DNA of 64,000 nucleotides from an uncultured Actinomycetota bacterium. GTDB taxonomy: Bacteria > Actinomycetota > Humimicrobiia > Humimicrobiales > Humimicrobiaceae. How positions within the stretch are numbered: the first letter of the stretch is position 1; the number at the start of each line of letters is the position of its first letter. The notes under the pieces were generated by a model, which made no database searches, had not been told where the DNA came from, and saw nothing but the letters and a program-made list of their open reading frames with translations. The stretch lies in assembly GCA_964563645.1 (NCBI GenBank), contig CAZLXJ010000055.1, forward strand, positions 6,920-70,919, given 5' to 3'. Made by a program: the position numbers and the translations under genes. Shown piece after piece: positions 1 to 64,000 of this stretch.

Positions 1-1079
1 ATAGACGCTGGGGGCCGTTTTTTACTCTTTTATTTTTTATGATTATATTTGGCGTGCTATTGTTTCTTGGTAATCTGGTCCAGGGGTACCTGATGGATAT
101 GACGGAAAATTTTATTTCCTATTTTAGCCAGAGCAGACAATCCATACCTTTTATAGTATTAGGCCAGGGTTTGACCGGACTTGCTATTGGTTTATCTGTG
201 GCGCTTCCTTATGTATTTTTATTTTACCTGCTGCTGGGATTTATAGAAGATACCGGTCTTCTTCCAAGGTTTATTATTAACGTGGAAAGACTTACCAATA
301 AAATCGGTCTACCAGGTAAGGCATTTATACCCCTTGCCCTGGGACTTGGATGTACCGCTCCGGCTATAAGGGCTACCAGGATCCTTTCTTCAAAAAAGGA
401 GCAGTTCCATACGGCAGCTTTTTTTGCATTTGTGCCGTGTTCAAGCAGGATTGCTATTATAATGGGCATAGTGGGGTTTTACGGCGGGATTAGCCTGGCA
501 TTTTTTGTTTATATTACGCTGATTATAGCTGGATTGATTTCAGGTTTTGTAATAAAAAAAATATTTAGATCAGAAATAGAGCCTTTGCTTTTAGAACTTC
601 CTGATTACAGAAAACCATTGATTAAAAATGTTCTGGTCAAAAGCTGGATAAGAATGAAAGATTTCGTGTATATAGTGATACCTCTTTTGATAGCAGGAGG
701 AATTATTTATGGAATTTTAAATGTACTTAATCTTACTGATATAATAGTAAAACCTTTTTCCTTTATTACTACCTGGCTGGGTTTGCCGGATAAAACTATT
801 ATTCCCTTAACTTTCGGTTTTTTGCAGAAAGATTTAACAGGAGCGATGCTTTTATCGGTGCTCGGAAGCAATATTAAACTTGCCCTGACTCCAATTCAGA
901 TATACACTTTTGGTGTAGCAGCTACGGTTGGCATACCCTGCATAATTGCACTGGGAGTTTTTATAAGGGAATTTGGATTTAAAAGGGCTTTATTTTTAAC
1001 TGTATCCATGAACCTGTACGGTATTTTTTTTGCCGGCCTGATCTGGAGAATATGGACATTTTTTAATAATATTTTTTAA
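1..1079 (+). CDS. feoB: Ferrous iron transporter FeoB, membrane (gate) domain; probably 5'-partial at the window edge
   Basis: Polytopic ORF with FeoB gate motifs (LGFIEDTGLLPR, GLGCTAPAIRATR, PCSSR). The frame of the ATG at 39 stays open back to nt 3 (..RRWGPFFTLLFF..), so the gene likely continues upstream. Confidence 0.8.
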   Translation, partial: RRWGPFFTLLFFMIIFGVLLFLGNLVQGYLMDMTENFISYFSQSRQSIPFIVLGQGLTGLAIGLSVALPYVFLFYLLLGFIEDTGLLPRFIINVERLTNKIGLPGKAFIPLALGLGCTAPAIRATRILSSKKEQFHTAAFFAFVPCSSRIAIIMGIVGFYGGISLAFFVYITLIIAGLISGFVIKKIFRSEIEPLLLELPDYRKPLIKNVLVKSWIRMKDFVYIVIPLLIAGGIIYGILNVLNLTDIIVKPFSFITTWLGLPDKTIIPLTFGFLQKDLTGAMLLSVLGSNIKLALTPIQIYTFGVAATVGIPCIIALGVFIREFGFKRALFLTVSMNLYGIFFAGLIWRIWTFFNNIF

Positions 1080-1224
1080 TCAATTTTAAGGTTTCTGATC
1101 TATTAAAAGAATAATAATCATCGTATCATTGCAAGCAGCATTTATGTTTAAGGATAAACCATGACATTCATAATGCAGTACAGGAATATTAAGGACCTTT
1201 TTTACCCACTGGAATATACCATTT

Positions 1225-1866
1225 TTAGTTTAATTTTTCCAGAAGGAGGTTTTTAAAACGGTCTAGAGTAACCTCATAAGGCTGTATCTGGATCCCCATC
1301 CAGTCCGAGAATTCAAGGATTTTTTCAGCATGAGTCTCGCAGTATTTATCCCAGAATCCTATACCATCCAGCAAAATTGCCCCGCCTGTATGCTGGGGAA
1401 AATTTTCATTGGCCATTGCATTGTCCCAATCCTGAAAAACAGAATGCCTGTAAAGCAACCATCCCGGTGTGAGCCACCATACCCTTTTACCGTCTGCCAT
1501 CTCAGCTGCTATCTTATCTCTCTGTTTATCATCGGCAAGCATGTCTATGCAATGACTTGCATTTACCCTCCTGGTCCCGCTGCCCTGGCTTTTGATAATA
1601 TCATCTATAGATACATCAGGTTCTTTAATATTTATATAGCAGTATCTACCTCCATAAACCACTATCATTTTATTTGAATATTTTTTTGCTTTATTTATTT
1701 TTTCAATAAGCTGGCTTTTTAACTCAGCCGGGACTTCGTGTCTGCCGGGTTTTATATATAAAAGTTTCCCGGCATCCAAAAAGTTGTTTTTCTGTAGATA
1801 ATTTAATTCTGGAGCAAGGGTTCCGCATGCTATGACAACATGGTCCTTAAAAGAAATATTTTTCAT
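1225..1866 (-). CDS. DUF1638-family protein (function unknown)
   Basis: 213-aa ORF. The N-terminal VIACGTLAPEL pattern and size are recalled as typical of DUF1638. No stronger motif. Confidence 0.45.
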   Translation of the reverse strand: MKNISFKDHVVIACGTLAPELNYLQKNNFLDAGKLLYIKPGRHEVPAELKSQLIEKINKAKKYSNKMIVVYGGRYCYINIKEPDVSIDDIIKSQGSGTRRVNASHCIDMLADDKQRDKIAAEMADGKRVWWLTPGWLLYRHSVFQDWDNAMANENFPQHTGGAILLDGIGFWDKYCETHAEKILEFSDWMGIQIQPYEVTLDRFKNLLLEKLN

Positions 1867-2113
1867 CTTATACCGCCTTTAATATTCGATATTATTTTTA
1901 TTAAATCAAGAATAAATTTTTTTTGCAATCAACTTAATAATGTATGAAAATTGATAAAGATACTTTAAAATTTAGTTATTAATAAAGAATAACATGTTTA
2001 CCATTCTTACAAAATTAAGCTCATATATGGTAATATTAGTATAATATTTTTTATTGGTATACCTTTACTATTTAATAAATTAAAAATATCAATGTAGAAA
2101 AGATTTGGTTGAT

Positions 2114-2629
2114 ATGAAGAAAGCTCTAATAATTATAGATATGCTTAACGATTTTGTGGAGGATGGAGCACCTCTTAAAGTCCCGGGAGTTGAAAAGATT
2201 ATAGAACCTATAAAAAAAGAAATAGATAAAGCAAGAAAGGGTAATTATCCGGTGATTTATCTATGCGACTGTCATGATGCAGACGACAGGGAATTCAAGC
2301 TATTTCCCACGCATGCAGTTAAGGGGACAAGGGGGGCAAGCATAATAGATGAGCTGAGACCGCAGGGTACCGATCTGCTGGTGAGAAAAAGTTCTTTTTC
2401 TGGTTTTTTTAAAACAGAGCTGGACGAAATTTTAAAAAAATTTTCGGTAGAAAAGATTGTTGTTACAGGCACAGCAACAAATATTTGTGTTCTATACACT
2501 GCAGCGGATGCAGTAATGAGAGGATATGAGGTAGATATAGTAAAGAATGCAGTGATAGGATTGAATAAAAAAGACCATAGGTTTGCACTGAAACAGATGC
2601 AGCATGTTCTCAAGGCAAATATAGTGTAA
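2114..2629 (+). CDS. pncA: Nicotinamidase / isochorismatase-family cysteine hydrolase
   Basis: ALIIIDMLNDF (Asp), DCHDADDREF..FPTHAVKGTRGA metal-site-like segment, GTATNICV (Cys). Lies immediately upstream of the NAPRTase gene. ATG at 2114 preferred over the TTG at 2105. Confidence 0.75.
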   Translation: MKKALIIIDMLNDFVEDGAPLKVPGVEKIIEPIKKEIDKARKGNYPVIYLCDCHDADDREFKLFPTHAVKGTRGASIIDELRPQGTDLLVRKSSFSGFFKTELDEILKKFSVEKIVVTGTATNICVLYTAADAVMRGYEVDIVKNAVIGLNKKDHRFALKQMQHVLKANIV

Positions 2630-2647
2630 AGGATTTACGGAGAAAGT

Positions 2648-3817
2648 ATGTTTCATATAGCCGGGGAAGATGATATCAGGAAGGGAAAAATTACTGATAT
2701 ATATTTTAAGAGGACTGAAGAGATACTCAAATCCAAAAAAATAAATCCTTATGTAAAAGCGGAGATTATGTTAAAGAGTTTTCCGTCCAATTACAACTGG
2801 GGTATCTTTGCTGGAGTTGAGGAGACCCTGAAGCTTCTCTCTGCTTTAGACAGTATATCGGTTAAATGCATGCCCGAAGGCAGCTATTTCGGGGAGTTTG
2901 AACCTGTTATGGTTATAGAGGGGAAATATCTTGATTTCGGGGTTTACGAGACAGCTATTCTGGGATTTTTGTGTCAGGCAAGCGGAATAGCAACAAGTGC
3001 TTCCAGATGTAAGATGTGTGCAGGCCAGAAACAGATATTCAGTTTCGGGGCAAGAAGGATGCATCCTTCAATTGCCCCAATGGTAGATAGGAATGCTTTT
3101 ATTGGGGGAGTTGACGGTGTATCAACTATCCCGGGAGCAGAACTGATCGGGGAAGAGCCTGTCGGTACAATACCACATGCATTGATTCTTATAATGGGTG
3201 ATACGTTAGAAGCAACACGCGCATTTCATGAAGTCATTAAGCCAGAAGTAGCCAGGATATCTCTTATTGATACATTCAATGATGAGAAATTTGAAGCTAT
3301 AAACGTAAGCCAGGCTATGGGGGATAAATTATTTGGAATAAGGCTGGATACGCCTTCCTCGAGAAGGGGAAGTTTTAAAAGAATACTGGAAGAGACCAGA
3401 TGGGAGCTTGATATCAGGGGCTTTAAAGATATAAAATTGATGGTAAGCGGAGGAATTTCGGAGAAAGATATAATAGAGCTGAAAGATATTGTGGATGCAT
3501 TCGGGGTTGGAACATCAATAAGCGCTGCCCCGATTATTGATTTTGCGCTTGATATCGTAGAGATAGAAGGAAAGCCGATAGCAAAGAGAGGAAAGAGATC
3601 GGGCGGTAAAAAAGTTCTTCGATGCAGTAAATGCGGAAAAGACATGGTAATTCCAGATACCGAAAAAACGGGCGATTATTCCTGCACTTCCTGCGGCGGC
3701 AAATATAATGAAGTCTTTATGGATGCAATTTGTTCGGGTAGATCAGTATACAATTATCCCGAAGCTGGAGTCATAAGGGAGAGGGTTATAAAAAGTTTCA
3801 GGTTTCTGGATTTATAG
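2648..3817 (+). CDS. pncB: Nicotinate phosphoribosyltransferase (archaeal-like short form) with C-terminal CxxC..CxxC ribbon
   Basis: 389-aa ORF with NAPRTase-like core (GARRMHP, GTIPHALI, IRLDTPSSRRG) and a GGAG RBS. Tail has CSKCGK..CTSCGG. Confidence 0.8.
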   Translation: MFHIAGEDDIRKGKITDIYFKRTEEILKSKKINPYVKAEIMLKSFPSNYNWGIFAGVEETLKLLSALDSISVKCMPEGSYFGEFEPVMVIEGKYLDFGVYETAILGFLCQASGIATSASRCKMCAGQKQIFSFGARRMHPSIAPMVDRNAFIGGVDGVSTIPGAELIGEEPVGTIPHALILIMGDTLEATRAFHEVIKPEVARISLIDTFNDEKFEAINVSQAMGDKLFGIRLDTPSSRRGSFKRILEETRWELDIRGFKDIKLMVSGGISEKDIIELKDIVDAFGVGTSISAAPIIDFALDIVEIEGKPIAKRGKRSGGKKVLRCSKCGKDMVIPDTEKTGDYSCTSCGGKYNEVFMDAICSGRSVYNYPEAGVIRERVIKSFRFLDL

Positions 3818-3861
3818 GCGGATATTTTTTTAAAAATATTTAAGGTTTTAAAGTTATAATT

Positions 3862-4953
3862 TCAGGTTATAATATTCCCGCTGTCCTTATCAAACAGATA
3901 AGTTTTTGTCCTGTCCATAGAGATATAAATCGTTGAGCCTGCCTTAACGCCTTCAATATTTTTTATAAATGATACTATATTCAGTTCAACAGGACCTATT
4001 TTGCAGACCATGTTCGCCCTGGGAGGAAAACTCTGGATAAGTTCTATGGTGGAATCAATTCTATCGGCTGCAGGTTCTTGAAAAAAGTCTATCTCTTCAG
4101 GCCTTATTCCCAGCAGCACCTCTTTCCCCTCAAGCCTTTTAAAAGAATTACCAATATACGCTGGAATATCAAGTCTTTTGCTATCAAATATAAAACCGCC
4201 CTTATTGATATTTCCGCTTATGAAATTCATTCCAAGGATGCCAAAAAAATCAGCAACAAATGTATTTTTTGGATTGAAATACATATCAAATGGTCTGTCC
4301 ACCTGTAAAAATCTTTTATTTTCAAGGACAGCAAGCCTGTCTGCCAGAGCAAGCGCTTCGTTACTGTCTGACGTAATATATACAGTTGTTGATTTTATAT
4401 CTGCTACCAGCCTTTTAAGATATGTACAGGTATTCATCCTAATTTTAGCATCAAGATTGGAAAGAGGTTCATCAAGGAGGAAAGCATTAGGGTTATCTCT
4501 TATTATTGCTCTCCCTGTAGCTACCCTTTGTTTGTGGCCTGCTGATAATTGCCGGGGAAAGAAATCAAGATATTTATCCACTCTAATATCTATCTGCTTA
4601 ACAGTACTGCCAACTTTTTTTGCCAGATTTTCCCTGGAATAATTTTTTACCCTCAGGGGGAAGGATATATTTTCCCTCGCAACCATATTTGGGTACAGGG
4701 CATAATCCTGAAATACCATTGCTATATTTCTTTCAGAAGGACTCTGTGCGGTTATATTCTTTCCGTTAAAAAATACATTTCCCTCAAAATCATTATCAAG
4801 GCCGGCGATAATTCTGAGCAATGTCGTCTTACCGCTTCCCGAAGGGCCTGTTATACAGAAGAATTCCCTGTCTTTGATATCAAGTGAAATATTTTCCAGT
4901 ATCGTAGTGGCACCAAAACGTTTTGTAATGTTGCGAAGCGATATATCTGCCAT
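3862..4953 (-). CDS. ABC transporter ATP-binding protein, MalK/UgpC/MsmX-like, orphan (no permease or binding protein nearby)
   Basis: Walker A GPSGSGKTT, Q-loop MVFQDYALYP, Walker B FLLDEPLSNLD, C-terminal MalK-like regulatory domain. The signature (LSAGH) and H-loop (TSDS) are degenerate. Confidence 0.85.
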   Translation of the reverse strand: MADISLRNITKRFGATTILENISLDIKDREFFCITGPSGSGKTTLLRIIAGLDNDFEGNVFFNGKNITAQSPSERNIAMVFQDYALYPNMVARENISFPLRVKNYSRENLAKKVGSTVKQIDIRVDKYLDFFPRQLSAGHKQRVATGRAIIRDNPNAFLLDEPLSNLDAKIRMNTCTYLKRLVADIKSTTVYITSDSNEALALADRLAVLENKRFLQVDRPFDMYFNPKNTFVADFFGILGMNFISGNINKGGFIFDSKRLDIPAYIGNSFKRLEGKEVLLGIRPEEIDFFQEPAADRIDSTIELIQSFPPRANMVCKIGPVELNIVSFIKNIEGVKAGSTIYISMDRTKTYLFDKDSGNIIT

Positions 4954-5246
4954 TTTAATGCACCTCCGAGTGCATCTAGCATTTATTTAATTATAGCATA
5001 AGCAGGTAAATATATTAAAAGAATCTATTCTGAAGAATGTTATTATTTTTTCATAAATATTCTTATAACTATATTTATTATCACGGTAATCACGATAAAA
5101 AATCAAATATTGGTAATTTTTAAAGCCCTAAAGTAAGATTTATTTACAGTTCCAGTACCGAGGGACATATAAGTATTTAATATCGGTCAAAATATGGCAG
5201 TACAATAAGACAGACTTATTGGTCTTTCTAAATATCTTCTTAGAAA

Positions 5247-5885
5247 TCAGTCATAGTCTTCATCCGTTGTCTTATATTCTTTCGGCTCATCAGGCAAGGG
5301 TGTCTCCTCCTCTTCTCCTATTTGTTTGACTGCTTTCTTTTCCGGTCCGGATGTAAAATCCAGGACAGTTATATTGGTTTTTAATACTTTAAGCCCCAGG
5401 TTTTGGGCGGCGAACCTGTTAACTTCATTTATAACTTCCTGCATTTTTTGGGAGACGTTAATACCTTTTTTGAGCTTTGCGTAAACATTTATAAGCGTCC
5501 CATCAGATTTTGGAAAAGCCCGGACCTTTAGATTGCTAATATCTTCCAAACCTGAAAGATTTTCCGCAATACGTGCCGAAACACTTTTTAATGTAATGCT
5601 GGCCTTTCCGTCCTTTACCGAAGCTATGTTTGTTACTCTTATCTTTCTCCTGTAAAATTCAAGAAATAATAAAGCTATGCTTATTATTATGATTAAAAGA
5701 AAGACAAGCCCGCATAAATATATATTTACAGAATCCTTGAATGCGAGTATTCTGTCAAATATATCTGACCACTGGAAAAGGTCGGTAAAGATATTCACTA
5801 TAATAACTACAGATGAAATGATAATAAAAAACAGGATAATGATAACGATTATTCTATTGAATATGTTCAATTTATTGACCTCCAT
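5247..5885 (-). CDS. Asp23-family membrane protein (AmaP-like alkaline shock membrane anchor)
   Basis: Two N-terminal TM helices followed by an Asp23-like C-terminal pattern (..INVYAKLKKGINVSQ..NLGLKV..NITVLDF), then an acidic tail. Confidence 0.45.
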   Translation of the reverse strand: MEVNKLNIFNRIIVIIILFFIIISSVVIIVNIFTDLFQWSDIFDRILAFKDSVNIYLCGLVFLLIIIISIALLFLEFYRRKIRVTNIASVKDGKASITLKSVSARIAENLSGLEDISNLKVRAFPKSDGTLINVYAKLKKGINVSQKMQEVINEVNRFAAQNLGLKVLKTNITVLDFTSGPEKKAVKQIGEEEETPLPDEPKEYKTTDEDYD

Positions 5886-6013
5886 TGCATCTTATTGCTG
5901 ATAATTTTATGATACAAAAGTTTCAAAATATTTGCCATCAATAATTATAATTTCATTTTTTTTTATAAGTGTTAGAATATTGCCCTGTAATAATGTTGAT
6001 GAAGGGATAAAGA

Positions 6014-6538
6014 TTGGATAATGTACTGCTATGGTCGCTCATTATTTTTATTGCTAGAATTGTGGATGTGAGTCTCGGAACCATCAGAGTAAATATGATA
6101 GTCAGGAGAAAAAAGATCCTGGCTGCTATTATAGGGTTTTTTGAAGTCGCAATATTCATATCGATAATAGTAAGAATAATAAATGAAGTTGATAATATAT
6201 TTGGAATATTATCCTATGCGGCTGGTTTTGCTGTCGGCACTGTTATTGGAATAATGATCTCAGAGAAATTATCAAGGGACCTGATAAGCACAAACATAAT
6301 TTCGAAGAATCACAGCGATGATATTAAGGAAGTCCTTAAGGAACAGGGATACGGGATTACCTGTTATGCAGGAAAGGGGATAGAAGGGGAAGTCGAGATA
6401 ATAAATGTTGTATGCAGCCAGTCAAATATGAAATTGATGCATAAGCTGGTATATGGAATAGATCCCGGAGCCTTTATAGCAAGTTATATGCTGGATAAGA
6501 TAAGAGGCGGGTTTATCAGGGGTTTGAAGAAAAAATGA
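6014..6538 (+). CDS. UPF0316 family membrane protein with DUF2179 C-terminal domain
   Basis: N-terminal IARIVDVSLGTIRVNMIVRRKKILAAIIGFFEV pattern typical of UPF0316, with a soluble C-terminal domain. TTG start. Confidence 0.7.
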   Translation: MDNVLLWSLIIFIARIVDVSLGTIRVNMIVRRKKILAAIIGFFEVAIFISIIVRIINEVDNIFGILSYAAGFAVGTVIGIMISEKLSRDLISTNIISKNHSDDIKEVLKEQGYGITCYAGKGIEGEVEIINVVCSQSNMKLMHKLVYGIDPGAFIASYMLDKIRGGFIRGLKKK

Positions 6539-6561
6539 TAAATACTCCGGGGAAAAGTGCA

Positions 6562-8094
6562 ATGGAAAAAAAAATTGGTTTTGATAATGAAAAATATTTG
6601 AAGGAACAAACTTCAGCAATACTTGGAAGGGTAGAGAAGTTCGATAATAAGCTTTTTTTGGAATTTGGCGGAAAGCTTTGTTTTGATTATCATGCAGCAA
6701 GGGTCCTACCGGGTTATGATCCGAATGTAAAAATAAGTCTTCTGCAATCCTTAAGGGATAAGATAGATATAATACTGTGTATCTATGCCGGTGATATAGA
6801 AAGCGGAAGGGTCAGGGGAGACTTTGGTATAACTTATGATACTGCTACTTTAAAATTAATTGACGACCTCAGGAATTGGGGGCTTGATATACTTTCTGTA
6901 GTGATTACGCGTTACTCGGGCCAACCGTCTTCAATAGTTTTTAAAAATAAGCTGGAAAGACGGGGGGTCAGGGTTTATCTTCATTATCCTATTGAAGGTT
7001 ATCCTGCCGAAATTGACACGATCTGCAGCCGGGAAGGTTTTGGAAAGAATGATTATATTAAAACAAAAAACCAGATAATAGTGGTAACAGCGCCCGGCCC
7101 AAATAGTGGAAAATTATCAACGTGTCTTTCACAGTTATATCATGACCATAAAAGTGGGATAAATTCAGGATATGCAAAATTCGAAACATTTCCAATATGG
7201 AATCTTCCGCTGGATCATCCTGTAAATATTGCTTATGAAGCGGCAACTGCCGACCTGAATGATTTCAATCTGGTAGACCCATTTCATCTGAAAGAATACA
7301 ACAAGATTGCAGTTAATTACAACCGGGATGTGGAAAGTTTTCCCATACTGAAACAGGTTATCAGCAGAATAATTAAAAATAACGATAATAATCAGCAGGT
7401 AACGTATAATTCTCCGACAGATATGTGTGTCAACAGAGTAAGTTATGGTATAACTGACGATGATATTGTGAGAGAGGCATCCAGGCATGAATTGATAAGA
7501 AGATATTTCAGGTATAGGACGGAGTATCTTCAGGGAGTTGAAAAAAAGGAAACAGTGGACAGAGTAAAACTTTTAATGGAAAGATTAAATGTCAGTATAG
7601 AAAATAGAAGGGTAGTGGCAATTGCAAGGAAGGAAGCAGCTGAAGCAGAGAAAAAAGGCAAGGGGAATAAAGGTATATTTTGCGGAGCAGCCCTGCAGCT
7701 TATGGATGAAAGGATTATTACGGGAAAGAATTCAAAACTGTTACATGCTGCATCAAGCCTTATTCTTAATGCCATAAAAACTCTGGCGAATATACCTGAT
7801 GAAATACACCTGCTTCCGCCCGGTGTAATATTGCAGATATCAAAATTAAAGAAAGGTATCTACAGGGAAGAATCTGAAAGCCTGGACCTGGAGGAAACAC
7901 TTATAGCTCTGTCAATAAGCACCACGGTAAATCCTTCTGCAGAACTTGCCATGAAAAAGCTTAAATTATTGAGGGACTGTGAAATGCATATGACGCATAT
8001 ACCGACACCCGGTGATGAGGTTGCACTAAACCGACTGGGCATAAATCTTACGACTGATGGTAGATTTTCTTCCAGAAATCTTTTTATTGCGTGA
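6562..8094 (+). CDS. UPF0371 / DUF1846 family protein (function unknown)
   Basis: Strong family pattern: GFDNEKYLKEQ, LEFGGKL.FDYHAARVLPGYDPN, VVTAPGPNSGKLSTCLSQLYHD, YAKFETFPIWNLPLDHPVNIAYEAATADL. An alternative ATG at 6535 overlaps the upstream stop (ATGA). Confidence 0.85.
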   Translation: MEKKIGFDNEKYLKEQTSAILGRVEKFDNKLFLEFGGKLCFDYHAARVLPGYDPNVKISLLQSLRDKIDIILCIYAGDIESGRVRGDFGITYDTATLKLIDDLRNWGLDILSVVITRYSGQPSSIVFKNKLERRGVRVYLHYPIEGYPAEIDTICSREGFGKNDYIKTKNQIIVVTAPGPNSGKLSTCLSQLYHDHKSGINSGYAKFETFPIWNLPLDHPVNIAYEAATADLNDFNLVDPFHLKEYNKIAVNYNRDVESFPILKQVISRIIKNNDNNQQVTYNSPTDMCVNRVSYGITDDDIVREASRHELIRRYFRYRTEYLQGVEKKETVDRVKLLMERLNVSIENRRVVAIARKEAAEAEKKGKGNKGIFCGAALQLMDERIITGKNSKLLHAASSLILNAIKTLANIPDEIHLLPPGVILQISKLKKGIYREESESLDLEETLIALSISTTVNPSAELAMKKLKLLRDCEMHMTHIPTPGDEVALNRLGINLTTDGRFSSRNLFIA

Positions 8095-8404
8095 TGATAT
8101 TCTGATTTTATTTAACTGGATGTTATATATTTTTAAGTTAAAAAAATAAGAATAACCGGGCAAACTTTTAGAAGATAAAAAGGCTTTTTTAACCCGAGCT
8201 TTTTAATTTTGAGATTTTAATGGTGAAATAATCTAGATAATATCATATAAAGTATAAATATATATATTGTAACTACTACATATATATTATTGTTAATTTT
8301 TATTAAATATTATATTATTATTAGTATAATATTTATTAATTTCACCAAAAATCTGGATATAAATATAAAAATATTAATAGATTCATAATATACCGGTAGA
8401 AAAT

Positions 8405-9907
8405 ATGAACGGGACAGGAAAAAAACAGATCATACTGGAAATCGAAAAATTAAAAAAAGTTATAGATGATATAAAATATTCTGAAGGCAGGTATGAGATT
8501 TTAAAAAAATCGCTGGATGCAAGTGAGATAAAATACAATTCACTTTTAGATTCTATTCCCTCCGGGATAATAGAGATGGACCGTAATGGGATAATAGTTA
8601 ATATAAATAAGAGCGCACTACGGATATTAGACTGCAAAAAAGAAGAAATAATAAAAAAACATTTTGGATCTGTAAATGCCATTAGTAAAAATAATCTTCC
8701 ACAATATTTCAGATTATTTGATTATGAAGCAAACAGCAAAGAAAAATCTGGTGATGAAATAGTATTTGAAGACAGGAATGGGAATAAAATGTTTATTGAG
8801 GCAAGATCCAGCCTTATTAAAAATGGTGTCAAAGTTACAGGTATTCATATCATAATAGAAAACATAACCGAAAGTAAAAAGATCGAAAATGAACTGAAAT
8901 ATCTCAAATTTCATGACCAGCTTACCGGCCTTTTTAACAGATATTATATTGATGAAGAAATAAAACGCCTGGATGCAGAAAGGCATTTGCCTGTTGGATT
9001 TATAATAAGTGACGTAAATGGATTAAAACTGATAAATGATGCTTTTGGCAATGATGAGGGTGACAGACTATTGCAGAATATTGCAGGTGTTTTCAGAAAA
9101 GCATGCCGTAAGGAAGATATAATAGCCAGATATGGTGAAGATGAATTCGCAGTAATCTTACATGATACTGACAGGGAATCATTATCGGATATAAATGAGA
9201 AAATACTGAAATTGTGCGGATATATAAAAAAGGAGAAATTTGATTTTACGATATCAACCGGAATAGCCGCTAAAGAGAATGCAGTCGCTACTTTTAGTGA
9301 TGTTATTACTGAAGCAAGGGACATGATGTATAAAAATAAACTCGTATGCGGAAAGAGCATGCAGGGAAATGCAGTTATATCAATGGTGGATTCGCTTCTT
9401 GGAGAAGGGTACGAGACAAGGGAACATGTAAAAAGGGTTGAAAAGATGTCAAAGGATTTTGGGACTTTTCTAAAGCTGCCAAAAAGCAAAATAGATGAAT
9501 TATCAATACTTGCAAGCCTCCATGATCTTGGAAAAGTTGCAATCCCGGATAAAATACTAAAGGAAAAAGAAAAATTATCAAAAGAAGACTGGGATATAAT
9601 AAAATCATTTCCTGAAATAGGTTATGATATTGCAAAATCTTCATTTAAGTTTTCTCATATAGCAGATTATATACTATGCCATCATGAAAGGTGGGATGGG
9701 AGTGGATATCCCGGAGGAATAAAAGGCAATGAAATACCTCTACTTTCAAGGATATTGTCTATTATAGATTCATATGATGTTATGAGAAGCGGTAGATTCT
9801 ACAAAAAACCCTTAAGCAAGTCTGAAGCGATAAGAGAACTTAGAAAGTGCAGCGGTAAACAGTTTGATCCGGTGCTCCTGGAGCAATTTATCAGTCTTAT
9901 TGAATAA
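8405..9907 (+). CDS. PAS - degenerate GGDEF - HD-GYP signalling protein (c-di-GMP phosphodiesterase type)
   Basis: PAS region (SIPSGIIEMDRNGIIVNINKSA), GGDEF domain with GEDEF in place of GGDEF and RKED at I-site spacing. HD-GYP motifs are HDLGK and HHERWDGSGYPGG. Confidence 0.85.
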   Translation: MNGTGKKQIILEIEKLKKVIDDIKYSEGRYEILKKSLDASEIKYNSLLDSIPSGIIEMDRNGIIVNINKSALRILDCKKEEIIKKHFGSVNAISKNNLPQYFRLFDYEANSKEKSGDEIVFEDRNGNKMFIEARSSLIKNGVKVTGIHIIIENITESKKIENELKYLKFHDQLTGLFNRYYIDEEIKRLDAERHLPVGFIISDVNGLKLINDAFGNDEGDRLLQNIAGVFRKACRKEDIIARYGEDEFAVILHDTDRESLSDINEKILKLCGYIKKEKFDFTISTGIAAKENAVATFSDVITEARDMMYKNKLVCGKSMQGNAVISMVDSLLGEGYETREHVKRVEKMSKDFGTFLKLPKSKIDELSILASLHDLGKVAIPDKILKEKEKLSKEDWDIIKSFPEIGYDIAKSSFKFSHIADYILCHHERWDGSGYPGGIKGNEIPLLSRILSIIDSYDVMRSGRFYKKPLSKSEAIRELRKCSGKQFDPVLLEQFISLIE

Positions 9908-9918
9908 AGGTCCGGTAA

Positions 9919-10746
9919 TCATATATATATTTCCGGTCTTCTCTGTTTTAAAAGGGGTAATTCTTTTCTTATACGCGAAACTTTGCAGGGATCTATTATT
10001 CCGGATATTATCGATTCATCTTCTCCTGCTTCAGAAAAAATTTGACCCCATGGATCTACCATGAGGGAATGCCCATAAACAATGTAATCAGATGAAGCAT
10101 CCCTGGCAGGAGACGCACAAACAAAATATACCTGATTGTCAAGGGCCCTGGCCCTGGCTGTAATATGCCAGTGGGCAGGGCCTGTAGTCATGTTAAAAGC
10201 TGCGGGAGCTATAATTAACAGGGCACCCTCAAGAGCCATTTTTCTTATCAGTTCCGGAAAGCGCATATCGTAACAGATAGCTATTCCGATTCTGCAAAAA
10301 ACAGTGTTAAAAACAGTAATGTCATTGCCTGGAGATATATATTTTGATTCCTTAAAGCTTATACCATCTTTTATATTAACGTCAAAAAGGTGAATTTTCC
10401 TGTGCCTGGCAATCAATCTTCCCTCAGGATTAAAAGTATAGGAAGTGTTAAACATCTTTCCATTTTCAGATTCAGGTATTGAACCGCCAACAATAAATGT
10501 TTCCAGATCAAGTGCAAGTCCGGATAAAAAACTCGCTGTTTCACCAGGGAATTTTTCTGCTGTTTTTTGAAAATATTTATGGTTATACGGACAATTAAAC
10601 ATCTCCGGAAGGACTATGATATCAGAATTATATTTTTTTTTGGCCTGTCTTATGAATTTTTCTGCTTTTATCAGGTTATGCTTTTTATCTTTTTCTACAA
10701 GCGTCTGGCAGACAGCCAGTCTAAAGGTTTTATTTTGAGAATTCAT
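9919..10746 (-). CDS. Carbon-nitrogen hydrolase (nitrilase superfamily, omega-amidase-like)
   Basis: Glu-Lys-Cys triad contexts: VLPEMFN, HRKIHLFD, GIAICYDMRFPE. Confidence 0.8.
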   Translation of the reverse strand: MNSQNKTFRLAVCQTLVEKDKKHNLIKAEKFIRQAKKKYNSDIIVLPEMFNCPYNHKYFQKTAEKFPGETASFLSGLALDLETFIVGGSIPESENGKMFNTSYTFNPEGRLIARHRKIHLFDVNIKDGISFKESKYISPGNDITVFNTVFCRIGIAICYDMRFPELIRKMALEGALLIIAPAAFNMTTGPAHWHITARARALDNQVYFVCASPARDASSDYIVYGHSLMVDPWGQIFSEAGEDESIISGIIDPCKVSRIRKELPLLKQRRPEIYI

Positions 10747-10747
10747 A

Positions 10748-10891
10748 TTAATTTACCCGGCAATCTTTGTACTCTTTCAGCTGAAAGGGTTCAAAATCAT
10801 AAGGATTAATAATTTTATAAGTGGACTCCGGGTTGTTTAGAGCTGCTTCTGCAGTCTCCAACGATATTATAGTAGTTATTTTATTATACAT
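10748..10891 (-). CDS. Candidate 47-aa small ORF translationally abutting the C-N hydrolase gene
   Basis: Read by hand: MYNKITTIISLETAEAALNNPESTYKIINPYDFEPFQLKEYKDCRVN. Its TAA ends 1 nt before the hydrolase ATG. Weak RBS and no recognisable family. Confidence 0.25.
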   Translation of the reverse strand: MYNKITTIISLETAEAALNNPESTYKIINPYDFEPFQLKEYKDCRVN

Positions 10892-10987
10892 TTAATCCAG
10901 CAACTGTTAAAAATAATTTGATTTGTAAAAGAATATTATTTATGATAATTCTAATTAAATTTAAAAAATATGACAAGGGATAAAAAA

Positions 10988-11272
10988 ATGGGTATAAAGA
11001 AGGAGCATGTGGAAGGATACAAAAAAGCCGATGCTGTGCTTTATGCCCTGAGCACATGCCAGTGGTGCAGAAAAACCAAAAACCTTTTAAGCGAAATGGG
11101 TATAGACTATTATTATATAGATGTAGACCTGGCAGGAGGCGATGATCAAAAAAATTTAATAGAAACTATAAAAAAATATAATCCGGCCTGCAGTTTTCCA
11201 ACCCTGATCATAAATGGAAGTGAAGTCCTGGTAGGTTTTGACGAAATAAAGATAAGGAAAAAGTTAGGATGA
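10988..11272 (+). CDS. Glutaredoxin-like / thioredoxin-fold protein (CQWC active site)
   Basis: AVLYALSTCQWCRKTKNLL..CSFPTLIING pattern. An AGGGA RBS precedes the ATG at 10988. The stop overlaps the next gene (ATGA at 11269). Confidence 0.7.
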   Translation: MGIKKEHVEGYKKADAVLYALSTCQWCRKTKNLLSEMGIDYYYIDVDLAGGDDQKNLIETIKKYNPACSFPTLIINGSEVLVGFDEIKIRKKLG

Positions 11273-11781
11273 GAAATAAAAAAATAACAGGAAAACAGAT
11301 AGATAAACTTTTAAAAAAACTTGAGGATGACGCAAGCTCATCTGGCTATAATTTAAATCCCGATACTGCTTTTACAAGAAAACTTGTGGAAGGGCTGCTG
11401 ATAAACCTACAGAGATATGGATATCAGACATGTCCATGCAGGCTTGCATCGGGAAACAAAAAGGAAGACCTTGATATAATATGTCCGTGTGATTACAGGG
11501 ATCCGGATCTGGATGAATATGGAACATGTTATTGTGCTCTTTATTTAAGCAAAGAAGTAAAGTCAGGGAAAAAAGAAATAAAATATATTCCTGACAGGAG
11601 ACATGCAAAACCAGATAAATCAGATAAGACCGGCGGTATAGAAGGAAAGGATGATTTAAAATATCCTGTCTGGAGGTGCAGGGTTTGTGGTTATCTATGC
11701 GCAAGAGATAATCCTCCGGAGGTATGTCCGGTTTGTAAGGCAGAAAAGGAAAGATTCGAAAAGTTTATTAAGAATAGATAA
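11269..11781 (+). CDS. Ferredoxin:thioredoxin reductase catalytic-subunit-like protein fused to a C-terminal rubredoxin-like domain (FDR type)
   Basis: CPC-X14-CPC-X12-CYC cysteine pattern of the FTR catalytic chain. C-terminal WRCRVCGY..CPVCKA rubredoxin knuckles. Confidence 0.75.
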   Translation: MRNKKITGKQIDKLLKKLEDDASSSGYNLNPDTAFTRKLVEGLLINLQRYGYQTCPCRLASGNKKEDLDIICPCDYRDPDLDEYGTCYCALYLSKEVKSGKKEIKYIPDRRHAKPDKSDKTGGIEGKDDLKYPVWRCRVCGYLCARDNPPEVCPVCKAEKERFEKFIKNR

Positions 11782-11793
11782 TGAGATATACTG

Positions 11794-11822
11794 ATCCTGG
11801 CGGTAGAAAACCGGGATTTTTT
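11794..11822 (+). terminator. Hairpin plus T-run between the convergent FDR-like gene and dinB
   Basis: ATCCTGG-N10-CCGGGAT (7 bp, one G-U pair) followed by TTTTTT. Confidence 0.6.
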
Positions 11823-11824
11823 AA

Positions 11825-13009
11825 TTAGAGCCGGTCGATTACATCATCTCTTTCTATTAAATTTGCAAGGGTAACCTTATTTTCCCCAAATTTATTTGAT
11901 ATCGCATCAATCGCTTCAGTAAGATTTTCATTCCCATTATTTTTATTGTATATCAGGCTGCCTGGTTCGGATATACGCTCTAAGCCGCTTACCGATGCTC
12001 CTATAAGCCTTATTTTATTATGGTTTAGATCCATGGACTTTAAAAGTGATACTGTTGCCCTGTATATGTCAAAAATACCATATGTATTTTCACCAAGCAC
12101 CGCCCTCCTGGTGATTGTCCTGAAATTGGAAAATCTTAATTTAAGCGTAATTATTTTACCCCTGTATCCCCTGTACTTCATATTTATGGCGATTTTTTGT
12201 GAAAGAAGGAGAAGTGTGGATTTGAGTGTAGAAAGATCATTAATATCCTTACGGTATGTTATCTCCCGGCCTATCGACTTTACTTCAGGATTCGGATTAA
12301 CTTTTCTATTGTCTATTCCATTAGACATATCATGCATCATCCTGCCAGGTTCGCCGAATCTTGCTTCAATAATTTCCACAGGAGTATCTGCCAGATCTCC
12401 AATAGTATATATACCCATGGATTCAAGTTCTTTATTCGTAACATGTCCGACGCCATGGATATATGATACCGGAAGAAGCCTTATCTTTCTTAGTATCCTG
12501 CCTGTATTCTCCAGCACAGTCAGGCCGTTGGGTTTTCCCATGTTTGAGGCAAGCTTTGCGAGAAATTTATTTGGTCCCAACCCGGCAGAAGATGTAAGGT
12601 TGGTACTTTCGTAAATCCTGCCTTTTATTTTCTTTGCTATTTCAAGTGCATCTCCAAATAACTTTTCACAACCGGTAACGTCGAGGAAACCTTCATCGCA
12701 CCCTATAACCTCTACAAGCGGGGTAAAATTGTAGAATATGCTTCTTATTATCATTGATTCCCTCAAATATTTTTCCATGTTAACAGGTATAAATAAACCT
12801 TCTGGGCAGAGTTTTTTTGCCCTGCTGATAGGCATTCCGGAATGGATACCGTATTTCCTTGCCTCGTAAGAGGCGGTAGAGACCACACCCCTGTTTAACG
12901 GCCCTCCGACAATAAGAGGTTTATTTTTGTATCCGGGATTATCCCTCTGTTCTATCTGGGCAAAGAATGCATCCATATCTACATGGATTATTTTTCTTAA
13001 CTTTTCCAA
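11825..13009 (-). CDS. dinB: DNA polymerase IV (Y-family)
   Basis: IHVDMDAFFAQIE, DEGFLDV, KSIGREITY. Full length at 394 aa. Its start overlaps the dnaE stop by 13 nt. Confidence 0.9.
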   Translation of the reverse strand: MEKLRKIIHVDMDAFFAQIEQRDNPGYKNKPLIVGGPLNRGVVSTASYEARKYGIHSGMPISRAKKLCPEGLFIPVNMEKYLRESMIIRSIFYNFTPLVEVIGCDEGFLDVTGCEKLFGDALEIAKKIKGRIYESTNLTSSAGLGPNKFLAKLASNMGKPNGLTVLENTGRILRKIRLLPVSYIHGVGHVTNKELESMGIYTIGDLADTPVEIIEARFGEPGRMMHDMSNGIDNRKVNPNPEVKSIGREITYRKDINDLSTLKSTLLLLSQKIAINMKYRGYRGKIITLKLRFSNFRTITRRAVLGENTYGIFDIYRATVSLLKSMDLNHNKIRLIGASVSGLERISEPGSLIYNKNNGNENLTEAIDAISNKFGENKVTLANLIERDDVIDRL

Positions 13010-16000
13010 ACCGGCTCCGATCCTGCAAGTATGTTATATCTTAGAGCCTGGTTCCTACAGCTCCTTTTTATTTTTTTTAAAAGTGCCAGATCAATTGCTT
13101 CTCTGCCTGTGATGGTAATATCCCCATCCCTCTGTTCAGGATTTCCTCTTACGATCATAGCAGTGCTCTCTGTAAGTGTCTTGAAATATTTACTGTAAAC
13201 AGGAGGGAAAAACACCGATTCAAATATTCCGTCAATGTCTTCCATGGTGCAGAAGAGCATTTTTTTCCCATCTTTTGTATTTTCAACCCTCCGGTTAAGG
13301 ACAATTCCTGCACAATTAATATCACCGGGGCGGCTATTACCTATATTTTTGATAATTTTGGAGAAGTTGCCGCTTCTGCAGGGATTGAATTTCTCAAGCT
13401 CTTCCCTGAAATAGTCAAGAGGGGGATGGCTTATGCAGAATCCAAGTATTCTGAATTCTTCCTCAATTTTTTCTTCAATGCTGACATTGTTCTTTTTATT
13501 ACATTCAAGTTTAAATACAGGGTTTAATGCTGGGTGAGAGCGGCCGCAGGGAAAGTGTTTGAAGGTCCTGAGATAATAGAATAGTGCAAGGAGATTCTTC
13601 CTGCCTGTTCCGGTATAATCAAATCCTCCAACCCTTATCAGGTTTTCAACAGCATTTTTATTAAGAGAGGACTTCTTGATACACCTGTGATAAAAATCAA
13701 AAAAATCCTTAAAGCAGCCATTTTTTGCCCTTTCTTTTATTATAAGATTTGCCCCTGATGGACCAAGGTCCCTTATGGAAGTTAGCGGGACCCTTATGGC
13801 CTTCCCGTTATCTTCGGGGCTGAATCTGTATTTACTCTTATTTACATCGGGGAGCTTAAGGGCCAGCCCCAGCCTCCGGGCTTCTTCTATGTATTGTGCC
13901 TGCCTGTAATATCCGGAATTATTTGAAAGTATTGAAGATATGAGCTCTGCTGGAAAATATACCTTTAAGTAGGCTATTTTATAAGATATTTCACTGTAGG
14001 CGGCGGCGTGGGCCCTGACAAAGCCGTAACTTGCGAACCTGGATATTAAATCAAAAATACGCCTGGCAAAATCAAGGGAATAGCCTTTTTGAAGAGAACC
14101 CCTGATAAATTTCGACCTCTGCTTTTTCATTTCAGGCGAAGAAAGTCCGGTGATTGCTTTTCGAAGTACATCTGCTTCACTGAATGAGTAGCCTGCTATT
14201 TCTATTGCTATCCTCATAACCTGTTCCTGGTAAAGGATTACCCCATAGGTATCTTTTAAAATGGGTTCAAGATCTTTATGAATAAATACAGTATCTTCTC
14301 TTCCGAATTTTCTTTCTATAAAATTTTTGACCATGCCTGACCGCTGCGGGCCCGGCCGGTAAAGTGAGATAAGAAGGGTAATATCATCAAGGTTTGATGG
14401 TTTTAGCTTTTTTGCCAGAGACCTGATGCCGGAGCTTTCGAGCTGGAATACTCCCAGTGTATTTCCGCCCTTTATAATATCAAATACTTTTTTATCGCCA
14501 TGACTTATTTCAGATATATTTATATCAATATTCCTCCGCTTTTTAAGACTTTTGATTACATCACTTATAAGGCTGAGGCTTACAGAGCTTATAAGGTCTG
14601 TTTTTATAAGGCCGAGTCTTTTAATGCTTTCCATATCGTATTGTGTCATGATCCCTCCTGTATCCGAAAGAGTAAGCGGAACGGTTCCGGTAAGATCTCT
14701 GCGGGATATAATAAATGCAGATGGATGCAATGACATGTGTTTTATGTAATTTTCTATTTTTAAGGCGCAGGATAAGATATTCACAGGGATTCTGCCTTTC
14801 CCGAGAAGACCAGCAGCTTCTTTTATACTTTCCGGCGAAGCCCTCCCGGATGAAAAGCTTTCAGGTAAATCCGGCCTCTTTAATATATCATCGGTCTCAA
14901 ATTTTCCAAGTCCTGCTATCCTTCCTGCCTCTCTTACGGCTGCCCGCGGCCTTAGAGTTGAGAATAGGCATACTCTGGAAACATTTTCTGCCCCATATCT
15001 GGAAGAAAGGTAGGACAGCAGCTCACTTCTTCTCCTGCTGCAGATATCAATATCTATATCAGGGGGGCTTTTTCTTCCGGTGTTTAAAAACCTTTCAAAA
15101 TAAAGATTCTGCTCTACGGGGTCGACATCTGATATTCCCAGAAGATAGGATACAAGGCTTCCGGCAGCAGAACCTTTTCCGCATATGGGTATGTTTCTTT
15201 CCCTGGCAAATCCTGCCATGTCTGCGATTATAAGAAAATATCCGCTGAAACCTGTTTTTTCAATTATTTTGAGTTCCTTCTCAAGTCTGTAAAAGTACCT
15301 GGCATCAGGATAACACCCGAACCTCCGTATAAACCCCGTCATGCAGAGTTTTCTAAGGTAGCCTCCTGGACTGGTCTCTCCTGCAGGTATCTCAAAAAGG
15401 GGAAGCCAGGTCTTTCCCAGGTCCAGGTCCAGGTTGCATTTGCCGGATATGATAGAAGTATTTGATATGGCTTCCGGGATGTCCCGGAACATTGAAATAA
15501 TTTCTTCAGAAGACTTAAAATAATCTTCCCCGCCCGTTATAATCCTGAAAAAGGGATCTTTTTTCATACCCATTGATTTTAATTTGGAAAGATACCTGTA
15601 TATGCAGTAGCTTTTTTTATCTATGTAACGGACATTATTTGTAGCCACAGGAGGCAAATTGTTGGAAAGTGCAAAATTTGTGATTACTTCTGAAAGGTTA
15701 TTGTAAAAGCCGGTCTTTTGGAAGGGGACTCTCTGAATTTCTATATAAAAATCGCCTTCGAATATTTCAATACAGCGGTATGCAGCTTTTAAAGCCCCGT
15801 ACCTGTCTCCATTTTTAAGCAGATCGGGTATCTTGCCGTTAGGGCATCCGCTTAGCCCGATAAGACCTTCGCTGTTTTTGCTTAAATACTTAATATCTAT
15901 TGAAGGAACAGAGTGTTTCTTTTTCAGGTGGGACCTGCTTACTATGCGGCAGAGATTTTTATACCCCCTGAGATTTTTTGCCAGAAGTATCATGTGGGAC

Positions 16001-16227
16001 AGGCCGTCTATGTCAGACAAACATATTTCACATCCTATAATTGGTTTTATATTTGCGGATAAGGCACTTTCATAAAACTTGACCGCTCCACCCATCATAT
16101 ATCTGTCTGTCAGCGCAACAGCCTTCATATTGAGACCGGCTGCTGCTTTTATAAGGTCTCCTATCCTGACGGCGGATTCCATCAGGCTGTATTCGCTGTG
16201 CACATGAAGATGTGTAAAAGGAGTCAC
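12997..16227 (-). CDS. dnaE: DNA polymerase III alpha subunit, short (1076 aa) DnaE-family protein (DnaE2/DnaE3-like)
   Basis: PHP domain HLHVHSEYS, catalytic PPDIDIDI, C-terminal OB fold. No long C-terminal tail. Confidence 0.9.
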   Translation of the reverse strand: MTPFTHLHVHSEYSLMESAVRIGDLIKAAAGLNMKAVALTDRYMMGGAVKFYESALSANIKPIIGCEICLSDIDGLSHMILLAKNLRGYKNLCRIVSRSHLKKKHSVPSIDIKYLSKNSEGLIGLSGCPNGKIPDLLKNGDRYGALKAAYRCIEIFEGDFYIEIQRVPFQKTGFYNNLSEVITNFALSNNLPPVATNNVRYIDKKSYCIYRYLSKLKSMGMKKDPFFRIITGGEDYFKSSEEIISMFRDIPEAISNTSIISGKCNLDLDLGKTWLPLFEIPAGETSPGGYLRKLCMTGFIRRFGCYPDARYFYRLEKELKIIEKTGFSGYFLIIADMAGFARERNIPICGKGSAAGSLVSYLLGISDVDPVEQNLYFERFLNTGRKSPPDIDIDICSRRRSELLSYLSSRYGAENVSRVCLFSTLRPRAAVREAGRIAGLGKFETDDILKRPDLPESFSSGRASPESIKEAAGLLGKGRIPVNILSCALKIENYIKHMSLHPSAFIISRRDLTGTVPLTLSDTGGIMTQYDMESIKRLGLIKTDLISSVSLSLISDVIKSLKKRRNIDINISEISHGDKKVFDIIKGGNTLGVFQLESSGIRSLAKKLKPSNLDDITLLISLYRPGPQRSGMVKNFIERKFGREDTVFIHKDLEPILKDTYGVILYQEQVMRIAIEIAGYSFSEADVLRKAITGLSSPEMKKQRSKFIRGSLQKGYSLDFARRIFDLISRFASYGFVRAHAAAYSEISYKIAYLKVYFPAELISSILSNNSGYYRQAQYIEEARRLGLALKLPDVNKSKYRFSPEDNGKAIRVPLTSIRDLGPSGANLIIKERAKNGCFKDFFDFYHRCIKKSSLNKNAVENLIRVGGFDYTGTGRKNLLALFYYLRTFKHFPCGRSHPALNPVFKLECNKKNNVSIEEKIEEEFRILGFCISHPPLDYFREELEKFNPCRSGNFSKIIKNIGNSRPGDINCAGIVLNRRVENTKDGKKMLFCTMEDIDGIFESVFFPPVYSKYFKTLTESTAMIVRGNPEQRDGDITITGREAIDLALLKKIKRSCRNQALRYNILAGSEPVWKS

Positions 16228-16264
16228 TTAATCCTCACCTGTTTCCATTTTTCTAAAAGAGCGC

Positions 16265-16885
16265 TTACCGCAATGCCCTCTGGACGGCTACCACTTTCCC
16301 CTGGATTAAAGGATCTGATTCCATTATCATGGGCATATATTCCGGATTAGAAGACCTGAGTTCAACATATTTTTCTTTTCTGTAAAATCTTTTTACTACA
16401 GCTTCGTCACCTATAAGCGCTACCACTATGTCACCATTATCTGCTACTGGTTGTGATCGTACTGCTATAATATCCCCGTCGAGTATATGGTCTCCGACCA
16501 TGCTGTCTCCATGAACCCTGAGAGCAAAATCAGCATTTCCCCTTATTATATCGGCAGGGAAGGGGATACGGTCTTCAATGTTTTCTTCAGCAAGGACAGG
16601 CCTTCCTGCGGCTATCCTTCCTATGAGAGGGAGATACAGGGCTTCCTTTTCGGTACCCCGGCCCAGTGTCTCCAGGGCCTTCTTTGTTAGTTTTATGGAG
16701 CGGGCAGATGATCTTCTTTCTATATATCCCTTTCTTTCCAGTGAATACAGGTGATCGGAAATCCCCCTCGGGGAATTGATATAAAGCATACCTGCAAGCT
16801 CCCTTATGGAGGGAGGATAGCTGTTTGCCAGCATATAATTGTATATTTTTTTAAGAACCAGATGCTGTCTGCCGGTAAGTCTCAA
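16265..16885 (-). CDS. lexA: LexA-family repressor, paralog 2 (first gene of the lexA-dnaE-dinB unit)
   Basis: Winged HTH (SIRELAGMLYINSPRGISDHLYSLERKGYIER), AAG cleavage site, GDSM serine and VKRF lysine. TTG start with a GGAGG RBS. Confidence 0.85.
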   Translation of the reverse strand: MRLTGRQHLVLKKIYNYMLANSYPPSIRELAGMLYINSPRGISDHLYSLERKGYIERRSSARSIKLTKKALETLGRGTEKEALYLPLIGRIAAGRPVLAEENIEDRIPFPADIIRGNADFALRVHGDSMVGDHILDGDIIAVRSQPVADNGDIVVALIGDEAVVKRFYRKEKYVELRSSNPEYMPMIMESDPLIQGKVVAVQRALR

Positions 16886-16970
16886 TCAAAGCCTCCAGAT
16901 TTGAAAATTGAAATAATTCCTGTAGTTCCAGTTCCAGCCTGCCGGAGTTTACCTGCTTGATATTATTATA

Positions 16971-17002
16971 TATAATTACTATACAAATGTATAGTAATTA
17001 TA
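16971..17002. promoter_or_regulatory. 32-bp palindrome (15-nt perfect arms, 2-nt centre), candidate operator in the divergent region between lexA paralog 2 and the 3D-domain gene
   Basis: TATAATTACTATACA-AA-TGTATAGTAATTATA. The outer hexamers read TATAAT on each strand. Confidence 0.45.
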
Positions 17003-17205
17003 GGGATATTTTTTAAAAGGCTGCACCGGTAATTATTTTATTAATCAATTTTTGCAAACAATTTTTTAACAAATTTATCTTACATATAATATATTTTCTG
17101 TTGATTTTTGAGAAAAAGCCTGTATAATCCATGGTTTTGGTGATTGTTTATTAAATAAAGTATTTATTAAATAATCAATATTTTTGTTTTGCTTATTAAA
17201 AAAAG

Positions 17206-17721
17206 GTGGAAATGACAAATAGATATAACATAGTTATCAATATACTGTTCTGGATCCTGATTGCTGTACTTGTCTTTGCAGCGGCTGTAACAGTTCTTAC
17301 AAAGAATGGACATATAGATCCATTTATACTAAAAACTGAAACAGAAGTTGTTGTAGAAAAAGAACCGGTTGTGATAACAAAAGTAGAAAAAATAAAGGAA
17401 GAAACGGAATGGTTCTATTTTATTGCAACAGGCTATAGTGCAAATGACCCGAAGCAGGGTACAAACAATATAACAGCTACGGGTAAACAGATAAGGGAAG
17501 GTATGATAGCAGTCGACCCCGATATAATACCTCTTGGAACAAAAGTAGAAATCAAAGACCTCGGTATTTTCACCGCAGAAGATACGGGTGGAAAGATCAG
17601 GGGGAACCGGATCGATGTATATTTTGATACCAGAGAAGAAGCCAAAAAATTTGGCCGCAGGATAATATGGGTCAGAATTCCTGACAGCAGCATAGAGCTT
17701 GCGGAAGAACTTTTTGAGTAG
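17206..17721 (+). CDS. 3D-domain cell-wall protein (MltA/RlpA-like fold) with N-terminal membrane anchor
   Basis: ATGYSANDPKQG..TATG..GMIAVDPDIIPLGTKV..AEDTGGKIRGNRIDVYF pattern. Confidence 0.7.
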   Translation: MEMTNRYNIVINILFWILIAVLVFAAAVTVLTKNGHIDPFILKTETEVVVEKEPVVITKVEKIKEETEWFYFIATGYSANDPKQGTNNITATGKQIREGMIAVDPDIIPLGTKVEIKDLGIFTAEDTGGKIRGNRIDVYFDTREEAKKFGRRIIWVRIPDSSIELAEELFE

Positions 17722-17759
17722 AGTTTATTATCAATTTCTAAATGAAGAGCAGTAAGCTT

Positions 17760-18125
17760 TTATGCTTTTTCACTATTATCCGAGATAATCTTTTTTAACA
17801 TTTCATAGATCATTGAAGCTTTTGAATTATTCAGCCTGCTTATTTTAAAAGTATCCTTCCTGCTGCTGACATTAAGCGTAGATGAAAAAATACCTTTTTT
17901 CAGGTCGGCAGATGCAATATATGGATAAGTGGCAATAAATTTCTTTTCCCTGTTAATATTGGAATAAAAAAAGAAAAAAAGCTTCTTGTTGGTAAGTACG
18001 ATATAGCCATCAATAATATCATTCAGTATGCCTTTTGCATATAAAACTGTCTTTTCATCCCTGTCCATAAAGGTAAAATAACCGACATCATGTGCTGTTT
18101 TATCAAAAAATGGTAAATCATTCAT
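17760..18125 (-). CDS. Hypothetical protein, possibly bacterial PH-domain (YokE-like)
   Basis: The GYIVLTNKKLFFFF core resembles bPH domains. Weak evidence only. Confidence 0.35.
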   Translation of the reverse strand: MNDLPFFDKTAHDVGYFTFMDRDEKTVLYAKGILNDIIDGYIVLTNKKLFFFFYSNINREKKFIATYPYIASADLKKGIFSSTLNVSSRKDTFKISRLNNSKASMIYEMLKKIISDNSEKA

Positions 18126-18280
18126 AAATTCCTCCGGTTAAATAAAATAACAAAGTTAATAATTCTAATATGACTAGATTAGCAAGGGTAATTATATAAG
18201 ATAATAATTGATAAAAAAAGAAATTTGTCTAAAATGTTCTATTTAGTTTATTTTTTAAACCATGTCGGACAGGGAGCAGG

Positions 18281-19798
18281 ATGAAAGCAAAAAGATATTT
18301 TCTATATTTACTTATACTGATAGTTGCTGGAGTAATAATTGTAAGCATTTTTTATGCAGTAAGAGACCGCCAAAAAAATAATATCTCGGAAGCTGGTGCC
18401 GCCAGCCCTGTTGATGTAACTGATGAAGTCAGGGAAAATACAGGAGAAGGCCAGGATACCCCGGAAGCAGGTATTTCCGAAGATGAAGCTGCGGAAATCG
18501 AGGGTGGCAATAATGCTGATTACTATAAAAGCAGTTCTGGAGATTTTGACAACTATGGCTTTATTTTACCGGAAGGCTGGGCCCTGTATGAAGAAAATAG
18601 TGGGAAAAGGGTGCTGCTCAAGGGTACAGGAAGTAATAACTCTTTAGAAAGCATTATGATAATGGTCGAAGACGGGGGACAATTTGAATCCTTGACACCC
18701 GTAGAGGAAATTATTGATAAATATATGCAAATAAAAGAAGAAGATGGTTTTAACGGAGAAATAATCGATAATTTTTATACAAAAATAGGAAAAATAGAAA
18801 ATGAAGTCCATGGATATTTTTACGATAGCGGTCTTAAAGCAGGGGAAGAAGCAGAAAGTGAAGAAACCTGTAACAGTGAAATAGATCTATTTACATGCCT
18901 TACCAGCGGAGAAGATGTCTATATTGCCAAATATATGAGCAGCGGAGTGGAAAAGAATAGGGCTGTGGAAACATTTAGAAGATTTTTATCTGATTTTTCA
19001 ATCGGTGCTGCTGCTGACGGCAGTGCTGAAGAAGATAAAAGTGGATCTATAAATATACTGGTACTGGGAGTGGACAGCGGTCTTGGAAGGGAATGGAGCA
19101 GGGAAAATGCAAGGTCGGATATAAATATTATAGTACACATAAATCTTGAGACATACGGAACCACAATAATTACAATTCCCAGAGACCTGTGGGTCCCCAT
19201 AACCGGCCGTGGCGACGGTAAAATAAACGGGGCGTATGCTATGGGGGGACCCGAACTTGCTGTTGAAACTTTTGAAAATTTTTCTGGTCTTGATATAGAT
19301 AATTATATAATAACTGATTTTGATGGGTTCATCCCTCTTATTGATTTCCTCGGCGGCGTCACTATAGAAGTTACCGAAGACCTTGCAGACGGATTTTCTA
19401 ATTGTTATCTTAGCAAGGGGGTTCACCACCTGGATGGGGAGCTGGCACTTGCACTATGCAGGAACAGGCACCGTGATGGTGACGGAACCACACCGGGAGG
19501 TGCGTGGGCGCGCGAGAAGGAGGCTGCTAAAGTGATAAAAGCGCTTTATGAGCAGAAAACAACCTTTGAAAAAATAATATCGATACCTGCTTTTATTAAT
19601 TTTCTTTTAAGGTATGTATGGTCAGATATGGATTTTAAGGATATGGTCACGCTCCTTCCTGTCCTGGGAAATATAAAATCAGGTGATATTACCATAAGAG
19701 GAGTACCTTCATACTGTAAAACGATAGGAAAGGCAAGCGCTGTAGTGCACTACGAAGAAGAGACAAAGCAGATGTTTGAAGAGATAAAAAAACAGTAG
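18281..19798 (+). CDS. LytR-CpsA-Psr (LCP) family protein with TM anchor and a long acidic N-terminal region
   Basis: NILVLGVDS..RSDINIIVHIN..ITIPRDLWV..INGAYAMGGPELAVETFENFSGLDIDNYIITDFDGF. Confidence 0.85.
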   Translation: MKAKRYFLYLLILIVAGVIIVSIFYAVRDRQKNNISEAGAASPVDVTDEVRENTGEGQDTPEAGISEDEAAEIEGGNNADYYKSSSGDFDNYGFILPEGWALYEENSGKRVLLKGTGSNNSLESIMIMVEDGGQFESLTPVEEIIDKYMQIKEEDGFNGEIIDNFYTKIGKIENEVHGYFYDSGLKAGEEAESEETCNSEIDLFTCLTSGEDVYIAKYMSSGVEKNRAVETFRRFLSDFSIGAAADGSAEEDKSGSINILVLGVDSGLGREWSRENARSDINIIVHINLETYGTTIITIPRDLWVPITGRGDGKINGAYAMGGPELAVETFENFSGLDIDNYIITDFDGFIPLIDFLGGVTIEVTEDLADGFSNCYLSKGVHHLDGELALALCRNRHRDGDGTTPGGAWAREKEAAKVIKALYEQKTTFEKIISIPAFINFLLRYVWSDMDFKDMVTLLPVLGNIKSGDITIRGVPSYCKTIGKASAVVHYEEETKQMFEEIKKQ

Positions 19799-19851
19799 CA
19801 ATAATAATGTGATTCTAATCTCCAATTCAAAAAGCCGGGCAGGCTGTTTAA

Positions 19852-19880
19852 TTGACTTTTAAATTAGAAGTAGTTAATAT
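19852..19880 (+). promoter_or_regulatory. Candidate sigma-70 promoter for tRNA-Gly/thrS
   Basis: TTGACT-N17-TAATAT, ending about 40 nt upstream of the tRNA 5' end. Confidence 0.35.
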
Positions 19881-19922
19881 TTGTTTTGCGAAAGATTGAA
19901 AATGTGGATATTTAATGTCCGG

Positions 19923-19998
19923 GCGGAAGTAGCTCAGCTGGTAGAGCATCACCTTGCCAAGGTGGGGGTCGCGGGTCCGAGTCCCGTCTTCCGCTCCA
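19923..19998 (+). tRNA. tRNA-Gly (anticodon GCC), CCA encoded
   Basis: Hand-folded cloverleaf. Acceptor GCGGAAG/CTTCCGC, D arm GCTC/GAGC, anticodon stem TCACC/GGTGG with loop TTGCCAA, T arm GCGGG/CCCGT with TCCGAGT loop. 76 nt. Confidence 0.95.
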
Positions 19999-20046
19999 TT
20001 TTATTTTATGGAAGATAGGATAATTAATAAATTTTTAGAAAAAGAT

Positions 20047-21981
20047 ATGATAAAGATAAGATTTGAGGACCTGGGCGAGATAAAAGTGAAGAAGGGCACT
20101 TCTGTCAGGGAAGCTGCCTCCATTCTTGACAAAAAATCTGCCAGAATATCTATTGCAGCTGAAATACTGGAAGATGGGAGGGTGCATAAAGATTTACCTG
20201 TTGTGGATTTGACTTATATCCCTGATTCAGATATTTACCTGAAAATACTCTATCCGGGAAATGATGAGAAGTCTTTAGGCATATTAAACCACAGTACAGC
20301 CCATGTAATGGCAGCAGCCATAAAGAAGATTTATCCGGGAGCAAAATTTGCGATAGGCCCGTCGATAAAAAATGGCTTTTACTATGATTTTGAGATAAAC
20401 GGTGATATCTCTGCTGCAGACCTTCCAGGTATTGAAAAACAGATGAAAAAAATAGTTAAAGGGGGCCATCCTTTTGAACGTATGGTTGTCTCAAAAAAAG
20501 AAGCTGCCGGGATATTTAGTGAAAACCAGTATAAACTCGAACTTATTGAAGAAATCCCCGGAGATACCGTGAGCATATACAAGACTGGTGAATTTACTGA
20601 TCTGTGCAGGGGTCCGCATATCCCTTCTTCATCAAGAATAGAAGCTTTTAAGCTGCTCAGCATAGCAGGGGCATACTGGAGGGGCGATGAAAACAATAAG
20701 ATGCTGACGCGGATATACGGAACATCTTTCTACGGGCAGGAGGACCTGAAGCAGTATCTGGACAGACTGGAAAAGGCAAAAAACAGCGACCACAGGAAAA
20801 TAGGGAAAGAGCTTGACCTTTTTAGCTTCCATGACGAGGGCCCGGGTTTCCCGTTCATTCATCCTAAGGGAATGATTATAAGGAATATAATTATCGAATA
20901 CTGGAAGGAAGAACATGACAGGGAGGGCTATAAGGAAATAATTACCCCAATGATCCTGAGCAATGAATTGTGGAAGACTTCGGGACACTGGGATCACTAT
21001 AAAGAAAATATGTACTTTGTTAAAATAGATGATAAAGATTATGCTATTAAGCCGATGAACTGCCCGGGAAATATTATAATCTACAAGAACAGCCAGCATT
21101 CATATAAGGAATTTCCAATGAAATATGCCGAACTTGGCCTGGTGCACAGGCATGAAAAGTCAGGGGTACTGCACGGGCTGTTCAGGGTAAGGAATTTTAC
21201 CCAGGACGACTCCCATATATTCTGCACGGAAGAGCAATTGCCGGACCAGCTGGGAGATGTTGTAGATCTGGTCGAGAGGATGTACCGGGTATTTGGTTTT
21301 GATGATTATCATGTAGAACTATCAACAAGACCTGAAAAAAGCATAGGTTCGTTAGATACGTGGAACAGGGCGGAGGCCATACTTAAGGATGTTGTGGAGA
21401 AAAAGGACATAGACTATACAGTAAACGAAGGAGAAGGGGCATTTTATGGTCCGAAAATAGATTTTCACATAAAGGACTGTCTGGAAAGAACATGGCAGTG
21501 CGGGACCATACAGCTTGATTTTGCAATGCCTGAAAAGTTTGACATTCAATATGCAGGCGAAGACAACAAACGTCACAGGCCTGTTATGATACACAGGACC
21601 GTTCTGGGCAGCATAGAAAGATTTATGGGCATACTTATTGAGCAGTATGGGGGGAACTTCCCTCCGTGGCTGGCGCCTGAACAGGCAGTTATATTGCCAA
21701 TATCGGACAAGTATGAAAAATATTCTGAAGAGGTATTTAAAAAGTTAAAGGAAGAAGGATGCAGGGTAATCATTGATAACAGGGTCGAGTCACTCAATAA
21801 AAAAATTAGAAAGGCCGAATTACAGAAAATACCGTATATGATAATAATAGGGGAAAAAGAGCAGGCTTCCGGCACTATAACTGTCAGAAAGAAATCCGGA
21901 GAGCAGCAAAAGCAGATTATATTGGCAGACTTTCTTGATATTTTTAATAATGCTGTAAAAAACAGAAGTTCTGAATATTAA
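20047..21981 (+). CDS. thrS: Threonyl-tRNA synthetase
   Basis: TGS-like N-terminus MIKIRFEDLG, HSTAHVMA editing motif, class II core. The track ORF start at 19954 lies inside the tRNA and is spurious. Alternative ATG at 20008. Confidence 0.9.
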   Translation: MIKIRFEDLGEIKVKKGTSVREAASILDKKSARISIAAEILEDGRVHKDLPVVDLTYIPDSDIYLKILYPGNDEKSLGILNHSTAHVMAAAIKKIYPGAKFAIGPSIKNGFYYDFEINGDISAADLPGIEKQMKKIVKGGHPFERMVVSKKEAAGIFSENQYKLELIEEIPGDTVSIYKTGEFTDLCRGPHIPSSSRIEAFKLLSIAGAYWRGDENNKMLTRIYGTSFYGQEDLKQYLDRLEKAKNSDHRKIGKELDLFSFHDEGPGFPFIHPKGMIIRNIIIEYWKEEHDREGYKEIITPMILSNELWKTSGHWDHYKENMYFVKIDDKDYAIKPMNCPGNIIIYKNSQHSYKEFPMKYAELGLVHRHEKSGVLHGLFRVRNFTQDDSHIFCTEEQLPDQLGDVVDLVERMYRVFGFDDYHVELSTRPEKSIGSLDTWNRAEAILKDVVEKKDIDYTVNEGEGAFYGPKIDFHIKDCLERTWQCGTIQLDFAMPEKFDIQYAGEDNKRHRPVMIHRTVLGSIERFMGILIEQYGGNFPPWLAPEQAVILPISDKYEKYSEEVFKKLKEEGCRVIIDNRVESLNKKIRKAELQKIPYMIIIGEKEQASGTITVRKKSGEQQKQIILADFLDIFNNAVKNRSSEY

Positions 21982-22099
21982 TTTTTATCCCTTTATTTTT
22001 TTTAAAATTATTCTTATAATTTAATATATTTATCTCAGGGAAGTTCCGTAAAAAATAAATTTAATATAAATATTTACCATAATACCAGGGAGTGCATTT

Positions 22100-23443
22100 A
22101 TGACACTAAAAGAAAGAGTAAAACTGTATACAACAAAGACTGCTATCAGGGGGGCTCTTAAGGTCCTTCCGAAGTTGTCTGACGAAAAATGGCTGTCGTT
22201 GGTAAAGGGAAGAGTTTACAGAATGAAAAAAAGCTGGGAAAGGGATTTTCTGGAAAACATGCTGGTAAATCTTAAAAGGGGAGCTTCAAGAATGTCTCCT
22301 AAGGTCAGGGAAAAAGTCGTAATGAACCTTATCAATAATGCCATGATACAGGGGCAGCCTAAAAGAATGGAATTTGCAAAAAAATACGGGTTTAATGCTC
22401 CAAATCTTCTCGTAATGTCTCCTACCATGAAATGCAATCTAAGATGCTTCGGCTGCTATGCATGGCAGTATTCCAAGAAGGATGATCTTCCATATGATGT
22501 ATGCAACAGGATAATAGAAGAAGCAAATGACATAGGTATATATTTCTTTGTTATTACAGGCGGGGAACCTTTTTACTGGGATCATATATTTGATTTCCTT
22601 GAGAGGCACAATGATTCATTCTTCCAGATATATACCAATGGCACGCTCATTGATGAGAAAGCAGCAAAAAAGCTAGCAGAACTGGGTAATGCCATACCAT
22701 GCATAAGTGTCGAGGGTTTTAAAAAGGAAACTGAAGCAAGGAGAGGAAAGGGCACATGGGACAAGATAATGAGCGCAATGGATAATCTTGCAAATAACGG
22801 AGTTCTTTTTGGTTATTCAGTTACGGCTACCAGATCCAATAATGACCTGGTAGTAAGCGATGAATTTATAGACTTTTTTGTTAAAAAAGGTGCTTTTATA
22901 GGATGGTATTTTAATTATGTACCGATAGGAAGGGAACCGGATCTTGATCTTATGCCTACTCCAGAACAGAGAGATTACAGGAGGAGTAAGATACTGGAGA
23001 TAAGGAGAAAGAATGATATTGTAGTAGCAGATTTCTGGAATGACGGCCATCTGGTAAATGGATGCATGGCAGGAGGGAAAAATTATCTCCATGTAAATGT
23101 AAATGGTGATGTTGAGCCCTGTGTTTTCATACATTATGCCGGCGACAATGTAAAGGAAAAGAGCCTTGTAGAAATTCTTAATTCAGATTTCTTCAGGGCA
23201 TTCAGAAAGAGGCAGCCTTATACCGAAAATCACCTCAGGCCATGTGCAATAATAGATAATCCGAAGGTGCTCCGGGATATTGTAGCAGAAACAGGTGCAT
23301 ATCCCACCCACGATGGGGCCGAAACTATAATAGGATGTCTTGCAAAACCCCTTGACAGGTATGCTGAGGAATATAAGAAAATAGCTGATGTGGCATGGAA
23401 AAAGGAATACCTGCCTGAAGAAGATACTGAAGAGGCGGTATAG
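22100..23443 (+). CDS. Radical SAM enzyme with C-terminal auxiliary-cluster (twitch/SPASM-like) region, paralog 1
   Basis: CNLRCFGCY (CX3CX2C), ITGGEPF, YTNGTLID, GCMAGGKNYLHVNVNGDVEPCVF. Clear paralog of 28563-30026. Confidence 0.85.
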   Translation: MTLKERVKLYTTKTAIRGALKVLPKLSDEKWLSLVKGRVYRMKKSWERDFLENMLVNLKRGASRMSPKVREKVVMNLINNAMIQGQPKRMEFAKKYGFNAPNLLVMSPTMKCNLRCFGCYAWQYSKKDDLPYDVCNRIIEEANDIGIYFFVITGGEPFYWDHIFDFLERHNDSFFQIYTNGTLIDEKAAKKLAELGNAIPCISVEGFKKETEARRGKGTWDKIMSAMDNLANNGVLFGYSVTATRSNNDLVVSDEFIDFFVKKGAFIGWYFNYVPIGREPDLDLMPTPEQRDYRRSKILEIRRKNDIVVADFWNDGHLVNGCMAGGKNYLHVNVNGDVEPCVFIHYAGDNVKEKSLVEILNSDFFRAFRKRQPYTENHLRPCAIIDNPKVLRDIVAETGAYPTHDGAETIIGCLAKPLDRYAEEYKKIADVAWKKEYLPEEDTEEAV

Positions 23444-23580
23444 ACAAATAATATTAATATTAGTATAATTTCCAACCATTGAAAAATAGTATAGATATTT
23501 AAGAATATAATTAAGTAGAAATCATCTATTTCTCACCAGATAATGGCTGAAAAAAGTTTATTGATCTGGTTATATAAATA

Positions 23581-23612
23581 ATAGGTAGATGGTTCATCTG
23601 CCTATTTTTTTT
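23581..23612 (+). terminator. Leader terminator/attenuator upstream of infC (L20-leader-like position)
   Basis: ATAGGTAGATG-GTT-CATCTGCCTAT (11 bp, one G-U pair) followed by T8, 12 nt before the infC RBS. An upstream helix ACCAGAT/ATCTGGT lies at 23535-23570. Confidence 0.5.
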
Positions 23613-23638
23613 AAAAACATAATGGAGGTGAGGGATTT

Positions 23639-24148
23639 ATTAACGACAGGAGAATCAGGACAAACAGTCAGATTAGAGCTCCAGAGGTGAGATTGATAAA
23701 TGATGACGGCAATCAGATAGGAATAATTTCCGTAAGGCAGGCCCAGCAGATTGCAGATGAAAAAGGTCTTGACCTTGTAGAGGTATCCCCAAAAAGCAAG
23801 CCTCCGGTATGCAAAATAATGGATTTTGGGAAATATAAATATAAATTGGAGATATCCGAGAAACTAAAGAAGAAAAAACAATCTCATATTGTTGTGAAGG
23901 AAATAAAATTAAGACCCAAAATCGACACAAATGACCTCAATACAAAGAAAAGGCAGATAGAAAAATTCCTCAAGAACGGGAACAAGGTAAAGATAACCAT
24001 AATGTTCAGGGGTAGGGAGATAGTCCATAAACAACTGGGAATGGATATTCTCGAGAATATTATGGATGATCTGGGCGGTCATTCGTTTGTAGAGCAGAGG
24101 CCAAAACTTGATGGGTATAATATGATTATGGTTCTTGCCCCTTCATAA
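23639..24148 (+). CDS. infC: Translation initiation factor IF-3, ATT start codon
   Basis: In-frame extension INDRRIRTNSQIRAPEV matches the conserved IF-3 N-terminus. A GGAGGTG RBS lies 8 nt upstream of ATT at 23639. The track start (GTG at 23687) is internal. Confidence 0.9.
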   Translation: MNDRRIRTNSQIRAPEVRLINDDGNQIGIISVRQAQQIADEKGLDLVEVSPKSKPPVCKIMDFGKYKYKLEISEKLKKKKQSHIVVKEIKLRPKIDTNDLNTKKRQIEKFLKNGNKVKITIMFRGREIVHKQLGMDILENIMDDLGGHSFVEQRPKLDGYNMIMVLAPS

Positions 24149-24209
24149 AATAACAGTAAATTAAGAATATTTAATAGGACAGCAAAATTATTCAGGAAGG
24201 ATGTAGCTC

Positions 24210-24404
24210 ATGCCAAAATTAAAAACGCATAAAGGAGCAGCAAAAAGGTTTAAAATAACGGGCAGTGGTAAGATTATGAGGAGGAGGGCTTTTAAAAGCC
24301 ATATATTGACAAAAAAAGATGCAAAAAGGAAGAGAAGACTGGGTAGTGATACAGAGGTATCATCTGCCGATTCAAAAAGAATTAAAAGGCTTCTTGGGAG
24401 ATAA
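24210..24404 (+). CDS. rpmI: 50S ribosomal protein L35
   Basis: [21 protein letters not shown]. Confidence 0.95.
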
Positions 24405-24423
24405 TAGAAAGGTGTGATCTGAA

Positions 24424-24780
24424 ATGACCAGGGTAAAAAGGGGAACTGTAAAGAATAGGCGACATAAAAAGGTCCTAAAAGAAGCCAGGGGATACCGCAG
24501 CTCCAGCAGCAGGACTTTTAAATCGGCTAAACAGCAATTGATGAAATCAATGAGTTATTCATACAGGGATAGAAAAAACAACAAGAGAAATTTTAGAAGA
24601 CTGTGGATAACAAGAATAAACGCTGCGGCCAGATTAAACGGATTATCATACAATGAATTTATAAACGGACTGAAAAAGGCAGATGTAGATATTAACAGGA
24701 AGATGCTTTCAGAGGTAGCTATAAGTGATCCTGATGCTTTCAAACAACTGACTGATTTAGCAAGGGAAAAATTAAGTTAG
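24424..24780 (+). CDS. rplT: 50S ribosomal protein L20
   Basis: MTRVKRGTVKNRRHKKVLK..GY. Confidence 0.95.
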   Translation: MTRVKRGTVKNRRHKKVLKEARGYRSSSSRTFKSAKQQLMKSMSYSYRDRKNNKRNFRRLWITRINAAARLNGLSYNEFINGLKKADVDINRKMLSEVAISDPDAFKQLTDLAREKLS

Positions 24781-24796
24781 ATATACATGGATATAT

Positions 24797-25846
24797 ATGG
24801 ATCAGAATAGCACTAAAACAATAAGTGAGATTGAAAATAGAATTGATAAAGAGATCAAAAATCTCCGTTTGGATATTAAAGGTTCCGCTGATATTAAGAG
24901 ACTCGGATTGCTGAGAAGCAAATATCTTGGCAAAAAAAGCTATTTACTCTCGATCCAGAAAAATATAGGGTCCCTTACTTCTGACCTGAAGCCGGTTGTA
25001 GGAAAGATTGCAAACGCTCTTAGAAAAGAGATTGAGAAGATAATCGGCGAAAGGGAGGCACAGATCAGGGAGCTGGAGCATGAAAGAAAGATGAGGGGGG
25101 AGGCTTTAGACCTTACGCTACCTGGAAGAAAACCCCTTACGGGAAGTACCAGCATTATATCCAGGGTTACAGAAGATATAGAAAAAATTTTTATAGGAAT
25201 GGGTTATGAAATAGCAGAGGGTCCCGAGGTAGAAACTGATTATTATAATTTTGAAGCACTTAATACTCCCAGAGATCATCCGGCAAGGTCACTCCATGAT
25301 ACAATGTTTATAGGTGAAAATATTCTGCTTCGGACGCATACTTCCCCCGTTCAGATAAGATACATGGAACAAAACAGGCCGCCTATTGCAATAATAGTAC
25401 CCGGGAAAGTGTACAGGAAGGACTACGACGTATCACATACGCCTATGTTTACCCAGATAGAGGGGCTTCTAATAGATAGAGGTATTAACTTCGGAAATCT
25501 TAAATGGACGCTGGAAGCATTTGTCAGGGAAATATTCGGAAGTGACAGAAAGGTAAGATTCCGACCTCATTATTTTCCATTTACAGAACCAAGTGCGGAA
25601 GTAGACGTATCATGTAAAAATTGTAACGGTAAAGGATGCAGGGTATGCTCATGGAAAGGCTGGCTTGAAATACTTGGTGCAGGTATGGTTGATCCCAGAT
25701 TATATAAATTTGTAAATTATGATCCTAATAAAGTGAGCGGTTTTGCTTTTGGAATAGGCATTGAAAGAATATGCATGCTGAAATACGGTATTGATGATCT
25801 GAGATTATTCTTTGAGAATGATCTCAGGTTCATAAAGCAATTTTAA
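24797..25846 (+). CDS. pheS: Phenylalanyl-tRNA synthetase alpha subunit
   Basis: HPARSLHDTMFI, LRTHTSPVQIR, FRPHYFPFTEPSAEVD, GFAFGIGIERI. Confidence 0.95.
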   Translation: MDQNSTKTISEIENRIDKEIKNLRLDIKGSADIKRLGLLRSKYLGKKSYLLSIQKNIGSLTSDLKPVVGKIANALRKEIEKIIGEREAQIRELEHERKMRGEALDLTLPGRKPLTGSTSIISRVTEDIEKIFIGMGYEIAEGPEVETDYYNFEALNTPRDHPARSLHDTMFIGENILLRTHTSPVQIRYMEQNRPPIAIIVPGKVYRKDYDVSHTPMFTQIEGLLIDRGINFGNLKWTLEAFVREIFGSDRKVRFRPHYFPFTEPSAEVDVSCKNCNGKGCRVCSWKGWLEILGAGMVDPRLYKFVNYDPNKVSGFAFGIGIERICMLKYGIDDLRLFFENDLRFIKQF

Positions 25847-25889
25847 TTGATATCAATATAAATATTTTATTGGGAAGGAATACGCAATA

Positions 25890-28292
25890 TTGAAGGTAAC
25901 CCTTAGCTGGATAAAAGAATTTTTAAAAGACACTGATCTGGATCCGATGGAAACAGCCCGGGTCCTGACTATGGGCGGCATAGAAGTAGAAAAAGTAGAA
26001 TTTATGGCCTCCGGGTTTAAAAAAATAATTATAGGAAAGATAAAAAGTTTTAAAGAGCATCCCAGCGCAGAAAGATTATCATTATGCAGGGTGGACTCCG
26101 GAGAAAGAGACCTGAATATAGTATGCGGAGCAACTAATTTCAAGCAGGGTGACAAGGTGGCACTTGCTGTTGAAGGTGCAAAAATTGGTGATTTTACCAT
26201 TAGGAAGAGGAAAATAAGAGGAGAATATTCGGAAGGGATGATGTGCTCCGAGAAAGAGCTGGGCTTATCTTCTGCGTCGGAAGGAATTATGATACTTGAC
26301 GAGGATCTTCCTACCGGAGAAGATTTTGCAAAAGCCGTAGGCCTGGATGATGTAGTTTATGATCTTGAGATAACACCAAACAGGCCCGACTGCCTCAGTA
26401 TTATAGGTATTGCAAGGGAAATAAGTGCAATGACAGCAAATGAGCTGGTTTTTCCTGATTTTAAGCTTGAAGAAAATATAGTCATTGGGGAGGAACTTGA
26501 TATTGAGATTGAGGATTACAAACTGTGCCCCAGGTATTCTGCTATGGTATTTGAAAATATTGATATGGGAGACTCACCGGCATGGCTTAAAAACAGGTTG
26601 ATAATGTGCGGCATAAGACCTATAAACATAATAGTAGATCTTACAAACTATGTAATGGTTGAAACCGGACAGCCCATGCATGCATTTGATAAGGATCTTC
26701 TATTTTCAAATAGAATAATAGTCAGAAATGCTGTAAACGGTGAAGAATTAAAGACAATTGATGAAACGTTAAGGACACTGGATGGAAATGAGATTGTAAT
26801 CGCAGATGAAGAAAAAGCTATTGCGCTTGCAGGTATCATGGGGGGCAAGGGAACAGAGATAAACAGTAATACAGGCAAGGTTCTTCTTGAATCTGCAAAC
26901 TTTTACGGGCCTTCTATTATGAAAACTTCCAAAAAGCTGGGTTTGAGATCCGAAGCATCCAACCGTTTTGAGAAGAAGATAGATCCCGGGCTTACCGTGT
27001 TCTCAATTAAAAGGTTTTATCAACTCTTAAATGAGATTACAGGTTATAAAAATATAAGTCCCTTATATGATAATTATCAAAAAAGAGACAGGGAGCGTAA
27101 TATTGTATTAAGGCCAGAAAAGCTAGAGCAGGTACTGGGCCAGTCAATAGACGCCTCAAGGATTTCAGATATATTAAGTTCGCTATGTATAAAAAATAAA
27201 GTAAATAATGGCATTCTTAATGTAAGAGTCCCTTCGTTCAGGTTTGAAGATCTTGAAAGGGAGATAGACCTTATTGAAGAAGTCGCGAGAATTTATGGAT
27301 ATAATAATATAATATCCAGACCGGCGCTTCACAGCGGAAAAATAGGAAGATACAGCAGGGAGCAGTCAAATGTTAGAAGTTTGAGAGGATTTCTTGCAGA
27401 TATTGGGCTGAATGAGGTAATCAATTATTCTTTTATAGGTCTTGATGAATTTAAATTAAATATGCTTGACAGGGAAGAGGAGTATAATAAATATATTGAA
27501 ATAATAAATCCAATAAATGAAGATTTTAGAATAATGAGGACATCACTGCTGCCTTCTATGCTGGGAAATGTAAAAACCAATATTAACAGGAATATAAAAG
27601 ATATAGCTATATTTGAAATATCAAGAGTTTTTATAGACACAGGCATGGAATTACCGGACGAAATACTGAAGCTTGGAATACTTCTTAGCGGTAAGGCAAA
27701 TCAGAAAAGCTGGATAGGGGATGAAAGGGATTTTGATTTCTTTGATATTAAAGGAATACTTGAAGGTATGGAGGAAAGATTCAATGTTAGTCCCGAAATG
27801 GAAGCCAGAAAAAGGGAATACAGCTTTTTCCATCCGGGTATCAGCGGTTGCATAGCTTTAGGTAATGAAGAAACAGGAATAATCGGTAAGGTGCATCCGG
27901 CAATAATGGAGAAAATGGAAATAGGCCAGGATGCTTACTATGCTGAAATAAACATTGACATTCTAAATAAGAATTTAAAAGTTTCTGAAAGCTATGAGAA
28001 AATTTCACCTTTTCCTGCCATTGACATAGATATTGCGGTAGTAGTTGATGAAAATGTAAGAAACAAGGATTTGATATGCGAGATAAAAAGAAGCGGTTCA
28101 GGAATTTTGAGAAGTGTAAGGCTTTTTGATATATACCACGGTGAACAGATAGCAAAGAACAGGAAGAGCATGGCATATTCAATGAGCTTTAGAGAAAAAA
28201 GCAGGACATTGAAAGATAGCGAAGTGGAAATAATAGTAAACAGGATAATAGAAAACCTTGAAAAGAAATTCAATGCAGAACTGAGGGCATAA
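25890..28292 (+). CDS. pheT: Phenylalanyl-tRNA synthetase beta subunit
   Basis: MKVTLSWIKEFL N-terminus, tRNA-binding, B3/4, B5 and FDX-ACB regions. TTG start with a GGGAAGGAA RBS. Confidence 0.95.
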   Translation: MKVTLSWIKEFLKDTDLDPMETARVLTMGGIEVEKVEFMASGFKKIIIGKIKSFKEHPSAERLSLCRVDSGERDLNIVCGATNFKQGDKVALAVEGAKIGDFTIRKRKIRGEYSEGMMCSEKELGLSSASEGIMILDEDLPTGEDFAKAVGLDDVVYDLEITPNRPDCLSIIGIAREISAMTANELVFPDFKLEENIVIGEELDIEIEDYKLCPRYSAMVFENIDMGDSPAWLKNRLIMCGIRPINIIVDLTNYVMVETGQPMHAFDKDLLFSNRIIVRNAVNGEELKTIDETLRTLDGNEIVIADEEKAIALAGIMGGKGTEINSNTGKVLLESANFYGPSIMKTSKKLGLRSEASNRFEKKIDPGLTVFSIKRFYQLLNEITGYKNISPLYDNYQKRDRERNIVLRPEKLEQVLGQSIDASRISDILSSLCIKNKVNNGILNVRVPSFRFEDLEREIDLIEEVARIYGYNNIISRPALHSGKIGRYSREQSNVRSLRGFLADIGLNEVINYSFIGLDEFKLNMLDREEEYNKYIEIINPINEDFRIMRTSLLPSMLGNVKTNINRNIKDIAIFEISRVFIDTGMELPDEILKLGILLSGKANQKSWIGDERDFDFFDIKGILEGMEERFNVSPEMEARKREYSFFHPGISGCIALGNEETGIIGKVHPAIMEKMEIGQDAYYAEINIDILNKNLKVSESYEKISPFPAIDIDIAVVVDENVRNKDLICEIKRSGSGILRSVRLFDIYHGEQIAKNRKSMAYSMSFREKSRTLKDSEVEIIVNRIIENLEKKFNAELRA

Positions 28293-28337
28293 ACTTTTTA
28301 TTTAAATAATTTAAAATTATTCTAACATGTCAGGAGT

Positions 28338-28572
28338 TTGATTAAAGCATCACCAGACCCCCTGGCAGCCACAAGCCCTGATGGGAAAATAATAGATGTT
28401 AATGAAGCTATAGTAAAAGTTATCGGTGTTTTCAGGAAGAATCGTATTGGTACAGATTTTTCCAGCTATTTTACGGGACCTGAGAATTCCCGCGAAGGAT
28501 ACCGGTTTGTCTTTTCCATAAGCAGAGTAACAGATTATCCATTAACTATTCGGTACTCCAATTCAGCTTTTC
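28338..28572 (+). pseudogene. PAS-domain gene fragment (relic of a sensor protein)
   Basis: ASPDPLAATSPDGKIIDVNEAIVKVIGVFRKNRIGTDFSSYFTGPENSREGYRFVFSISRVTDYPLTIRYSN is a recognisable N-terminal two-thirds of a PAS fold. No usable RBS or start. Homology stops where the convergent radical SAM gene ends. Confidence 0.55.
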
Positions 28573-30026
28573 AAATAATATTTTTTCCAGACAGGATCAA
28601 AAAATTCTGCAAGTTCCCGGTCGTATTTTATCATCTTTTCATGAATATCTGATCTATATAGTAGATCATGGGCTGCCCTGTCTTCGGGTTCAGGCTCATA
28701 TTCCTCTATCCAATCCATAAACTGTTGATGGTGGTCTCTATATGGACATGGTCTTAACAGATTCCCATTTTCTGTTGCTCTTTTTTGTCCGTAACCAAAA
28801 TCTGTCTGCCATTTGCGTATTGCTTTAAAGAAAGCAGAGTTCCAGATATCATCAAGGGTCGTCTTTTTGTATCTGTATATATCGTATATGTTGCCAGCAG
28901 AGTAAGGGGTGAAGACGCAGGGCATTACTTTTCCATTCCAGTCTATATAAAAGTACCCGCCATCTCTTCCTGCTGCTATACATCCGTTCACCAGAGGTCC
29001 ATGGTTCCAAAAGTCTATGAGGAAATACCTTTTTTTCTCAATCTTGTTCCAGATCTTATTATAAAAATCAACTCTCTGAGAAGCAGTAGGCATGAGATCA
29101 AAATTAGGGTTTCTACCAATGGGAAGATATTGGAAGAAAAAACTGTAAAAAATTCCCTGTTCCTTAAAGAAAAAATCTAAAAATTTATCATCCAGCACGC
29201 TGGAGCAATTATACTTATTTACAGTAACTGATATACCAAATGGCAGCCCTGCATCCCGCATGAGGCTCATGGATTTTAACACTCTATTGAAGGTACCCCT
29301 TCCTCTCCTCTTATCAGTTGTTTCACGAAGTCCTTCAACGGAAAAGGCAGGAGTAAGGTTTTTGCATTCGGAAAGTTTTAATATCGTTTTCTTGTCTATG
29401 AGAGTTCCGTTTGTAAAAGACAAAAAAAGGCAATCTGGATTTTCTTTTGCTATTTCCATTATTCCTCTACCATCCGAAAAATAGGCAAAAGGTTCTCCTC
29501 CCGAAAAAACTATAAGTTTTATGCCCCATGTCTTTTTTACATCTTTTACAAGCTGGTCCAGAATATCCCATTCAAGTTTTGAGCTTATGGTTTCTGAACT
29601 TGCATAGCAGTCCCTGCATTTAAGATTACAGTAATGTCCAGGGCTTATCACTAAAAACCAGGGGGGATCACAGTGATATTTTTCATGGAATTCCGTTACT
29701 CCTGAATTATTCTGTCGGGGTATTATAAGTGATTTACTCCAGAGCCCGGCAATTACCTCTACAGCATCCTTTTTCAATATGCCCTTCTTAATAGACTCCT
29801 CCACCGAGTGTAGTATGGAATCTATCATCAATATTTTTTGTTCCTGTATACTTTTACAAGAATTATAGAATCTGCTTTTTTTATTTGTTTCAAGATATGA
29901 AGAGATTTTTCCCTTTAGATACCTGAGAAGTATAATCCTTAAAAAATCGTTGAAGAGAAGAAAGGTTATAAACCTGTATAGCAAATTACTGTTTTTTAAA
30001 GAAACCATTATCTTTAAAAAATTCAT
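28563..30026 (-). CDS. Radical SAM enzyme with C-terminal auxiliary-cluster region, paralog 2
   Basis: CNLKCRDCY (CX3CX2C), FSGGEPF, FTNGTLID, GCIAAGRDGGYFYIDWNGKVMPCVF. Collinear with 22100-23443. Confidence 0.85.
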   Translation of the reverse strand: MNFLKIMVSLKNSNLLYRFITFLLFNDFLRIILLRYLKGKISSYLETNKKSRFYNSCKSIQEQKILMIDSILHSVEESIKKGILKKDAVEVIAGLWSKSLIIPRQNNSGVTEFHEKYHCDPPWFLVISPGHYCNLKCRDCYASSETISSKLEWDILDQLVKDVKKTWGIKLIVFSGGEPFAYFSDGRGIMEIAKENPDCLFLSFTNGTLIDKKTILKLSECKNLTPAFSVEGLRETTDKRRGRGTFNRVLKSMSLMRDAGLPFGISVTVNKYNCSSVLDDKFLDFFFKEQGIFYSFFFQYLPIGRNPNFDLMPTASQRVDFYNKIWNKIEKKRYFLIDFWNHGPLVNGCIAAGRDGGYFYIDWNGKVMPCVFTPYSAGNIYDIYRYKKTTLDDIWNSAFFKAIRKWQTDFGYGQKRATENGNLLRPCPYRDHHQQFMDWIEEYEPEPEDRAAHDLLYRSDIHEKMIKYDRELAEFFDPVWKKYYLKS

Positions 30027-30250
30027 TTAAACCAAGAAAAATATACATTGAATGTTAAGGCATTTGAAACCTATTAAAAGCTCATATGAGTATTTTGCAA
30101 CACCACATCTTTAAAGAAATTCCCATACATTTTATAATTATATAATAATTTTCTGAATTATAATATGCATAATACGGCCATGCTTTCCATTGTTTTATTT
30201 TTTTATCTAATCAAAAAATTTGACATTTAAATTTATATATGAGATATTTG

Positions 30251-30290
30251 TCAAAATACTATTAATATGATAGTAATAATAGTATTTTGA
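30251..30290. repeat. Perfect 14-nt inverted repeat with 12-nt spacer in the rSAM-2 / sigma-factor divergent region
   Basis: TCAAAATACTATTA-N12-TAATAGTATTTTGA. Lies just downstream of a TTGACA-N17-GATATT candidate promoter and 28 nt upstream of the sigma factor ATG. Confidence 0.6.
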
Positions 30291-30317
30291 AATTTAAAAA
30301 AATGAGGCTTAAATAAA

Positions 30318-31178
30318 ATGACTTCAAAAACAAAATTAAAAATTGATTTTTTAAACAATAATTCGGCAAAGATGTATCTTAGTAATATCGGGAAAATAAG
30401 ACTGTTAACTGCAGATGAAGAATACAGACTTGCGCAGAAGATAAAAGAAGGCGATGAGGATTCAAAAAGAAGAATGGTTGAAGCAAACTTGAGGCTTGTT
30501 GTAAGCATCGCTAAAAAATACCTGAATAAAGGCCTGCTTTTTCTGGACCTGGTTCAGGAAGGAAATATGGGGCTTATAAGAGCTGCGGAAAAATTTGACC
30601 CGGAAAAAGGCTTTAAATTTTCAACTTATGCAACCTGGTGGATAAGACAGGGTATAACAAGGGCAATTGCTGACAGGGCAAGAACAATAAGAAAACCTGT
30701 ACATATAATAACACAGATATATAAATTATTTTCCACACAGGAAAAGCTGAGGGATATACTGGGAAGGGAACCCACCAGCAGGGAGATAGCCGGTGAGATG
30801 AATGTAAAAATAGAAAAAGTAGAAAAACTCATGGAGATATCGCAGGAACCGCTGTCCCTTGATGAACCTTACGGTGAAGAAAGGGAAGAGACTTTTGGAA
30901 ATTTTATAGAGGATAATAAAATTGAAAACCCTATTGAAAGTGCAATGGATTCGGGGCTCCGGTACCAGATAATCTCTGTACTTGATACGCTTGAAGGCAG
31001 GGAGAAAAATATTATAGAACAGAGATTCGGGCTCAGTGATGGAAACCCCAGGACACTTGAAGAAGTGGGCAGAAATTTTAATCTTACCAGGGAAAGAATA
31101 AGGCAGATAGAAAACGAAGCACTTGAAAAACTGAGACACCCCTACAGAAGTAGGAGCCTTAAGGATTTTTTGAAATAG
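30318..31178 (+). CDS. RNA polymerase sigma factor, RpoD/SigA family, compact (no region 1.1)
   Basis: Regions 2-4: [70 protein letters not shown]. Confidence 0.85.
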
Positions 31179-31486
31179 TACGGGAAAAAGATATAGAAAG
31201 AATTTTTAGACTCATATATCCAATTCCCGGTATACTCATTTTATTAAAGGCTCTCCAGGATAGAAGATATATTTTTGGCGTAATCAAGAAGTAAAATAAT
31301 ATTTTTTACAAATTACATACTCCTTCATTCCACATAAATTTATTTTAAAAATTCACTGATAATTTTTAATGGAATTCTATAAAAAATTACCTGATATCAG
31401 CAATTCCCATATGATGCTATATTTTAAAATGTAACCGGATAATTGTACCCTGATTAAAAAAATTTCCAGGAAAATTAAAAATAATA

Positions 31487-31526
31487 TTGCATAATATTTA
31501 ATAATTATGTATAATATGCAAATATT
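31487..31526 (+). promoter_or_regulatory. Candidate argC promoter (TTGCAT-N17-TATAAT) overlapped by AT-rich ARG-box-like dyads
   Basis: TTGCATAATATTTAA and TGTATAATATGCA resemble, imperfectly, the TGAAT-N4-ATTCA ARG box. argR is encoded in the operon. Confidence 0.3.
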
Positions 31527-31541
31527 ATTATTGGAGTTATT

Positions 31542-32597
31542 ATGAAAAAGAAGATAAATATAGGAATAATAGGAGGTTCCGGATACACAGGACTGGAACT
31601 TATGAAGATACTGGGAAATCACAAATACAGCAATGTAAAATTTATAACTTCCAGGAAACTTAACGGGGAAAAGCTGTCTGATGCATTCCCATCTTTTTTA
31701 CAGAGCAAATATAACAACCTTTTATTTATAGCTATTCCGGATGAGTGGGATTTTCAGGGTATTGATATTTTATTTTTATGTCTGCCTCCGAAAAGCTCAA
31801 TGGAGTTTGTCAAAAATAATTATGGCAGGGGAAACTTTAAGATAATAGATATAGGCTCGGATTTCAGATTAAAAAAGGCAGCTGATTACAGTTTCTGGTA
31901 TAAAACCGATCATGTTGCCCCTGAACTGCTGGAAAAATTTACGTACGGTCTGCCGGAGGTCAACAGAAAAAAAATAAAAACGAGCAAAAACATATCTAAT
32001 CCCGGCTGTTATCCGACTTCAGTTCTTCTTGGCCTTGCACCTCTTTTAAAGAGTGGCTACAGGATAGAAAGCATAAATGTAGATTCAAAATCAGGTGTTA
32101 CCGGAGCAGGCAGGAAGTTAAAAGAGGCATATCTTTTTGGAAACCTGGATAATAATTTTTATGCATACAGTTCTTCAGGACACAGGCATACAGGGGAAAT
32201 TGAGCAGGAGATTAAAAAAATATGCGGCTATGGGTTAAAAATAGACTTTACGCCGCATCTTCTTCCTCTAAACAGGGGAATTTTTTCTTCAATTTACTGC
32301 AAAATAAGAGAGGCCGGTAATATTGAGGATAATATTATAGATATTTATGAAAAATTTTATAAAGACAGTATATTTGTTAAGTTTCTGGGTAGAGGTATAC
32401 CGGAGATAAAAAATGTCACGGGTACCAACCTCTGTATGTTGGGAATAGATTATGATATTAGAACCGGTACTTTAAAAATATTCAGTGCTATAGACAACCT
32501 TCTAAAGGGAGCTGCCGGGCAGGCTGTTCAGAATATGAATATTATGATGGGATTTGAGGAAGACGAAGGTTTGAAAAGTCCGGGGATATACAGTTGA
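31542..32597 (+). CDS. argC: N-acetyl-gamma-glutamyl-phosphate reductase
   Basis: IGIIGGSGYTG, NPGCYPTS active-site Cys context. Confidence 0.9.
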   Translation: MKKKINIGIIGGSGYTGLELMKILGNHKYSNVKFITSRKLNGEKLSDAFPSFLQSKYNNLLFIAIPDEWDFQGIDILFLCLPPKSSMEFVKNNYGRGNFKIIDIGSDFRLKKAADYSFWYKTDHVAPELLEKFTYGLPEVNRKKIKTSKNISNPGCYPTSVLLGLAPLLKSGYRIESINVDSKSGVTGAGRKLKEAYLFGNLDNNFYAYSSSGHRHTGEIEQEIKKICGYGLKIDFTPHLLPLNRGIFSSIYCKIREAGNIEDNIIDIYEKFYKDSIFVKFLGRGIPEIKNVTGTNLCMLGIDYDIRTGTLKIFSAIDNLLKGAAGQAVQNMNIMMGFEEDEGLKSPGIYS

Positions 32598-32637
32598 TAA
32601 TATCAGATTATGACAGGTGACGGAGTACTTTTAAAAT

Positions 32638-33876
32638 ATGGCAGGCAGCATAACAAAAGAATGGGAATTAGTAAAAAACGGGAGCATAACCTCTGTTCCC
32701 GGATTTATGGCCGGGAGCTCTCATTGCGGACTTAAAAGTTCAGGAAAAAAACCTGATATTTGCATATTGTATGCCCCGGATGGGTGTATATGCAGCGGAG
32801 TTTTTACAAAAAATAGATTTAAAGCTGCTCCGGTGATAATAGACCAGGAAATTCTTAAGACAGGTAATATAATAAAAGCGGTTATCGTAAATAGCGGTGT
32901 CGCAAATGCATGCACCGGGAAAAAAGGTATGGAAAATGCGTTGTTGACAATAAAGCTGGCAGGACAGGAGATCGGTATAGAAGAGAAAAATGTCCTTGTC
33001 GCTTCAACTGGAATAATAGGGAAGCAGCTGCCAATGGATAAGATTAAGAATGGTATAATAGAATCTGCAGCTAAACTTGATTATAACAGCGGCAGGGAAG
33101 CTGCACGTGCAATTATGACTACCGACAAGGTCGAGAAAGAAATTGCCATAAGCAGGGCGCTTTATGATAATAAAAAGATAAATATCGGCGGAATTGCAAA
33201 AGGTTCGGGGATGATAGAACCAGATATGGCAACAATGCTGGCTTTTATAGCTACTGATATTTCTATCAAAAAGAAGCTTCTGGATAAAATAATAAAAAAA
33301 GCAAACAAATATAGTTTTAATAGTATAACTGTAGATGGCTGCCAGAGTACAAATGACATGGTAATTGTTATGGCAAACGGTAAAAGCGGAATTGAAATAA
33401 AAGATGAAAACGATAAAAACTACAAAATATTTTCAAAAGGCCTGTCTTTTGTAATGGAAGAGCTCGCAAAAAAAATTGTAATGGATGGAGAAGGCGCTAC
33501 AAAATTTATTGAAATTATGGTAGAAGGAGCGCTCAGCAACAGACAGGCAAAAAAGGCGGCATCTAAAATAGCAAATTCAAATCTATTTAAAGCGGCTATT
33601 TTTGGCAGGGATCTTAACTGGGGCCGTATAATTGCCGCACTTGGATCTTCAGGTTGTGATTTCTATCCTGAAAACATAGACATCTATCTTAATGATATGA
33701 AGATTGTAAGCAGCGGAATGGGTATGGATATAAAGAAGGAAATAAAAGAAAAGATTTTCAAAGAAAGGAAATTGTATTTCAGGATAGACCTGAAAAACGG
33801 GGGAGGACATTCAAAAGTCTGGTCTTCAGATCTTTCATTTGATTATATAAAGATAAACGCCATGTACCATAATTGA
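32638..33876 (+). CDS. argJ: Bifunctional ornithine acetyltransferase / N-acetylglutamate synthase
   Basis: GFMAGSSHCGLK, self-processing site PDMATMLAF, KGSGMI. Confidence 0.9.
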   Translation: MAGSITKEWELVKNGSITSVPGFMAGSSHCGLKSSGKKPDICILYAPDGCICSGVFTKNRFKAAPVIIDQEILKTGNIIKAVIVNSGVANACTGKKGMENALLTIKLAGQEIGIEEKNVLVASTGIIGKQLPMDKIKNGIIESAAKLDYNSGREAARAIMTTDKVEKEIAISRALYDNKKINIGGIAKGSGMIEPDMATMLAFIATDISIKKKLLDKIIKKANKYSFNSITVDGCQSTNDMVIVMANGKSGIEIKDENDKNYKIFSKGLSFVMEELAKKIVMDGEGATKFIEIMVEGALSNRQAKKAASKIANSNLFKAAIFGRDLNWGRIIAALGSSGCDFYPENIDIYLNDMKIVSSGMGMDIKKEIKEKIFKERKLYFRIDLKNGGGHSKVWSSDLSFDYIKINAMYHN

Positions 33877-33904
33877 GAATAAAACATAATAAAAGGGACA
33901 GGAG

Positions 33905-34837
33905 ATGACGGATTTTAATAAAATTAATAAATATTTCAATGATAAAACTAAAAAAGGTGATTCATATCTTAGAAAGGCTGCAATACTTCTGGAATCTCTT
34001 CCATATATCAAACAGTATTCAAATAAGATAGTAGTTGTAAAAATAGGCGGAAGCATGATGGAAGATGAAAGAATCATTAAGAGTGTGCTTGACGATCTGG
34101 TTCTTATGAAATTTGTCGGCATAAGAGTCGTGCTTGTGCATGGAGGAGGTAAACAGATAACAGGACTAATGAAGGAAAAGGGGATTAAAGCTGAATTTGT
34201 TGACGGTCTTAGGATTACCAGCGGGGAAGTAATAGATATTGTAAAAATGGTACTTATTGGAAGTATAAATTCCAGACTTGTCTCATACCTTAACAGGCAT
34301 GGAGATATTGCTATAGGTATATCTGGTAACGATGCTAATTTTATTAAATGTACCAAGAAGCAGTATTCAAAGAATGGAAAAAAAATTGATCTTGGTTTTG
34401 TAGGCGATATTAAAAGCATAAACCGGAAGTTTCTTGATGATATTATTCATAACAACTATATTCCTGTAGTTGCAACACTTGGCGTTGATGAAAATGGAGA
34501 CCTATATAATATCAATGCAGATTCATGTGCATCCGACATTGCGGCAGCACTTGATGCAGAAAAAATGATAATACTGACAGATGTTGACGGGATAATAGAT
34601 GAGGAAAATGGTAATAAAAAACTTATATCCAGGCTGAGTTCTAAAGAATGTTTTAAATTAATAGAAAATGGGAAAATAAGCTCCGGTATGATACCCAAGG
34701 TGAAAGCATGTATAAGAGCGCTGTCTTTGAAAGTAGGCAGGACACATATATTGAATGGTACTACGGAACATTCAATACTTGTTGAAATCTTTACCGATAG
34801 GGGAATAGGTACCATGATAACAGGAAACGAGGTTTGA
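33905..34837 (+). CDS. argB: Acetylglutamate kinase
   Basis: VVKIGGSMM, VLVHGGG, amino-acid kinase fold pattern. Confidence 0.9.
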   Translation: MTDFNKINKYFNDKTKKGDSYLRKAAILLESLPYIKQYSNKIVVVKIGGSMMEDERIIKSVLDDLVLMKFVGIRVVLVHGGGKQITGLMKEKGIKAEFVDGLRITSGEVIDIVKMVLIGSINSRLVSYLNRHGDIAIGISGNDANFIKCTKKQYSKNGKKIDLGFVGDIKSINRKFLDDIIHNNYIPVVATLGVDENGDLYNINADSCASDIAAALDAEKMIILTDVDGIIDEENGNKKLISRLSSKECFKLIENGKISSGMIPKVKACIRALSLKVGRTHILNGTTEHSILVEIFTDRGIGTMITGNEV

Positions 34838-34848
34838 AGGTAAATATT

Positions 34849-36078
34849 ATGAATAACATTAATAATAGTGCAGTTTTTAACCGCGGAAATAAGTATCTGA
34901 TGCATACATACAGCCGATTGCCGGTGGTCTTTAAGAAAGCAGATATGCAGTATTTATGGGATATTGAAGGTAGAAGGTATTTAGATTTTATAGCCGGCTA
35001 CGGCTGTCTGAATGTCGGGCACAGCAATAAATATATAGTTAAGGCTCTTTTAAAACAGATCCCCCTTATAATACAACCTTCAAACCTGTATTATAATTTA
35101 CCACAGATTGAACTGGCAGAAAAGCTTTGTGAAATTTCAGGATTCGGCCAGAAAGTCTTTTTTGCAAATAGCGGGACTGAATCAATTGAAGCGGCAATAA
35201 AACTGGCCAGAAAGTATTCTACGGATAAGTATGAAAATAAACGTATTGAGATAATAACTTTTAACCGTTCTTTCCATGGGAGGACTATGGGAGCCCTTTC
35301 AGCAACCGCACAGGCTAAAAAACAGAAAAAGTTTGAACCGCTTCTTAAAGGTTTTGCATACAGCGAGTTTAATAATATAGAAAAAGTAAAAGAACTTGTA
35401 AACGAAAAGACCTGTGCAATAATGTTGGAACCTGTTCAGGGAGAGGGCGGGATATACCCTGCAGATAAAAAATTCATGGAATATTTAAGGGATATCTGTA
35501 ATAAAAGGGATATATTACTAATTTTTGATGAGGTTCAGACAGGTTTTGGAAGAACAGGAAAAATGTTTGCATATGAAAATTATGGAATAAAACCCGACAT
35601 TCTTGTAATAGCAAAGAGTCTTGGAGGAGGAATGCCCATAGGAGCAATAATATCCACCGATGAAATAAGCAGATCATTTGCTCCCGGGATGCATGGTTCA
35701 ACGTTTGGCGGAAATACAGCATCCTGCGCAGCAGGAATTGCAGTGATTGATTATCTTCTGGGGAATAAAATTCCGGAGAGGGCCGAAAAGCTTGGAAAAT
35801 ATTTTATTTCAGAACTGAGAAAAATTCAGAATAAGTATAATATAATAAAAGAAGCCAGGGGGATGGGACTTATGGTTGCTATGGAGTATTCAGAACCTGC
35901 TGCATCAAGGTTTGTAGACGATGCATTAAAAGATGGGATTATATTAAACAGGGTATCGGATTATATTTTAAGGTTTCTCCCTCCTTTAATAATAACAAAG
36001 GCCAATATAGACAAACTGGTGAGCTGGCTCGATAGGGAGAGCGGGGTGATTGAAAATGAAAAAAATAAAAAAGATTGA
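34849..36078 (+). CDS. argD: Acetylornithine aminotransferase
   Basis: FANSGTESIEAAIKLAR, DEVQTGFGRTG, AKSLGGGMPIG (PLP Lys). ATG at 34849 has a GAAGG RBS. Confidence 0.9.
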   Translation: MNNINNSAVFNRGNKYLMHTYSRLPVVFKKADMQYLWDIEGRRYLDFIAGYGCLNVGHSNKYIVKALLKQIPLIIQPSNLYYNLPQIELAEKLCEISGFGQKVFFANSGTESIEAAIKLARKYSTDKYENKRIEIITFNRSFHGRTMGALSATAQAKKQKKFEPLLKGFAYSEFNNIEKVKELVNEKTCAIMLEPVQGEGGIYPADKKFMEYLRDICNKRDILLIFDEVQTGFGRTGKMFAYENYGIKPDILVIAKSLGGGMPIGAIISTDEISRSFAPGMHGSTFGGNTASCAAGIAVIDYLLGNKIPERAEKLGKYFISELRKIQNKYNIIKEARGMGLMVAMEYSEPAASRFVDDALKDGIILNRVSDYILRFLPPLIITKANIDKLVSWLDRESGVIENEKNKKD

Positions 36079-36976
36079 TTTTTTAACTTTAAAGGATTTT
36101 GATAAAGATAATTTAATTGAACTTATAGATCTAACCAAAGTTGTTAAAAAAAATCCCAAAAAGTATACAAAAGTACTGAAAGATAAAAATATTGCACTTT
36201 TATTCGATAAGCATTCCACAAGGACAAGGCTCTCTTTTGAGGCAGGGATAAGCCAGATGGGCGGTAATGCAATCTATCTTGATTCAAAGAGTCTTCAGCT
36301 TTCCAGGGGTGAGAATTACAGTGACACTGCAAAAATATTTTCAGGATATCTTGACGGGGTTGTAATAAGGACTTTTGAGCACAAGATAGTGGAAATATTT
36401 GCAGAAAACTCTTCCATACCCGTAATAAATGGATTAACAGATTCCTATCATCCGTGCCAGATACTTTCAGACCTTTTTACGATTAAAGAACTTGGCCTGT
36501 TGAAGCCGGACCTAAGATTCACATACCTTGGAGACAGCAATAATGTCACAAATAGTCTTATGATAGGCCTGTCAAAACTGGGTATGGGGATTACAATAGG
36601 ATTTCCTGCTGAATATAGTCCTTCTCCTTTGATGATTGAATACTGCAATGAGATTGATGGCTCAAACGTTATTCTGGAGAACGACCCGGAAAGAGCAGTC
36701 AGGGATGCCGATATAATATATACAGATGTATGGGTCAGCATGGGTGATTCTGACAGTAAAGATAAAATAAAAAGATTAACTCCCTATCAGGTAAATAAAA
36801 ATATTGTAGAATATGCAAGCAGCAATGTGAAGATAATGCATTGTCTGCCGGCCCACAGAGGAGAGGAAATAACGTCTGATATAATTGATGGTAAAAATTC
36901 AGTAATATTCCAGCAGGCAGAGAACAGGCTTTATGCGCAGAAGGCTTTGCTCGCATATATTTATAACAGGCTATAA
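36050..36976 (+). CDS. argF: Ornithine carbamoyltransferase
   Basis: STRTRLSFE, HPCQILSD, HCLPAHRGEE. Confidence 0.9.
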   Translation: MKMKKIKKIDFLTLKDFDKDNLIELIDLTKVVKKNPKKYTKVLKDKNIALLFDKHSTRTRLSFEAGISQMGGNAIYLDSKSLQLSRGENYSDTAKIFSGYLDGVVIRTFEHKIVEIFAENSSIPVINGLTDSYHPCQILSDLFTIKELGLLKPDLRFTYLGDSNNVTNSLMIGLSKLGMGITIGFPAEYSPSPLMIEYCNEIDGSNVILENDPERAVRDADIIYTDVWVSMGDSDSKDKIKRLTPYQVNKNIVEYASSNVKIMHCLPAHRGEEITSDIIDGKNSVIFQQAENRLYAQKALLAYIYNRL

Positions 36977-36990
36977 AAGCGGGGTCAGGA

Positions 36991-37446
36991 TTGAAAAAAA
37001 GAGAAAGGCTCAAAGCTATAGAAGAATTAATGGAAAGTAAAAAAATATCTTCCCAGGAAGAGCTGGTAAAAGAGCTTAAAAGGAAGGGTTGCAATATAAC
37101 ACAGTCTACGATTTCAAGAGATCTCTATGAGCTAAGGGTAATAAAAGTGAGAAATCATCTGGGTGAAGAATATTATTCTTCCGAAAGCAGATTTCGTAGA
37201 GACAGTATGTTTAATTTTGAGAAGCTAAGTTCAAAATTTAGAAGCAGTGTCCTTTCGGTAATGCAGGCAAAAAATATACTGGTTATAAAGACATACCCGG
37301 GTGAAGCCCAGGGTACTGCTGCTGTAATAGACGGGATGAACTTTGTTGAAATACTTGGTACTGTTGCCGGAGACGATACAGTAATATCTGTTTCTGACAG
37401 CGAAGAGCATGCAGGATCCATAAAAGAATTTATGGAAAAACAGTAA
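36991..37446 (+). CDS. argR: Arginine repressor
   Basis: KKRERLKAIEELMESKKISSQEELVKELKRKGCNITQSTISRDLYELRVIKV winged HTH and C-terminal GTVAGDDT arginine-binding motif. TTG start. Confidence 0.85.
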   Translation: MKKRERLKAIEELMESKKISSQEELVKELKRKGCNITQSTISRDLYELRVIKVRNHLGEEYYSSESRFRRDSMFNFEKLSSKFRSSVLSVMQAKNILVIKTYPGEAQGTAAVIDGMNFVEILGTVAGDDTVISVSDSEEHAGSIKEFMEKQ

Positions 37447-37485
37447 GGTGAATTTTTATTGGATTAACAATTGAAAGGCAGGGAA

Positions 37486-38682
37486 ATGAGTAATACAGCT
37501 ATACTTGCATATTCAGGGGGGCTTGATACATCAATATCCATAAAGTGGATAAAAGATAATTACAGAATGGATGTTATCTGCGCGCTTGTAGACTGCGGCC
37601 AGCCCGGCAACCTGGATGAAGCGTATCAAAGAGCAATGGATGCCGGAGCAAATGAAGCATTCATAATTGACGCAAAGGATGAATTTGTTAATGATTTTAT
37701 ATACCCTTCTATAAAATCAAATGTTAAATATGAGAAGAAATATCCGCTTGCAACGGCAATTGCCAGACCGCTAATAGTTAAAAAACTCGTGGAGCTGGCA
37801 AAATCTAAAGGTGCAGAAGCCGTGGCCCACGGCTGTACCGGAAAGGGCAATGACCAGGTAAGGTTTGATGTGGGTATCAGGACCCTGGCCCCGGATCTAA
37901 AAATAATAGCTCCTCAGAGAGAATGGAACCTTTCGAGGGAGGATGCAATAGAATATGCAAGAAAGAATAATATAAAGATAAATGTTGATAAAAAAAGCCC
38001 TTACAGCATAGATGAAAACTTCTGGGGGAGGAGCATAGAATGCGGGGTACTGGAAGATCCATGGGAAGAGCCGCCTGAAGAGATATATAAATGGACTAAA
38101 ATAATCAGGGACACAAAAGATTATGAATATATTGAGCTGGATTTTGATAATGGCATACCTGTAGCGCTGAACGGAAAAAGTTTATCAGGGATAGACCTGA
38201 TAATGAATTTAAACCGGCAGGCAGGGAAATACGGTATAGGCAGGGTAGATGTGGTGGAAAACCGTCTTATAGGCATAAAATCAAGGGAAATTTATGAATC
38301 ACCTGCAGCTGAAATACTTATAGAAGCTCACAGACAGCTGGAATCAATGGTCCTTGACAGGGAGCTGCTGCACTATAAATACCTTATTGAAGAAAAAATG
38401 GCGGAGATTATATACTACGGACTATGGTTTACTCCTCTAAGAAAATGCCTGATGTCGTTTGTAGATGAAAGTCAGCATTACATAACCGGCAAATTAAAAA
38501 TAAGGCTGGAGTATAAGAATTTCAGGATAACGGGCAGGAAGTCGGATTATTCACTTTATGATAGGGATCTGGCAACTTATGATAGGAAGGATAAATTTGA
38601 TCCGGTCCATTCGGAAAGTTTCATAAGAATATTCGGTTACCCTTATGAAATACTGGGCAGAAAAGGGAGAATAAATGAATAA
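37486..38682 (+). CDS. argG: Argininosuccinate synthase
   Basis: AYSGGLDTS, AHGCTGKGNDQVRF. Confidence 0.95.
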   Translation: MSNTAILAYSGGLDTSISIKWIKDNYRMDVICALVDCGQPGNLDEAYQRAMDAGANEAFIIDAKDEFVNDFIYPSIKSNVKYEKKYPLATAIARPLIVKKLVELAKSKGAEAVAHGCTGKGNDQVRFDVGIRTLAPDLKIIAPQREWNLSREDAIEYARKNNIKINVDKKSPYSIDENFWGRSIECGVLEDPWEEPPEEIYKWTKIIRDTKDYEYIELDFDNGIPVALNGKSLSGIDLIMNLNRQAGKYGIGRVDVVENRLIGIKSREIYESPAAEILIEAHRQLESMVLDRELLHYKYLIEEKMAEIIYYGLWFTPLRKCLMSFVDESQHYITGKLKIRLEYKNFRITGRKSDYSLYDRDLATYDRKDKFDPVHSESFIRIFGYPYEILGRKGRINE

Positions 38683-40141
38683 AATATGGAAAGGTCGAAT
38701 TAAGAGTGACACAGACCGGGCAGTGGAAAATTTTACTCATTCTATAGGCATAGACAGCGCTCTTTACCTTTACGATATGATGGGTACCGCAGCCCACGTG
38801 ATAGGACTTAGAAAATTAGGGATAATAAGCAGTGAGGAATTAAAGATAATAATAGGAGGACTTGCAGGACTTAAGCAGGAAATCGAAAAAGGGCGTATTG
38901 AAATAGATAAATATGAAGATATCCACAGCCTTATTGAAAATGAATTGTATTCAATGATAGGCGGTCCTGCCCTGAAGGTCCATACTGGAAGAAGCAGGAA
39001 CGACCAGATTGTACTGGATGAAAAATTATTTTGCAGGGATATTATAATCTCGCTCATGGGAGAGGTTATAAGTCTTATGGGCTGCATCATTGATATATCA
39101 GCGGAACAAATCGGTACTGCTTTCCCTGCATATACCCACATGCAGAAGGCACAACCCGCATATCTCGCGCATTACCTTCTTTCATATTTTGAAAAGCTTG
39201 CAAGGGACTGCAGCAGACTCAGCCATGCTTTTGAAAACTGTGATTATATGCCACTGGGGGCAGCAGCATGCGCAGGAAGCGGCTACAAGCTTGATATGGA
39301 GATGCTTGCAGGGATACTGAGGTTTAAGAATATAAGCTCAAACAGCATGGATATAGTTGGTGACAGGGATTTTATCGTAGATCTTGTATATAGCTGCAGT
39401 ATGATTATGATTCATCTTTCCAGATTCAGCGAAGATCTTATAATATACAATTCAAATGAGTTTTCTTACATAGATATTGAAGAATCTTTCTGCACGGGAA
39501 GCAGTATAATGCCCCAGAAGAAAAACCCGGACGTTCTTGAACTGATAAGAGGAAAAAGTTCGCTTGTAACGGGGAATCTGATGCAGATAATGATGATGTT
39601 AAAAGCACTTCCTTCCACTTATAACAGGGACCTTCAGGAAGATAAAAAAGTCCTTTTCGATGCAGTTGGAGAAACTGCAAGAAGCATATCTATTTTTTCG
39701 GAACTTATAAAGAAAATAATATTTAATAAAAATATCATCAAAGAAAAATTAAAGGATGGTTTTATAGAAGCTACAGATATGGCTGATTATCTGGTATCGA
39801 GAGGGGAAGCCTTCAGGAATGCCCACAAAGTAACCGGTAAAATTATAAATTACTGCATTGAAAACAATAAAAAAATTGGAGAACTTACAATTGATGAATT
39901 AAAAGGATTCTCAAAGCTTTTTGAAGATGATATATATGAACATATAAATCTCCAATCGTGCATGGAATCAAAGATAACCGGCTGTGGGACTTCGAAAAAA
40001 TCTGTTAGGGAAAATATCAGGAAAGGAAGAAAAAAAATTAAATCTTTAAATAAATTACTGCAGGACCTTAAGGCAAGAACAGTTGATTTTGAAAGTATTA
40101 TTGAAAAGGCAGAAGATATTTACCCGGATAAAGGTGAATAA
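38675..40141 (+). CDS. argH: Argininosuccinate lyase
   Basis: MNKIWKGR, HTGRSRNDQ, GSSIMPQKKNPD. Confidence 0.95.
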   Translation: MNKIWKGRIKSDTDRAVENFTHSIGIDSALYLYDMMGTAAHVIGLRKLGIISSEELKIIIGGLAGLKQEIEKGRIEIDKYEDIHSLIENELYSMIGGPALKVHTGRSRNDQIVLDEKLFCRDIIISLMGEVISLMGCIIDISAEQIGTAFPAYTHMQKAQPAYLAHYLLSYFEKLARDCSRLSHAFENCDYMPLGAAACAGSGYKLDMEMLAGILRFKNISSNSMDIVGDRDFIVDLVYSCSMIMIHLSRFSEDLIIYNSNEFSYIDIEESFCTGSSIMPQKKNPDVLELIRGKSSLVTGNLMQIMMMLKALPSTYNRDLQEDKKVLFDAVGETARSISIFSELIKKIIFNKNIIKEKLKDGFIEATDMADYLVSRGEAFRNAHKVTGKIINYCIENNKKIGELTIDELKGFSKLFEDDIYEHINLQSCMESKITGCGTSKKSVRENIRKGRKKIKSLNKLLQDLKARTVDFESIIEKAEDIYPDKGE

Positions 40142-40143
40142 TC

Positions 40144-41036
40144 ATGAAATGGAAGGATATATTCAATCTTGGTATAGAAATGGGCCAGGACTGCGACATA
40201 AGAAATATTGACAAACCAGGCAGCTACAGCAGAATTTATTCGGACTGTTCCATTATATATGGAAATGGTGACAGTGAAATAAATAAAATATATGCAGCAG
40301 TTGATGCTGGCGTGTCAGAGCTGCTTCTGGTTAATGAGTTAAATAAAAGGGGCTCTGATATTGACGGAGTGCTGGTACATCACCCTACGGCAGCAGGTGC
40401 ATATAATCTTACCGGAGTAGTTGAATTGCAAAAATTTAACTGGGAAAAGACAGGCGTGGATCCGAGAATAGCCGATAAAATCTATGAAAGCATGATAGAT
40501 GACGAAGCTATCGAGTTAAAAGAGAAAAACTTTCTGGATGTAAAAAGTGCGGCAGAATTTCTGGGCATCCCTGTTATGTGCATGCATACTGCAATAGATA
40601 ATATAGTCCAGGTTTTTTTGAAAACTTTTTTATAGATAAAAAATTATGGAGATTAAAGGATGTTTTAAGAGAATTTAATAAAATTTACGAATGCTCACAG
40701 GCTTCGGCCATGGGTGATGAACCATATATTATAGGAGATAATATCAAATCATATACCGGCAGGATAATGGTGGATATGACCGGGGGGATAGATCCTGATT
40801 CAAAGATATTTTATTATTTGAAAAAGGCGGGGATAAATACACTGATTGCCATGCACTACAGTCAGGATAATGTAAAATCTATACGTGAGAATAAAATAAA
40901 TGCAGTGATTACTGGCCACATGGCAGGTGATTCAATAGGGCTTAATAAATTTTGCGACAGGTTGGAAGAGAGAGGGCTGGAGATAGTTCAGGGATCAGGA
41001 TTTTATAGATACAGGAGAGGTAAGGATAAAATATAA
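40144..41036 (+). pseudogene. NIF3/DUF34-family (dinuclear metal centre) gene split into two ORFs (40144-40635, 40710-41036) by a frameshift at a T7 tract
   Basis: The N-terminal ORF carries VLVHHP and the C-terminal ORF carries AVITGHMAGDS. The downstream frame is open from 40602, and a -1 shift at 40613-40619 fuses the two. Confidence 0.6.
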
Positions 41037-41058
41037 TTCAAAAACCCGTTCTTACCTG

Positions 41059-43914
41059 TTATTCAGCCTCATCTTCAGCATCTTCCGTAGATTCTTCCGG
41101 TATTTCCAGCTCAATTGTTACCTCTGACCCGTAACCAAGATACTGGCCGCCCTCCGGATCCTGGGATATTACTTCTCCATCTTCTGCATCATCTGGAATT
41201 ATCAGAACCGTAAAACCGGCATCTTCGAGTATCTCCACTGCATCTTCAAGTTCCATACCGCCTACACCGGGAACCAAAATCCCGCTGCTTATCCTTATTA
41301 TTATTTCTGACTTTTTATTATATGAAGTACTGCTTTCGGGAATCTGGGAAAAAACTTTTCCAATTTCTTTTTTACTATCTTCATATATCACATCTATATT
41401 TTCAAAACCATTTGAAGAAAGTACCGACAAAGCTTCCTCTTCTGTAAGCCCTATAACATCCGGTATCTCACCCTCGGGATTCTCTCCTTTGCTTATATAT
41501 AATTTTACTTCTGTGGATGGGGTAACCTGTGATCCGCCGGCCGGGCTCTGTCTGAATATAATGTCAACAGGGTTATCATCATTGAATTGATAAATGATTT
41601 CACTTATTTCCATATCAAACGACTTAAGGATATCTCTGGCACGGCCCATATCAAGCCCGGTAAGATCAGGCATTTTAAAAGTCTTCTCACCCTTGCTTAC
41701 ATAGAGTATTATGCTAAGTTTTTCTCCGGTAAGAGATTCAAGGAAGGACCCTGCCTCCGGACTCTGATCAAATATTATCCCACTGTTATAAGTATCATTA
41801 AATTCGCGGACTTCAGTAATCTCAATAAAAAGTTCATCTAAAATCTTTTTTGCCTCTTCAATACTAATACCCCTGACATCGGGGACCTCAACCCTGTTAT
41901 GCACGTCACATGTTTCCAGGGGTTCATTTCCTTTGACAAAGATCTTCCATGCCAGTTTTTCTTCGGGACACCATAGGACCGGTAAAAGTCCTGATTCACT
42001 GCATATCTCTATATCTATTAATTCGCCTTCCGGACTTTTAAAATCTGTTATATCTTTATCTTCCAGGGCAGACAGCATAAATTCACGCCATATGTCAGCA
42101 GGATATGTGCCTCCTACAACAACACGGCCGTTTATGGGCTCCATTGGATCGCTGCTTCCAGGGTTTCCCATCCAGACTACAGTAACCAGCTCCGGCGTGT
42201 AGCCTGCAAACCAGGCATCCTTATAGTCTGTTGTAGTTCCTGTCTTACCCGCTGCAGGTCTTCCGATATTGGCGCCACTGCCGGTACCGGACTCAATGAC
42301 TTTTTTAAGGATCCTGGTGATATAATGAGCCTGCGGCTCTTCAAGAATCCTGGTAGTGATGCCTTCTTCAGAATCATCATTCTGATATAAGATGTTCCCT
42401 TCAGAATCAGTTATTTTAAGTATGGTAACCGGTCGGTGATATAATCCTCCGGATGCAAGTGTTGAAAACATTTTGCTTATATCAAGAGGGGTAACACCTA
42501 CTTCCAATCCGCCAAGAGCAATAGCCGGATTGCTTCCTATATCGCTGATTTCCATCTGGCTGCATAGGGATTCGACATTCTCAGCACCAATTTCCATTAT
42601 AAGCTGTGCGTATACTACATTAACGGAATGGACTGTGCCGTCTGCAACGGAAATATTCTCACCAAACTTCTGTCCGCCATAGTTATCAACTATCCAGTCA
42701 GGACCTTCAGGCATATCTATTGTTATGGGCCCATCAGGGTTAAACTCATTTTTTGCAGAAAAGCCCTGCCTGACCGATTCCATAAGGACTGCTGTCTTGA
42801 AAACAGAACCCGGCTGTCTTTTACCCTGGGTTGCAATATTAAATTTACTTTCGGAATAATCCTTCCCGCCTATGAGTGTGTATATATATCCATTACCGGG
42901 ATCCGAGCAGATTAAAGAATAAGAAGGTTTTATTTCATCGGGGAAGACATTCAGCACGGCCTTTTCCGCTTTTTTCTGGAGGTCTGTATCGAGGGTGGTA
43001 TAGATCCTTAAGCCGCCTTTGAAAACATCATAATCATTGAATTTTTGTTCGTACAGCTGTTGTTTGACGAAATCTATAAAATAAGGGGCAAACCTTTTCC
43101 CGGATGCGGCATTTGATAAATTGAGTCCTTCACTGCTTATTATTACAGGTTCTGCAAGGGAGTCTATATATTCGTTTGAATTAATATAACCCTGCTCATA
43201 CATCACTTTAAGGACAAGATTCCTCCGCTGCTTTGCTTTTTCAACACTGTTAAAAGGAGAATATATTTCCGGTGATTGTACCAGGCCTGCAAGCAATGCC
43301 GCTTCCGGTAAGTTTAGACTTGCGGCATTCTTACCAAGATAGACCTGTGAGGCTTTTTCTATTCCATAAGTACCGGATCCAAAATAGACAGTATTTAAAT
43401 ACATCTCCAGTATCTTGTCTTTTGTATAATGCCTTTCAAGCTGTATCGCTATCAATGCTTCATTGATCTTGCGCCTCCAGGATTTTTCAGGTGAAAAATA
43501 AATATTTTTTATGAGCTGCTGTGTTATGGTGCTTCCTCCCTGAGCAAGTTCACCCGCCCTTATGTCGGCAATTGCCGCTCCTATGATCCTTATGTAATCT
43601 ACACCCTGATGATCATAGAATCTTTTGTCCTCGACAGCTACAATAGCGTCTTTTATTTTATCGGAAACCATGCTGAAGGGTACTATCTCCCTGTTCTCTT
43701 CTGCATGGAACTCCGTTATAAGATTACCGTCTATGTCATATAATTTTGAGGTCTGGGCTATGGGCGAAGGTGTAAGCTCTTCCAGCGTGGGAAGGGAGTT
43801 TATATATATGATAGATATTATTATGCTCAGGCCTGCAATTATTATAATCATTGCAGCAGCAAATATTAGAAAAATCCTGAGGCACCCGCCTGCTTTTTTT
43901 CCGCCTGAAATCAT
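41059..43914 (-). CDS. Class A penicillin-binding protein (glycosyltransferase + transpeptidase) with four C-terminal PASTA repeats
   Basis: GT51 motifs (EDKRFYDHQGVD, GGSTITQQL, RKINE), transpeptidase SVFK and KTGTT, then 4 PASTA-like repeats and an acidic tail. ATG at 43914 has a GGAAGG RBS (track TTG at 43932). Confidence 0.9.
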   Translation of the reverse strand: MISGGKKAGGCLRIFLIFAAAMIIIIAGLSIIISIIYINSLPTLEELTPSPIAQTSKLYDIDGNLITEFHAEENREIVPFSMVSDKIKDAIVAVEDKRFYDHQGVDYIRIIGAAIADIRAGELAQGGSTITQQLIKNIYFSPEKSWRRKINEALIAIQLERHYTKDKILEMYLNTVYFGSGTYGIEKASQVYLGKNAASLNLPEAALLAGLVQSPEIYSPFNSVEKAKQRRNLVLKVMYEQGYINSNEYIDSLAEPVIISSEGLNLSNAASGKRFAPYFIDFVKQQLYEQKFNDYDVFKGGLRIYTTLDTDLQKKAEKAVLNVFPDEIKPSYSLICSDPGNGYIYTLIGGKDYSESKFNIATQGKRQPGSVFKTAVLMESVRQGFSAKNEFNPDGPITIDMPEGPDWIVDNYGGQKFGENISVADGTVHSVNVVYAQLIMEIGAENVESLCSQMEISDIGSNPAIALGGLEVGVTPLDISKMFSTLASGGLYHRPVTILKITDSEGNILYQNDDSEEGITTRILEEPQAHYITRILKKVIESGTGSGANIGRPAAGKTGTTTDYKDAWFAGYTPELVTVVWMGNPGSSDPMEPINGRVVVGGTYPADIWREFMLSALEDKDITDFKSPEGELIDIEICSESGLLPVLWCPEEKLAWKIFVKGNEPLETCDVHNRVEVPDVRGISIEEAKKILDELFIEITEVREFNDTYNSGIIFDQSPEAGSFLESLTGEKLSIILYVSKGEKTFKMPDLTGLDMGRARDILKSFDMEISEIIYQFNDDNPVDIIFRQSPAGGSQVTPSTEVKLYISKGENPEGEIPDVIGLTEEEALSVLSSNGFENIDVIYEDSKKEIGKVFSQIPESSTSYNKKSEIIIRISSGILVPGVGGMELEDAVEILEDAGFTVLIIPDDAEDGEVISQDPEGGQYLGYGSEVTIELEIPEESTEDAEDEAE

Positions 43915-44125
43915 AAATACCTTCCATATCAATTTTTCTGAACTTAAGGAATATTATATAAAATTTAATCAAATATCAATAACATGCAATTTTCTGCCAA
44001 TCATATAAGGATTTTAAAAAATAAAGGGAAGATATGCATGGTTTGATGATGTAAATAGACATTATAAGCTGGCCTGTGTTAATATTTAACCTGATTTTAA
44101 ATTATTGTAATTTATAAGGCAGGAT

Positions 44126-45358
44126 ATGGAGAAGGATTTAAAAAAACAGCTGCAAATTATAAGGATGGGTGCGGAAGATATATTAACTGCAGAAGAGCTG
44201 GAAAGGATTGTAGAGGATTCGATAGCAAAAAACATTCCCTTAAAGGTAAAGCTGGGTCTCGATCCCACGGCTCCAGATATTCATCTCGGGCATACTGTCG
44301 TACTTAATAAACTCAGACATTTTCAGGACCTTGGCCATAAAGCTGTATTGATAATCGGTGATTATACTGCAAGAATAGGGGACCCGTCGGGACGCTCTTC
44401 GCTGAGACCCGAACTATCTAATGAAGAAATTGATAAAAATGCAAAGACTTATATGAAACAGGCTTTTAAAATACTGGATTCTAAAAGAACCGAACTGGTT
44501 AAAAATTCAGAGTGGCTGAAGAAGCTTTCATTTGAAGATATACTTGGCCTGACATCACGCTTTACAGTTGCAAGAATGCTGGAAAGGGATGACTTCAAGA
44601 AAAGGTTTAAAGGGAATATGCCAATCGCCATTATGGAATTTCTATATCCCATTATGCAGGCGTACGATTCAGTAGCAGTCAGTGCGGATATCGAGCTGGG
44701 TGGAACCGATCAAAGATTTAACCTGCTTATGGGAAGAGAACTGCAGAAAGATATGGGTCAGAGGCCACAGATTGCAGTTACAATGCCTATTCTTGCAGGT
44801 ACTGATGGTATAGAAAAGATGAGTAAAAGTCTGGGAAATTATATAGGTATAGACGAAAAGCCTGCCGAAATATTCGGAAAGATTATGTCAATTCCGGATA
44901 ATATTATGATTGATTATTTTAAGCTGCTTACTGGATTAAGCCCGGTTGAAATTTATGATATTGAATCAGATATTAAAAAAGGCAGCAGCAATCCTTCAAT
45001 TGTTAAAAGGAGGCTTTCAAGGATAATAATAGAATATTTGTACAGCAGTGATGATGCAGAAAAAGCTGAAAAAAAATTCGACCTCATATTTAAAAGGAAA
45101 GAAATCCCCAATGATATTGAAAAATTCCAGTTAAGAAGAGATATGGCAAATAATAATAAAATCTGGATAGTAAAACTTCTGGTTGATTCGGGGATGGCAA
45201 AGTCAAACGGGCAAGCAAGAAGGCTTATCTCTCAGGGGGCCGTAAAAATAAATGGGGGAAAAATAGATAATGAAAACCTTGAGCTGGAAATCGGCAGGCT
45301 AAATGGGAAAGTATTGCAGAAAGGTAAGAGACATTTTAAAAAAATCATAAGCAGTTGA
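44126..45358 (+). CDS. tyrS: Tyrosyl-tRNA synthetase
   Basis: HLGH, KMSKS, C-terminal S4-like domain. Confidence 0.95.
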   Translation: MEKDLKKQLQIIRMGAEDILTAEELERIVEDSIAKNIPLKVKLGLDPTAPDIHLGHTVVLNKLRHFQDLGHKAVLIIGDYTARIGDPSGRSSLRPELSNEEIDKNAKTYMKQAFKILDSKRTELVKNSEWLKKLSFEDILGLTSRFTVARMLERDDFKKRFKGNMPIAIMEFLYPIMQAYDSVAVSADIELGGTDQRFNLLMGRELQKDMGQRPQIAVTMPILAGTDGIEKMSKSLGNYIGIDEKPAEIFGKIMSIPDNIMIDYFKLLTGLSPVEIYDIESDIKKGSSNPSIVKRRLSRIIIEYLYSSDDAEKAEKKFDLIFKRKEIPNDIEKFQLRRDMANNNKIWIVKLLVDSGMAKSNGQARRLISQGAVKINGGKIDNENLELEIGRLNGKVLQKGKRHFKKIISS

Positions 45359-45444
45359 ACTGTTAGCCTTTTTTTAATTAAAATATGTATAGTAAAATAT
45401 AATATATAAAATAATTTTGTGCCTGTTTATAAAAATATCAGATT

Positions 45445-45915
45445 ATGTCAAAACCCAGAAAAAAAAGAAATGTACTGTATCCGCCCAGAATGGATTACTT
45501 TGCACCCCATGGCTGCAGGCCGTTAAAGAAGATCAATGAAGTTATACTGACAATTGATGAATATGAATCAATAAGACTGGCTGATCATGAAAACCTGAAG
45601 CAGGAAGATGCTGCCAAAAAGATGAATATATCCAGACCAACTTTTACAAGGCTTGTAGATGCTGCAAGGAAAAAAATTGCAGATGCAATGGTTAACGGAA
45701 AGGTAATCAGAATAGAGGGCGGAAACTATATTTTTTTAAGGAACAGAATGAGGTGCGTGGCATGCGGCAATATATGGGATACTGTCATCAGCAACAATGA
45801 TGAATTCTGTCCGTCCTGCAACAGTGAAAATATTGAGGATCTGGGAAGAAGATTCGGAAGAGGGAGGGCTCGCGGGCGCGGTTCCGGAAGAAAACAGGGA
45901 GGGCCGGCCAGATAA
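45445..45915 (+). CDS. DUF134 (UPF0251) predicted DNA-binding protein, copy 1, with zinc ribbon and RG-rich tail
   Basis: LTIDEYESIRLADHENLKQEDAAKKMNISRPTFTRLVDAARKKIADAMVNGKVIRIEGG, CVACG..CPSC, then GRRFGRGRARGRGSGRKQGG. Confidence 0.8.
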   Translation: MSKPRKKRNVLYPPRMDYFAPHGCRPLKKINEVILTIDEYESIRLADHENLKQEDAAKKMNISRPTFTRLVDAARKKIADAMVNGKVIRIEGGNYIFLRNRMRCVACGNIWDTVISNNDEFCPSCNSENIEDLGRRFGRGRARGRGSGRKQGGPAR

Positions 45916-46012
45916 AGGTCTTTTCTCTGGTTAAAGATCTGTTTATCAAATAGTTCTTTATTGATTAATTATGGGCATATACTCAAAATATGTTATAATG
46001 TGTTAAAAAATC

Positions 46013-46861
46013 ATGAATATGAAAAACAATAAAATAAAGCTCACAATAATAATTGATAATTATGTAAGGTCCTCGGGATTAAAGGCAGAACACGGCTGGT
46101 CCATGATGATAGAAAACGGAAAGGAAAAGATACTATTTGATACCGGAGCGAGCGATCTTGTATTACATAATCTGAGATACCTTGGTTTTGAACCGCAGAT
46201 AATTGATAAAATTTTCATAAGCCATGGACATTATGATCATACAGGCGGACTGTATGATATTACAAAACTGGCAGAAAAAGAGGTAGAAATTTTTGCGCAT
46301 GAAAATATATTTGAAAAAAAATACAAGCTGACAAAACAATTAAAGAAAAAATATATAGGCATACCTTACAACAGGGAAAAATATATTGAAAATGATGTAA
46401 AGTTCAGACTTGAGAGAGGCTCAATAAGGATTTCTGAAAATATATATTCAACGGGAGAGATCGAAAAAACAGTATCATTTGAAAAACCAGAAATAAATAT
46501 GATTAAGAAAAAGAACGGCATATATATAAATGACAGCCTTATAGATGATACCGGTATAATAATTGAAACTTCAAGAGGAGCGGTACTTATTACAGGATGT
46601 GCTCATAGAGGAATAATAAATATAATAAAACAGGCGCAGAGATTATCGGGGAAAGACTCATTTTTTGCCGTAATAGGAGGTTTCCACCTCTTTAATAAAG
46701 ATAAAAAGTATATTGGCAAAGTTATTTCCGAATTAAGAAAAATAAAGATTGATAAAATTATACCATCTCACTGTACAGGCTATAATGGATATTTTGAAAT
46801 AAAGAAGGAGTTTGGTACAAAATGCGAGTTCGGATATACCGGTAAAAAGATTATTCTATAA
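46013..46861 (+). CDS. MBL-fold metallo-hydrolase (COG1237-like)
   Basis: LTIIIDN..GLKAEHGWS..LFDTG..ISHGHYDHTGG..GCAHRG..PSHCTG. Confidence 0.8.
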   Translation: MNMKNNKIKLTIIIDNYVRSSGLKAEHGWSMMIENGKEKILFDTGASDLVLHNLRYLGFEPQIIDKIFISHGHYDHTGGLYDITKLAEKEVEIFAHENIFEKKYKLTKQLKKKYIGIPYNREKYIENDVKFRLERGSIRISENIYSTGEIEKTVSFEKPEINMIKKKNGIYINDSLIDDTGIIIETSRGAVLITGCAHRGIINIIKQAQRLSGKDSFFAVIGGFHLFNKDKKYIGKVISELRKIKIDKIIPSHCTGYNGYFEIKKEFGTKCEFGYTGKKIIL

Positions 46862-46892
46862 ATAAAATTATAACTCTGAAGAAAGGCGGAAC

Positions 46893-47276
46893 TTGAAAAT
46901 AGCAATACCAGTTGAAAGCGGCAGGGTGGCAGAACATTTTGGCAGGTGCCCAAAGTTTATTGTTGTAGATATATCAGATGGAAAAATTAAAAGCAGGGAA
47001 AACATTGACAACCCCGGACATAGCCCCGGCTTGCTTCCTGATTATTTTAACAGTATGAATATAGGTACTGTTGTCGCCGGCGGAATGGGTATGAGGGCAA
47101 AAGAATTATTTCAGAATAAAAAAATTAATGTAATGCTGGGAATAAAAGGGAAGATAGATGATGTGATAGCAGACCTTTTAAATAATACCCTGAATGCTGG
47201 TGAGAGTCCCTGCATACCGGGTTCAGGAAAGGGTTATGGGCTGGAAAAAAATGAGTGTGACCATGAAAGAGAATAA
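46893..47276 (+). CDS. NifX/NifB-family (dinitrogenase FeMo-cofactor-binding domain) small protein, copy 1
   Basis: MKIAIPVESGRVAEHFGRCPKFIVVD..VVAGGMGMRA. TTG start. Confidence 0.8.
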   Translation: MKIAIPVESGRVAEHFGRCPKFIVVDISDGKIKSRENIDNPGHSPGLLPDYFNSMNIGTVVAGGMGMRAKELFQNKKINVMLGIKGKIDDVIADLLNNTLNAGESPCIPGSGKGYGLEKNECDHERE

Positions 47277-47297
47277 CTAAAGGAAAGGGAGGCCAAT

Positions 47298-47735
47298 ATG
47301 AGTGCAAGGCCATTTATAGATAAAATCGTAACGACAGTGCCTCTGTATGTTTATTATAAACCCCATGGCATACCTCTTGAAAAGCTGAAAGAGGAGACAC
47401 TTAACCTTGAAGAGATTGAAGCTTTGAACCTTAAAGACAGCCAGGACCTCGACCAGAAAAGCGCAGCTGAAAATATGGGAATATCCAGATCTACTTTTCA
47501 AAGGCTTTTAAAATCTGCAAGGAAAAAAATAATAAATTCCATCATAGAGGGGAAAGCAATAAAGTTTGAAGGTGGAAATTACATCAAAGGTAAAGAAATA
47601 AAGAGGACAAAATGTCTGAAAGGCATTTATCATTACAGGATAAGGAGTAATGATATAGGTGAAAAAGAGCAGAAATATAAAATAAGTAAAATAAGATGTC
47701 CTGAATGCGGTAAAAGATTAATCGATTTTATTTAA
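47298..47735 (+). CDS. DUF134 (UPF0251) predicted DNA-binding protein, copy 2, with C-terminal zinc ribbon
   Basis: LNLEEIEALNLKDSQDLDQKSAAENMGISRSTFQRLLKSARKKIINSIIEGKAIKFEGG. CPECGK near the C-terminus. Confidence 0.8.
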   Translation: MSARPFIDKIVTTVPLYVYYKPHGIPLEKLKEETLNLEEIEALNLKDSQDLDQKSAAENMGISRSTFQRLLKSARKKIINSIIEGKAIKFEGGNYIKGKEIKRTKCLKGIYHYRIRSNDIGEKEQKYKISKIRCPECGKRLIDFI

Positions 47736-47766
47736 TGATATTTATACGACAGTATAAGGGGGGAGA

Positions 47767-48159
47767 ATGATAGTAGCAATAACTTCAAGCGGTAAAACAC
47801 CGGAATCTTCAGTAGATCCCAGATTCGGAAGGTGTCCATACTATATATTATATGATACTGATAAGGAGACTTTTGAAGCAATAGATAATTCGGGCCAGAG
47901 TGCTTATGGCGGTGCCGGGGTACAGGCTGCACAGGCTGTATCAGACATGAATGCAGATGTACTCATAACAGCCAATATAGGGCCGAATGCCTTCCGTGTT
48001 CTTGATTCAGCAGGGATAAAGGTATATTCCGGGGTATCGGGTACCGTAGAAAAGGCAATAGATGATTTTAAAAATGGTTCACTGAAACCGGTCTCTTCAC
48101 CAAATGTGGGGCATAAGCACGGAATAGGGCCCGGTACCGGAAATGGAGGCCAAAGATAA
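47767..48159 (+). CDS. NifX/NifB-family small protein, copy 2
   Basis: VDPRFGRCPYYILYD..VLITANIGPNAFRVL..GIKVY. Confidence 0.8.
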   Translation: MIVAITSSGKTPESSVDPRFGRCPYYILYDTDKETFEAIDNSGQSAYGGAGVQAAQAVSDMNADVLITANIGPNAFRVLDSAGIKVYSGVSGTVEKAIDDFKNGSLKPVSSPNVGHKHGIGPGTGNGGQR

Positions 48160-48997
48160 ATTGAAGATTTCCATAGCAAGCGGGAAAGGCGGAACGGGAA
48201 AGACTTCTGTAGCGGTAAGTATAGCCAGGTCAATTGGATATTGCCAGTTTTTTGATTATGATGTCGAAGCGCCGAATGCAAGTTTTTTCCTGAAACCTGA
48301 TATAGAAAATGTAGAAAAAGTTACAATGAGGCAGCCCTATTTTCTATCCGGTACCGGTGCTGATTTTAGCAAATGTGTGGATTTCTGCCGTTTTAACGCT
48401 ATTGCATATGTAAAAGGGAAGGTTGTATTTTTCCCCGAACTGTGCCACGGGTGCGGCGGTTGTATGCTGGTAGGCCCGCCTGGCGCCGTAAAAGAAAAAG
48501 ACGTTGAGGTAGGAAAAGTTATGAGGGGAAAGGCAAGTCCGGGAATTGATTTTATAATGGGGGATCTCAACCCGGGAAGCCTCCGTACAGTAACCGTGCA
48601 GGCGAAACTTGATGAATATATTGATGAAAGCCGGACAGTAATAATGGACTGTCCTCCAGGGACATCATGCCCCATGGTTGCAGCTGTAAAAAACAGTGAT
48701 TTCTGCATCCTCGTTACTGAGCCCACACCCTTTGGCCTGAATGACTTGGAAATATCCGTAGAAGTTTTAAAAAAACTGGGAATACCTCATGGAGTTATAA
48801 TAAACCGCGATGGGATTGGTGATGATTCGGTCGAGAAGTTCTGTAATAAAAAAAGCATAAAGATTCTTGAAAAAATACCCAATGACATAAATATTGCAAA
48901 AGCATATTCGGAGGGCATAACCATACCTGAATATAATAAGGAATGGATAAAAAGGTTTATGGCAGTGGTAGACCTGATAGAAAAGGAAAATAAATGA
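48143..48997 (+). CDS. MinD/ParA-type P-loop ATPase with degenerate ferredoxin insert
   Basis: Deviant Walker A SGKGGTGKTS. The insert retains only CVDFC and CHGCGGC. Overlaps the upstream and downstream genes. Confidence 0.8.
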   Translation: MEAKDKLKISIASGKGGTGKTSVAVSIARSIGYCQFFDYDVEAPNASFFLKPDIENVEKVTMRQPYFLSGTGADFSKCVDFCRFNAIAYVKGKVVFFPELCHGCGGCMLVGPPGAVKEKDVEVGKVMRGKASPGIDFIMGDLNPGSLRTVTVQAKLDEYIDESRTVIMDCPPGTSCPMVAAVKNSDFCILVTEPTPFGLNDLEISVEVLKKLGIPHGVIINRDGIGDDSVEKFCNKKSIKILEKIPNDINIAKAYSEGITIPEYNKEWIKRFMAVVDLIEKENK

Positions 48998-49863
48998 AAC
49001 AGATTGCTATAATAAGTGGAAAAGGCGGTACCGGAAAGACAACAATAACTTCAAGTTTCATAAAACTTGCAGGAGACCAGGTATCAGTGGATTGTGATGT
49101 AGATGCCGCAAATCTACATATAATGCTCTCACCGGTAATCAAAGAAAGCAATGATTTCATCGGCGGCGAAGTAGCGAAGGTAACAGGGGAATGCATACAG
49201 TGCGGTCAATGTGAGCAGGCCTGCAGATTTATGGCTATAAGTGATTCTGAGACAGACATAAAAATAGATCCGGTCAAATGTGAAGGTTGCGGGGTTTGTG
49301 AAGAAATATGCCCCGTAGACGCAATAGAGCTATTTTCTGAAAAACAGGGAACCTATTATATATCCGAGACTAAATACGGCCCGATGGTTCATGCCAGGCT
49401 GGATCCAGGAGCAGAAAACTCGGGGCTTATAGTATCAAGGATAAGGGAGATTGCTGAAGATATTGCAATAAAGAATAATAAGAAGGCAATATTAATAGAC
49501 GGTGCTCCCGGTATTGGATGTCCTGTTATTTCTTCATTAAATGGAGTGGACTATTCACTTATAGTAACCGAGCCGACACTTTCGGGAATTAGTGATTTTA
49601 AAAAAGCACATGAATTAACAAAATTTTTTAATGTAGAAACTTTTGTATGCATTAATAAATCAGATCTTAATGAGAAAAACAGCCGTATCATAGCTGATTA
49701 CTGCAGTGATAACGGCCTTACACTTCTTGGGGAGATACCTTATGATGAAATGGTCCCTGCAGCACTATCCAGAAAGAAATTTATAATAGATAATCCAGAA
49801 AGTCCTGCTGCAAAGAAGATTATTGAGTTCTGGGACAAGTTAAAGAAGATACTTTTTTCTTAA
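48994..49863 (+). CDS. MinD/ParA-type P-loop ATPase with intact 2x[4Fe-4S] ferredoxin insert
   Basis: SGKGGTGKTT. CIQCGQCEQAC and CEGCGVCEEICP motifs. ATGA overlap with the preceding ATPase gene. Confidence 0.8.
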   Translation: MKQIAIISGKGGTGKTTITSSFIKLAGDQVSVDCDVDAANLHIMLSPVIKESNDFIGGEVAKVTGECIQCGQCEQACRFMAISDSETDIKIDPVKCEGCGVCEEICPVDAIELFSEKQGTYYISETKYGPMVHARLDPGAENSGLIVSRIREIAEDIAIKNNKKAILIDGAPGIGCPVISSLNGVDYSLIVTEPTLSGISDFKKAHELTKFFNVETFVCINKSDLNEKNSRIIADYCSDNGLTLLGEIPYDEMVPAALSRKKFIIDNPESPAAKKIIEFWDKLKKILFS

Positions 49864-50039
49864 AATATAGAAATCCTGGAATAAAATTTTAATTTACTCC
49901 TTAATGTTATTGTAAATTTTATCTGAATTTATTTACATTAAAAATATTTTTTTCAAACATGTTAAAAAAGTAATATGCTCTTTTTACCAATAAAGAGACT
50001 ATTTAGTATATTAAAAAATTAAACCAGGGAGGCCGGATA

Positions 50040-51605
50040 ATGACAGGGCCAATAGCAGGAGATCCCTTATCCGGGATGGAAGGCCATCTTAGCATAGAGG
50101 TGGATGTTGAAAGTGGAGTAGTATCGGATGTACGGAGTTCAGCTGAAATATTTAAAGGCTGGAATATTGTATTGAAGGAAAGAAATCCTCTGGATGCACC
50201 CGTAACTGTTCAGAGGATATGCGGAACCTGTCCCCAGTCCCACGGTTATGCTTCAGCAATATGCCTGGATGATGCTCTTGGGACAAAACCTCCTTCAAAT
50301 GGCAGGATAATCAGGAATCTCATACTTGGCTCAAATTTTATACAATCCCATATTTTTAATTTTTATCATCTTTCAATGCTGGATTATGTGGACATAAAAG
50401 CAGTACTTAAATACAGGGGTTCAGATTCCAGACTGATAAAAATAAGAGACCGGATTAAACATTATATTGATTCGGGAGAATATTATACAAGATCATCATT
50501 AATTTCAGTATGTAAAGGTGACTATATAGAAGATTATGAAATGAATATCAAATCAATAGACAATTATTTAAAGGCTCTTGAAATAAGAAGAAAATCAAAT
50601 GAAATACTCTGTATATGGGGCGGTAAGATGCCTTATATACAGACATTTTCTCCCGGACGTGTGTACGTAAAACCTGATATTGGAAATATTAAAGCTTTCA
50701 AAGCAGGTCTGGCCGATATTCAGGCTTTTATAAATAATATTTATATTCCGGATATTATCGATATTGTAAGAATATTTCCTGAGTGGCTAAAAATAGGAAA
50801 AGGTAATGGAAATTTCTCTTCCTGCGGAGGTTTTCCGATGGATGACGGCAATAGTAAATATTTATTTGATTCCGGTGAATATATTGAAGGAGAAATGAGA
50901 GATTTTAATCCCGAAGCTGTTACGGGTGATGCCAGATATTTAAAATATCCTGCAGCCCCGGATATTCATTTACTTAAAGAAAATAATGTATATGATACAA
51001 ATAAAAATAATGACAGTTTACGGATAAAAGCACAGGGATATAAGGAAAAAGCTTCAGAAACCGGTCCACTGGCAAGAATTATTATTTCATATATGCAAAA
51101 AAGCCCCGGAAGTGAAATAAAAAGTCTGGTGGATAGTATTCTGGAAGTACATGGTGCCGGGAAAGAAATACTTGACTCAACAATGGGGAGACATATAACC
51201 CGTGCACTTGAATGCAAAATTATAGCAGATAATATGCAGAAATGGGTAGATGAGCTCATTGAAGGGAAATCAGTATACAATGAGTCTATAAAAATACCGG
51301 TAGAATCAGAAGGTAAGGCATTAGCAGAAGTACCCAGGGGTTCTCTTGGACACTGGATGACTATTAAAAATAAAAAAATAGACAGTTACCAGGTATTTTC
51401 ACCTTCAGCAAGGACCATGAGCTCCAGAGACGATAATAAGGATATGAGCACCTTTGAACAGGCATTACTGGGAACACCTATGCGGGACCCTGAAAATCCA
51501 ATTGAAGCAGTCAGGGTAGTAAGATCATTTGACCCCTGTATTTCATGTATTATAAAAACTATTGATAAAGGTAAAGAAATATCAAAATTTAAAATTAAAA
51601 TATGA
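50040..51605 (+). CDS. [NiFe]-hydrogenase large-subunit homolog (no adjacent small subunit)
   Basis: GMEGHL, RICGTCPQSH, SHIFNFYHL, EVPRGSLGHW, SFDPCISC. GGGAGG RBS. Confidence 0.85.
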   Translation: MTGPIAGDPLSGMEGHLSIEVDVESGVVSDVRSSAEIFKGWNIVLKERNPLDAPVTVQRICGTCPQSHGYASAICLDDALGTKPPSNGRIIRNLILGSNFIQSHIFNFYHLSMLDYVDIKAVLKYRGSDSRLIKIRDRIKHYIDSGEYYTRSSLISVCKGDYIEDYEMNIKSIDNYLKALEIRRKSNEILCIWGGKMPYIQTFSPGRVYVKPDIGNIKAFKAGLADIQAFINNIYIPDIIDIVRIFPEWLKIGKGNGNFSSCGGFPMDDGNSKYLFDSGEYIEGEMRDFNPEAVTGDARYLKYPAAPDIHLLKENNVYDTNKNNDSLRIKAQGYKEKASETGPLARIIISYMQKSPGSEIKSLVDSILEVHGAGKEILDSTMGRHITRALECKIIADNMQKWVDELIEGKSVYNESIKIPVESEGKALAEVPRGSLGHWMTIKNKKIDSYQVFSPSARTMSSRDDNKDMSTFEQALLGTPMRDPENPIEAVRVVRSFDPCISCIIKTIDKGKEISKFKIKI

Positions 51606-51671
51606 AAGATAAGAAAGAATAGGAAATAATGGTACAGGTACCTGTTTTTAAATTAATAGTGAATTTATGAA

Positions 51672-52013
51672 ATGCACGAATATTCCATAACATCTTCAAT
51701 AATTAATATCCTTGAGGATATTGTAAAAAAAAATAATTTGAGCAGTGTAAAAAAAGTAAAGTTTGAATTAAGTCCGATTTCAAATATTGAACCCGAATCA
51801 ATAAGATTCTATTATGATTTCTTAACTAAAGATAACAGCAGATTAAAAGGGGCAAAGCTTATGTTTAGTGTTATAGATTTTAAACTGGAATGCAGAAAAT
51901 GCGGAAAACTTTTTAGATCAAAAGAGCTTTTACCTGTATGTCCTGCATGCGGCAGCCGCATGATAAAAGTAAGAGAATCGGATGACATAAGGATAATTTC
52001 AGTGGAAGCCTGA
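51672..52013 (+). CDS. hypA: Hydrogenase nickel-insertion protein HypA
   Basis: MHE N-terminus, CRKCGK..CPACGS zinc site, 113 aa. Confidence 0.85.
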   Translation: MHEYSITSSIINILEDIVKKNNLSSVKKVKFELSPISNIEPESIRFYYDFLTKDNSRLKGAKLMFSVIDFKLECRKCGKLFRSKELLPVCPACGSRMIKVRESDDIRIISVEA

Positions 52014-52588
52014 TTTAATTACAGGGCCGGATAAAAAGATCCATGCCGGCAGCATAACAGACTCATATTTTGAATGAGTGCAGTGTAACCCGTCGTATTT
52101 ATAACCAGAATGGGAATCTCAGGGAGATAATGGATATGGAGTTTTCTATGGAGTATATGAGATATCCCATAAGAGAAAAATAGACATTTGTAAGGCTGCT
52201 GCGACATACCTGGATTTGGCAGGATGGAAGAAACCGGCAATATTAAGGGGCATCCATCCCAAAGACAAGTTTTTTTATTGACTTAAGTAGAATTTATAAG
52301 ATAAAATAAATAATATATTTAAATATAAGAATTACCAGATTTATAATTATCTGCACATTTTTTAGGGTTATTAGCAATAAATTGCTATTGTATAAGTAAT
52401 ATTATAGATTTTATATATTAATAAAAATATTGCTAATGATATTTTTAAAGAAGATGAAAGGATTTTTTTTAAAAATAGTATAAATTTTATTATAGCTTAG
52501 TTTAAAAACATTACTCATATAATAATTAGAGTAAAAGTAGTATTAATAAAAGTTAGTATTTATAAAAAAATTTGTGTAAATATATTAT

Positions 52589-52614
52589 AAGTCGAGGTAG
52601 TTCTCGACTTTTTT
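52589..52614 (+). terminator. Stem-loop plus T-run immediately upstream of the rny RBS (terminator, attenuator or 5' stabiliser)
   Basis: AAGTCGAG-GTAGTT-CTCGACTT followed by TTTTG. Lies 6 nt before CAGGAGG. Confidence 0.45.
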
Positions 52615-52634
52615 GTTTATCAGGAGGTTAAAGA

Positions 52635-54176
52635 ATGGATATATGGATAACACTTTTAATAGTTGTAATTTCTATTATTGTAGGATTTTTTATAGGGTTT
52701 TCCTACCGTAAATATATTATTGATAACAAGGCAGGATCTGCTGCAGAAAAAGCATCTATGCTTTTAGAGAATGCAAAAAAAGAGGCCAATACGATAAAAA
52801 AAGAAGCTATTCTGGAGGGCAGGGAAGAGATACAGCAGCTTAAGAGCTTTACCGAGGATGACATAAGAAAACAAAAATCCGAGTTAAAGAAGATAGAGGA
52901 CAGGTTAATAAGCAGGGAAGAGTCTCTTGAAAAAAAGGCCGTTTATCTGGATAAAAAAGAGCAATCAACGGGAAACAGGATAACTGAACTGGATAAAAAG
53001 AATAAAAAACTGGATGAAATATTAAAGAAGGAGATTTTAAAGCTGGAGGCAATTGCCGAACTTACCAGGGAAGAAGCAAGAGCCATACTGACAAAGAAAA
53101 TTGAAGATGAAGCTAAATATGAAGCAGCCAAGAAGATAAGAGAAATAGAAGCAAAACTTAAGGAGGATTCAGATAAAACGGCAAGAAAAATAATCTCGCA
53201 GGCTATACAGAGATGCGCAATAGACCATGTTAGCGAGACGACTGTTTCTGTTGTAAATCTTCCGAATGATGAGATGAAGGGAAGGATAATAGGAAGAGAA
53301 GGAAGAAACATAAGAGTATTCGAGAATCTTACAGGGATTAACATAATAGTAGACGACACGCCCGAAGCAGTCATACTGTCTTCATTTGATCCTGTTAGAA
53401 GGGAAATAGCAAGGGTTACACTTGAAAACCTGATATTGGATGGAAGGATACACCCTGCCCGCATAGAGGAGATGTATGAAAAGGCAAGCAAGATAATAAA
53501 TAACGAGATAAAACTTGAGGGAGAGCAGGCTGTATTTGATACAGGTATATCAGGATTGAACCAGGGGATTATAAAAGTGCTTGGAAGATTAAAATACAGG
53601 ACAAGCTATGGACAGAATGTTCTCCTGCATTCAAAAGAAGTCGCATATATTGCTGGAATAATAGCTGCCGAACTGGGACTGAACATCAAAAAAGCAAAAA
53701 GGGCGGGACTCTTACACGATATTGGGAAAGCATTGACTCATGATATTGATGGTTCCCATGCTATAATTGGTGCAGAACTTGCCAGAAGGCTTCATGAAGA
53801 TGAAGAAATATGTCATGCAATAGAAGCACACCATAGTGAGGTGGAAGTTAAATCTATCCTTGATGTGATAATCCAGTCAGCTGATCAGATATCGGGTGGA
53901 AGGCCCGGAGCCCGTAGGGAAACTATTGAAAGTTATGTTAAAAGACTCGAATCACTTGAAAGGATAGCTGCAGAATTTAAAGGCATAGAAAAAGCTTTTG
54001 CAATTCAGGCTGGCAGAGAGATAAGGGTAATGGTAAGGCCGGAGGAAGTAGATGAGGACATGGCAATGGTAATTGCCAGAGATATAGCCAATAAGATTGA
54101 AAGTGAGATGGAGTATCCGGGACAGATAAAGGTTACTGTAATAAGAGAAAGCCGGGCAATAGAATATGCAAAATAG
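52635..54176 (+). CDS. rny: Ribonuclease Y
   Basis: N-terminal TM helix, coiled coil, KH (GRIIGREGRNIR) and HD (LLHDIGK) domains. Confidence 0.95.
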   Translation: MDIWITLLIVVISIIVGFFIGFSYRKYIIDNKAGSAAEKASMLLENAKKEANTIKKEAILEGREEIQQLKSFTEDDIRKQKSELKKIEDRLISREESLEKKAVYLDKKEQSTGNRITELDKKNKKLDEILKKEILKLEAIAELTREEARAILTKKIEDEAKYEAAKKIREIEAKLKEDSDKTARKIISQAIQRCAIDHVSETTVSVVNLPNDEMKGRIIGREGRNIRVFENLTGINIIVDDTPEAVILSSFDPVRREIARVTLENLILDGRIHPARIEEMYEKASKIINNEIKLEGEQAVFDTGISGLNQGIIKVLGRLKYRTSYGQNVLLHSKEVAYIAGIIAAELGLNIKKAKRAGLLHDIGKALTHDIDGSHAIIGAELARRLHEDEEICHAIEAHHSEVEVKSILDVIIQSADQISGGRPGARRETIESYVKRLESLERIAAEFKGIEKAFAIQAGREIRVMVRPEEVDEDMAMVIARDIANKIESEMEYPGQIKVTVIRESRAIEYAK

Positions 54177-55329
54177 TACTGATCTAAATAGATTTTTAGA
54201 GCAGTTAAATATTAAAGATTCTCTTAGTGTTGAAGAAGACCTTGGAGATGGATATGTAAGGTTAAAGATATCAGAAGCTGAAAGAAGGCAGGCATTCCAG
54301 GATATAAACTGCGTGGAAGATATATTCGTGGAGTTGCTGAGAAACAGCAGGGATGCCGGAAGTAAGAATATATTCATAGGGACAAAAAAAATAAAAGATA
54401 AATCCCGGTTTATACATTTTATAGATGACGGTAATGGAATTCCCGAAAATCTTAAAAATCTAATATTCGAAGCCAGGGTAACATCTAAACTGGAGGATGG
54501 TATCAAAGACTCTTATGGTTTTCACGGAAGGGGAATGGCACTGTTCTCAATAAAGTTAAATGCAAGAGATATAAAGCTTACATTTTCGGATAAATCCAGG
54601 GGTGCATCTTTTTTCCTGGATATAAACCTTGATGATCTTCCTGAAAAAAAGGACCAGTCTCTGACACCTGAAATAATTAAAATGGATGATGACGTAAACA
54701 TTATTGGCGGTGTAAATAATATTATAAAGACTATTATAGAATTTCAGCTGCAGTATAGGGATATAAATTTTTATTATGGTACGCCAATACAGATACTGGC
54801 AACAATGAAAGAAGATTTAAGGAGGAAAAATAAGAATGCCGTTTTTCCAAAATTTAACGAGTGGGAAGAACTAAATGATTTTATTTCCAGAAAGAATATA
54901 AAAGTAACAGAAATACCGGCCCTCACGGATAATTATAATCTAATGGAGGAGATAGCAAAAAAAATATTTAATATGGATATTTCCAGAAGGGGAATACAGA
55001 GGATAATATATAACGAAATAAAGCCCCTTCATCCATTAAAAATTGAACTTTTAAATCATACAGTTATAGATGGCGGGACGGGCAGATATAAAAAAGATGA
55101 ATCTAAAAAAATTAATAAAAAAAACCTTAAACTAAAATTATTTGACGAAGCGAGACTTGCAAGCAGGTTTAAAGATGAGGAAATAAAGAGTATAATTGAC
55201 TCACTAAAAGAACAATTCAATCGATTAGGTGAAAAATATTTTGTAAATATAGATAAAGATATTAAATTTAGTAGAAGTAATAATATAATCAAAATAATAA
55301 TTGAACTGATTGATAAAGAAAACCAGTAA
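54166..55329 (+). CDS. GHKL-superfamily ATPase with MutL-like motif order, divergent C-terminal half
   Basis: ELLRNSRDAG (N box), DDGNGIP, ARVTSKL, YGFHGRGMALFS. No MutL C-terminal endonuclease motif and no His-kinase DHp region. Confidence 0.6.
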   Translation: MQNSTDLNRFLEQLNIKDSLSVEEDLGDGYVRLKISEAERRQAFQDINCVEDIFVELLRNSRDAGSKNIFIGTKKIKDKSRFIHFIDDGNGIPENLKNLIFEARVTSKLEDGIKDSYGFHGRGMALFSIKLNARDIKLTFSDKSRGASFFLDINLDDLPEKKDQSLTPEIIKMDDDVNIIGGVNNIIKTIIEFQLQYRDINFYYGTPIQILATMKEDLRRKNKNAVFPKFNEWEELNDFISRKNIKVTEIPALTDNYNLMEEIAKKIFNMDISRRGIQRIIYNEIKPLHPLKIELLNHTVIDGGTGRYKKDESKKINKKNLKLKLFDEARLASRFKDEEIKSIIDSLKEQFNRLGEKYFVNIDKDIKFSRSNNIIKIIIELIDKENQ

Positions 55330-55341
55330 CATAGTAAAGAT

Positions 55342-55614
55342 ATGGAAAAAGACATAAAACTTTTAAAAGTATCCTCAAAATCAAAACCAAATTCCGTAGC
55401 CGGAGCCATAGCCGGCATAATAAGGTCAGATCAAAAGGTGCAGGTACAGACAATAGGAGCGGGAGCACTTAACCAGGCGATAAAAGGTGTTGCAATTGCC
55501 AGAGGATTTATTGCTCCCACAGGGCAGGAAATTATATGTGTACCTTTCTTTAAGGACATAGAAGTAAACGGGGAAACAAAAACAGCTATAGTGCTTAACA
55601 TCGAATCAAGATGA
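55342..55614 (+). CDS. spoVS: SpoVS-family protein
   Basis: LKVSSKSKPNSVAGAIAGIIR..IGAGALNQAIKGVAIARGF. Confidence 0.9.
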   Translation: MEKDIKLLKVSSKSKPNSVAGAIAGIIRSDQKVQVQTIGAGALNQAIKGVAIARGFIAPTGQEIICVPFFKDIEVNGETKTAIVLNIESR

Positions 55615-55684
55615 AGGGCTGCATTCTGTTTTACCATACTTAATAAACATTCTATATTTACAAATTACACTTATATTTTCAATT

Positions 55685-57013
55685 ATGGATTTGAATAAAG
55701 CATATATAGAAACATTTGGATGTCAGATGAACGAGTATGATTCTGAACGTATATTATATTACCTTGAAAAAATTGGATACAGGAGAATTTTATCTCCGGA
55801 TGCAGCAGATATCATAGTAATTAATACATGCGCTGTAAGGGAAAAAGCAGAAAACAGGCTATTCGGCCATCTTGGAAGATTTAAAAATATAAAGAAGAAT
55901 AGGGGAGACGATACTCTAATTTGCGTAGGCGGATGCGTCGCACAGAATATGGGTAAAGAATTACAGAAAATTTTTCCATTTGTTGATATAGTATTCGGAA
56001 CCCATAATATTTCAGAACTGCCACTGCTTGTAGAAAAAAGAATTGCTGGTGAAAAAAATGTATATTCCGTAATTGATAAAGGTTTGATTTATCCTCTTAA
56101 TGAAGCAAGAAGAATAAATAAATATAAAGCCCTGGTACCGGTTACAATAGGGTGTAATAATTTTTGCTCATACTGCATAGTTCCTTACGTAAGGGGAAGA
56201 GAGCGGTCCTTTGAACCCAATTCAATAATAGAATATATTAAAAAGCTTGTAGAAGAAGGTGTTATAGAAGTAACGCTTGTTGGTCAAAACGTAAACTCGT
56301 ATGGGAGGGATCTCGACCATAATATATATTTTTCAGAGCTTCTTGAAAAAGTCTCGGATATTGAAGGCCTTAAAAGAATAAGATTTATGACTTCTAATCC
56401 AAAAGATTTTTCAAAAGAGATTATATGGATACTAAAAGAAAGGGATAATATTGTAAATCACATACACCTGCCGCTTCAATCAGGTTCAAACAGGATTCTC
56501 AATTTGATGAGAAGAAGATACTCAAGAGAAGGATATCTGGATATTATAGAAAATATAAGAAATGCTGTTGATAACTGTTCTATAACCACTGATATTATAG
56601 TAGGTTTTCCGGGAGAAAAAAAAGAGGATTTTGATGATACCCTTGAAATTGTAAAAAAGGTGAGGTTTGCACGTGCATTTACTTTTATATATTCTCCCAG
56701 GAAAGGGACCGCTGCAGCATTAATGGACGATCCTGTACAAATGCCGGAAAAAAAGAAATGGTTTAAAGAGCTTATTGAGGTCCAGAACCGTATTTCCCTT
56801 GAAGTAAATGAAGAACATGTCGGGAGGAAGGTTAAAGTGTTAGTAGAGGGTTTAAGCCCTAAAAATAAAAAAATGATGGAGGGCAGGATGGAAAATAATA
56901 TGGTTGTAATATTCAGTGGAAGCAGGGATCTTGAAGGAAAAATTATTGACCTGAAAATTGAAGAAGCAATGTCCTTTTACCTGATTGGAAAAATGGCCGT
57001 TAAGGAAAATTGA
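55685..57013 (+). CDS. miaB: tRNA-i6A37 methylthiotransferase
   Basis: ETFGCQMNEYDSE, radical SAM CNNFCSYC, TRAM C-terminus. Confidence 0.9.
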   Translation: MDLNKAYIETFGCQMNEYDSERILYYLEKIGYRRILSPDAADIIVINTCAVREKAENRLFGHLGRFKNIKKNRGDDTLICVGGCVAQNMGKELQKIFPFVDIVFGTHNISELPLLVEKRIAGEKNVYSVIDKGLIYPLNEARRINKYKALVPVTIGCNNFCSYCIVPYVRGRERSFEPNSIIEYIKKLVEEGVIEVTLVGQNVNSYGRDLDHNIYFSELLEKVSDIEGLKRIRFMTSNPKDFSKEIIWILKERDNIVNHIHLPLQSGSNRILNLMRRRYSREGYLDIIENIRNAVDNCSITTDIIVGFPGEKKEDFDDTLEIVKKVRFARAFTFIYSPRKGTAAALMDDPVQMPEKKKWFKELIEVQNRISLEVNEEHVGRKVKVLVEGLSPKNKKMMEGRMENNMVVIFSGSRDLEGKIIDLKIEEAMSFYLIGKMAVKEN

Positions 57014-58059
57014 TCCCGGGGATGTATGCATCAAAAAATATAAACAAAGATAAAGTTATAACAGCACTAAAAACAGATTCCATTAAATTGGATATTCTTA
57101 TCGGCAAGCTTAAAAATGTTAAAAAAATTATTGTAATATGCGGTCCAACAGGCGTTGGGAAGAGCAAGCTGGGAATAATTATATCTGGTCTGCTGAATAC
57201 AGATTTAATCTCAGCCGATTCAATGCAGGTTTACCGTGGAATGGATATCGGCACAGATAAGATAAATACTGATTCTTATAGGATAAAGCAGTTTATGATA
57301 GATATTTTTGATCCAGACCATAAACTTACAGTTATGGAATTCAGAAATATCGCAGTTGATATAATAAATAGAGAATTTATAAATAAAAATAAAGTACCGG
57401 TTTTAGCAGGCGGATCTGGTCTATATATAAAGGCTGTCATTGACGGCCTGGATAAAGGGCCCGGAGAAAACAGCACCTTCAGGAAAGATATCAGAAAAAA
57501 TATAGAAAAGTACGGACTTGATAAATATTATAATATATTGTTAAGGATTGACAGGCCTTATGCCCTTCAGATAGATAAAAATGATATGAGAAGGATAATA
57601 AGAGCTCTTGAAGTATATGATCAATCAGGCTTACCATTTTCGGAGATGCAAAGATCGTGGAAGAAAAAAACATCTCTCAATGCAGTTTTTATAGGTTTAA
57701 AAAAGGAAAGGGAATCCCTTTACCGAGATATAGAAAAAAGGGTTGATGATATGTTTGAAAAAGGCCTTGTAAACGAGGCAAGGAAACTGCTAAAGGACGG
57801 ATACGGGCATGCGTTTAGCCTGAATCAGGCAGTCGGATATAAAGAAGTAATAGATTATCTGAAGGGTAATATAAGCCTTGAAGAATGCAGGAAACAAATC
57901 AAAAAAAATACCAGGAGACTCGCAAAGAAACAGATGACCTGGTTCAGGGGAGACAGGAGAGTTAATTGGCTCAGTGTAGATAAATATGATAATATGCTTG
58001 ACTTAGCAATAGAAACAATAAAAATAATTAATAGGGAATCAGAGTATGGAAAAATTTGA
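57010..58059 (+). CDS. miaA: tRNA dimethylallyltransferase
   Basis: ICGPTGVGKS P-loop, SADSMQVYRGMDIGT. The ~45-aa N-terminal extension in the track ORF may reflect a later non-ATG start. Confidence 0.85.
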   Translation: MIPGMYASKNINKDKVITALKTDSIKLDILIGKLKNVKKIIVICGPTGVGKSKLGIIISGLLNTDLISADSMQVYRGMDIGTDKINTDSYRIKQFMIDIFDPDHKLTVMEFRNIAVDIINREFINKNKVPVLAGGSGLYIKAVIDGLDKGPGENSTFRKDIRKNIEKYGLDKYYNILLRIDRPYALQIDKNDMRRIIRALEVYDQSGLPFSEMQRSWKKKTSLNAVFIGLKKERESLYRDIEKRVDDMFEKGLVNEARKLLKDGYGHAFSLNQAVGYKEVIDYLKGNISLEECRKQIKKNTRRLAKKQMTWFRGDRRVNWLSVDKYDNMLDLAIETIKIINRESEYGKI

Positions 58060-58900
58060 GTTTTCAAAATTTAACGGGCAGGGTAATGATTTTGTAATAA
58101 TTGATGGAGTAAGCAGTAGGATATCTTTTTCAGAGGATCAAATAAAAAACATATGTGACAGACATTTCGGTATTGGTGCAGACGGACTGATAATCGTAAG
58201 AAAGTCGAAAAAAGCAGATTTCTTCATGGATTATTATAATATGGATGGCAGTATAGCCGGGATGTGCGGAAACGGTATTAGATGCATGTCCGCTTTCATA
58301 TATGAAAATGGGTTGAACAGCAGCAACAGATTATGCATAGACACCCCGGCAGGACAGAGGAATATTGAAATGGAGATAACAGACGGCATACCTGGAAATA
58401 TAAGAGTTGATATGGGCAGACCTATTTTTAAGCCGGATGAAATACCGGTTAATATAGATTCTCCTGAAGTTTTTGGATACAGGCTTTCAACAGAAATTGG
58501 TGATTTTGATATAAACTGTGTTTCAATAGGTAACCCTCATTGCATTATATATATAGGTGATGATGAAGACCTCCAAAATATACCGCTTGATATATGGGGG
58601 CCTGCCATTGAAAAAAATCCTGTTTTCCCAGAAAAGACAAATGTTGAATTCCTTAAAATAATAGATATAAATCAGATAGATATGAGGGTATGGGAAAGAG
58701 GAGTGGGCGAGACCCTTGCCTGCGGGACAGGAGCATGTGCTTCAGGGGTATGTTCTATAAAACTGGGAAGGATTGGCCCATCAAATGTAAGGGTTAATGT
58801 TCCCGGTGGAATTTTGTATGTGTCATGGGAAAGTCCGGATGGTACAGTATTTCTTGAGGGTGTGGTAGGGCATTCATTTGATGGAGTTTACTACTTTTAA
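58046..58900 (+). CDS. dapF: Diaminopimelate epimerase
   Basis: GQGNDFVIID, CGNGIRC, ACGTGACA. Confidence 0.9.
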   Translation: MEKFEFSKFNGQGNDFVIIDGVSSRISFSEDQIKNICDRHFGIGADGLIIVRKSKKADFFMDYYNMDGSIAGMCGNGIRCMSAFIYENGLNSSNRLCIDTPAGQRNIEMEITDGIPGNIRVDMGRPIFKPDEIPVNIDSPEVFGYRLSTEIGDFDINCVSIGNPHCIIYIGDDEDLQNIPLDIWGPAIEKNPVFPEKTNVEFLKIIDINQIDMRVWERGVGETLACGTGACASGVCSIKLGRIGPSNVRVNVPGGILYVSWESPDGTVFLEGVVGHSFDGVYYF

Positions 58901-58957
58901 CTCTAACTAAATTTTACTAAAAATTATTGATTTTTATGCAGGAAAGGAATTTATAGT

Positions 58958-60121
58958 ATGAAATTTGAAGAGTCCCGGAGACTAAGAGAACTGCCGCCTT
59001 ATTTATTTGCAGAAATAGATAAGATAATACGGGAAAAAAGAAGCCGGGGGATTGATGTAATAAGCCTTGGCATAGGGGATCCTGATATCCAAACTCCAGC
59101 AGGAATCATCAGGGAATTACAGAAAGAGGCAGAGAATCCTGAAAATCACCGCTACCCTTCAAGCTACGGCCTTGGTTATTTCAAAGAAGCAGTTGCAGAA
59201 TATTATTTGAAGAGATTTAAAATAGCCCTTGACCCCGAAACAGAGATTATTACGCTTATAGGGGCAAAAGAAGGCATTGCAAACATTGCATATGTTTTTA
59301 TTGATGAAGGAGATTATGTATTAATACCAGACCCATCTTATCCGGTATACTCTATTGGAACCACATTTGCGGGCGGCAAAATATATTCTATGCCCCTCAA
59401 GGAAGAAAATGATTATTTAATAGACCTGGATGGTATAGATCGAAAAATTGCTAAAAAAGCTAAATTAATGCATATAAATTACCCAAATAATCCTACATCT
59501 GCTGTCTGCAGCAGTGATTTTTTTGAAAGAATAGTAAGATTTGCAGAAAAAAATAACATAATAGTCTGTCATGATAATGCATATGCAGACACATATTTTG
59601 GCAATAGTAAACCGTATAGTTTCCTGAATGCGGAAGGCGCAAAAAATGTTGGAATAGAGTTTTATTCGCTTTCCAAGACATTTAACATGACCGGCTGGAG
59701 GATAGGCTGTGCTGTTGGAAACAGGGAAATAATATCCAGTCTGGGAAGATATAAGACAAATGTAGATTCAGGGGTTTTCAATTCCATTCAATATGCAGCA
59801 GCAGAAGCTTTTAAAAATTATGAAAAATACAGCAGCAATATTAGCCTTATCTATAAGAAGAGAAGAGAGATGACCGTTTCCATGCTTGATGATATAGGAA
59901 TTGATTATTATACTTCCAATGCTACTATATATGTATGGGCAAAAGTTCCAGAAGGTTATACATCAAGCTCCTTTGCTGAGTTAGTCCTTAATAAAGCTGA
60001 TGTAGTAATAACACCCGGCAGTGCATATGGGAAACATGGAGAGGGGTATTTTAGGATTTCGCTTACAATAGAAGATGTAAGGCTTAAAGAAGCACTTAAA
60101 AGGATTAAAGATTCTTTATAG
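58958..60121 (+). CDS. dapL: Class I aminotransferase, likely LL-diaminopimelate aminotransferase
   Basis: LPPYLFAEID, LGIGDPD, YSLSKTFNMTGWR (PLP Lys). Adjacent to dapF. Confidence 0.6.
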   Translation: MKFEESRRLRELPPYLFAEIDKIIREKRSRGIDVISLGIGDPDIQTPAGIIRELQKEAENPENHRYPSSYGLGYFKEAVAEYYLKRFKIALDPETEIITLIGAKEGIANIAYVFIDEGDYVLIPDPSYPVYSIGTTFAGGKIYSMPLKEENDYLIDLDGIDRKIAKKAKLMHINYPNNPTSAVCSSDFFERIVRFAEKNNIIVCHDNAYADTYFGNSKPYSFLNAEGAKNVGIEFYSLSKTFNMTGWRIGCAVGNREIISSLGRYKTNVDSGVFNSIQYAAAEAFKNYEKYSSNISLIYKKRREMTVSMLDDIGIDYYTSNATIYVWAKVPEGYTSSSFAELVLNKADVVITPGSAYGKHGEGYFRISLTIEDVRLKEALKRIKDSL

Positions 60122-60166
60122 AAGAATTTAAAAATTTTTAATAGGTGTATTTAAGATTTATACTAT

Positions 60167-61459
60167 ATGATAAAAGAAAAAGCGCTTTTAATATTCATTG
60201 AATTTATAGGTAATACAAAAAAAGAAGGCAGGGTAAAGAGAGGGAAATATTCAAATAAAGATAATATTGAAGAGTTATCCAACCTTACAATTAGTGCAGG
60301 TGCAGAAATTGAAAAAGTCCTTACTTATAAACAGGAAAAACCAAATCCAAAATATTTTATCAGCAGCGGAAGGCTTAATAATATAAAGGGTATTTTAGAA
60401 GAAGAAAATATTGAACTTATTATTTTTGATGATGAAATAACTCCCACACAGCAGAGAAATCTGCAGGGTAAATTAAATAAGAAGGTTCTGGACAGGACTG
60501 CGCTTATCCTTGATATATTTGCGCAGAGAGCAAATAGCAGGGAAGGTAAATTACAGGTTGAGCTTGCGCAATTAGATTATCTTCTCCCAAGATTGACGGG
60601 AAGGGGAATAGAACTTTCAAGACTTGGCGGCGGAATAGGTACGAGGGGCCCCGGAGAGACAAAACTTGAGGTAGATAGAAGGAAAATTAGAAATAGAATT
60701 ACCAGTCTGAAAAAAAAGATTGATAAAATATCTGTTCAGAGGGAAACACAGAGAAAAAGCAGGGAAAATAATATTTTTCAGATATCACTTGTAGGATATA
60801 CGAACAGTGGTAAATCCACTCTTCTAAATTCTCTTACAAATTCTGAGGTTTATGTAAAAAACATGCTTTTTTCGACTCTTGATTCTACTACAAGAAAGTT
60901 AAATCTTGATATAAGACCAGAAGTTTTAATTACAGATACAGTGGGTTTTATTGATAAGCTCCCGCACCAGCTTATAGCAGCTTTTAAATCTACACTGGAG
61001 GAAGTAAGGATATCGGATCTAATGCTTATTATAGTTGATGCGAGCAATAATAATTTTGAATCAAATATATTAAGCGTGAAAAAAGTTTTGAAGGAAATTG
61101 ATGTATGGAGAAAACCTTTTTTTATAGTATTTAATAAAATTGACAAAATCCACCCTGAACTGTTAAAAAGACTGCGTTTCAAATACAGAAATTCAATTTT
61201 TGTTTCTGCTTTAAAAGGGACTGGCCTGGAAGAAATAAAATCAAAGATTAAAAAAATTATTGAAAAACATAATATGAATATAACAATAAGAATACCCTAT
61301 AACAATCAGAAAATTATTTCTTTTATATATGATAAATGCCATATTCTGGACAGGAAAGATTCAGAAACCGGTATTTTATTTGATCTTAATATAGAACCAA
61401 AATATAAAGACCAGCTTTTGCCGTTTATTTATAATAAAGAAAGAATAAAGATTTCTTAG
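60167..61459 (+). CDS. hflX: GTPase HflX
   Basis: LDIFAQRANSREGKLQVELAQL, GYTNSGKST, DTVGF, NKID. Confidence 0.9.
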   Translation: MIKEKALLIFIEFIGNTKKEGRVKRGKYSNKDNIEELSNLTISAGAEIEKVLTYKQEKPNPKYFISSGRLNNIKGILEEENIELIIFDDEITPTQQRNLQGKLNKKVLDRTALILDIFAQRANSREGKLQVELAQLDYLLPRLTGRGIELSRLGGGIGTRGPGETKLEVDRRKIRNRITSLKKKIDKISVQRETQRKSRENNIFQISLVGYTNSGKSTLLNSLTNSEVYVKNMLFSTLDSTTRKLNLDIRPEVLITDTVGFIDKLPHQLIAAFKSTLEEVRISDLMLIIVDASNNNFESNILSVKKVLKEIDVWRKPFFIVFNKIDKIHPELLKRLRFKYRNSIFVSALKGTGLEEIKSKIKKIIEKHNMNITIRIPYNNQKIISFIYDKCHILDRKDSETGILFDLNIEPKYKDQLLPFIYNKERIKIS

Positions 61460-62106
61460 AAATATTTTCTTATTATACCTATGACTTTTCCAAGGATTTT
61501 TATTTCCCTGACTACTACCGGTTCCATATGGTCATTTTCAGGTATTAGCTTTATTTCTGATTCACCTTTATAAAATCTTTTAACAGTAGCTTCATCTTCA
61601 AGCAGCGCAACTACTATCTCTCCGTTTATTGCTGTATTTTGCTTTCTTACTATTACCAGATCCCTGTCAAGGATGCCTGCGTTTACCATGCTGTCACCAT
61701 GGACGTTAAGCATAAATACATCGTGATTCCCCTTTACAAAATCCGGTGTTAAGGGAAAATAGTCTTCTATATTTTCTTCGGCTAGAATAGGTTTACCTGC
61801 AGCAACATTACCGATAATCGGAACAAATATTAGATTACCTGAGTGCAATTCAATGTTTTCATGTGCAGCTCTGTCTGTAGCTGTAAGTGAAAGTGCGCGG
61901 GGTTTTGACGCATCTCTTTTAAGATATCCCAATTCTTCCAATTTTTTTAAATGAGAATGAACAGTTGCAGATGAACTTAAGCCAACTGCTTTTGCAATCT
62001 CTCTTACCGATGGGGGATATCCTTCCTGTTTTATCTTGCTATTTATAAACTCCAGTATCTTTCTTTGCCTGAGGCCAATATTTGAATTTTGATCAGTGAA
62101 TTTCAT
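61456..62106 (-). CDS. lexA: LexA repressor, paralog 1 (canonical Gram-positive type)
   Basis: SVREIAKAVGLSSSATVHSHLKKLEELGYLKR, VAAGKP cleavage site, HGDSM, VKRF. The stop overlaps the hflX stop by 4 nt (convergent). Confidence 0.9.
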   Translation of the reverse strand: MKFTDQNSNIGLRQRKILEFINSKIKQEGYPPSVREIAKAVGLSSSATVHSHLKKLEELGYLKRDASKPRALSLTATDRAAHENIELHSGNLIFVPIIGNVAAGKPILAEENIEDYFPLTPDFVKGNHDVFMLNVHGDSMVNAGILDRDLVIVRKQNTAINGEIVVALLEDEATVKRFYKGESEIKLIPENDHMEPVVVREIKILGKVIGIIRKYF

Positions 62107-62143
62107 AATTTTTGACTATTATATCAAAAAAGCAGACCTGCAG

Positions 62144-62157
62144 CAAACAAAGGTTCG
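62144..62157 (-). promoter_or_regulatory. Cheo-type SOS box upstream of lexA paralog 1
   Basis: In lexA sense it reads CGAACCTTTGTTTG (GAAC-N4-GTTT), overlapping the -35 position of a TATAAT at 62123-62118. Confidence 0.55.
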
Positions 62158-62182
62158 CTTTTTTAAAATACATAAATGTAAA

Positions 62183-63226
<1,044 letters not shown>

Positions 63227-63312
63227 TTATATCAACAATAACAGTCATTTTAACAAAATAAGTAAAAAAAGTAATAATTTTTTTTAATTATAATGATTAA
63301 ACAAAAAAAATA

Positions 63313-63361
63313 TTGACACAAACATGTGTTCGGCTGTATTATATATACAAACATATGTTCG
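63313..63361 (+). promoter_or_regulatory. SOS-regulated promoter: TTGACA-N18-TATTAT with two Cheo-type LexA boxes
   Basis: Boxes CAAACATGTGTTCG (63319-63332, in the spacer) and CAAACATATGTTCG (63348-63361, just after the -10). The reverse complements fit CGAACRNRYGTTYG. Confidence 0.75.
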
Positions 63362-63408
63362 TAACAAATAATATAGATTTTTAAGTAATAAATTAAGAAG
63401 GTGAATAG

Positions 63409-63708
63409 ATGAAAAGGCAAATAGAAATAGGTATGAAAAAATTTTTTATGATAGTTTTGATAATAATAGTAAGTATACTGGTTATATTAGCTTTTTACAG
63501 CAACAGGTATAAATTTAATGGAATAAGTACTATAAGATATATGAAAGTCAGCATAAACGAAGAAATTAATATCAGCCAGCTGGCCGATAGATACTCAAAT
63601 CCTTATGAAAAAGATATATTCTTAAGTGAGTTGAAAAGAGTTAATAATTTATCAACAGATTCTATTTACGGGGGTACGGTTTTCATACCTGTATTTAAAT
63701 CGAATTAA
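63409..63708 (+). CDS. YneA-like SOS cell-division inhibitor (TM anchor + LysM-like domain)
   Basis: N-terminal TM helix. LysM-like ISQLADRYSNPYEKDIFLSELKRVNNLSTDSIYGGTVFIPV. Lies downstream of the dual LexA boxes. Confidence 0.65.
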   Translation: MKRQIEIGMKKFFMIVLIIIVSILVILAFYSNRYKFNGISTIRYMKVSINEEINISQLADRYSNPYEKDIFLSELKRVNNLSTDSIYGGTVFIPVFKSN

Positions 63709-63862
63709 TAGCGGAGTTAAATAAAAAAATATCGCCTTTTTTATTTTCACTGTTGAAGCATATGAAGATAAAATTATTTTTTATATTTATTATTTTTGAT
63801 TCAATTTTAATAAATGATATTATTATTTGATGTCCAACAATATTTTTAAGAAAGGATATTCA

Positions 63863-64000
63863 TTGATATTAATAAAAATACAGAAACTTGACGATAAATT
63901 AAAAACCCCTGAATATGCTCATAAGGGAGATGCGGGAATTGACCTTTACAGCTCAATAGATTGTGTTATAAGGCCGTTTGAGAGGGTTAAAGTACCTACA
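63863..64000 (+). CDS. dut: dUTP diphosphatase, 3'-partial at the window edge
   Basis: Hand translation LILIKIQKLDDKLKTPEYAHKGDAGIDLYSSIDCVIRPFERVKVPT. TTG start with an AAAGGA RBS. Confidence 0.7.
   Translation, partial: MILIKIQKLDDKLKTPEYAHKGDAGIDLYSSIDCVIRPFERVKVPT

Follow-up and report, generated by a model that had tools for sequence, protein, structure and literature searches.

Comparison with relatives shows that the [NiFe]-hydrogenase locus in the window (the whole stretch of 64,000 nucleotides, or 64 kb, that was analyzed) is an operon that was reduced in place. Three of its five genes, those for the small subunit, cytochrome b and the endopeptidase, have been deleted, and the large-subunit (LSU) gene and hypA stay. 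This reduction, followed by a strongly accelerated evolution of the kept subunit, is missing from the original prediction, which had correctly described an LSU that is stand-alone at its locus and has a non-canonical C-terminal processing site. Judging from its sequence, the LSU is probably no longer an ordinary hydrogenase, and it still looks selectively maintained. We therefore favor, with a probability of roughly 0.6, the reading that it is a metal-binding relic in the cytoplasm, retained but unprocessed and either repurposed or reduced in function, and not a respiratory hydrogenase.

A hydrogenase operon reduced in place

The LSU gene (50040..51605, plus strand) is a 521-aa open reading frame that contains the motifs RICGTCPQSH, EVPRGSLGHW and SFDPCISC. 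The motifs are those of the original prediction, the four Ni-Fe cysteines being C61, C64, C500 and C503, and H68 is kept as well. PF00374 is matched over its full length, with residues 40-504 aligned to profile positions 2-506 of 508 (380.9 bits against a threshold of 25.8, E 1.5e-113). The best family and PDB matches belong to group 1 (closest PDB matches 1frf_L and 1h2a_L, E about 1e-92) and place the strongly diverged protein in this lineage. A GGGAGG ribosome-binding site (RBS; 50027..50032, plus strand) lies 7 nt before the ATG. Upstream, a non-coding spacer of 176 nt (49864..50039) directly follows a gene for a MinD/ParA-type ATPase with a 4Fe-4S ferredoxin insert (48994-49863, same strand as the LSU). 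Downstream, a spacer of 66 nt (51606..51671) leads to hypA (51672..52013, plus strand; PF01155, E 1e-26), an intact nickel metallochaperone gene (113 aa) with its MHE N-terminus and both CxxC pairs, after which 621 nt of non-coding DNA precede rny at 52635. The arrangement is the one originally described, down to the gap of about 620 nt before rny.

Pfam annotation of the whole contig detected no small subunit, cytochrome b, protease or hypB-F in the 64 kb, which bears out the earlier statements that the LSU has no small-subunit gene on either side and that the window encodes neither HypB-F nor a maturation protease. Searches of the window by tblastn with the sister small subunit, cytochrome b and HycI yielded noise with E > 0.5, apart from one match of 36 residues at 22% identity (E 0.007) that was also counted as noise. 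Neither a sensor kinase nor a small subunit was found next to the LSU. A new cysteine cluster replacing the Fe-S subunit was considered and rejected, as the two novel cysteines (158 and 262) are scattered and form no motif. Of the Hyp machinery, the 64 kb hold hypA only; since hypB-F are not operon-linked in relatives either, they may lie elsewhere in the genome. Five independent assemblies, derived from no fewer than four samples, show the same locus junctions, and the orphan arrangement is thus not an assembly artefact.

All seven relatives examined carry a small subunit, an LSU and cytochrome b at the corresponding locus. A HycI-type protease and hypA were scored only where the contig reaches far enough; both follow in four relatives, and one further locus (L097) shows HycI before the contig ends. 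The resulting gene order is small subunit, LSU, cytochrome b, HycI-type protease and hypA. In the sister, the small subunit carries a Tat-like signal (SRKKFLK) along with a C-terminal anchor, cytochrome b matches TIGR02125/PF01292 and the protease matches TIGR00072. Relatives found among the GTDB representatives, at 56-57%, are labelled uncultured Actinomycetota. The flanks of the window locus, tyrS and rny-HATPase-spoVS, are common to L004 and L008. By synteny, the 176-nt spacer is the site of the small-subunit gene of relatives (364 aa, with Tat signal) and the 66-nt spacer the site of their genes for cytochrome b (about 200 aa) and the HycI-type endopeptidase (about 159 aa). Neither spacer holds a recognizable remnant of the deleted genes, as local DNA alignments with the sister operon stayed within the shuffle null; only the RBS/junction region aligns, the GGGAGG region corresponding to the junction between the small- and large-subunit genes of the sister operon. 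Within the 66-nt spacer, a T-run comes after the small palindrome ACAGGTACCTGT. A promoter and terminator scan of the locus gave nothing over background, and an Rfam scan of 49700-52800 returned no match. The 621-nt gap between hypA and rny was ruled out as a deletion scar, given that the gap of relatives is similar; there it contains a conserved promoter-like box and a hairpin.

The original prediction had tentatively tied the LSU to the adjacent MinD-like ATPases and NifX-like proteins and had invoked the archaeal use of a Mrp/MinD-type HypB. That the orphan LSU gained new partners among these neighbors is highly improbable. Their gene cluster is adjacent to the LSU and on the same strand, and the two 4Fe-4S motifs of MinD2 could in principle relay electrons. 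However, the identical DUF134/MBL/NifX/MinD cluster precedes a fully intact canonical hydrogenase operon in L004 and has no counterpart in L006 and L008, in which the small-subunit gene directly adjoins tyrS, so that the adjacency predates the gene loss and is independent of it. The cluster genes also show ordinary conservation (57-77% to L004) and are separated from the LSU by the 176-nt gap. Both neighboring ATPases are of the CbiA/ParA type with ferredoxin inserts, and neither matched the HypB models, which leaves the archaeal HypB idea without support here; nor is their cluster tied specifically to the hydrogenase.

Changes in the retained large subunit

The curated cutoff of NF033181 (nickel-dependent hydrogenase large subunit, equivalog) is 600 bits. 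The window LSU misses it with 490.1 bits, whereas the sister proteins P0008, P0002 and P0021 score 704, 701 and 694 bits. A Tajima relative-rate test counted 122 lineage-specific changes in the window LSU against 33 in its sister (p 9e-13), an approximately 3.7-fold faster evolution that recurs in all 28 combinations of sister and outgroup (116-149 vs 23-41). In the same test tyrS (22/21), rny (19/29), hypA (9/9) and HATPase (26/29) are clock-like. Calibration of LSU identity by tyrS identity agrees, with tyrS/LSU values of 80/83 and 61/66 for intact pairs and 73/54 for the window. The window LSU departs from the family in 33 of 124 near-invariant columns (median for relatives 0).

Two of the lost residues are the side-chain ligands of the Mg2+ site, both invariant in relatives. 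In E. coli HybC these are Glu42 and the C-terminal His552 (PMC5902676), and by alignment the residue numbering at Glu42 is common to HybC and the window LSU. Codon 42 (50163..50165, plus strand) specifies Asn where 118/118 relatives have Glu (E42N). The C-terminal Ni-Fe cysteine pair is encoded by codons 500-506, C-I-S-C-I-I-K (51537..51557, plus strand), where Lys506 replaces the His that serves as cleavage site and Mg ligand (H506K). The sequence DPCISCIIK does not match the C-terminal processing rule DPCxxCxxH/R (PMC2670836). Every one of the 117 relatives having the motif carries His at this position and none carries Lys, which confirms that the Lys noticed three residues past the last Cys is unusual. 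It is followed, as had been reported, by a 15-aa C-terminal extension, TIDKGKEISKFKIKI (51558..51602, plus strand). This tail is homologous to the sister tails IIDNGKEISRFKINT with 10 of 15 residues identical, and this 67% identity exceeds the 57% of the whole protein.

The N-terminal Ni-Fe cysteine pair (codons 61-64, C-G-T-C; 50220..50231, plus strand) has Thr63 in place of the gas-channel Val found in 117/118 relatives (V63T), a position that alignment matches to Val74 of D. fructosovorans (bioRxiv 10.1101/2025.11.19.689374). The changes T11S, R12G and I13M lie beside the proton-gate Glu in the interface loop (PMC9886862), the one loop for which an enrichment of changes at the former small-subunit interface was seen. 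Further invariant positions are altered by H107N, H199Y and the replacement of VPTTWN..P by SPSART..S. Several invariant His residues are changed and the strand before the catalytic Arg is heavily remodelled, which may have compromised metal binding or cofactor insertion. An Asp-to-Ser change at position 103, a candidate for loss of the Arg-partner Asp, was rejected as a lineage-specific loss because Ser is invariant across the clade. The four Ni-Fe cysteines, the proton-gate Glu, His68, PRGxLxHW and the catalytic Arg are all kept.

The cysteines, the proton-gate Glu and the catalytic Arg, together with the kept hypA and a view that covers 64 kb of the genome, speak for a working hydrogenase whose small subunit, protease and HypB-F are encoded elsewhere and for which Lys is a tolerated cleavage-site variant. 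Theodoratou and colleagues, who mutagenized the cleavage site of E. coli HycE in 2000, reportedly saw some tolerance at P1. This explanation, one of those offered originally, is nevertheless unlikely. The cognate partners were once at this locus and have been deleted, and a protein that still forms a heterodimer would be expected to keep T11, R12, I13, both Mg ligands and the other invariant residues altered here, as 118/118 relatives do. Lys at the cleavage site, moreover, is seen in none of the 117 relatives. A weaker argument comes from a metagenome search with the sister small subunit, in which none of the best 80 matches listed came from the samples of the organism; the searched set may omit those samples.

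Maintenance or decay of the gene

Selection on the LSU was assessed by relative-rate, open-frame simulation and polymorphism tests instead of codon-based dN/dS on long branches, since the distances are large enough to saturate synonymous sites. The reading frame is intact, without stops or frameshifts, in all five assemblies. In neutral simulations that ignored indels, the probability of the frame staying open was 0.008 at 15% change and 0.0005 at 23.5% change. Polymorphisms between strains comprise 4 synonymous and 1 non-synonymous SNPs in the LSU, a test of five SNPs only with a binomial p of about 0.02-0.04, compared to 10 and 7 in flanking genes; hypA has one SNP, which is synonymous. Near-invariant columns of the LSU changed by 27% against a divergence of roughly 45% overall, which indicates that constraint persists.

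A less probable alternative to a maintained protein is plain decay, in which the LSU is a non-functional relic heading to loss that stays open by chance or to spare the expression of the downstream hypA, which would still be useful, perhaps to a different Ni enzyme encoded elsewhere. The operon has already lost three of its five genes, and the 3.7-fold acceleration, the loss of 33 invariant positions including functional sites and the score below the equivalog cutoff would all fit such an erosion. In addition, hypA lies 66 nt downstream of the LSU with only weak signals of its own and therefore probably depends on read-through, so that the open frame could in part be due to selection against polar effects on hypA and not on the LSU itself. 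Another hydrogenase elsewhere in the genome would by itself explain the retention of hypA. On the other hand, a neutral frame stays open in less than 1% of simulations even if indels are ignored, no stop or frameshift has accumulated in any of the five assemblies, and the SNP ratio of the LSU is no worse than that of its housekeeping neighbors. Nothing of the first coordination shell has been lost, the RBS and the tail persist, and constraint remains visible at the invariant columns. Other genes were cleanly removed by this lineage, and the LSU could have gone likewise.

An unpaired large subunit and its possible roles

The history behind the favored reading, a retained but unprocessed metal-binding relic, starts from the operon of a group 1 membrane-bound, Tat-exported [NiFe]-hydrogenase for H2 uptake. 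This operon lost its small-subunit, cytochrome b and endopeptidase genes in place, and the LSU and hypA stayed behind. From established hydrogenase biology, the LSU would then no longer be exportable because it lacks a Tat-bearing partner, and a hand-over of its electrons to an Fe-S relay or quinone would be impossible. The C-terminus of a mature LSU forms the Mg2+ site. With no protease at the locus, Lys in place of the P1 His and neither side-chain ligand of the Mg2+ site left, the LSU very probably undergoes no C-terminal processing. A burst of changes at positions invariant in working enzymes came after the gene loss, and the selection that most likely still maintains the protein would have changed and narrowed. 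As a cytoplasmic protein kept permanently in a precursor-like state, it would still bind nickel together with the co-transcribed HypA or, should the genome encode HypB-F elsewhere, the complete NiFe cofactor. It might hold or buffer nickel as a partner of HypA or, at most, act as a very weak 'minimal' H2-activating protein. Isolated large subunits are known to retain the cofactor and to be barely active (PMC8159394), and mutant large subunits that are left unprocessed fail to associate with the small subunit (PMC7294309).

The structural relatives of the LSU are the membrane-bound, periplasmic-facing [NiFe] uptake hydrogenases of group 1, including the enzymes of D. fructosovorans (1FRF) and D. 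vulgaris MF (1H2A), the [NiFeSe] enzymes and E. coli Hyd-2. With them it shares the fold family, the four cysteines, the proton-gate Glu, the catalytic Arg, a C-terminal extension and an operon-linked hypA, and by synteny it is orthologous to complete group 1 operons. In contrast to these, its locus has no small subunit, cytochrome b or protease, and the Mg-ligand Glu and His are lost. Large subunits without a small subunit are also represented by the 'minimal hydrogenase' of R. eutropha (HoxC, HoxG/preHoxG). Those are laboratory preparations from an organism that encodes the full enzyme, whereas the window LSU, known from sequence, is an orphan at the level of the genome and has been one for long enough to change extensively in sequence. 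Regulatory H2-sensor large subunits of group 2b are not proteolytically processed (PMC7294309). Such sensors natively lack the extension, end at His and, paired to a small subunit, pass their signal on to a kinase; the window LSU, in contrast, has a 15-aa extension and a replaced His, with no small subunit or kinase nearby. A non-catalytic precedent is the large-subunit-like HupK/HoxV, a scaffold for Fe(CN)2CO assembly that has no small subunit (review PMC12134894). It exemplifies a large-subunit homologue that handles cofactor without a small subunit, as might the window LSU. HupK/HoxV is missing most Ni-Fe cysteines, and its gene belongs to a complete hydrogenase cluster, whereas the window LSU has all four cysteines and no hydrogenase cluster around it.

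A more specific version, doubtful on present sequence evidence, is that the protein is a natural stand-alone large subunit, locked in the unprocessed state and selected as a cytoplasmic partner of HypA, serving as a reservoir of nickel or NiFe cofactor or, as a minimal protein, activating or sensing H2. If this locked stand-alone form were real, the laboratory 'minimal hydrogenase' would have an equivalent in nature, and one at an early point of a HupK/HoxV-like repurposing as a scaffold.

If the locus reflects decay alone, it is a case of ordinary operon erosion. If the LSU is maintained and metal-loaded, it would provide a natural experiment on what a [NiFe] catalytic subunit can do alone, one that would tell residues serving only heterodimer formation, processing or the Mg site apart from those that bind the metal, and that would show how catalytic subunits become accessory proteins. 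Calls of a 'hydrogenase large subunit' in metagenome-assembled genomes are routinely taken as evidence of H2 metabolism, and H2 oxidation would here be wrongly assigned to an uncultured, deep-branching, Actinomycetota-like organism that apparently comes from a Mono Lake-type habitat.

An orphaned large subunit and its former operon

The [NiFe]-hydrogenase large-subunit homologue (LSU; window 50040-51605, plus strand) is a 521-aa protein with the motifs RICGTCPQSH, EVPRGSLGHW and SFDPCISC, and is covered end to end by PF00374 in a Pfam profile search (E 1.5e-113). On its upstream side, a 176-nt non-coding spacer separates the gene from a MinD/ParA-type ATPase gene with a ferredoxin insert; downstream come hypA (51672-52013; the MHE N-terminus that binds Ni is intact, as are both CxxC pairs), a 621-nt non-coding gap (52014-52634) and rny (ATG at 52635). 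Whole-contig Pfam annotation detected housekeeping genes only, with no small subunit, cytochrome b, protease or hypB-F in the window, and tblastn searches of the window with the small subunit, cytochrome b and protease of sisters (relatives with a complete hydrogenase operon) returned noise only. Five independent assemblies, drawn from at least four samples, share these junctions (99.7-99.9% identity), so the gene arrangement is real, and every detail of the locus in the original prediction was borne out.

The closest LSU homologues are at most 57% identical to the window protein, the nearest genomic relatives among GTDB representatives being two uncultured Actinomycetota MAGs at 56-57%; group 1b, 1a and 1c enzymes are the closest structural relatives. 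Gene context was inspected for seven relatives (P0002, P0003, P0008, P0009, P0021, L014; P0008 and P0009 each on two contigs). All seven encode a small subunit (~364 aa, PF01058 and PF14720), an LSU (~519 aa) and a cytochrome b (~200 aa). A HycI-type protease (~159 aa) and hypA (113 aa) come next wherever the contig is long enough; both are visible in four relatives, and the L097 contig shows HycI up to its end. The sister locus L004 has the full neighbourhood and matches the window upstream (tyrS, DUF134, metallo-beta-lactamase, NifX-like, DUF134, NifX-like, MinD-like, MinD-like/ferredoxin, then the operon) and downstream (rny, a HATPase gene, spoVS), and the outgroup locus L008 shares tyrS, (operon), rny, HATPase, spoVS, miaB and miaA with the window. 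By synteny with the relatives, 176 nt occupy the place of the small-subunit gene and 66 nt that of the cytochrome b and protease genes. These three genes were lost in place, with no recognisable remnants in either spacer. The GGGAGG ribosome-binding site, 7 nt before the LSU ATG, was kept from the former small/large-subunit gene junction. The 621-nt gap between hypA and rny was ruled out as a deletion scar, as it is also present in relatives, where a promoter-like box and a hairpin are conserved.

Because the sister small subunit bears SRKKFLK, a Tat-like signal, as well as an anchor at its C-terminus, and curated models for small subunits, cytochrome b and maturation proteases match the sister proteins, the ancestral enzyme was a group 1 uptake hydrogenase, exported and membrane-bound. 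That the window still specifies such a canonical enzyme, with its partners encoded elsewhere in the genome, is considered improbable; the best 80 metagenome matches to the sister small subunit included none from the organism's samples, whose inclusion is unconfirmed. The sample names ML8 and MLSed suggest Mono Lake.

Two further observations concern the locus. A small palindrome, ACAGGTACCTGT, followed by TTTTT (51630-51650) lies within the 66-nt spacer between LSU and hypA; it is below terminator-scan strength and could be a leftover of the deletion junction or, alternatively, a weak terminator. A 551-aa LSU variant (P0122, on metagenome locus L012, JGI 3300001533 MLSed_10068630) has an unrelated 65-aa N-terminus joined at 'IFKGW'; only the L012 DNA from locus position 318 on agrees with the window, and P0122 is probably a chimeric metagenome assembly and not a true fusion.

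Accelerated divergence and retained residues

The divergence of the LSU is accelerated and site-specific. In a relative rate test with L008 as outgroup, 122 lineage-specific replacements were found in the window LSU versus 33 in L004 (p = 9e-13), and the controls behaved in a clock-like manner (tyrS 22/21, rny 19/29, HATPase 26/29, spoVS 3/2, hypA 9/9). The acceleration stands in 28 sister/outgroup combinations (116-149 versus 23-41), while sister-versus-sister LSU comparisons are clock-like. In intact pairs, LSU conservation slightly exceeds that of tyrS (83 versus 80%; 64-66 versus 61%); calibrated on these pairs, the window tyrS identity of 73% predicts about 77% for the LSU, but 52-54% is observed. 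The protein departs from 33 of 124 near-invariant columns (at least 98% conserved among 118 relatives); among relatives the median is 0, and none departs from more than 8. It scores 490 bits against NF033181, below the cutoff of 600 (sisters 694-704), and 318 bits against 1frf_L (sister 456).

The first-shell metal ligands, ribosome-binding site, C-terminal tail and hypA are retained. Kept residues comprise E14-G15-H16 with the proton-gate Glu, R59, C61, C64, H68, R433-G434-x-L436-G437-H438-W439, R463-D464 and D498-P499-C500-x-x-C503. Directly beside the proton-gate Glu, T11S, R12G and I13M are changed; the equivalent HoxG loop 24-28 lies at the centre of the small-subunit interface (PMC9886862). 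Both side-chain ligands of the structural Mg2+ formed by the mature C-terminus are altered (E42N and H506K, numbered via the HybC alignment; Glu42 and His552 in HybC, PMC5902676). V63T corresponds to the gas-channel Val74 of D. fructosovorans, and further invariants are changed at M37I, R39K, H107N, A113M, H199Y, G207R and G427A. In the strand that leads up to the catalytic Arg, S-P-S-A-R-T-x-x-S has replaced V-P-T-T-W-N-x-x-P. No new cysteine motif that could substitute for the lost Fe-S subunit was found in the protein. C-terminal processing follows the rule DPCxxCxxH/R (PMC2670836), and the non-canonical Lys originally predicted at the cleavage position was confirmed and is unique to the window LSU, His being present in 117/117 other motif-bearing relatives. 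The 15-aa extension beyond it is homologous to sister tails (10/15 identical, above whole-protein conservation).

About a dozen related LSUs (~503-504 aa; a subset of P0085-P0119) end exactly at the His of DPCxxCxxH without an extension and are naturally 'pre-processed', group 1-like proteins. Inside the LSU ORF, a 15-pair inverted repeat (G-T pairs allowed) with a T-rich stretch after it (50608-50643, plus strand) spans codons 190-201, including the altered motif GGKMPY (H199Y), and could be chance or a quasi-palindrome.

Neighbouring features

In the window, as in L004, tyrS is separated from the hydrogenase locus by an inserted, conserved cluster (45445-49863) of genes for DUF134, metallo-beta-lactamase, NifX-like, DUF134 and NifX-like proteins, followed by a pair of MinD/ParA ATPases that contain 4Fe-4S ferredoxin inserts; the related loci L006 and L008 lack it. 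By this distribution the cluster is independent of the hydrogenase state. The original prediction had raised the adjacent MinD-like ATPases and NifX-like proteins as LSU partners; such a new partnership is very improbable because the cluster also precedes the intact L004 operon and is missing in L006 and L008.

The long non-coding DNA that precedes rny shows conservation among relatives (window 52014-52634, L004 10571-11143, L008 11056-11377) and has no Rfam match. Within it, a block at ~52271-52292, TTTTTTTATTGACTTAA, resembles a promoter, and directly before the rny ribosome-binding site and ATG comes a hairpin, AAGTCGAGGTAGTTCTCGACTT, with a T-run (52589-52616); this arrangement suggests an rny leader of ~350 nt with an attenuator-like hairpin. 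Two LexA paralogues are encoded on the minus strand (16265-16885 and 61456-62106). The former adjoins genes for a Y-family polymerase (IMS) and a second DNA polymerase III alpha subunit (PHP/DnaE-type), and the region 11825-16885 (minus strand) resembles a lexA-imuB-dnaE2-type cassette for SOS mutagenesis.

Probable maintenance and possible role

Plain decay of the accelerated LSU is an unlikely, though not negligible, alternative. In neutral simulations from the sister gene, which left out indels and are thus conservative, the frame was still open in 0.8% of runs when amino-acid change reached 15%, and in 0.05% when it reached 23.5%; the actual frame is intact in 5/5 assemblies. Strain variants in the LSU are 4 synonymous and 1 non-synonymous, versus 10 and 7 in flanking housekeeping genes (a small sample, binomial p ~0.02-0.04). 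Invariant columns are hit at 27% versus ~45% overall divergence from sisters, which indicates that some constraint persists, and hypA is intact without acceleration. Together, these observations argue for a shift or narrowing of constraint over free decay, and the open frame could in part reflect selection against polar effects on hypA.

In-place deletion of three operon genes left the LSU with hypA. From established hydrogenase biology, an LSU without a Tat-bearing small subunit should stay cytoplasmic, and without Fe-S clusters and cytochrome b its H2 oxidation would not be coupled to respiration. Because the protease is missing, P1 is Lys and the Mg site has been dismantled, the LSU most likely remains unprocessed. 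Unprocessed mutant large subunits fail to bind small subunits (PMC7294309), and isolated large subunits still hold NiFe(CN)2CO with very poor H2 turnover (PMC8159394). Given this expected state and these precedents, the LSU is most likely (probability roughly 0.6) a cytoplasmic protein in a precursor-like state that binds Ni or NiFe, acts together with HypA and has little or no hydrogenase activity.

The LSU locus is a real, well-defined feature. Its most fitting description is that of an orphaned, fast-evolving yet maintained [NiFe] large subunit with hypA, the leftover of an operon reduction; the orphan state is known from a single lineage. As a natural example, the window LSU is well suited to testing what stand-alone large subunits do, and it warns that large-subunit annotation alone is insufficient for inferring H2 metabolism.
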